Shown here one piece after another: positions 1-29,448 of a stretch of DNA of 29,448 bases (positions are counted from its first letter, which is position 1; each line of letters opens with the position of its first letter). The translations under genes and the position numbers were made by a program. Under the pieces are notes generated by a model that ran no database searches, had not been told where the DNA came from, and was given only the letters and a program-made list of their open reading frames with translations. The DNA comes from an uncultured bacterium (GTDB lineage Bacteria > Patescibacteriota > Minisyncoccia > Phycocordibacterales > CAJXDB01), in the NCBI GenBank assembly GCA_913052285.1, contig CAJXDB010000001.1:1-29448 (forward strand), read 5' to 3'.

Positions 1-22
1 TGCTTTACAATTAACTTCATTC

Positions 23-1027
23 ATGGGTTTTAAAAATGATTCAATTTTTTGGGTTGAGGTTAATAAGATAAAGCCAAATCCATATCAACCAAGACGTGAC
101 TTTAGTGAGGCAAAACTTGCTGATTTAGCTGAATCTATCCGACAATATGGAGTACTTCAACCTCTTGTAGTAACTCGCAATGAGATTCAAAGAGACGACG
201 GCGGTCTTTCTTCAGAATATGAGCTTATAGCAGGGGAACGACGTCTTCGCGCTTCGCGCATTGCCGGCCTTGTACAGGTTCCAGTTATTATTCGCGATGC
301 TGAAGAAGATCAGCGTGCAAAGCTTGAAATTGCCATAATAGAAAATATTCAGCGTGAAGATTTAAACTCAATGGACAGAGCGCGAGCATTTGACCGCCTT
401 ATTAAGGAGTTTAGTTTTACGCACGCCGAGGTTGGAAAAAAAATTGGAAAGAGTCGTGAATTTGTTTCAAATACGATACGACTTCTAGGACTTCCAGAGG
501 ATGTAAAAGTAGCACTTGCACAGGGAGACATTTCGGAAGGTCATGCTCGTCCAATTTTAATGCTTAAAGATCGTCCGGAAGAGCAAAAGGTACTCTTTAA
601 GGAGGTTATGCATAAAAAACTTACTGTTCGTGAGACTGAAAATATTGCGCGGCGTGTTGCGCTCGACAAGGTGCGTAAACGATCAAAAATGCTTTCACCT
701 GAAATTATTGAGCTTGAAAAACAGCTTACCGAATCCTTAGGCACTCGCGTACAAATTGAACAAAAGGATGTTGGAGGCAAGCTTGTAATTGATTTTTTCT
801 CTCCTGACGATCTTAGAAATATTCTGCACTCATTTGAAACAGAGCCGTCTCAGGAAGCGATGGATACACTTTCAGATGATGGAGAGGGCGAACATAAAGA
901 AGAAGTTAAACAAACTCAAAAGGAAGAGCCTCGAATGGACGGAGAAGCACTCGATGATCGTCCGGACAAGGAAAAAGATGAATCTCAAGAAGACGATTTG
1001 TATTCTGTAAAAAACTTTTCTATCTAG
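23..1027 (+). CDS. parB: ParB/Spo0J chromosome partitioning protein
   Basis: I-x-PNPYQPR, GVLQPLVV, CTP-binding GERRLRA, ENIQREDL and an HTH region; long acidic C-terminal tail. The 3' end overlaps the convergent rel gene by 8 nt. Confidence 0.95.
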   Translation: MGFKNDSIFWVEVNKIKPNPYQPRRDFSEAKLADLAESIRQYGVLQPLVVTRNEIQRDDGGLSSEYELIAGERRLRASRIAGLVQVPVIIRDAEEDQRAKLEIAIIENIQREDLNSMDRARAFDRLIKEFSFTHAEVGKKIGKSREFVSNTIRLLGLPEDVKVALAQGDISEGHARPILMLKDRPEEQKVLFKEVMHKKLTVRETENIARRVALDKVRKRSKMLSPEIIELEKQLTESLGTRVQIEQKDVGGKLVIDFFSPDDLRNILHSFETEPSQEAMDTLSDDGEGEHKEEVKQTQKEEPRMDGEALDDRPDKEKDESQEDDLYSVKNFSI

Positions 1028-2582
1028 TGTTCAGTTTTTGCTGTGCGTCTAGTGCAATACGTATGTGTTTTCGTGCGGCTGTTGTTTTTGCAAATTCAAG
1101 CCAGCGGTTTGTCGGGTGGCTTGAAGGGCGTGTAAGGATTTCAACAATGTCACCGTTATGAAGTTCAGTATCTAAAGATACTAGCTTACCATTTACCTTC
1201 GCACCAAATGTATGATTGCCAATATCAGAGTGAATAGTATATGCAAAATCAATCGTACTTGAGCTTATTGGCAGGTCAATAACGTCTCCTTTTGGTGTAA
1301 ATACAAATACGCGGTGACTGAAGAAATCACTTTTAAGGTTGTCAAGAAATTCTTCTCCTGCTTCAGCTTGATGAGATTCTGCAATGTCGCGTATCCACGT
1401 TGGCACCTGCATAGACTTAGACTGTGGATCCTCTTTTTTTGCCGATTTTTGTTTAGTATTGTTTTTAGTATTAAACCTTAGAATTGAAGGCAGTAATTGC
1501 TGCAGCCATTCATTGGCAAATTTAATGTACTGCTGAGGACGTTTTCGGCCTCCGGACTCCTTATATGCAAGATGTGATGCTATTCCAAACTGCGCTCTTC
1601 GGTGCATTTCCTCTGTTCTAATCTGAATTTCAACTATACCTCCTTCTTTTGTGAACACTGTGGTATGCAGGCTTTGATATCCGTTTGGCTTTGGAAACGC
1701 AATGTAGTCTTTAATTTTTCCCGGAAGGGGTTTCCATACACTGTGAATAGTTCCAAATACTGTGTAGCAGTCGGCAACTGTAGGAACAACAATGCGAATT
1801 GCAAGTATGTCATGTATCTTTTCGAGGTCCCAGTCTTTACGTTCTAGTTTTTGATATAAACTGTACAGTCCTTTTATCCGGTGCTCTGTTTTAAAGTTTC
1901 TAATATCATGTTCTCCTAAAACGCGCTTGAGTGCTTTATGCATCTTATCAAGTCGCTGTAGAGTTTCTTTATTTTTCTTTTTAAATAGTAGGTTAATTTC
2001 TTCAAATTCTTTTGTGTATACATATGGAAATGCAAGATCTTCAAGTTCACGCTTTATGCGCCCCATACCGAGTCTGTCTGCAATAGGTACATAAATTTCA
2101 AGCGTCTCAAGCGCAATTCTTTTCTGCTTTTCTTTAGGGACATGTTCAAGTGTCTTCATATTATGAAGACGGTCCATAAGTTTTATGATCAGTACACGAA
2201 TATCTTGAGAGGTTGCAACAAAAAGCTTTCGAAGACTTTCAATATGTCGCTCGAGCCCCTGATACCTTAGAGCCCCAAGTTTTGTAACTCCTTGTACTAG
2301 GTGCAATATTTCGTCTCCGAATGTCTCTTGGATATCTTCTGGCGTAGTATTGGTATCTTCTATTGTGTCGTGTAGAAGACCAGCGGCTATGGTCTCGCTT
2401 CCCATGCCTGTTTCTGCAAGACTCTTTGCAGTCTCATGTAAATGTACAAAATATGGTTCACCTGAAAATCTTTCATGATCTTTATGAGCTTCTTCTGCAA
2501 ATACGTACGCTTTTTTAATAAGTGCTGTGTCAGAAGCAGTGGGAGAATCCATTTTGTCAATAATTTCCTTGACATTTGGCAT
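1020..2582 (-). CDS. rel: RelA/SpoT homologue (HD hydrolase + synthetase + TGS, no C-terminal ACT region)
   Basis: H-x-R-x-SGEPYF-x-H, LLHDTIEDT (intact HD), KL-x-DRLHNM, PKPNGYQSLHT, EIQIRT, TGS motif VFVFTPKGD...FAY-x-IHS...GAKVNG; 520 aa. Confidence 0.95.
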   Translation of the reverse strand: MPNVKEIIDKMDSPTASDTALIKKAYVFAEEAHKDHERFSGEPYFVHLHETAKSLAETGMGSETIAAGLLHDTIEDTNTTPEDIQETFGDEILHLVQGVTKLGALRYQGLERHIESLRKLFVATSQDIRVLIIKLMDRLHNMKTLEHVPKEKQKRIALETLEIYVPIADRLGMGRIKRELEDLAFPYVYTKEFEEINLLFKKKNKETLQRLDKMHKALKRVLGEHDIRNFKTEHRIKGLYSLYQKLERKDWDLEKIHDILAIRIVVPTVADCYTVFGTIHSVWKPLPGKIKDYIAFPKPNGYQSLHTTVFTKEGGIVEIQIRTEEMHRRAQFGIASHLAYKESGGRKRPQQYIKFANEWLQQLLPSILRFNTKNNTKQKSAKKEDPQSKSMQVPTWIRDIAESHQAEAGEEFLDNLKSDFFSHRVFVFTPKGDVIDLPISSSTIDFAYTIHSDIGNHTFGAKVNGKLVSLDTELHNGDIVEILTRPSSHPTNRWLEFAKTTAARKHIRIALDAQQKLNTR

Positions 2583-2589
2583 GTTTTCT

Positions 2590-2617
2590 ACTATAGTACG
2601 AAATAGAAAAATGTCAA
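2590..2617 (-). promoter_or_regulatory. sigma70-type promoter of rel, predicted leaderless transcript
   Basis: Minus strand TTGACA (2617-2612), 16 nt, TATAGT (2595-2590), 7 nt, ATG. Confidence 0.65.
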
Positions 2618-2637
2618 TAGCATAAAGGGGAAAACCT

Positions 2638-2829
2638 ATGTCTGTTAAGGTGAATCTCTATCGTAACAAAGATGGAATGCTGGAATTTGAATATAAAAGC
2701 GGACCCTTTCGAATGTCAGGAAGATTTGTTGGGGAAGTTCTTGAGGTTGAGTTCAGTTACTCGGAGGGTAACACAGAGGTTGTCGAAACGCCCAATGAAG
2801 AAACGGTCTCTAGTCGAGCCGTACATTAA
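2638..2829 (+). CDS. Hypothetical 63-aa protein
   Basis: Fills the gap between rel and topA; AAAGGGG SD-like site upstream; followed by a terminator hairpin. No family recognised. Confidence 0.55.
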   Translation: MSVKVNLYRNKDGMLEFEYKSGPFRMSGRFVGEVLEVEFSYSEGNTEVVETPNEETVSSRAVH

Positions 2830-2857
2830 ATAGCCCACGTACGTAGGGCTATTTTTT
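2828..2857. terminator. Probable bidirectional intrinsic terminator
   Basis: AAATAGCCC-9 nt-GGGCTATTT plus T-run, between convergent genes; overlaps the topA stop codon. Confidence 0.7.
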
Positions 2858-5080
2858 CTTTGCGCCTCTTCTTTTCTTTTCCTCGGATAAAATTTCAAGG
2901 GCGCGTTTGAGATTTATGGTGTATACATCGTCAGTTTTAAGAGATCTAAAATCTCCATCATGCATCACATACGGGCCAAATCTACCAACGCTGGCGATGA
3001 TTGGGTTTTCTGTGTCGGGGTGTACTCCAAGTTCTCTTGGTAGACTTAAGTACTTTAGAGCATCTTCGAGTGTTACTTCTTCCGGACTCTTGTCTTTCGG
3101 TACACTTCCGCGTCTAGGTTTCTCCTTCTTTTTTCCTCGCCCTGAGCCTGTAGTTCGACCTTGCTCACCACCCTGAGCCTGTCGAAGGGTCGAAGGGTTT
3201 TCTCCAAGCTGTACATATGGACCGAAGCGACCATCAAGTAGGTATACATTTTCTCCAGTTTCAGGATCTTTTCCAATTGGTTCAGCGTCCTTTATCTCTT
3301 TTCCTTCAATTGTTCTAGCACCGTCGCAGTCTGGAAACTTATTACAGCTCATAAATTTTCCACGTTTGCCAAGTTTAATTACCATAGTACTGTCACATTT
3401 TGGACAGCGAAACTCTTCTGGTGCATCACCAAGGTCAGTAATTTTAATATCGTCAGTTTTGTGATCTATTTCCTTTGAAAATGGAGTGTAGAAATCTTTT
3501 AGAGTTTTTTCATACGTAAGGTTGCCTTCAGCAATTTCGTCAAGTTTATGCTCCATTTCAGCTGTAAACGAGTCACTTATGTAGTTTTCAAAGTTTTTCT
3601 CTAAAAATGAACTTACGACATCACCAGTGTCGGTAGGGAATAGAGTGCGTCCTTCTTTCTCTACATATCCACGATCTGAAAGTGTTCGCATGATGCTTGC
3701 GTATGTTGATGGTCGTCCTATCTCGCGCTTTTCAAGCTCTTTAATAAGCCCTGCTTCTGTGTATCGTCCGAGTGGTTTTGTTTCTTTTCTCTCGCTTTCA
3801 ATATTTAATAGTTTTAGTTCTTCACATTTTTCGACAGCTGGAAGTTCAACATCTTCTCCTCTGGATTCGGTGTCAACACGAAGCCATCCATCAAACAATA
3901 TTCTCGATCCGGTTACAGTAAAGTCTGGCACTTTATCTTCTCCTTTTGTCGGTTCTACTTTTGTAATAATTTTTGTAGCAAGAAGTTTTGCATCGCTCAT
4001 TTGCGATGCAATCGTTCGTTTCCAGATTAGTTCGTATAGCTTTTTCTGTTCCGGTGTATTGCCTGCTGATCGCTTTGAAATATTTGTTGGCCGAATTGCT
4101 TCATGTGCTTCTTGAGCATTTTTGCTTTTTGTTTTAAAAACTCGCGTTTCTACATACTCTTTTCCATATTCCTCAGCGATTAATGATCGTATGATTCCGA
4201 GCGTCGCATTTCCAATGGTTACGCTATCTGTTCTCATATATGTTATATGACCAGATTCATAGAGTTTTTGAGCAATACCCATTGTTCGCGAAGGAGCAAA
4301 GCCTAATCGGGAGCTCGCGGCTTGCTGTAGCGTCGAAGTTATAAAGGGTGCTCTCGGAGATCTCTTAGTGTTTTTCTCTTCAATATCAGAGACACTCCAT
4401 GATCCTGCTTTTCCAACTGAAAGAATTCGCTCTGCTTCATCTTCCTTTTTTGGCTCCTCACTACACGTAACGCCAAATTGTTTTTTCCCTCCTTTTACAT
4501 CAGCGGTGATGACGAAAAATTCTTCTGGTACAAATTCCCTAATTTCTCTTTCTCTCTCCATAATAATTCGAAGAGCGGGGGACTGTACTCGGCCTGCAGA
4601 TAGCCCATATCGTACTTTTTTCCAAATAAGTCCTGACAAATCGTATCCAACAAGTCGGTCTAGCACTCTTCGAGCCTCTTGTGCTTTTCGCAAGTTGTCA
4701 TCAATGGTTCGCGGATGTTTCAGTGCTTCTTGCACTGCTTCTTTTGTAATTTCGTTAAAAACAACTCTCTGTGGCTTTTTTAAATTAGCTAGCTCCTTTA
4801 CGTGCCACGCTATCGCTTCACCTTCTCTGTCGGGGTCAGTAGCCAAGAGCACTTCCTTAGAGCTTTTCGCCAGCTTTTGAATTTCGTCAATAGTTTTCTC
4901 TTTTCCCTTAACCGGTTCGTAATGTGGAGTAAAATTCTTATCAATGTCAATTGCCTTCTTATTACTTTTTGGCAAATCACGAACATGCCCAACCGATGCA
5001 ATAACGGTGTATTTATCGTCCAAATATTTTGAAATTGTTTTCGCCTTTGCTGGCGATTCAACTATAAGAAGTTTTGACAT
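2849..5080 (-). CDS. topA: DNA topoisomerase I (type IA)
   Basis: LIVESPAKAKTI, ATDPDREGEAIAWH, SAGRVQSPAL, catalytic ITYMRTDS, one C4 zinc ribbon, two GRFGPYV C-terminal repeats and a Lys-rich tail. Confidence 0.98.
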   Translation of the reverse strand: MSKLLIVESPAKAKTISKYLDDKYTVIASVGHVRDLPKSNKKAIDIDKNFTPHYEPVKGKEKTIDEIQKLAKSSKEVLLATDPDREGEAIAWHVKELANLKKPQRVVFNEITKEAVQEALKHPRTIDDNLRKAQEARRVLDRLVGYDLSGLIWKKVRYGLSAGRVQSPALRIIMEREREIREFVPEEFFVITADVKGGKKQFGVTCSEEPKKEDEAERILSVGKAGSWSVSDIEEKNTKRSPRAPFITSTLQQAASSRLGFAPSRTMGIAQKLYESGHITYMRTDSVTIGNATLGIIRSLIAEEYGKEYVETRVFKTKSKNAQEAHEAIRPTNISKRSAGNTPEQKKLYELIWKRTIASQMSDAKLLATKIITKVEPTKGEDKVPDFTVTGSRILFDGWLRVDTESRGEDVELPAVEKCEELKLLNIESERKETKPLGRYTEAGLIKELEKREIGRPSTYASIMRTLSDRGYVEKEGRTLFPTDTGDVVSSFLEKNFENYISDSFTAEMEHKLDEIAEGNLTYEKTLKDFYTPFSKEIDHKTDDIKITDLGDAPEEFRCPKCDSTMVIKLGKRGKFMSCNKFPDCDGARTIEGKEIKDAEPIGKDPETGENVYLLDGRFGPYVQLGENPSTLRQAQGGEQGRTTGSGRGKKKEKPRRGSVPKDKSPEEVTLEDALKYLSLPRELGVHPDTENPIIASVGRFGPYVMHDGDFRSLKTDDVYTINLKRALEILSEEKKRRGAKKK
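3140..3197 (-). repeat. Palindromic mini-element (CCCTTCGACAGGCTCAGGG type) in frame inside topA
   Basis: Minus strand CCCTTCGA CCCTTCGA CAGGCTCAGGG TGGTGAGCAAGGTCGAACTA CAGGCTCAGGG; internal duplications; encodes PSTLRQAQGGEQGRTTGSG. Confidence 0.75.
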
Positions 5081-5186
5081 CCCAGTAGAAATTAATAAAT
5101 AACGTAAATAGTTTATTCGTGTCCGTTTTAATTTCTAATGGGACACATAGTCTACTGTTCTACTTTAAAAGAATTTCTTTGTCAAA

Positions 5187-6041
5187 TCATTGTACATGCA
5201 ATTCTCCCATACGTTCAGTAATAAGTCCTTTGATTTCCATAGATGAAAGCAAAACATTCGCGTCTTGTACAGGTATATTCAACTTTTGAATTAGCTCGTC
5301 ACGCGGCATAGGAATCTCAAGAAGTTTAATTACTTTCTGTTCGGTGTCTGATAAGGTATTGTCTTGGACATTTTTCTCACTTTGCTCAATACCGAGCACT
5401 TCAAACAGTTCCTTGCTTGAGCTTACAGGAACGGCACCTAGTCGTATTAGCATGTGTGGGCCGTGTGAGTTTTTTGAAAATATAGATCCTGGAACTGTAC
5501 AGACATCTCTATTATATTCAAGTGCAAGTCTCGATGTGATAAGTGTTCCTGATTTTTCAATAGCTTCAATTACAAGTACTACATGGGAAAGGCCTGCCAT
5601 AATGCGGTTTCTTTGTGGAAAACTGTATGGTGTTGCCTGAAAGTCCTCCTGAAACTCGGACAAGAGAGCACCACCTGAATCTACAATTTGTTTTGCAAGT
5701 CCGCGATGTATAGCTGGATAAAGCACTTTTTCACCAAGTCCTGACCCAGGTACTGCAATTGTCTGAATGTTTGCCGCAAGGGCAGCTCTGTGTGCTATTG
5801 AGTCAATGCCAAGCGCAAGTCCGGAGACAATGGCTACATCATATCCTCTAAGATCAGCAATCAACTTTTCGCAAACCTCGCGTCCGTATGGTGTGTATTT
5901 TCTTGACCCGACTACACATAAGAGCTTTGTATCTTTTGAGGGGAGTGTTCCCATAACGAAAAGTTCTTTTGGTTTGTCTGGTATTTCGTGAAGTAATTCC
6001 GGAAAGTCGGATTGCGATAGTTGTCGTATGGCATGCTCCAT
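5187..6041 (-). CDS. dprA: DNA-processing protein DprA/Smf
   Basis: VVGSRK-x-TPYG, IVSGLALGID-x-x-AH, FPQRNRIMAGLS, SGTLIT, C-terminal winged helix; conserved dprA-topA gene order. Confidence 0.96.
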   Translation of the reverse strand: MEHAIRQLSQSDFPELLHEIPDKPKELFVMGTLPSKDTKLLCVVGSRKYTPYGREVCEKLIADLRGYDVAIVSGLALGIDSIAHRAALAANIQTIAVPGSGLGEKVLYPAIHRGLAKQIVDSGGALLSEFQEDFQATPYSFPQRNRIMAGLSHVVLVIEAIEKSGTLITSRLALEYNRDVCTVPGSIFSKNSHGPHMLIRLGAVPVSSSKELFEVLGIEQSEKNVQDNTLSDTEQKVIKLLEIPMPRDELIQKLNIPVQDANVLLSSMEIKGLITERMGELHVQ

Positions 6042-6088
6042 TGTACTATCATAACATTGCAGTTCACTGTATTTTAAGAATATCTACC

Positions 6089-7357
6089 ATGTTAGACATA
6101 CAATTCATAAGAGACAATAAAGATCTTGTAAAAGAAGGCGCTCGCAAGAAACACATTCAAGTTGACATTGATGCGCTCGTTGAGCTTGATGACAAGAGAC
6201 GTGCCTTTTTAGCACTTGTTGAGGAAAAACGAGCAGCTCAGAATGAACATACAGATAAGATTGCTTCGGAAAGCGATTCGGCAAAACGAGAAGCTATGAT
6301 TTCTGACATGCGGAATTTAAAGCAGGAACTTCAAGTTGAGGAAGCAAAGCTAAAAGGCATCATGCGTGATTGGCAGGCCCTTATGGTTCAGGTTCCGAAT
6401 GTTCCAGACGTGTCTGTTCCGGAAGGAGTAGACGATTCAAGCAACGAAGAAGTTAAAAAATGGGGAATAATTCCGACTTTTGAGTTTGGCGCAAAAAGCC
6501 ATACTGATCTTATGACAAAGCTCGACATGGTTGATTTTGAACGAGGTACTAAGGTTGCTGGTTTTCGTGGATACATTTTGAAAAATGACGGAGCAAAACT
6601 TAATTTTGCCGTATGGCAATTCATACAAGATCATTTTTCAGAGAAAGACGGTTTTGTTCCAATGGTTGTGCCGTCACTTGTACGCCGAGAGCCGTTTCTT
6701 GGTACTGGATATATTCCGCAGGGAGAAGAAGATTTATATAAGACACAAGATGAGAGCTACTTATCTGGAACAGCGGAAGTGGCAACAATGAGCTACTACA
6801 TGGATGAAGTACTTCCAAAGAAGCAATTACCGGTAAAAATGTTTGCATTTTCTCCGTGTTTTCGTCGTGAAGCTGGGAGTCACGGTAAAGACACAAAAGG
6901 TCTTATGCGTGTGCATGAATTCTTTAAGTTTGAACAGGTTGTGCTATGCGAGGCAGATCATGAAGAATCTGTTAAATGGCACGAGTGGATAAACAAAAAT
7001 ACAGAAGAAGCACTTCAAAAACTTAATATTCCATATCGAACCGTTATAAACTGTGGTGGAGACCTTGGTCTTGGTCAGGTTAAAAAGTATGACATTGAGC
7101 TTTGGGTTCCATCTGAGGAAAAATATAGGGAGATAAGTTCGGCCTCATACTTTCACGATTTTCAGACAAGGCGACTCAATATTCGTTATAGAGACGATAA
7201 TGGAGTTCTTCAGTTTGCACATTCTCTAAACTGTACGGCTCTGCCCACTCCAAGGATTCTCATTGCAATTATAGAAAATAATCAGCAGGCAGACGGGAGT
7301 ATTGTAGTACCAGAAGCATTACGGCCATACTTGGGAGTTGATGTATTAGGATCGTGA
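6089..7357 (+). CDS. serS: Serine--tRNA ligase
   Basis: Starts MLDIQFIR (ATG at 6089, not the ORF-track start at 5969); class II motifs GTAEV, FRREAGSHGKDTKGL-x-RVHEF-x-K-x-E, EISSAS, HSLNCTAL-x-x-PR. Confidence 0.97.
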   Translation: MLDIQFIRDNKDLVKEGARKKHIQVDIDALVELDDKRRAFLALVEEKRAAQNEHTDKIASESDSAKREAMISDMRNLKQELQVEEAKLKGIMRDWQALMVQVPNVPDVSVPEGVDDSSNEEVKKWGIIPTFEFGAKSHTDLMTKLDMVDFERGTKVAGFRGYILKNDGAKLNFAVWQFIQDHFSEKDGFVPMVVPSLVRREPFLGTGYIPQGEEDLYKTQDESYLSGTAEVATMSYYMDEVLPKKQLPVKMFAFSPCFRREAGSHGKDTKGLMRVHEFFKFEQVVLCEADHEESVKWHEWINKNTEEALQKLNIPYRTVINCGGDLGLGQVKKYDIELWVPSEEKYREISSASYFHDFQTRRLNIRYRDDNGVLQFAHSLNCTALPTPRILIAIIENNQQADGSIVVPEALRPYLGVDVLGS

Positions 7358-7358
7358 T

Positions 7359-8162
7359 ATGTTTTCTTCTAGAAGAGGGAAGCAACGATTTTCAAATTTA
7401 GCTAGACGCAGACGGAAAATTTTTGGAATTAAGCTTGTAGCTATCGGGCTAGGCTTTCTTGTTGTTATTGGCGGAATATCTTGGCTTTCGCATCTTGATT
7501 CGGTAACTATAAAACAAGTTTCTGTATTAGGTACGCGAACGGTTCCAGATAGTGTTGTGCATGACCTTGTTTACTCTGAACTTGAAGGAACGTACCCACT
7601 TCTCTTTTCACGGTCTAACATTTTTATATATCCAAAAAATGATATTACTGCATCTGTGCAAGAAGCTTTTCCCAATATTGGCTCTATTGAATTTATATTT
7701 GAAAGTCTAGAGTCAATCTCGGTTTCTGTGCGCGAACGCAGTGAAGACGCATTATGGTGCAATAACAAGGAAGAGTGTTACTTTGTGGACGAAGACGGAT
7801 TGATTTTTGGAAAGTCACCGTTATTTAGTGATACGGTATTTATAAAATTTTACACTGAAGTGCCTCAAGAAAATCCGATTGGAGAATATATTTTTTCATC
7901 TAGTGAATTTAAGAATATATCCTTTTTCCTTGATGCTGTTGAGAAACTTGGTGTAGTTATTGTTAAGTTTGGTGTGGTAGATAGCACTGACTTTGAACTT
8001 ACATTTAATAATGGGGCTCGCGTTCTTTTTTCACGGGACGGCGATCTTTCTCAAATACTTGCAAATCTAGAAGCTGTGCTTAATTCTGAAACATTAGAGA
8101 ATGAAAAAATAGACTATATAGATCTTCGCTTTGGAAACAAAGTGTTCTATAAGTTCAAGTGA
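7359..8162 (+). CDS. ftsQ: FtsQ/DivIB-like cell division protein
   Basis: Basic N-terminus, one TM helix, POTRA-like region, C-terminal YIDLRFGNKVFYK. Confidence 0.7.
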   Translation: MFSSRRGKQRFSNLARRRRKIFGIKLVAIGLGFLVVIGGISWLSHLDSVTIKQVSVLGTRTVPDSVVHDLVYSELEGTYPLLFSRSNIFIYPKNDITASVQEAFPNIGSIEFIFESLESISVSVRERSEDALWCNNKEECYFVDEDGLIFGKSPLFSDTVFIKFYTEVPQENPIGEYIFSSSEFKNISFFLDAVEKLGVVIVKFGVVDSTDFELTFNNGARVLFSRDGDLSQILANLEAVLNSETLENEKIDYIDLRFGNKVFYKFK

Positions 8163-8260
8163 GGGAGAGGTGAAAAGCGCTTGCGCATTTTCATTTCGAC
8201 CGAACGCCGAACTTATATCGAAGATATCGTTTTAAGTAGGAAGGGGGTACAGACAGTAAA

Positions 8261-8311
8261 AACAAAAATCATACGATATATCGTCATACGATATATCGTA
8301 TGATTTTTGTT
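8261..8311. repeat. Palindromic element, copy 1, with an internal 15-bp tandem duplication
   Basis: AACAAAAAT-CATACGATATATCGT-CATACGATATATCGT-ATGATTTTTGTT; same element as 11072-11103. Confidence 0.85.
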
Positions 8312-8312
8312 G

Positions 8313-8341
8313 TAGCCAAAATTTTGAAGTAGGTGTACATT
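8313..8341 (+). promoter_or_regulatory. Putative promoter of dus (leaderless)
   Basis: TAGCCA-17 nt-TACATT-7 nt-ATG. Confidence 0.4.
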
Positions 8342-8348
8342 TTCTATA

Positions 8349-9371
8349 ATGAATAAAGGATTCTGGGGAAAACTGGATAAGCCAATATTTGTTTTGGCTC
8401 CAATGGCTGACGTCACAGATGCGACTTTTAGGCGTATTATAGCGAAATACGGCAAGCCAGATGTAATGTGGACTGAATTTGTATCTGCCGATGGACTTTT
8501 TCTGGGAGGCGAAAAAGCAAGAAAGATTTTAATAAAGGATCTTGAGTTTACAGAGGTGGAACGTCCTATTGTTGCTCAATTCTTTACTTCCAGTACGGAA
8601 CGTATGGAAAAAGCATCTAGATTGGCAATGGAGCTTGGTTTTGATGGTATTGATATTAATATGGGCTGCCCCGACAAAAGTATTGAAAAACAGGGAGCGG
8701 GTGCGGCTCTGATAAAAAATCCAGATTTGGCTGTTCAATTAATTAAGTCTGCTAAAAAAGGAGCGGGCGATTTGCCAGTATCGGTTAAGACTCGTATAGG
8801 ATACAATAAAATTGAACTTGAAGAGTGGTTACCGAAACTACTCTCATCAGAGCCGGCAGTCGTAACAATTCACGCTCGCACACGTAAAGAAATGTCAAAA
8901 GTGCCAGCACACTGGGATCAGGTGAAGAGAGCTGTTGAAATAAGAGACGAACTTGGAATTAGTACTTTAATCATCGGAAATGGAGATACTAAAGATTTGA
9001 GCGATGCAGAACAACAAGCACGCGATACTGGTGCGGATGGCATTATGCTAGGACGTGCCATTTTTGGAAACCCGTGGCTGTTTGCCGATTTGGCTCGTGC
9101 CAGGCGCGATCGCCAAACCGAGCATCCGCCGAAGCCTACGGCGAAGGCGGATAATGTACATATTACGGTCAAAGAGTGCCTGGAAATACTTGTTGAGCAC
9201 ACAAAACTATTTGATGAATTACTTCCACACAAGAATTTTTCCATAATGAAAAAACACTATAAGGCGTATGTTACCGGATGGAACGGGGCTAAGGAGTTAC
9301 GAGTGAAGCTAATGGAAACACACAATGCCGACGAGGTTGAAAGTATTATTGCCGATTACCTTAAAGGATGA
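8349..9371 (+). CDS. dus: tRNA-dihydrouridine synthase (Dus family)
   Basis: LAPMADVTD, TEFVSADG, IDINMGCP (catalytic Cys), VSVKTRIG, TIHART, IIGNGD, GIMLGRAIFGNPWLF. Confidence 0.95.
   Translation: MNKGFWGKLDKPIFVLAPMADVTDATFRRIIAKYGKPDVMWTEFVSADGLFLGGEKARKILIKDLEFTEVERPIVAQFFTSSTERMEKASRLAMELGFDGIDINMGCPDKSIEKQGAGAALIKNPDLAVQLIKSAKKGAGDLPVSVKTRIGYNKIELEEWLPKLLSSEPAVVTIHARTRKEMSKVPAHWDQVKRAVEIRDELGISTLIIGNGDTKDLSDAEQQARDTGADGIMLGRAIFGNPWLFADLARARRDRQTEHPPKPTAKADNVHITVKECLEILVEHTKLFDELLPHKNFSIMKKHYKAYVTGWNGAKELRVKLMETHNADEVESIIADYLKG
9124..9152. repeat. GC-rich hairpin element in frame inside dus
   Basis: ATCCGCC-GAA-GCC-TAC-GGC-GAA-GGCGGAT; encodes HPPKPTAKAD in an apparent insertion. Confidence 0.65.
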
Positions 9372-9390
9372 TTTTGTTATAATGACTCTC

Positions 9391-10422
9391 ATGTCAGAGG
9401 TGCTTTACAGAAAATATAGACCGCAAAGTTTTAAAGATGTGCTCGGGCAAGAGCATATTGTTGAGCCGCTTTCAGGAGCTATAAAACAAGGGAACATCGC
9501 TCATGCATATCTTTTTTCCGGTTCTCGTGGGACTGGAAAAACTTCTGTAGCGCGCATTCTTGCGCGCGAGGTTGGAACGAGTGAAAAAGACCTTTATGAA
9601 ATTGACGCGGCTTCGAACAGAGGTATTGATGACGTACGTGAACTTCGTGAGGCTGTTGTTGTTCTTCCGTTTGAATCAACATACAAGGTGTACATTATTG
9701 ACGAGGTACACATGCTTACTAAAGAGGCATTTAATGCACTTCTAAAAACACTCGAAGAACCACCAAAGCACGCTCTTTTTGTACTTGCGACGACTGAAAT
9801 GGAGAAGCTTCCTGAAACAATAGTTTCTCGCTGTCAGACATTTTCTTTCAAAAAACCGTCTACGTCCGTCCTTAAAGAGATGGTTACCACTATTGCAAAA
9901 AAAGAGGGGTTTAATTTAGAGCAGGCCGCGGCTGAACTTATCGCGCTTCTCTCCGATGGTTCGTTTCGTGATGCACACGGAATTCTTCAAAAAATTATAT
10001 CTTCATCTAAGGATAAGAAGGTAAGTCGTTCGGAGGTGGAAGTAGTCACAGGAGCGCCTAAAGGAGTACTGGTAATGGATATAATTCAATCAATTGAGAA
10101 AAGTGATCTTGAAAAAGGATTGTCGGCTATTGGAAAAGCTGTAGAGCAGAATGTTGATATGAAGGTGTTTATGAAACTTGTCCTACACCATATTCGGTCA
10201 ATTCTTCTTATTCGCTTTGCACACGATATGGAGAGCCACATCAAAACACAATTTTCGAAAGAGGATTTTGAGTTTCTCAAGAGTATTGCTGACAATAAAG
10301 ACTCAAAAATAAATGCGGCAATCCTATCCGGACTTCTCGAAGCGTACTCGCGGATCGGATACTCACACATTCCCGAGCTTCCGATTGAGTTGGCTCTCGT
10401 ATCGTTTTCAGAAAAGACATGA
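9391..10422 (+). CDS. dnaX: DNA polymerase III subunit gamma/tau (short form)
   Basis: LYRKYRPQSF-x-DVLGQ, Walker A GSRGTGKT, EIDAAS, IIDEVHML, LLKTLEEPP, SRCQ, GSFRDA. Start at 9391 is 7 nt after TGTTATAAT; 9382 is the alternative. Confidence 0.95.
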   Translation: MSEVLYRKYRPQSFKDVLGQEHIVEPLSGAIKQGNIAHAYLFSGSRGTGKTSVARILAREVGTSEKDLYEIDAASNRGIDDVRELREAVVVLPFESTYKVYIIDEVHMLTKEAFNALLKTLEEPPKHALFVLATTEMEKLPETIVSRCQTFSFKKPSTSVLKEMVTTIAKKEGFNLEQAAAELIALLSDGSFRDAHGILQKIISSSKDKKVSRSEVEVVTGAPKGVLVMDIIQSIEKSDLEKGLSAIGKAVEQNVDMKVFMKLVLHHIRSILLIRFAHDMESHIKTQFSKEDFEFLKSIADNKDSKINAAILSGLLEAYSRIGYSHIPELPIELALVSFSEKT

Positions 10423-11057
10423 AGAAAAAAGTATATTTTGTACGACACGGTGAGAGTGAAGATAATGCAAAGAAAATTTTTCATGGAGCTTCATCGCGCT
10501 TAAGTAAACTTGGTGTTGAGCAGGCAGAGTTTGTGGCGGAGCGCTTCACAAAGCTTCCGGTTGATATTGTGCTTTCGAGTAATTTGGGACGTGCACAAGA
10601 AACTGCAGAAATCATTACAAAGCGTATTAGAAAGGAACTTGTTGTTTCAGATCTATTTCAAGAACTCATACGTCCATCTGAATTAAATGGAAGGACTATT
10701 GATGATCCGGTTACCGTTCAGGCAAAAAAGGAAATAAATGACCATGCACATGATCCTAAGTGGCATTACTCTGACGAAGAAAACTTTACAGAGTTTCGTG
10801 ACCGTCTGAAAAAGGCCTTTCTCTTTATAGAAGAGCGGCCAGAAGAGAATATCGCCGTGGTGTCACATTACAATGCAATACGAATGCTTTTAACAGTCAT
10901 GCTTGACCCCGAGGCAACGCCAGAACTTTTTCAGCAAGTTTACAGTCTATTCCACATACAAAATACGGGTATTACAGTTTATGAGCGCGGCTTTAACAAA
11001 ATTGATCCGGATAACTGGAAGCTTGTTACCTGGAACGATCACGCACATCTAGGGTAA
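10419..11057 (+). CDS. Histidine phosphatase family protein
   Basis: FVRHGES catalytic motif, SS-x-L-x-RA-x-ETA, VVSH, C-terminal WND-x-x-HL. Confidence 0.9.
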   Translation: MKKKVYFVRHGESEDNAKKIFHGASSRLSKLGVEQAEFVAERFTKLPVDIVLSSNLGRAQETAEIITKRIRKELVVSDLFQELIRPSELNGRTIDDPVTVQAKKEINDHAHDPKWHYSDEENFTEFRDRLKKAFLFIEERPEENIAVVSHYNAIRMLLTVMLDPEATPELFQQVYSLFHIQNTGITVYERGFNKIDPDNWKLVTWNDHAHLG

Positions 11058-11071
11058 GAAAATTACTCAAC

Positions 11072-11103
11072 ACAAAATCATACGATATATCGTATGATTT
11101 TGT
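11072..11103. repeat. Perfect 32-bp palindrome, copy 2
   Basis: ACAAAATCATACGATA|TATCGTATGATTTTGT. Confidence 0.9.
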
Positions 11104-11115
11104 ATCTGTGGTAGG

Positions 11116-11144
11116 TTGAGTAACTTAAAAAATCGTTGTATTGT
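11116..11144 (+). promoter_or_regulatory. Putative tRNA-Gln promoter
   Basis: TTGAGT-17 nt-TATTGT, ending 10 nt before the tRNA. Confidence 0.55.
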
Positions 11145-11154
11145 TGCGATACAT

Positions 11155-11225
11155 TGCCGGATCGTCTAATGGTAGGACACATGGTTTTGGTCCATGGAAT
11201 CTAGGTTCGAGTCCTAGTCCGGCAG
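11155..11225 (+). tRNA. tRNA-Gln(TTG)
   Basis: Acceptor TGCCGGA/TCCGGCA with U1-A72, anticodon arm CATGG-TTTTGGT-CCATG (TTG at 11187-11189), T arm CTAGG-TTCGAGT-CCTAG; CCA not encoded. Confidence 0.96.
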
Positions 11226-11254
11226 CACTTCAACTCGCTTCGCTCACTCAGTGC
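11225..11254 (+). repeat. Mini-repeat directly 3' of tRNA-Gln
   Basis: GCACT-TCAACTCGCTTCGCTCACTC-AGTGC; shares the CTTCRAC...CTCAG frame with the topA element and the 12-mer ACTCGCTTCGCT with the hairpin at 23663. Confidence 0.55.
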
Positions 11255-11297
11255 AGGCACGGAGCAGTAATACTGTGATTTTTGATATACTAATGAA

Positions 11298-11903
11298 ATG
11301 TATATAGAGCCAAGGCAAAAAAAAATACTCTGGGCTTTTCTATTGATGATCGCCTTCTTCATCTCCGTATTTATATATCAGTTAAATTATGAATTTATAG
11401 GATATGTCGTAGTTGTACTTCTACTTTCACTATTAGTTATTGTATCCAATAGATACGTAACATATCCAACGTATGTGCTCTGGGGCCTTCTTGGGTGGGC
11501 ATTTTTACATATGCTTGGAGGGGTTGAGTTTGAGCCAGGCAGCGTCATCTATACATATCAAATTTTAGATATAGTAGGTGAGCCGTACAGTATTTTGAAG
11601 TATGATCAAATAACTCACACGTACGGTTTCTTCGTTGCAACTCTTGCTATGTTTTATGTAATAAGGAAGTATCTGAGTATTCCATTCAGTTGGATTGAAG
11701 TTGGAATAGTAGTAGCTATGGCAGGAGTTGGTCTTGGAGCATTTAATGAAATTGTTGAGTTTATTATGGTAGTTACGTTACCTGATACTAATGTTGGAGG
11801 CTATGAAAATACAATAATTGATCTAGTCTCTAATTTAATTGGAGCGATTGCGGCTGTATTTTTCTTGCGTCATCGTGAGAAAAAAAGGTCTTATAGTTTG
11901 TGA
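11298..11903 (+). CDS. Polytopic membrane protein, DUF2238/YjdF-like
   Basis: About six hydrophobic segments; YD-x-x-x-H and E-x-x-EF motifs. Confidence 0.7.
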   Translation: MYIEPRQKKILWAFLLMIAFFISVFIYQLNYEFIGYVVVVLLLSLLVIVSNRYVTYPTYVLWGLLGWAFLHMLGGVEFEPGSVIYTYQILDIVGEPYSILKYDQITHTYGFFVATLAMFYVIRKYLSIPFSWIEVGIVVAMAGVGLGAFNEIVEFIMVVTLPDTNVGGYENTIIDLVSNLIGAIAAVFFLRHREKKRSYSL

Positions 11904-11995
11904 TATTATAGAGAATATGGCAAAAGGAAGAGATAAACAAAGAAGAGAGAAAAAGAAGCCGAAGAAGGCTAAAGGCAACGTTCACAAATTCTAAT

Positions 11996-12586
11996 ATGAA
12001 GATTGTATACATATTAATTATAGTCGCAGTGTTCATAGCTGTAGGCTATTTCTTTTTACCAAAGGAGTCGGACGAGCCAAAGGTAGACATTACAAATAAA
12101 GAGACAATTATGACCGCAACAATAAAAACCAATAAAGGAGATATTCAAATCGAATTATTAGGTGACGATGCACCGAATACTGTTGAGAATTTTAAAACTC
12201 TCGTCGAGAAAGATTTTTATAACGGCACAAAGTTTCATCGTGTAATTAAAGGATTTATGATTCAGGGCGGAGATCCACTAAGTAAGGATGATTCGCAAGA
12301 AGCCATGTGGGGAACAGGAGGTCCTGGATACACTTTCTCCGACGAGATTCATGCAAATAATAAGAATGTTGTCGGAACAATATCTATGGCAAACGCTGGA
12401 CCAAACACTAATGGAAGCCAGTTCTTTATAAACGTGGCAGATAATGATGGACTTGATACGAAACATACTGTATTTGGTCGTGTAATATCTGGAATGGAAG
12501 TTGTGACGGAAATAGAGAACACTCCAACAGAGGGGTCTGACAGACCTGTTGACGCTATGGTGATTGAGAGCATTGAGATTAAGTAA
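11996..12586 (+). CDS. Cyclophilin-type peptidyl-prolyl isomerase with N-terminal membrane anchor
   Basis: FYNGTKFHRVIKGFMIQGGDP, SMANAGPNTNGSQFFI, HTVFGRV. Confidence 0.96.
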   Translation: MKIVYILIIVAVFIAVGYFFLPKESDEPKVDITNKETIMTATIKTNKGDIQIELLGDDAPNTVENFKTLVEKDFYNGTKFHRVIKGFMIQGGDPLSKDDSQEAMWGTGGPGYTFSDEIHANNKNVVGTISMANAGPNTNGSQFFINVADNDGLDTKHTVFGRVISGMEVVTEIENTPTEGSDRPVDAMVIESIEIK

Positions 12587-12587
12587 T

Positions 12588-12938
12588 GTGAAGAAATATC
12601 TAATCTATGTACTTATTGCAGCTCTTATAGTAGCTGGTGCAATTTATTTCCTTTCTGACGTTACGACTGATTCCGATGTCTATGTTGATATTGGAGATAC
12701 TGTACTTGACCCAATAGGTACTACAGAACCTACTGGAGACATAATTGTTTGTGAGCCGGAACAGAGAGGTCCGGGAGTCTGCGCTGAGATCTACCAGCCG
12801 GTATGTGGAAAAGTGAATGTCCAGTGTGTTACCGAGCCGTGTGATCAGGTATTTGAAACTTTTTCAAATTCATGTTTTGCGTGTGGGAATTCTCTAGTTG
12901 AGTCATATATTGAGGGAGAGTGTGTTGCTAAACAATAA
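12588..12938 (+). CDS. Membrane-anchored protein with a Kazal-like Cys-rich domain
   Basis: GTG start just after the cyclophilin stop; N-terminal TM; C-x9-CAEIYQPVCG...TFSNSCFAC...GEC. Confidence 0.7.
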   Translation: MKKYLIYVLIAALIVAGAIYFLSDVTTDSDVYVDIGDTVLDPIGTTEPTGDIIVCEPEQRGPGVCAEIYQPVCGKVNVQCVTEPCDQVFETFSNSCFACGNSLVESYIEGECVAKQ

Positions 12939-12967
12939 TTTAACCACGTGTTTTTTATGATATACTC

Positions 12968-13930
12968 ATGTCGTTTATGACTGTGGGGTATGACAAAAAG
13001 CTTGCGCGATCTCTGGTTCTTGACGAACTATTTGATCTAACGCTTTACAAGAGACTTCAGCCGTTTGCAAGGGGGCCGATTGTCGACGTACTTGAAGAGC
13101 TGATTTCTATTGAAACCAAACATCTTGCCTTTTGGCAGGATTTTTTCAATGTTCGTATTACGCGCCTCGACGTTCTGCGCCGTATTAAGCTAGTAGGATT
13201 AGTGCTTTTTTGTCGCATATTTGGAACACGGGGCATTCATCTTGTTCTTGAGGCAATTGAAGTGCACGGCATTAAAAAATATCTTGCCGTGTGGGAATTT
13301 TACAAAGATGATCCGCTTGGCGCGGCCGTTAAAGGCGTGCTTGTGGAAGAGTTCAAACACGAGGATGAGATCGTACTTGAGTCTGTGAAGCAAAAAATTC
13401 ACCCTGAACGTATACGAGACATTTTCCTTGGCTTTAATGACGGTTTAGTTGAAATACTTGGAGCAGTGAGCGGTTTTTTTGCGGCGTTTCAGACAACGTC
13501 GTCCGTGTTAGTAGCAGGTTTTACCGTAGCTGTCGCAGGATCAATCTCAATGGCCGCAGGAGCATTCGTGGCAATGGGGTCAGAAAAGGAGGTTGAAGAT
13601 ACTGAAGTTCGAAAGAAGAAGTTTCTTGGCGAAGGAGTTGAAGAGAGTAATGGTGTTCGACCACTTGGGTCAGCATTCGTTGTCGGTATTTCATATTTTA
13701 TTGGTGCTATGGTGCCGGTACTCCCGGTACTTTTTGGTGCACAGAATCTTACCATTTCAGTTATTGCCGCTATAGTAGTGATAATTATTGTGTCATACCT
13801 TCTTGCTTTTCTCTCCGGCATGGATGTTAAAAAACGAATTGTAACAAATCTTATTATCATTATATTTGCCGTTGTCGTGACATACTCAATTGGTATTGCG
13901 GCAAAAACTATCTGGGGAATTAGTATTTAA
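12968..13930 (+). CDS. Ferritin/rubrerythrin-like domain fused to a VIT1/CCC1 transporter (MbfA-like architecture)
   Basis: N-terminal E-x-x-H pairs (ETKH, EFKH); VIT1 motifs G-x-NDGLVE-x-LG and AGSISMAAG. Start may be the ATG at 12977. Confidence 0.8.
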   Translation: MSFMTVGYDKKLARSLVLDELFDLTLYKRLQPFARGPIVDVLEELISIETKHLAFWQDFFNVRITRLDVLRRIKLVGLVLFCRIFGTRGIHLVLEAIEVHGIKKYLAVWEFYKDDPLGAAVKGVLVEEFKHEDEIVLESVKQKIHPERIRDIFLGFNDGLVEILGAVSGFFAAFQTTSSVLVAGFTVAVAGSISMAAGAFVAMGSEKEVEDTEVRKKKFLGEGVEESNGVRPLGSAFVVGISYFIGAMVPVLPVLFGAQNLTISVIAAIVVIIIVSYLLAFLSGMDVKKRIVTNLIIIIFAVVVTYSIGIAAKTIWGISI

Positions 13931-14682
13931 TGAATGGAGAGCATTTAAAACTTGTGTCGCTTAACATTGAGCGGGATAAACATCTTGATCGTGTGTTCCC
14001 ATTTATTAAACAAGAAGATCCTGATGTAGTATGTATTCAGGAGTTAATGAGTGGAGATTTTGAGATCTTTGAGAAAGAGCTTCAAATGAAAGGGTCGTTT
14101 ACACCACTTACCAGGCGGGCAATTAATCGCGATGGAGAAGAGTCTTTAGAGTTTTTTAGTATTGCTCTTTTTACAAAACTTCCTATACACGGAGAAATTT
14201 CATCTGCATATTACGCCGGTAACCCTGGTGTGGTAAAGGATTATGAAGGGACAAATGCTAAAACAAAAAGTAGTACGAGCAGTAGAATGGTTGTGCACGC
14301 GACTGTTTGTAAGGGAGATGATAAGTTCACTGTGGGTACTACACATTTTACATGGACTGGTGATGGAAAGGTTGACGGCCAGCAAAGGGTAGACCTTGAA
14401 CGTATGTTTGAGATACTCGATAATATTCCCGAAATTGTTTTATGTGGCGACTTCAATGCTCCGCGCGGAGGTGAAATTTTCAACTCTCTGTCCGAACGAT
14501 TTACCGATTATATTCCAAAACACTATACGACAAGCATTGACGGAAATCTTCACTACGCTGGAGATCTCAAGGTTATGGTCGATGGGCTTTTCAGTACGCC
14601 GCACTATACTGCGAGAAATACTAAACTTGTTTGCGGCGTAAGCGATCACTGTGCTGTCGTATCAGAGATCTTACGAGTATAA
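13930..14682 (+). CDS. Endonuclease/exonuclease/phosphatase family protein
   Basis: SLNIE, PDVVCIQE, THF, LCGDFN, D-x-x-F, SDH motifs. Confidence 0.9.
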   Translation: MNGEHLKLVSLNIERDKHLDRVFPFIKQEDPDVVCIQELMSGDFEIFEKELQMKGSFTPLTRRAINRDGEESLEFFSIALFTKLPIHGEISSAYYAGNPGVVKDYEGTNAKTKSSTSSRMVVHATVCKGDDKFTVGTTHFTWTGDGKVDGQQRVDLERMFEILDNIPEIVLCGDFNAPRGGEIFNSLSERFTDYIPKHYTTSIDGNLHYAGDLKVMVDGLFSTPHYTARNTKLVCGVSDHCAVVSEILRV

Positions 14683-14722
14683 GTATTGTTTTTTATCTAT
14701 AAGTTTACGTATACTAATTGGT

Positions 14723-14806
14723 ATGAGTAATGAAAGAGCGTTAATCGCAGTACTTATTTCTGTTTTCATTGTGTTGTTTGTATTTTTCTCATCATCTTTG
14801 GGATAA
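14723..14806 (+). CDS. Putative 27-aa single-TM microprotein (absent from ORF track)
   Basis: MSNERALIAVLISVFIVLFVFFSSSLG; TATACT 7 nt upstream of the ATG. Confidence 0.45.
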   Translation: MSNERALIAVLISVFIVLFVFFSSSLG

Positions 14807-14813
14807 TTGTAAT

Positions 14814-15488
14814 ATGCAAGTAGTTATATTAGCTGGCGGTAGGGGAAAGCGAATGCAGTCGCTTACACAGAATATTCAAAAGGCGATGCTTACCGTCTCT
14901 GGCAAAAATCTAATAGAGTATAAACTTGGTATTCTGCCTCCAGAGGTTGATAAAATTGTCATTACAATAGGTTATTTGGGAGAACAAATTACTGGGCATT
15001 TTGGAGACGAATGGAATGGAAAGAAGATTCATTATGTTGAACAGGGCAACCTTGAGGGTACTGGGCATGCACTTTTCAAGGCTAAACATTTACTTCAAGA
15101 TAGGTTTGTCGTAATGATGGGGGATGATATTTACTCACGGGAAGACTTGTCAGAGTGTCTTAAACACCCGTGGGCAATGCTTGTTAAAAAATCAGACTAC
15201 CCAGGTGATGGCGGAAAAGTAGTTCTTGATAAACATGGGCATCTTTTAAATATAGTTGAGGGGTCGTGGGATAAGAATTTTTATATTAATACAGGGCTGT
15301 ACGTTCTTGGGAAAGAGTTTTTTAACTATTCACTCGTTCAAATTCAAAGCGGAGAATTTGGATTACCTCAAACTCTCGTTGAGGCGGCAAAAGATTTCGA
15401 TGTTAAAGTTGTTGAAGCAGAGTGGTGGACAAAAATTACAAGTCCTGAAGACATAAAAAGAGTAGAGGAAATGCTTTCAGCACGCTGA
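14814..15488 (+). CDS. Sugar-phosphate nucleotidyltransferase family protein
   Basis: ILAGGRGKRM, EQ-x-x-x-x-GTGHAL, VMMGDD, INTGLY; start at ATG 14814. Confidence 0.88.
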   Translation: MQVVILAGGRGKRMQSLTQNIQKAMLTVSGKNLIEYKLGILPPEVDKIVITIGYLGEQITGHFGDEWNGKKIHYVEQGNLEGTGHALFKAKHLLQDRFVVMMGDDIYSREDLSECLKHPWAMLVKKSDYPGDGGKVVLDKHGHLLNIVEGSWDKNFYINTGLYVLGKEFFNYSLVQIQSGEFGLPQTLVEAAKDFDVKVVEAEWWTKITSPEDIKRVEEMLSAR

Positions 15489-15621
15489 CATATTGACACA
15501 CGTTGCAGTGTCGTGTTTTCATTTAAATACTATTGCATTTTGAAATGTTGTGATACCCTATGGGGAGCGTTTTCGCTTTACATTATAGCGGTCGATTATT
15601 ACTAGCAGGAATACTATACAT

Positions 15622-16062
15622 ATGGGTAACAAAAATATACTTATTATCGTTGTTATCGTCATTATTATTGCTCTTGGTCTATTCTTCTTCATGAACGGTG
15701 ATGATACTGGAACGACTACTCCAGATGACGATCAAGCTTCAGCAGATGAAACAACTCTTGCTTCTGCAGTAGTTGCCGCAACATCTGAAGCTCTCGGTGA
15801 TCATCTTACCGATGCAGACGGACGCGCAATCTACACTACTTCAAAGGGAAGCTGTGTTGACGACTGTCTTTCAGCGTGGCCAGCATATACTGGAGATGCA
15901 GAGATGACTGACGGCGACCTGGGAACTGTTATGCGTGAAGATACAGGAGAGTACCAGTACACCTGGAAGGGTGAAGGACTCTACTACTACAGTGGTGACA
16001 GTGAAGCAGGTGACGTAAACGGTGATGGATTCGGCGGAGTGTGGTCAGTTGCACGACCGTAA
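15622..16062 (+). CDS. Membrane-anchored secreted repeat protein (COG4315-like)
   Basis: N-terminal TM; G-x-x-x-Y...C-x-x-x-C-x-x-x-WP, then Q-x-T-x-KG-x-x-LYYY-x-x-D...G-x-x-NG-x-G-x-x-G-x-W. Confidence 0.8.
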   Translation: MGNKNILIIVVIVIIIALGLFFFMNGDDTGTTTPDDDQASADETTLASAVVAATSEALGDHLTDADGRAIYTTSKGSCVDDCLSAWPAYTGDAEMTDGDLGTVMREDTGEYQYTWKGEGLYYYSGDSEAGDVNGDGFGGVWSVARP

Positions 16063-16080
16063 CGAAATTTGAGAAAAAAT

Positions 16081-16117
16081 CAAAACCGGTCACGATGTTA
16101 CGTCGTGACCGGTTTTG
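16081..16117. terminator. Intrinsic terminator-like hairpin
   Basis: 15-bp perfect stem CAAAACCGGTCACGA/TCGTGACCGGTTTTG after the 15622-16062 gene. Confidence 0.7.
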
Positions 16118-16151
16118 TATTTAATTATTAATAGTGTAAAATGGCGCCATT

Positions 16152-16763
16152 ATGGATACACAAAAAACAATTTTAATTGGCATACTCGTAGGAGCAATTG
16201 TTGGCGCAGGAGCTTCGGTGGCAATTCAAAATATTGGTATAACTGACGAAGATAGGATACGTGATTTTTACCTTTCTGAAACTGCAGTTATTGTAAGTCC
16301 CCACGGTCTTAGAAAGAAAATGGACAGAGGAGATTCTGATTTTCTTTTAGTTGATGTAAGAAGCCAAGAAGAATACGAGGAAGAGCATATTGTGGGCGCT
16401 GTGAATGTTCCCGCATATTCTGATCGATTTACATCAGCCTACGGCGAGGTAGACAGAATTGTTAATAGTTTTCGAGAACTTATTGAAACTAATCCTGAAA
16501 AAGACATTATTGTGTACTGCTATAGTATTCCATGCATGACTGGACGGAAGGTAGGTAAGATGCTTGCTGGGAATGATATGTATGTAAAAGAGCTTGGTAT
16601 TGGATGGAATGAATGGCGGTATTTTTGGACTCTTTGGAATCATCCGCATGAGTGGGATATCACAAGTCCTGAAGAATATGTTGTAAGTGGTACTGAGCCG
16701 GGGATTCCAACAATTCGTACTGACTCTACAGCGTGTCCAATTGAGGGAGAATTTGGTTGTTAG
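16152..16763 (+). CDS. Membrane-anchored rhodanese-like protein
   Basis: LLVDVRS-x-EEYEEEHI-x-GAVNVP, IIVYC active-site loop, L-x-x-GW-x-EW. Confidence 0.85.
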   Translation: MDTQKTILIGILVGAIVGAGASVAIQNIGITDEDRIRDFYLSETAVIVSPHGLRKKMDRGDSDFLLVDVRSQEEYEEEHIVGAVNVPAYSDRFTSAYGEVDRIVNSFRELIETNPEKDIIVYCYSIPCMTGRKVGKMLAGNDMYVKELGIGWNEWRYFWTLWNHPHEWDITSPEEYVVSGTEPGIPTIRTDSTACPIEGEFGC

Positions 16764-16831
16764 TGGATAGCTACTCTTTTGCAAAATGTAAAATTGCGTA
16801 TCATTAACAACATATACATAATAACTAGTGT

Positions 16832-17320
16832 ATGAAGCAGAGAAATAAAATTATAGCCGTAGGTACCGGACTTAGTGTCGTAATCTTATTCTTCGTGATT
16901 CTCGGAGGTTTTGTATTTACAGATGAACTTGGTGTCGGCAGTGTCGCAGGTGTTATAGGATCAGAATCAGAAGAAGCTCAAGTATCAGAAAGTGGTCTTA
17001 TTACACAAGACATGGTCACTGGCGACGGAGATGAGGCTGCTCCAGGTGTTATTGCAACGGTTCACTATACTGGGCAACTTGCTGATGGAACAGTTTTTGA
17101 CAGCTCTCTTAATCGCGGAACACCATTTCAATTTGTCATTGGTGCGGGTCAGGTAATTCAAGGTTGGGAAGAAGGAATCTCTGGTATGAAAGTTGGAGGT
17201 AAGCGAATTCTTGTAATACCATCAGAGCTTGGTTATGGAAGCACTCAAGTTGGTCCAATTCCTCCAAATTCAACTCTTCTCTTTGAGGTGGAGCTTCTTG
17301 GTGTAGAGAATCTGGAGTAA
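16832..17320 (+). CDS. FKBP-type peptidyl-prolyl isomerase with N-terminal membrane anchor
   Basis: VHYTG-x-L-x-DGTVFDSS, VIQGWEEG, GGKR-x-LVIP-x-x-LGYG, IPPNSTL-x-FEVEL. Confidence 0.96.
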   Translation: MKQRNKIIAVGTGLSVVILFFVILGGFVFTDELGVGSVAGVIGSESEEAQVSESGLITQDMVTGDGDEAAPGVIATVHYTGQLADGTVFDSSLNRGTPFQFVIGAGQVIQGWEEGISGMKVGGKRILVIPSELGYGSTQVGPIPPNSTLLFEVELLGVENLE

Positions 17321-17334
17321 GTAATATAAAATTA

Positions 17335-17368
17335 AAACATAAAACTCCGCGTGCGGAGTTTTATGTTT
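17335..17368. terminator. Terminator-like hairpin
   Basis: 16-bp perfect stem AAACATAAAACTCCGC/GCGGAGTTTTATGTTT after the FKBP gene. Confidence 0.7.
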
Positions 17369-17384
17369 GGTACATGTTTTAACA

Positions 17385-17393
17385 TTATCCACA
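17385..17393 (+). promoter_or_regulatory. Consensus DnaA box upstream of uvrB
   Basis: Exact TTATCCACA. Confidence 0.5.
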
Positions 17394-17527
17394 ATAGTTT
17401 CTTTTGAACTCTCTGGTATACTGGTTCAGGAAAAGTTTGTTATGCTGTCAAAAGCGTGCTCGGCGCCGTCGTTACGACGGCGCCGTTTCCGTTTCTTTAG
17501 GTTTTTGTTAGAGTGTTCCTCATGAGT

Positions 17528-19555
17528 ATGTTTAAACTCAAATCAGAATATAAACCTGCTGGTGATCAACCGCAGGCGATTAAGGCGCTTACAGAAGGCG
17601 TTAAGAAAGGACTTGATCATCAGGTTCTTCTTGGAGTTACCGGGTCTGGGAAGACGTTTACCGTTGCAAATGTTATTGAAAAAATTCAAAAGCCGACACT
17701 TGTGATTGCCCACAACAAGACACTTGCGGCACAGCTTGCGCAGGAGTATCGCGAATTTTTCCCTGATAATGCTGTTCACTACTTTGTTTCATACTATGAC
17801 TACTACCAGCCGGAAGCGTACTTGCCGGTCTCTGATACATACATAGAAAAAGAAGCGAATATTAACCAAGAAATTGACCGCTTGCGTCACGGAGCTACTC
17901 AAGCACTTCTAACGCGTAAAGACGTTATTGTAGTTGCGTCTGTGTCTGCCATTTATGGACTTGGAAGTCCTGTTGAGTATGAGAGAGTCCATGTAAAGTT
18001 TTTGAAGGGAATGAAGGGGACTCGGGCAGATTTAATACGAAAGCTCGTCAGTGTTTACTTTGAACGCACTAACTCAGACTTAACTCCAGGAAAGTTTCGT
18101 GCACTTGGGGGAAGTCTTGAGATTATGCCTACAAGCGAAAAGGCAATTTATCGTATTACGTTTTCAGGTGATCGTATTGAAAAAATAGAACATATTGCCG
18201 CTATTACTAGAAAGATTGTTAAAGATCTCGACTCATTCTTTTTGTTTCCTGCAAAACATTTTGTAACTTCGAAAGATGAGCGAGTGCGTGCGCTTGCTGA
18301 TATTACTGAAGAGCTTAGAGAACGTTTAGGAGAACTTAAGAGGCAAGGAAAGAACCTTGAAGCAGAGCGTCTTCGTAGGCGTACTAACCATGATATTGCA
18401 CTAATACGGGAAGTTGGATATGTGAATGGCATTGAAAATTATTCACGCCACTTTGATGGGCGCATGGAAGGGGAACCTCCATATACGCTTCTGTCGTATT
18501 TCTCTCATACAAAAAGCGGCAAACCAGATTTCTTAACGGTAATTGATGAATCGCATGTGACTATACCTCAGCTTGGGGGTATGTATGCCGGAGACCGTTC
18601 ACGCAAAAAAACACTTGTTGAACACGGCTTTCGATTACCGTCTGCGGTTGATAACAGGCCACTTGAATTTGAGGAATTTGAAAAGCGTGTTGGACAGGTG
18701 TTATATACTTCGGCAACACCGGGTCCATATGAACTTGGGGAGACGAAAAAAGGCCCTTCAACGGGTTCAGGACAGGTGGTAGAGCAGATTATTAGGCCTA
18801 CAGGACTTGTGGATCCGGAAATTGTGGTTGAGCCGATTGTAAGTTCCAATGCGTACCCGGGCCAAGTTCAGCATTTTATTTCAGAGGCAGAAAAAGTGGT
18901 TTCGCGTGGTGGAAGAGTAATTGCAACAACGCTTACAAAAAAAATGGCGGAAGATCTTGCCGACTATCTGCGAGATAAAGGTATTAAAGCGGAGTATTTG
19001 CACAGTGATATTAAAACATTTGAACGCATTACTATTTTGACCGACTTTAGAAAAGGTGAATTTGATATTTTGGTTGGGGTAAATCTTCTTCGTGAAGGAC
19101 TCGATCTTCCAGAGGTAATGCTTATCGGTATTCTTGACGCGGACAAAGAAGGATTTCTTAGATCTGAAACGTCTCTTGTTCAGATTATAGGGCGCGCGGC
19201 GCGGAATGTATTAGGACGAGTGATTTTATATGCAGATACAATGACTGGTTCGATGGAACGTGCAATAAGTGAGACAAACAGGAGACGGAAAATTCAACTG
19301 GCTTATAATAAAAAGCATAATATTACACCGAAGACTATTGTAAAAAGTATTAAGGATATCACTGACCAAATTCAGAGCGATCACGGAAAAGCGGTCTCAA
19401 CACTTCTGGTTGTTGATAGGGAATTGTATAAAAAGAATCCAAAGAAGGTAATTCGCGATAAGGAAAAGCAAATGAATGCCGCAGTGAAGGTTCTTGATTT
19501 CGAGACGGCAGCAATTTTGCGGGATGAGATCAGGGAGTTAGAAAGTAAAAAGTAA
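17528..19555 (+). CDS. uvrB: Excinuclease ABC subunit B
   Basis: LLGVTGSGKT, beta-hairpin YYDYYQPEAY, DESH, SATP, GVNLLREGLDLPEV, QIIGRAARN, C-terminal UVR domain. Start 17528 or 17522. Confidence 0.98.
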   Translation: MFKLKSEYKPAGDQPQAIKALTEGVKKGLDHQVLLGVTGSGKTFTVANVIEKIQKPTLVIAHNKTLAAQLAQEYREFFPDNAVHYFVSYYDYYQPEAYLPVSDTYIEKEANINQEIDRLRHGATQALLTRKDVIVVASVSAIYGLGSPVEYERVHVKFLKGMKGTRADLIRKLVSVYFERTNSDLTPGKFRALGGSLEIMPTSEKAIYRITFSGDRIEKIEHIAAITRKIVKDLDSFFLFPAKHFVTSKDERVRALADITEELRERLGELKRQGKNLEAERLRRRTNHDIALIREVGYVNGIENYSRHFDGRMEGEPPYTLLSYFSHTKSGKPDFLTVIDESHVTIPQLGGMYAGDRSRKKTLVEHGFRLPSAVDNRPLEFEEFEKRVGQVLYTSATPGPYELGETKKGPSTGSGQVVEQIIRPTGLVDPEIVVEPIVSSNAYPGQVQHFISEAEKVVSRGGRVIATTLTKKMAEDLADYLRDKGIKAEYLHSDIKTFERITILTDFRKGEFDILVGVNLLREGLDLPEVMLIGILDADKEGFLRSETSLVQIIGRAARNVLGRVILYADTMTGSMERAISETNRRRKIQLAYNKKHNITPKTIVKSIKDITDQIQSDHGKAVSTLLVVDRELYKKNPKKVIRDKEKQMNAAVKVLDFETAAILRDEIRELESKK

Positions 19556-19590
19556 ATGGCGTATCAGTACTGCTTGTACTGATACGCCAT
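19556..19590. terminator. Perfect hairpin between convergent genes
   Basis: ATGGCGTATCAGTAC-TGCTT-GTACTGATACGCCAT (15-bp stem, no U-tract) starting right after the uvrB stop. Confidence 0.55.
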
Positions 19591-19626
19591 GATCTTCTTG
19601 AGCCACTATATGCAGCTCATTCGCAG

Positions 19627-20037
19627 TTAGCCGGTCGAGCCGGGACCGGTCGAACCCGCGAGTTCGGAGCCGGCATCGCCCGTGGTATCGGGCTGCGTTC
19701 CGACGACGTCGAAGTTGTCGTCACCCCCGACGGCATCGTCGGGGGTGGACACCTCGCCGATCTGCTCGCAGAGCGCATTGGCAACTTTGGAAAACTTCTG
19801 CGTCTCGAGCACTTTGATGGTCTCGCCGACCACGCTGGTCGCAATATCGAGACCAAGCTCTTCGGCTTTGGCCGTGACGGCGCTGATGATCGGCAAAACA
19901 TGTTCGGACGGAATTTTCGTTTTCTTAACCTGCACATCGAGCAAACGGGTGAACTCGTCCGGCGTATTCATCGCCCCGATCGTCGGAATAACGGTTTCGT
20001 GGTACGGAAAAAATTCTTTCTTCTGCGTCTGCGGCAT
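19627..20037 (-). CDS. GC-rich hypothetical 136-aa protein
   Basis: AGGAGG 5 nt before ATG 20037; acidic Gly/Ser/Thr-rich tail; family not recognised. Confidence 0.7.
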   Translation of the reverse strand: MPQTQKKEFFPYHETVIPTIGAMNTPDEFTRLLDVQVKKTKIPSEHVLPIISAVTAKAEELGLDIATSVVGETIKVLETQKFSKVANALCEQIGEVSTPDDAVGGDDNFDVVGTQPDTTGDAGSELAGSTGPGSTG

Positions 20038-20140
20038 TAAAGCCTCCTGTAAAGAATAAACTTGCACCGGTTGGTACAAGTTCGCCTTTTATACAGGACT
20101 CTCTAAATCCTGTCAAGTTTATATCTACCTTTATTTAGCG

Positions 20141-20329
20141 CTATCTAAGGGAGCGGATTGCGTGCCAGGCAAGAATAAAGCCTAAGAGGGATGCTAGAAG
20201 GGAAACCCATATAGGTACTGCCCAGGTATCTACGGTCACTTCCCATCCGTAAAGTACTCTAACACCGTGTCCTATGCCAACGGCAAGGAAAACAAGTGCC
20301 GTGGCTCCTGTAAAAAACCCATTTCGCAT
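20141..20329 (-). CDS. Small two-TM membrane protein (62 aa)
   Basis: MRNGFF...GIGHGVRVLYGWEV...VPIWVS...; two hydrophobic helices; start taken at 20329. Confidence 0.65.
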   Translation of the reverse strand: MRNGFFTGATALVFLAVGIGHGVRVLYGWEVTVDTWAVPIWVSLLASLLGFILAWHAIRSLR

Positions 20330-20350
20330 GTGAAGCATGTTCAAAAAAGT

Positions 20351-20384
20351 GTTACTGAACTTGTTAAGTAACAAGTTCAGTAAC
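20351..20384. repeat. Inverted repeat in the divergent region upstream of uvrA
   Basis: GTTACTGAACTTGTT-AAGT-AACAAGTTCAGTAAC, 15-bp perfect arms. Confidence 0.7.
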
Positions 20385-20650
20385 AAAATTATCGCTGTTA
20401 ACCTATTAATTATATCTTTTTTGCACTATATTGGTGCGCATTGTCTGTGGATAGAGTGCGTGATAGAGTGAGCACATACCCCCTATAGGAAGTAAGTGGG
20501 GGCACTTTTTCGTATAGAAAAATAAGGAGCTATGCGACTATATTGTTCTTAACCATGTTAAATCTTTCGCTCAAGCGAAAGGAAAATCAAAGATTTTATT
20601 TAACAGGGTGCAAGGGCTTCTAATTCCTTTCACTCATAAGAATCTCTAAC

Positions 20651-23221
20651 ATGCAAAGCAAAATTATCGTTAAAGGAGCGCGGACGCATAACCTCAAAAA
20701 CATCACGGTTACAATGCCGCGAAACAAAATGATTGTTTTTACCGGTCTTTCTGGTTCGGGAAAATCATCGCTTGCATTTGACACCATTTTTGCAGAGGGT
20801 CAGCGTCGCTACGTTGAGTCACTTTCAGCATACGCAAGGCAATTTTTGCGGCAAATGCAAAAACCAGACGTAGATGAAATAGTCGGACTTTCACCAGCTA
20901 TCTCAATTGATCAGAAGAGCCGGTCGAATAATCCGCGTTCTACGGTTGCTACCATAACCGAGATTTATGATTACCTTCGTATCCTATATGCACGAATTGG
21001 TAAACCGCACTGTCTTGAATGCGGGCGTGAAATAAAACGACTTTCAAATGAGGAAATTCTAGAAACCATTCTTAAGACGGTAGGAAGTGTTAATACTAAG
21101 AAGACAAATAAGAAAGTGTACGATGTATCGTACAACGACTTAAAGCTTCAGATATTTGCTCCAGTTGTAGTTGGTCGAAAAGGAGAACATTATCAGCTTC
21201 TATACGACCTTCTCTCGAAAGGATATGAGCGTGTTCGAATTGACGGTTCAATAAAAAAACTTCGTGAGAGAATTACGCTTACGAAGACCAAGAAACACGA
21301 CATAGATGTTTTGGTTGACGAGATTTTTGTGAGTGAATTTAAAGATGATAAGAAGGGAAGTCGTGAGCGGCTCTCGGAAGCAATTGAGCGTGCACTCCAT
21401 GAGTCCGACGGGCTCATAAAAGTTATTGACCCCGAAGGTAGTGAGCGGCTTATATCAGCAAAGTTTATGTGTCCGTACGACGGGTTCTCATTTCCTGAAG
21501 TTGAACCGCGATTGTTCTCATTTAATTCGCCGTACGGAGCATGTCCGGAATGTAATGGTCTCGGGAGCAAGTATTTTTTTGGAAAAGAGGCGTGTGATGT
21601 ATGTAAAGGGGCACGGCTCCGTCCGGAAGCTCCTCATGTATTTTTAGGAGAAAAAGTAAACATTGTTGATCTAGTAGGGCGGTCAATCAAAGATGCAAGA
21701 GATTTTTTCGATAAACTCAAACTGTCTGAAAAAGAGGAAGAGATTTCTAGAGTGGTTATTAAAGAAATTACCAATAGGCTTCAGTTTATGCTCGATGTAG
21801 GAATCGAGTACCTTTCTCTTGACCGTCGCGCTAACACGCTTTCTGGTGGTGAGGCGCAGCGAATTCGGCTTGCGTCTCAGCTTGGCTCTAGACTTGTTGG
21901 AGCACTCTACGTACTCGACGAGCCGACAATTGGGCTTCATTCTCGAGACAATGATCGCTTGATCAAGACGTTATTAAGTCTCCGTGATCTTGGAAATACC
22001 ATTATTGTCGTTGAGCATGATGAAGATACTATTTACTCTGCCGACCATATCGTCGATCTTGGCCCTGGGGCCGGAGTTCATGGTGGAGAAGTAGTGGTGT
22101 CAGATGATCTTGAAAAACTCTTGACCTCCAAGCGAAATACTTCAAAATCAGTCACGCTTGAGTACCTGCGAGGTGAGAGAGAAATTGAAGTGCCTGAAAC
22201 TCGCCGATCGAGTAATAAGGGGGCGCTTAAAATTCGCGGTGGGAAAGTATTTAATATAAAAAACTTAAATTTGGATATTCCGCTTGGAAAACTCATTACC
22301 ATTACTGGTGTTTCTGGCTCTGGAAAGTCCACTCTCCTTTATGAGGTTTTGAATAAGAATCTGCGTGCGCGTTTTGACAGACGGTATCGAAGTAGTCAAA
22401 CTTTCAACTGTAAAAGTTTTGCCGGAACTGAGTACTTAAACCGTGCGATTTTAATTGATCAGTCACCGATTGGGCGCACACCACGGTCAAATCCTGCAAC
22501 GTACACCGGTACATTTACATTTATTCGCGAACTTTTTGCGTCAACTGAAGAAGCGCGTGCACGCGGATGGAAACCAAGCAGGTTCTCTTTCAATGTGAAG
22601 GATGGAGGTCGCTGCGAAGCATGTCAAGGAAATGGGCTGGTTGCCGTTGAGATGCATTTTTTGCCTACGGTGTATGTGACGTGTGATATATGCGGAGGAA
22701 AAAGATTCATGAAGGAGACGCTTGAGGTTACATACAAAAAGAAGAATATTTACCAAGTGCTTCGTATGACCGTTGAGGAGGCGCTCAAGTTTTTTGAGGA
22801 TATTCCGGCAATATATGATCGATTGAAAACACTTGATGATGTCGGGCTTGGATACCTTGAGCTTGGTCAGTCTGCAACAACTCTTTCAGGAGGAGAGGCA
22901 CAGAGGGTTAAGATTGCTTCAGAACTCTATCGGCCGCATCTACAAAAAACAATTTATCTTCTCGACGAGCCGACAGTGGGACTTCACTACGAAGATGTAA
23001 AGAAGCTTATTGAGATATTAGAAAAATTAATAGAGCAGGGTAATACCGTGGTTGTGATTGAGCACAATATGGATATCATCAAGAGCTCTGACCATATCGT
23101 TGACATAGGTCCCGAAGGTGGTGAACATGGAGGTATGATAGTTGCAAAGGGAACGCCTGAAGACGTGTCACAAGTCAAAACATCTTATACAGGGAAATAT
23201 TTGAAGAAGGTGTTGCGGTAG
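20651..23221 (+). CDS. uvrA: Excinuclease ABC subunit A (lacking insertion domain)
   Basis: Two ABC modules ([22 protein letters not shown]; GVSGSGKST), [17 protein letters not shown]...CDIC zinc finger; 856 aa. Confidence 0.98.
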
Positions 23222-23244
23222 CACATTGTGAACACTTCTGCTAA

Positions 23245-23269
23245 AATTAGTTTTTAGAAGAAACTAATT
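23245..23269. repeat. AT-rich hairpin after uvrA
   Basis: AATTAGTTT-TTAGAAG-AAACTAATT. Confidence 0.45.
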
Positions 23270-23295
23270 ATCAGATTCAGAAAAAGGAGGGCAAA

Positions 23296-23658
23296 ATGCC
23301 GCTAGATCTACCAAGCCCCTGTGTGCGTAAAGCGGCTCGTGCCATGCTCTATCAGTGTGACATGAGTACCGGTGCTGTCGAAGCGCTTCACGAGGGACTT
23401 AACTGCGTCAAAACAGTTCGAGATCTTCTCTATGTCTGCAATATGCGCAACTCGTTGTTACCAGTTGGAATGAAATCGGAAGATCTTTCCGAAGATATGC
23501 AAACACTCCTGATGGAAGCCGATGGTCGGATTCTAAAATTAGTCAAAGTAGACTTTAGCGAGTCTTTCTCACCCGATGAATGGCGAAATCTTAGAGATAA
23601 ACTTGCACCGGGCACGGAACCTTTTCGGTTCGTAACGGAAAAGGTCGCAAGTCTCTGA
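23296..23658 (+). CDS. Hypothetical 120-aa protein between uvrA and uvrC
   Basis: AAGGAGG SD 5 nt before the ATG; fills the intergenic gap; family not recognised. Confidence 0.7.
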   Translation: MPLDLPSPCVRKAARAMLYQCDMSTGAVEALHEGLNCVKTVRDLLYVCNMRNSLLPVGMKSEDLSEDMQTLLMEADGRILKLVKVDFSESFSPDEWRNLRDKLAPGTEPFRFVTEKVASL

Positions 23659-23662
23659 TAAC

Positions 23663-23694
23663 TACTCGCTTCGCTACATTTAGCGAAGCGAGTA
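23663..23694. repeat. Perfect 14-bp-stem hairpin upstream of uvrC
   Basis: TACTCGCTTCGCTA-CATT-TAGCGAAGCGAGTA. Confidence 0.75.
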
Positions 23695-23705
23695 AATCTT
23701 TTCAT

Positions 23706-24944
23706 ATGAAAGCAAATGACTTGAAACAAATTAAACTTCCAGATAAGTCCGGCGTGTACTTTTTTATAGGGCTCAATGGCAAAGTTCTCTATATAGGAAA
23801 AGCAACTTCTCTACGTAGTCGTGTGCGTAGCTATTTCAATACGGATGTAGCAAAAACTCGTGGATCGCTAATAAAACAAATGACAAATCTTGCGTACTCG
23901 CTTGATTACATGGAAACTGACTCGGTTCTTGAGGCGCTCATTCTCGAAGCAAATCTCATTAAAAAACATAAACCACGTTTTAATACGAGAGAAAAGGATG
24001 ACAAGAGTTTTAACTACGTTGTGATTACTGACGAGGAATACCCGCGAGTGCTTGTAACGCGCGGACGTGAACTTGGTAAACAGTTTGAACATGTAAAGGT
24101 TAAATATCTTTTTGGACCGTTTCCGCACGGAGGAGTTTTCAAGGATGCACTAAGAATTATACGAAAAATTTTCCCTTTTTATGATACGAAAGCTCCGGTC
24201 ACTTCATCTAAGTCCAAAGTACAGTTGGGAAAAATTCTGTTTAATCAACAGATTGGAATATATCCGAAAAACATAACACGCGAAGAATACGCCAGACTAA
24301 TACATCATTTGAAGCTATTTTTTGAGGGGCGGAAAAAAGATCTTATAAAAAGTTTAGAGCAGGAGATGAAAAGTTATGCATCTCGTAAAGAGTTTGAAAA
24401 GGCGGAAACCGTGAAAAGGCGGATTTTTGCTCTCAAACATATTCAGGACGTTGCACTCATAAAAAAGGAACTCAAAGAGCCTATGCAAAATGAGGGACAA
24501 AGAAAGATATTTCGTATTGAAGCATATGATGTGGCTCATACGGGAGGTACGGATATGGTTGGTGCAATGGTTGTATCTGAAAATGGCACATTAAAGCCCG
24601 ATCTGTATCGTAAATTTAAAATACGAAGTGTAACAAAGTCGGATGATACGGCATCGCTCAAGGAGCTCCTTGAGCGACGCCTAACACACGCTGAGTGGCA
24701 ATACCCATCTCTTATTGTTGTAGATGGGGGAATGGCTCAGCAAAATGTTGCCGAGAAGGTGCTTGAAGAAAATGGATATGCTATTCCGACTGTCGCTGTT
24801 GTTAAAGGCGTGGGGCACAAACCGAGGCGAATTTTAGGTAATCGAGTTATTGTACATAGGCATGAAAGCATAATTCTTAAAGCAAACGCAGAAGCTCACC
24901 GTTTTTCTCTTTCATATCACCGATCTTTGCGAGAAAAGCTTTGA
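23706..24944 (+). CDS. uvrC: Excinuclease ABC subunit C, minimal form (GIY-YIG + UVR + RNase H-like)
   Basis: GVYFF...LYIGKA-x-SLRSRVRSYF, EALILEANLIK, RIEAYDVAH, YRKFKI, DD-x-x-S, VVDGG, EAHRF; 412 aa. Confidence 0.9.
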   Translation: MKANDLKQIKLPDKSGVYFFIGLNGKVLYIGKATSLRSRVRSYFNTDVAKTRGSLIKQMTNLAYSLDYMETDSVLEALILEANLIKKHKPRFNTREKDDKSFNYVVITDEEYPRVLVTRGRELGKQFEHVKVKYLFGPFPHGGVFKDALRIIRKIFPFYDTKAPVTSSKSKVQLGKILFNQQIGIYPKNITREEYARLIHHLKLFFEGRKKDLIKSLEQEMKSYASRKEFEKAETVKRRIFALKHIQDVALIKKELKEPMQNEGQRKIFRIEAYDVAHTGGTDMVGAMVVSENGTLKPDLYRKFKIRSVTKSDDTASLKELLERRLTHAEWQYPSLIVVDGGMAQQNVAEKVLEENGYAIPTVAVVKGVGHKPRRILGNRVIVHRHESIILKANAEAHRFSLSYHRSLREKL

Positions 24945-24966
24945 TCATTTGCTATACTTAACTGTA

Positions 24967-25941
24967 ATGACACGGACAAAAGTCGGAGTCCTTAGAGGCG
25001 GACCAAATACGGAATTTGAAGTATCTCTTGAAACCGGAAAGAGTGTACTTGAGAACATGCCTTCAGATAGGTACGAGGGACTCGATATTTTTATAGATAG
25101 GGAAGGAGAATGGCATGTGCGTGGTAAACCCGTAAAGCCAGTTGATGCATTACGCGGAGTAGATGTTGTGTTTAATGCCATGCATGGTCCATATGGAGAG
25201 GATGGAATCGTGCAGAAACTTCTGGACAAATTCAATATTCCATATAATGGATCAGGCGCTCTTGCTTCTGCTGTGAGTATGAACAAGCTTCTTGCTAAAC
25301 AGCGCGCGGAGGCAATTGGAATGCAGACACCACAGTATGTCATTCTTGAAGTTAGTCCAAATCTTGAGCAGACACTTTCAGATATTTTTAGAACATTTCC
25401 ACAGCCGACAGTAGTAAAGCCTATTTCTTGTGGCTCTTCAGTTGGAGTTACCATTGCGCATGGATATAAGAATTTGATTCAGGGTGTGGAGCGTGCGTTT
25501 GAGCATTGCCCAAAGGTTATAGTTGAGGAATATATACCGGGGAGAGAGGCAACCGTGGGTGTCATTGAAGACTTTCGAGATCAGGAAATATATGCGCTTC
25601 CACCAATTGAAATTATTCCTCCAACAAATAAAGATTTTTTTGATTATGATGCTAAGTACGGAGGTGAATCGCAGGAAATTTGTCCGGGTAATTTTGATAA
25701 AGAAGTAACAGGTCAGCTTGAAAATCTTGCTCGGGAAATTCATAAACACCTTGATCTTAGGCATTACTCACGGTCGGATTTCAGAATTTCCCCGAAAGGC
25801 ATTTATTTCCTTGAAGTGAATACACTTCCGGGATTGACGGAAGGATCACTTTTGCCAAAAGCTGTTTCAGCGGTCGGATCAAGTCAGTCTGAATTTATAG
25901 ACCACGTCATCTCTCTTGCCCTCACACCAACCAGAACGTAG
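24967..25941 (+). CDS. ddl: D-alanine--D-alanine ligase
   Basis: GG-x-x-x-E-x-EVSL-x-TG, MHGPYGEDG, GSS-x-GV, VEEYIPGRE, YDAKY, SRSDF, LEVNTLPGLT-x-x-SLLP. Confidence 0.96.
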   Translation: MTRTKVGVLRGGPNTEFEVSLETGKSVLENMPSDRYEGLDIFIDREGEWHVRGKPVKPVDALRGVDVVFNAMHGPYGEDGIVQKLLDKFNIPYNGSGALASAVSMNKLLAKQRAEAIGMQTPQYVILEVSPNLEQTLSDIFRTFPQPTVVKPISCGSSVGVTIAHGYKNLIQGVERAFEHCPKVIVEEYIPGREATVGVIEDFRDQEIYALPPIEIIPPTNKDFFDYDAKYGGESQEICPGNFDKEVTGQLENLAREIHKHLDLRHYSRSDFRISPKGIYFLEVNTLPGLTEGSLLPKAVSAVGSSQSEFIDHVISLALTPTRT

Positions 25942-25988
25942 TTTTTTGTCGCAATAGTGACTGAGAGACTTTATGTTGTTGCTACTGA

Positions 25989-25997
25989 TGGTATAAT
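25989..25997 (+). promoter_or_regulatory. Extended -10 promoter of the endonuclease gene (leaderless)
   Basis: TGGTATAAT, 6 nt before ATG 26004. Confidence 0.6.
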
Positions 25998-26003
25998 AAA
26001 TTC

Positions 26004-26411
26004 ATGCTGAAGAAACATCAGGGGACTGTTGGAGTGTTGCGTGTAGCGCACGCTTATCAGTTGTTAGAGTATAATGTCCTACTTCCATTTGGTGATTCAC
26101 AAAAATATGATCTTGTTATTGAAAAAGGTGGTGAATTGAAAAGGGTTCAGGTGAAAACGGCGACTGAGAAAAATGGAGTAGTGTATGCGGATACAAGGGT
26201 TATAGGTCACAACCTAAAGGGTGTTAATATTTATCACCCGACGAAAGAAGATTTTGACATTCTTGCTGTTGTTGAAATGGAAACTCAAAATGTGTATGCT
26301 ATACCCTTTGATGGGAATAGAAAACAATTTCATTTCCGAACAAAAAAGACCAAGAATAACCAGCAAAAAAATGTTAGGCTAGCAAGTGAATACCTATTAT
26401 TGGGCCCGTAG
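26004..26411 (+). CDS. Free-standing PD-(D/E)XK endonuclease, group I intron-associated family (PDDEXK_5, I-Ssp6803I-like)
   Basis: V-x-x-PFGD-x-x-x-YDLV...RVQVKTA, DFD-x-x-AV, Y-x-IP, C-terminal KNNQ-x-K-x-V-x-x-A-x-EY; stop codon lies inside tRNA-Ala. Confidence 0.8.
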   Translation: MLKKHQGTVGVLRVAHAYQLLEYNVLLPFGDSQKYDLVIEKGGELKRVQVKTATEKNGVVYADTRVIGHNLKGVNIYHPTKEDFDILAVVEMETQNVYAIPFDGNRKQFHFRTKKTKNNQQKNVRLASEYLLLGP

Positions 26412-26475
26412 CTCAGTTGGCTAGAGCACCGGTTTTGCACTCCGGAGGTCGCAGGTTCGATTCCTGTCGGGTCCA
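26402..26475 (+). tRNA. tRNA-Ala(TGC)
   Basis: Acceptor GGGCCCG/CGGGTCC with the G3:U70 alanine determinant, D stem GCTC/GAGC, anticodon TGC at 26436-26438, T loop TTCGATT; no intron; CCA not encoded. Confidence 0.95.
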
Positions 26476-26619
26476 CAACAAAAGAAAGAACTCGCACAAA
26501 GCGAGTTCTTTCTTTTGAGCACAGGAGTCACATATAGCGGGCATGACTCCTCCTGATTGAAGCACGCCATCTTTTTCCTTATTGCATTCGGTGCAAGTGA
26601 AAGTTATATGTACAGCCAT
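26413..26619 (-). CDS. Possible small zinc-ribbon protein whose frame runs antisense through tRNA-Ala
   Basis: AAGGTGA SD-like site; CTEC-x17-CDSC; the C-terminal part is the reverse translation of the terminator and the tRNA. Confidence 0.4.
   Translation of the reverse strand: MAVHITFTCTECNKEKDGVLQSGGVMPAICDSCAQKKELALCEFFLLLWTRQESNLRPPECKTGALAN
26479..26517. terminator. Terminator downstream of tRNA-Ala
   Basis: 17-bp perfect stem CAAAAGAAAGAACTCGC/GCGAGTTCTTTCTTTTG. Confidence 0.75.
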
Positions 26620-26765
26620 AATTTTCTCACCTTCGGTTATGTGTTACGTCTGTGCGTAATATACACACAATGTCTAAATGGAGCAATTGTGCCAGTTTAA
26701 ATTGGATTCAGATGTACTGGGCTAGTATATATGCAAATTTTCCCATTATGGTAGTATTGCCACAT

Positions 26766-26927
26766 ATGGAAGAAAACATAATTGGGTACTGCGTGAAGTG
26801 CAAGGAGAAGCGTGAGATGAAGGACGTAGAGAAGACCGAAATCAAGCCCGGTCGTCCTGCGGCCAAGGGTACGTGCACTACATGCGGAACAGGGATGTAT
26901 AAGATACTCCCAAAGAGCGAGGCTTAA
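26766..26927 (+). CDS. Small basic C4 zinc-ribbon protein, DUF5679-like (53 aa)
   Basis: YCVKCKEKREMK...GRPA-x-KGTCTTCGT-x-MYKI; start at ATG 26766 after TGGTAGTAT. Confidence 0.8.
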   Translation: MEENIIGYCVKCKEKREMKDVEKTEIKPGRPAAKGTCTTCGTGMYKILPKSEA

Positions 26928-26944
26928 GCTTTTTAGACAAATAA

Positions 26945-26982
26945 AACAAACACCTCATATGGTTCCATATGAGGTGTTTGTT
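26945..26982. terminator. Bidirectional terminator-like hairpin
   Basis: 18-bp perfect stem AACAAACACCTCATATGG/CCATATGAGGTGTTTGTT between convergent small genes. Confidence 0.7.
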
Positions 26983-27112
26983 ATGGACTGATTTGAATAG
27001 AAGGACCTGATTTTGTAGGGGTTGATTCGAAATTGTATGTTTGCCCTATATATATACCTAAAGCAAACACCCCAACAAGGATTATAATCTGTACTGCGAA
27101 CCGTCCAATCAT
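26981..27112 (-). CDS. Putative 43-aa single-TM microprotein (absent from ORF track)
   Basis: MIGRFAVQIIILVGVFALGIYIGQTYNFESTPTKSGPSIQISP; TTGACG-16 nt-TATTAT-6 nt-ATG upstream; ends at the terminator. Confidence 0.6.
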   Translation of the reverse strand: MIGRFAVQIIILVGVFALGIYIGQTYNFESTPTKSGPSIQISP

Positions 27113-27226
27113 GGTCTTATAATATAGCAGTGTGCTTATACGTCAAAGAGTGCCTATTTATCCACTTTGCACAATGCGAATGCCTACGTATTGTATTGGT
27201 AGGTCCTTTTTAGCGTGAGGTATATT

Positions 27227-27379
27227 ATGGTCGTGGTAGAAGCACTTGCGGAGTTCCTTTCCATGATTGTAGGAAAAATATCTGTATGGTTCCTTGTCGC
27301 TATCCTAGCGGGTTGTGGTCTATTTCTTCTATTTCGTGTTGCCAAAGCTAAGGAGAGAGGAGAAAAGAAGAAGGGGTGA
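27227..27379 (+). CDS. Putative 50-aa single-TM microprotein (absent from ORF track)
   Basis: MVVVEALAEFLSMIVGKISVWFLVAILAGCGLFLLFRVAKAKERGEKKKG; GAGGT SD; basic tail; terminator downstream. Confidence 0.6.
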   Translation: MVVVEALAEFLSMIVGKISVWFLVAILAGCGLFLLFRVAKAKERGEKKKG

Positions 27380-27423
27380 ATATAAGCACAAGCAAACTCG
27401 TAAAAAAGATTCGGAAAGCACTC

Positions 27424-27445
27424 AGCCGCCCTAGGGCGGCTTTTT
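27424..27445 (+). terminator. Intrinsic terminator
   Basis: AGCCGCCC-TA-GGGCGGCT followed by a T-run. Confidence 0.75.
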
Positions 27446-27459
27446 GTTGTGCACGATCT

Positions 27460-27495
27460 GTTGAATCTTTACGCGTGACCGCGTAAAGATTCAAC
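27460..27495. repeat. Perfect 16-bp-stem hairpin
   Basis: GTTGAATCTTTACGCG-TGAC-CGCGTAAAGATTCAAC. Confidence 0.75.
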
Positions 27496-27598
27496 TATAC
27501 ATGTGTCTAGGCGTCAAAGATTATGGTTATACACTTTGTATAACACCGCTATTCAAGTATTCTACAATAAGTAGATCTTCAACTGTTTGAGGTGTGTA

Positions 27599-27814
27599 AT
27601 GGCCTTTTGGATTGGATATCCCGCGCTCGTTGCCATTATGGTGGTTTTATTTTTTCTGTCTGGTTTAGGTAAACGACAGCGACCAGTTAAAAAATGGGAA
27701 AAACTTGAATGGGACCATATGGTAAAAACTACCCTTGGAACCGGGCTTGTCCTAGTCTGTGTCATTCCAGTTATTGCTGGAATAAACGAGCTCATAAAAC
27801 TATGGTCGTCGTGA
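27599..27814 (+). CDS. Small two-TM hypothetical membrane protein (71 aa)
   Basis: GAGGT SD before ATG 27599; two hydrophobic segments joined by a basic loop. Confidence 0.6.
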   Translation: MAFWIGYPALVAIMVVLFFLSGLGKRQRPVKKWEKLEWDHMVKTTLGTGLVLVCVIPVIAGINELIKLWSS

Positions 27815-27835
27815 GACGGCCTTTCTGTTTCCTAT

Positions 27836-27861
27836 AAAAAACCACCCGGATTACCGGGTGG
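27836..27861 (-). terminator. Minus-strand intrinsic terminator
   Basis: CCACCCGG-TAAT-CCGGGTGG followed by a T-run on the minus strand only. Confidence 0.6.
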
Positions 27862-27950
27862 GTGGAACACCGGAGTCGAATCTGTGCAGGGATATACCAA
27901 CTCCGACTCCGGTGCCGCGGCCGTTGTAGGAGGAAACCATTAACAACCAC
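27836..27950 (-). ncRNA. Candidate structured small RNA
   Basis: TATACT at 27962-27957, two hairpins and a minus-strand terminator in a region with no long minus-strand ORF. Confidence 0.3.
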
Positions 27951-27995
27951 GCCACAAGTATACTATTTGCTCATGCAAGTGCATATGCTAAACTG

Positions 27996-28742
27996 ATGTC
28001 GCTAATGGAGGAGGGTATACACATAGCGTTATCTGCCGAGAAGATTACCGAAGTATTCGGTATTCCGATCACAAACACCCTCATTACGAGCTGGATCGTG
28101 ATGGGGATTCTTGCTGTTATTGCAGTTATTTTAGGGCGAAATCTTGCAATGGTTCCAAATAAATTTCAACTTCTGTTTGAAACCGGATTTGGTTTCATTC
28201 TTAACTACATGGAAGAGACTCTTGAAAGCCGAAAGCTTGCAATCAAATTCTTTCCGCTTATCATGACGCTGTTCTTATTTATTTTTGCTGCAAATGTGCT
28301 TGAGTTTACACCGGGAATTGGAAGCATCGGCTTATATCATGAAGGGGAGTTTACGCCGCTTCTTAGGTCAGTAAATACCGATCTTAATGTCACTTTAGCT
28401 CTAACACTTATCTCATTTTTTGTTATTGAGTTTGCTGGAGTTGCGGCATTGGGGTTCTTGAAATACGCAAAAAGATTTGTTAATGTACGGTCAGTTCTTG
28501 GTTTTTTCATTGGTCTTATAGAGCTTGTAAGTGAAATTGCACGCCTCATCTCATTCTCCTTCCGACTATTTGGAAACATTTTTGCCGGGGAGGTACTTAT
28601 TTTGGTGGCGGCTTTTTTTGTGCCACTTTTTATACCGGTACCACTCATGCTTTTTGAGGTCTTTGTAGGGTTTATACAGGCCGCAATCTTTGCGCTTTTG
28701 ACGCTATTTTTCATAAAGATTGCGGTAACCGACACCCACTGA
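27996..28742 (+). CDS. atpB: F0F1 ATP synthase subunit a
   Basis: VP-x-x-x-Q, DLNVTLAL, SFSFRLFGNIFAGE (essential Arg), FVGFIQAAIF. Start 27996 or 28005. Confidence 0.97.
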   Translation: MSLMEEGIHIALSAEKITEVFGIPITNTLITSWIVMGILAVIAVILGRNLAMVPNKFQLLFETGFGFILNYMEETLESRKLAIKFFPLIMTLFLFIFAANVLEFTPGIGSIGLYHEGEFTPLLRSVNTDLNVTLALTLISFFVIEFAGVAALGFLKYAKRFVNVRSVLGFFIGLIELVSEIARLISFSFRLFGNIFAGEVLILVAAFFVPLFIPVPLMLFEVFVGFIQAAIFALLTLFFIKIAVTDTH

Positions 28743-28757
28743 TTATTAGTTATATAA

Positions 28758-28994
<237 letters not shown>

Positions 28995-29003
28995 GCATCA
29001 CCA

Positions 29004-29448
29004 ATGGAAGAAATCTTTTCTGTATTTGGCGTTGACTGGAGACTGTTAGTTATTCAGACGATTAATTTCGGAGTATTGCTGGCGGTGCTTTGGTATTTTT
29101 TGTATCGGCCGGTTGTGCGCCTCCTTGAAGAGCGTCGAAAAAAAATTGAACAAGGGGTAAAAGATTCGGAAGAGGCAGCGCTTGAACGCGCGTCTGTTCA
29201 GGACGAGCGTATAAAAACAATTACCAAAGCAACACAGGAAGCTGAACAAATTGTTTCTGGAGCCCGAGAACACGGTAAAGAGCAAGGAAGCGAACTTATT
29301 AAAAATGCAGAGCAGAAAAGTGACCAAATACTAAACGATGCGCGAGCACGCGGAGAAGAGGAGCGAAAGCAGGCGCTTTCAAAAAGTGAAGAGGAGATAG
29401 CTCGCATGGCTGTATTATCTGCAGAAAAGATTCTTCGACAAAACTCAG
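29004..29448 (+). CDS. atpF: F0F1 ATP synthase subunit b (runs off the window)
   Basis: Read manually from ATG 29004: MEEIFSVFGVDWRLLVIQTINFGVLLAVLWYFLYRPVVRLLEERRKKIEQG..., then a coiled coil. Confidence 0.95.
   Translation, partial: MEEIFSVFGVDWRLLVIQTINFGVLLAVLWYFLYRPVVRLLEERRKKIEQGVKDSEEAALERASVQDERIKTITKATQEAEQIVSGAREHGKEQGSELIKNAEQKSDQILNDARARGEEERKQALSKSEEEIARMAVLSAEKILRQNS

Follow-up and report, generated by a model that had tools for sequence, protein, structure and literature searches.

The window (the whole stretch of 29,448 nucleotides that was analysed) contains a gene related to intron-encoded homing endonucleases positioned between ddl and a tRNA-Ala(UGC) gene, with its termination codon inside the tRNA. 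The features of the locus are:

24949 to 25941, forward strand: ddl (D-alanine--D-alanine ligase), the left flank of the insertion site (Pfam Dala_Dala_lig_C, 139 bits; Dala_Dala_lig_N, 81 bits).
25916 to 25944, forward strand: probable relic of the older tRNA-Ala promoter, TTGCCC-N17-TAGTTT, spanning the ddl stop codon (read by eye).
25989 to 25997, forward strand: probable cassette promoter, an extended -10 (TGgTATAAT) ending 6 nt before the ATG (from the sequence).
26004 to 26411, forward strand: PF11645 (I-Ssp6803I-family PD-(D/E)XK) endonuclease-like gene, 135 aa (Pfam, alignment, AlphaFold, Foldseek).
26272 to 26300, forward strand: weak promoter-like site in the ORF, TTGAAA-N17-TATGCT, with 9 of 12 matches; a possible alternative tRNA start.
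26402 to 26411, forward strand: 10 nt overlap of ORF and tRNA, in which the last two sense codons (GGC CCG) and the TAG are tRNA nt 2-10.
26402 to 26476, forward strand: tRNA-Ala(UGC), without encoded CCA (ARAGORN; Rfam tRNA, 68.5 bits at 26402-26475).
26479 to 26517, forward strand: intrinsic terminator hairpin of 17 bp with an A-run and a U-run at its flanks (folding).

The original prediction had placed the ORF product in the PDDEXK_5 family and had pointed out that the N-terminal acidic residue of the family motif K-G-x-x-x-E is absent, and both statements are borne out. The product matches PF11645 (PDDEXK_5) with 88.5 bits over profile positions 3-136 of 138, against a Pfam gathering cut-off of 26.1 bits, and no NCBIfam model matches it. 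It also matches the sequence of I-Ssp6803I (PDB 2OST; E 6e-6), and an AlphaFold model of the 135-aa protein (pLDDT 89.4) returns chains of 2OST as its top four Foldseek hits (TM 0.77/0.71, E 8.5e-10), with Hjc next. D36 and Q49 are invariant among 23 diverse PF11645 members, K51 is present in the window protein, and all three residues are invariant across the 12 protein clusters of the Ala clade, to which the window gene belongs. M1, K4 and G10 are likewise invariant in this clade, and the ATG at 26004 is for this reason taken as the start codon. A role for the glutamate of helix 1 is suggested by the alignment and by what is generally known of Hjc-like nucleases. In the window protein the place of KGDIAE in the intron-encoded relatives is taken by QGTVGV, such that V11 replaces the Glu, and the same position is V, M, Q or L throughout the Ala clade. 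Without this residue the window enzyme may be weak, a nickase, or DNA-binding only.

The ORF ends TTG GGC CCG TAG, and its stop codon at 26409-26411 corresponds to nt 8-10 of the tRNA-Ala, the only tRNA-Ala detected in this 84%-complete assembly, for which 27 tRNAs are listed. The general layout had been read correctly from the sequence: the tRNA start located by ARAGORN at 26402 puts the stop codon inside the tRNA; the terminator noted 3' of the tRNA is the hairpin at 26479-26517 (dG -25.9 kcal/mol, z -8.45, with 0 of 200 shuffles folding equally well); no intron is present, as there is no Rfam Intron_gpI match within the window and the tRNA is contiguous; and the extended -10 at 25989-25997 is the clearest promoter candidate. 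An arrangement in which the cassette splits the tRNA and leaves an orphan 5' piece upstream was considered and ruled out, there being no extra tRNA-Ala fragment at the window locus. We note that tRNA fragments are present at two other places in the collection (L007/L073 and L025), and that elsewhere in the window genome tRNA-Ser(UGA) is preceded, at a distance of 3 nt, by an HNH gene, and tRNA-Tyr, at 1 nt, by a GIY-YIG gene.

The nuclease mRNA is probably leaderless, as implied by an extended -10 that ends 6 nt before the ATG, and no SD-like motif precedes the ATG at 26004. By consensus match only, a -10 box is found 5-8 nt 5' of the ATG at 20 of 28 PF11645 tRNA-side loci, against a baseline in the window genome of 16% of long ORFs and 2.5% of all ATG triplets, and it is found also before PF11645 genes whose tRNA is divergent. 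The extended -10 before the window ORF is the sole strong promoter candidate of the unit. The site at 26272-26300 is of a grade no commoner here than in shuffled sequence, and its conservation can be put down to the VVEM...VYA codons, themselves conserved, that it overlies; the tRNA could have a transcript of its own from this point. The final 130 nt of the ORF were also searched for internal promoters under conservation and gave only look-alikes constrained by codons (TTGAAA...TATGCT, and GATTAT from D-Y codons). A terminator scan of 26004-26401 found no terminator between ORF and tRNA, and read-through from one to the other is therefore expected. From these features we infer that the ORF and the tRNA are probably co-transcribed.

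Comparison with relatives lacking the ORF, which the original prediction had proposed, reveals a syntenic uvrC-ddl-tRNA-Ala arrangement from which the ORF is absent. ORF-less loci of the same order (L035, L042, L046, L047, L036 and L057) consist of ddl, a 25-76 nt spacer and tRNA-Ala(UGC), and the order uvrC-ddl-tRNA-Ala is kept in the empty-site genomes (G014, G036, G046, G025, G049 and G035), with a tRNA promoter in the spacer and tRNAs up to 97% identical. Relative to these empty sites the window locus carries an insertion. The promoter of the ORF-less relatives, TTGCnA-N16-TA(A/G)AAT, sits exactly at the cassette's present site, and the sequence at 25916-25944 lines up with it when the ddl stop and the conserved Leu-Ala codons serve as landmarks; the latter scores under the promoter-scan threshold and is best described as a probable remnant. 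An intact promoter of the old type persists at one other locus, L017.

The association with a tRNA recurs among homologues, and so does the overlap, which was the test that the original prediction had set for itself. The tRNA-Ala(UGC) lies directly 3' of the nuclease gene in all 9 readable distinct Ala-clade loci, and the identical 10 nt overlap is present in 8 of these (L005-L010, L012-L017, L073 and L074), the exception being L011, with a 9 nt gap. At the protein level, 11 of the 12 Ala-clade clusters end in GP or GL, residues specified by tRNA nt 2-7. The upstream contexts of these loci are of at least four kinds, among them ddl, tRNA-Ile and a metal-resistance cluster. Among 185,579 reference genomes no Ala-clade copies were found other than that of the window genome, and searches with the Ala-clade alignment recovered two new Ala-clade loci from metagenome contigs and, from viral contigs, only distant relatives without tRNAs nearby.

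The wider family behaves similarly. About 15 of the 22 non-intron PF11645 loci of Patescibacteria have a co-oriented tRNA (Tyr, Thr, Ser or Arg) at the ORF end, counting tRNA starts from 38 nt inside the ORF end to 15 nt past the stop, and 3 further loci of the 22 have a divergent tRNA-Ser. The same layout is seen in cultured phages of Streptomyces, Synechococcus and Acinetobacter: the PF11645 gene overlaps tRNA-Ser by 22 nt in phage Navo and tRNA-Val by 21 nt in phage Sf-FR1, and lies 1 nt before tRNA-Tyr in phage CP14. Some deposited phage records label such ORFs as Holliday junction resolvase or hypothetical protein. Intron-encoded members are also present in Patescibacteria, each within a tRNA-fMet gene (L018, L019 and L079); Rfam recognises the group I intron in the first two, with 72 and 71 bits, and that of L079 was read by eye only.

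That genome compaction should have brought gene and tRNA together by chance, with no link between them, is exceedingly improbable and is already contradicted by this survey. In its favour are the small size and dense packing of the genome and the frequency with which tRNAs have TAG at nt 8-10, but every Ala-clade homologue is at tRNA-Ala(UGC) in spite of the different upstream contexts, and a tRNA also adjoins the gene at several phage loci and at about two in three of the remaining PF11645 loci of Patescibacteria. By chance, no more than 27 of the several hundred genes of the window genome could have such a neighbour. Co-oriented open frames of at least 80 aa end at the tRNA 5' end for only 6 of the 27 tRNAs of that genome.

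A different question is whether the overlap is itself adaptive. The original prediction proposed that RNase P removes the stop codon, such that tmRNA would tag the stalled product and the nuclease would limit its own dosage, and that the element owes its persistence to the promoter it provides for an essential tRNA. Parts of this are physically plausible: the mRNA predicted after RNase P cleavage ends ...UUA UU with no in-frame stop, and the window genome encodes tmRNA (106.8 bits), SmpB (163 bits) and RnpA (48.5 bits), with a weak candidate at 26.9 bits for the RNase P RNA. Indels of 3 nt occur just before the overlap, yet it is retained by 8 of the 9 distinct Ala-clade loci and by 11 of the 12 protein clusters, and in E. 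coli the secG mRNA decays fast once RNase P separates secG from leuU (PMC2241853). Stop removal would not, however, be general across the relatives. In the Tyr, Thr, Ser and Arg clades the stop codon precedes the tRNA at 8 loci, falls at its first base at 2 and lies inside it at 4. In sister clades, stops that precede the tRNA by 0-15 nt are about as frequent as stops within it. Loci that stop before the tRNA (L003, L011, L020, L022, L084, L085, L087 and L088) include one Ala-clade member, L011, which has a TAA of its own; those that stop inside it are L021, L023, L024, L086 and the Ala clade. Moreover, an ORF that enters this tRNA is expected to stop there in any case, since two of the three reading frames run into a TAG, at nt 8-10 or at nt 21-23, and an overlap once formed would be frozen, the tRNA sequence being unable to change. 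Retention through the promoter is weakened by the probable old promoter at 25916-25944 and its intact version in L017. Stop removal as a selected, self-limiting mechanism is unsupported and we regard it as unlikely; dense packing appears to have produced the overlap as a side effect.

The distribution of the gene is patchy. Of 61 genomes in the order, 4 were found to have a PF11645 gene, and 1 has the Ala type; in the phylum the family was found in 16 of 401. A tree of Ddl scatters the carriers over three positions, with a non-carrier next to each, and their grouping into one clade is rejected by the AU test (p = 0.0009). Nuclease identity is 66-71% between hosts whose Ddl identity is just 44-48%. 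Between Ala-clade copies pN is 0.18-0.25 and pS 0.7-0.89, indicative of purifying selection; synonymous sites are saturated between copies, such that only pN and pS are given and not dN/dS, and none of the transfers is therefore recent. One copy (L012-L016) has decayed, with a CAA-to-TAA nonsense change at codon 19. The distribution may instead reflect long vertical descent of the nuclease gene with repeated loss.

Such descent is part of an alternative in which the protein has been domesticated as an immobile DNA-binding protein, for example an autoregulator of the tRNA transcription unit acting at the conserved motif between the -35 and -10 boxes, inherited vertically and lost many times. 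Strong purifying selection at saturated synonymous distances would suit a host function, as would the absence of the helix-1 Glu from the entire Ala clade; the promoter spacer in addition holds a conserved motif specific to the clade (ACAACAGG for the Ala type, GTTGCCCATACCG for the Ser type), and I-Ssp6803I is known to bind pseudo-palindromic DNA (PMC3384342). Domestication would nonetheless require many precise losses to account for the three Ddl-tree placements beside empty sites, and it sits poorly with the rarity of the Ala type in the order, with a pseudogene copy and with retention of the D36, Q49 and K51 core. Unrelated HNH and GIY-YIG nucleases hold the same position at other tRNAs here, which a selfish niche fits better than does a host function. 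We thus consider domestication improbable.

The scenario we favour, and judge reasonably likely, is that the 5' leader of tRNA-Ala(UGC) received a cassette encoding a free-standing homing-type endonuclease of the I-Ssp6803I family (PF11645). The point of insertion would lie upstream of tRNA position +1 and downstream of the old tRNA promoter at the ddl end, and the cassette of approximately 455 nt would comprise its own promoter and the 135-codon ORF, which would fill the whole leader and take its stop, with the two codons before it, from tRNA nt 2-10. Transcription would run from the ORF through the tRNA to the hairpin at 26479-26517, and RNase P would then release the tRNA from the co-transcript, making the insertion harmless to the host as self-splicing does for the intron-encoded relatives. 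The protein would presumably recognise ORF-less tRNA-Ala loci and, by cleaving them, promote copying of the cassette into them. No position in the tRNA-Ala beside the ORF separates carriers from non-carriers, and a target inside the tRNA would accordingly exist in carriers too, such that protection must be assumed to come from disruption of an upstream half-site. The ORF-less alleles, examined by eye for a pseudo-palindromic target around GGGCCC (tRNA nt 1-6), have upstream halves that do not mirror the tRNA.

The usual view is that homing endonucleases survive by sheltering in self-splicing introns and inteins, the free-standing ones mostly in phage genomes. Here a relative of a characterised tRNA-intron endonuclease is found in a cellular organism without an intron, in what is probably the transcribed leader of an essential tRNA, and we found no description in the literature of PF11645 genes in tRNA leaders. 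Since PF11645 relatives sit in the same way at other tRNA genes of ultra-small bacteria and phages, selfish nuclease genes may regularly dock in tRNA leaders. The 470-kb window genome has three nuclease types at its tRNAs, PD-(D/E)XK at Ala, HNH at Ser and GIY-YIG at Tyr. Somewhat more speculatively, and with the balance of our opinion slightly against it, homing endonuclease genes could have in the tRNA 5' leader a third safe harbour, additional to introns and inteins, in which RNase P replaces self-splicing, which unrelated superfamilies would have colonised independently in ultra-small bacteria and in phages, and between which and introns PF11645 as a whole, as a tRNA-gene-targeting family, would move. 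If RNase P processing does make insertion harmless, this would explain why tRNA genes attract nuclease genes, why they are packed so tightly with borrowed tRNA stop codons, and how intron-encoded and free-standing forms could interconvert. The family probably also offers a natural set of enzymes recognising tRNA gene sequences, and ORFs overlapping tRNA 5' ends may be real and deserve care in annotation.

Several known systems provide a context for this arrangement. I-Ssp6803I of Synechocystis (PDB 2OST) is a PD-(D/E)XK homing endonuclease encoded in a group I intron of tRNA-fMet, and the window gene shares with it the PF11645 family, the fold (TM 0.77), the D...QxK core and a tRNA as host gene. 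Unlike I-Ssp6803I, it has no intron and is situated upstream of an uninterrupted tRNA, with what is probably its own promoter, an end that enters the tRNA 5' end, and no helix-1 Glu. In animal mitochondria, excision of the adjoining tRNAs sets coding 3' ends, and stop codons can be incomplete and are then completed by polyadenylation; cleavage at the window locus would differ in leaving ...UU, which an A-tail would make into a Leu codon and not a stop. The E. coli secG-leuU unit is likewise a protein gene 5' of a tRNA with a terminator past the tRNA, transcribed as a single mRNA-tRNA molecule from which RNase P frees the tRNA, destabilising the mRNA (PMC2241853), but secG belongs to the host, ends at a stop codon of its own before leuU without overlapping it, and is not a mobile nuclease gene. 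Phage T4 SegB is a free-standing GIY-YIG homing endonuclease encoded in a tRNA gene cluster, and its recognition site includes a conserved tRNA motif (PMC2330249). It belongs to another nuclease superfamily and to a phage and not a cellular genome, is not in the leader of a single essential tRNA, and has no reported overlap with a tRNA 5' end. As a free-standing nuclease gene among tRNA genes, present or absent between related genomes (PMC2330249), SegB is nevertheless, by analogy, the best functional analogue of the window gene.

The PF11645 ORF is preceded by ddl and runs into the gene for tRNA-Ala(UGC), in the following arrangement:

24949-25941, ddl, upstream of the ORF
last base 6 nt 5' of the ORF's ATG, TGgTATAAT box, from a reading of the sequence
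26004-26411 (+), PF11645 ORF, 135 aa, ending TTG GGC CCG TAG
26402-26476 (+), tRNA-Ala(UGC), ARAGORN call, 68.5 bits in Rfam
26479-26517, 17-bp hairpin 3' of tRNA-Ala, dG -25.9 kcal/mol, z -8.45
downstream of tRNA-Ala, DUF5679 gene
26945-26982 (-), terminator-like, opposite-facing 17-bp perfect hairpin with a T-run, just past the DUF5679 gene

These coordinates place the stop codon at nt 8-10 of the tRNA and the last two sense codons at nt 2-7. By its sequence the protein is unambiguously a member of PF11645 (PDDEXK_5), with a profile score of 88.5 bits (cut-off 26.1), and its sole sequence match in the PDB is 2OST, I-Ssp6803I. Foldseek searches with the AlphaFold model (pLDDT 89.4) rank the four 2OST chains first (TM 0.77) and place the Holliday junction resolvase Hjc after them. 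No group I intron was found in the window. What the original prediction stated as fact about the ORF, tRNA, family, promoter box, hairpin and lack of an intron all holds.

The overlap is not peculiar to this contig. A protein search yields 13 clusters at 61-84% identity (the window's own cluster, P0001, being left out), and on every readable contig of the Ala-clade clusters tRNA-Ala(UGC) lies directly 3' of the gene. The 10-nt overlap is identical to that of the window in L007, L008/L009, L010, L012-L016, L017, L073 and L074; the only exception is L011, which has its own TAA 9 nt short of the tRNA. The C-terminal residues are GP or GL (GGCCCG or GGCCTG translated) in 11 of 12 protein clusters. 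What lies 5' of the gene varies: ddl occupies this position in the window, L017, L074 and, together with a pterin-4a gene, L008; L007 has a divergent metal-resistance cluster there, and L010 and L012 have tRNA-Ile. The concern raised with the original prediction, that a single overlap could be chance, is thus answered in its favor. We also note that in L008 the tRNA-Ala is followed immediately by a gene (4464-5972, -) for a large serine recombinase with Resolvase, Recombinase and Zn_ribbon_recom domains, a position suggestive of an integrated element that uses this tRNA-Ala too.

PF11645 genes were detected in 4/61 genomes of the order, 16/401 of the phylum, and 13/162 in a second class. Three Patescibacteria loci have a canonical-looking, I-Ssp6803I-like arrangement, with the ORF after the 5' half of a split tRNA-fMet that receives no ARAGORN call:

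L018:1440-2120, group I intron core 3' of the ORF (Rfam, 72 bits)
L019:1440-2100, group I intron core 3' of the ORF (Rfam, 71 bits)
L079:1455-2230, arrangement read by eye

Among the remaining 22 non-intron loci, about 15 have a co-oriented tRNA, whose start ranges from 38 nt inside the ORF to 15 nt past its stop:

L002, L003, L021, L022, tRNA-Tyr
L020, tRNA-Thr(UGU)
L023, L024, L084-L087, tRNA-Ser(UGA)
L081, L082, L088, tRNA-Arg

Three others (L025-L027) have a divergent tRNA-Ser(UGA) 48-111 nt 5' of the ATG, and only L089 lacks a nearby tRNA. The layout recurs in cultured phages, according to their deposited annotation: in Streptomyces phage Navo, gene 202 shares 22 nt with tRNA-Ser(GCU), in Synechococcus phage Sf-FR1 the gene shares 21 nt with tRNA-Val, and in Acinetobacter phage CP14 the gene is separated from tRNA-Tyr by 1 nt; the four annotated phage proteins scanned (Navo, Sf-FR1, CP14 and EFP01) score 61-127 bits with PF11645. 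A 735-kb uncultured phage carries a PF11645-type gene within a tRNA array. Adjacency to tRNAs is therefore a family-wide pattern in PF11645, which extends the observation made at tRNA-Ala.

Several of these loci have additional features. A 14-nt direct copy of the tRNA-Ser 3' end lies right past the ORF stop in L025 (1253-1266), with the intact tRNA-Ser divergent upstream, and an orphan 14-nt inverted copy of the tRNA-Ala 3' end is present 53 nt upstream of the ORF in L007 (3935-3948) and L073 (2935-2948); these copies may have been left by earlier rearrangement or repair events. At L083:1876-1950, 3 nt past a Tyr-type stop, lies a tRNA-Tyr-like 5' half with additional sequence beyond the anticodon region; ARAGORN makes no call here, and this may be an intron-containing tRNA-Tyr. 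The tRNA at L082:1893-1968 is labeled by ARAGORN as having a CUA anticodon ('Pyl'), and its L081 homologue is Arg(UCU) with nearly the same anticodon arm; rather than denoting a suppressor tRNA, the label probably results from a one-base shift in how the loop was read.

In the host assembly, besides the window, five tRNAs have a co-oriented ORF ending at the tRNA 5' end (L103-L107):

C9:6864-7346 (-)
C42:1899-2189 (+)
C37:749-1369 (-)
C25:1178-1750 (+)
C46:2595-2990 (+)

An HNH gene (23.7 bits) stops 3 nt 5' of tRNA-Ser(UGA), a GIY-YIG gene (62 bits) stops 1 nt 5' of tRNA-Tyr, and an ORF for a 206-aa HTH protein, from an unnamed Patescibacteria/phage family, stops 2 nt short of tRNA-Arg(CCU). 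Two further ORFs, with no family assignment, run into tRNAs, one by 23 nt into tRNA-Ile(GAU) and the other by 10 nt into tRNA-Thr(UGU). The assembly comprises 470 kb in 54 contigs (84% complete) and encodes 27 tRNAs, of which this is the only tRNA-Ala. Its size, the Atlas taxa of its proteins and the fact that contigs identical to that of the window come from Tara Oceans mark the host as a marine member of the Patescibacteria.

Comparison with relatives lacking the ORF, using the tRNA as a probe, provides a context for the insertion. Many genomes of the same order have uvrC-ddl-tRNA-Ala(UGC) with a spacer of only 25-76 nt and no ORF, and in one (G014) the DUF5679 gene is also downstream and the tRNA is 97% identical. 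These empty sites have a good promoter across the ddl stop (e.g. TTGCTA-N16-TAAAAT), about 11-25 nt before tRNA +1. What is probably a degenerate version remains in the window (TTGCCC-N17-TAGTTT, 25916-25944) and L017 has an intact TATAAT right past the ddl stop, so that the cassette lies in the leader, with the old tRNA promoter on one side and the tRNA on the other. A maximum-likelihood tree of Ddl puts the four carriers at three separate positions, each of them sister to a non-carrier (supports 88/93, 93/85 and 100/99), and carrier monophyly is rejected by the AU test (p = 0.0009). Between carrier hosts the nucleases are 66-71% identical, whereas Ddl is 44-48% and UvrC 49% identical. The ORF is under purifying selection (pN 0.18-0.25 versus pS 0.7-0.89), and its GC content is 37.2% compared with 41.5% for the genome. 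One lineage, represented by 13 contigs from several lake samples, has a CAA-to-TAA nonsense change at codon 19, with the frame and the 10-nt tRNA overlap kept (L012:2524-2931; also L013-L016 and L075). These features in combination typify a selfish gene that spreads horizontally and occasionally decays, although synonymous sites are saturated and so no sampled transfer is recent. In L013 a LAGLIDADG_1 gene is located upstream of the neighboring tRNA-Ile.

The cassette appears to carry its own promoter, also at loci with a divergent tRNA. A -10 box with at least 5/6 matches ends 5-8 nt 5' of the ATG, with no SD-like motif, in 20 of 28 tRNA-side loci; in the host assembly the corresponding figures are 16% for long ORFs and 2.5% for ATG triplets overall. 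SD-like motifs precede only 7% of long ORFs there, and this scarcity and the -10 spacing suggest that leaderless mRNAs are normal in the host. Between the -35 and -10 is a clade-specific conserved and partly palindromic motif, ACAACAGG in the Ala type and GTTGCCCATACCG in the Ser type, which in L011 (ACAACAGG) is a perfect 11-bp inverted repeat:

window 25975-25991, spacer motif
L011:3960-3990, spacer motif
L084-L088, spacer motif about 20-35 nt before the ATG

The motifs could be autoregulation operators or co-converted flanks. A scan of the ORF found no terminator-like sites within it, and read-through from ORF to tRNA is therefore the default expectation.

The original prediction went further, proposing that RNase P removes the stop codon and that the non-stop mRNA is targeted by tmRNA, making the nuclease self-limited. 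Cleavage at 26401/26402 would leave an mRNA ending ...UUA UU with no stop, which makes this scenario physically reasonable, and in E. coli secG-leuU RNase P can part an mRNA from a downstream tRNA, destabilizing the mRNA (PMC2241853). RnpA, tmRNA and SmpB were all found in the host assembly. Its sole RNase P RNA candidate (L064, C19:4193-4438) is weak: it scores 26.9 bits, where the gathering score is 100, and covers 246 nt, compared with 367 positions in the model. The candidate could be an RNase P RNA that is strongly reduced; RnpA is clearly present. As a selected device, however, stop-codon removal is weakly supported. Among related tRNA-side genes the stop lies before the tRNA in 8 loci, at its first base in 2, and inside it in 4 plus the Ala clade, and those inside vary in place, including the D-arm and anticodon loop. 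A stop is expected by frame, occurring within 23 nt of this tRNA-Ala in 2/3 frames, and since the tRNA is constrained, the overlap once formed cannot drift. We read the overlap as a consequence of the ORF filling the leader completely; the interpretation in the original prediction is partly supported.

The main weakness of the homing reading is catalytic. D36, Q49 and K51 are conserved in an alignment of the family, but where intron-encoded members have the Glu of KGDIAE, the window has V11 and no Ala-clade gene has an acidic residue. This Glu is likewise absent from the majority of Ser- and Tyr-type genes, and K51 is replaced by R in several of the Ser type. Without this helix-1 Glu, catalysis by the window enzyme may be altered, and the spacer motifs would also be compatible with autoregulation or with a protein that only binds DNA. 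Literature searches turned up no publication dealing with PF11645 genes located in tRNA leaders. The gene is best described as a free-standing homing-type endonuclease with the tRNA leader as its niche, a variant on known homing genes. It shares family, fold and core motif with I-Ssp6803I, and differs in lacking both the intron-encoded arrangement and the helix-1 Glu. Its closest functional counterpart is T4 SegB: this GIY-YIG homing endonuclease is also free-standing, is encoded in a tRNA cluster, and recognizes a site that includes a conserved tRNA motif (PMC2330249).
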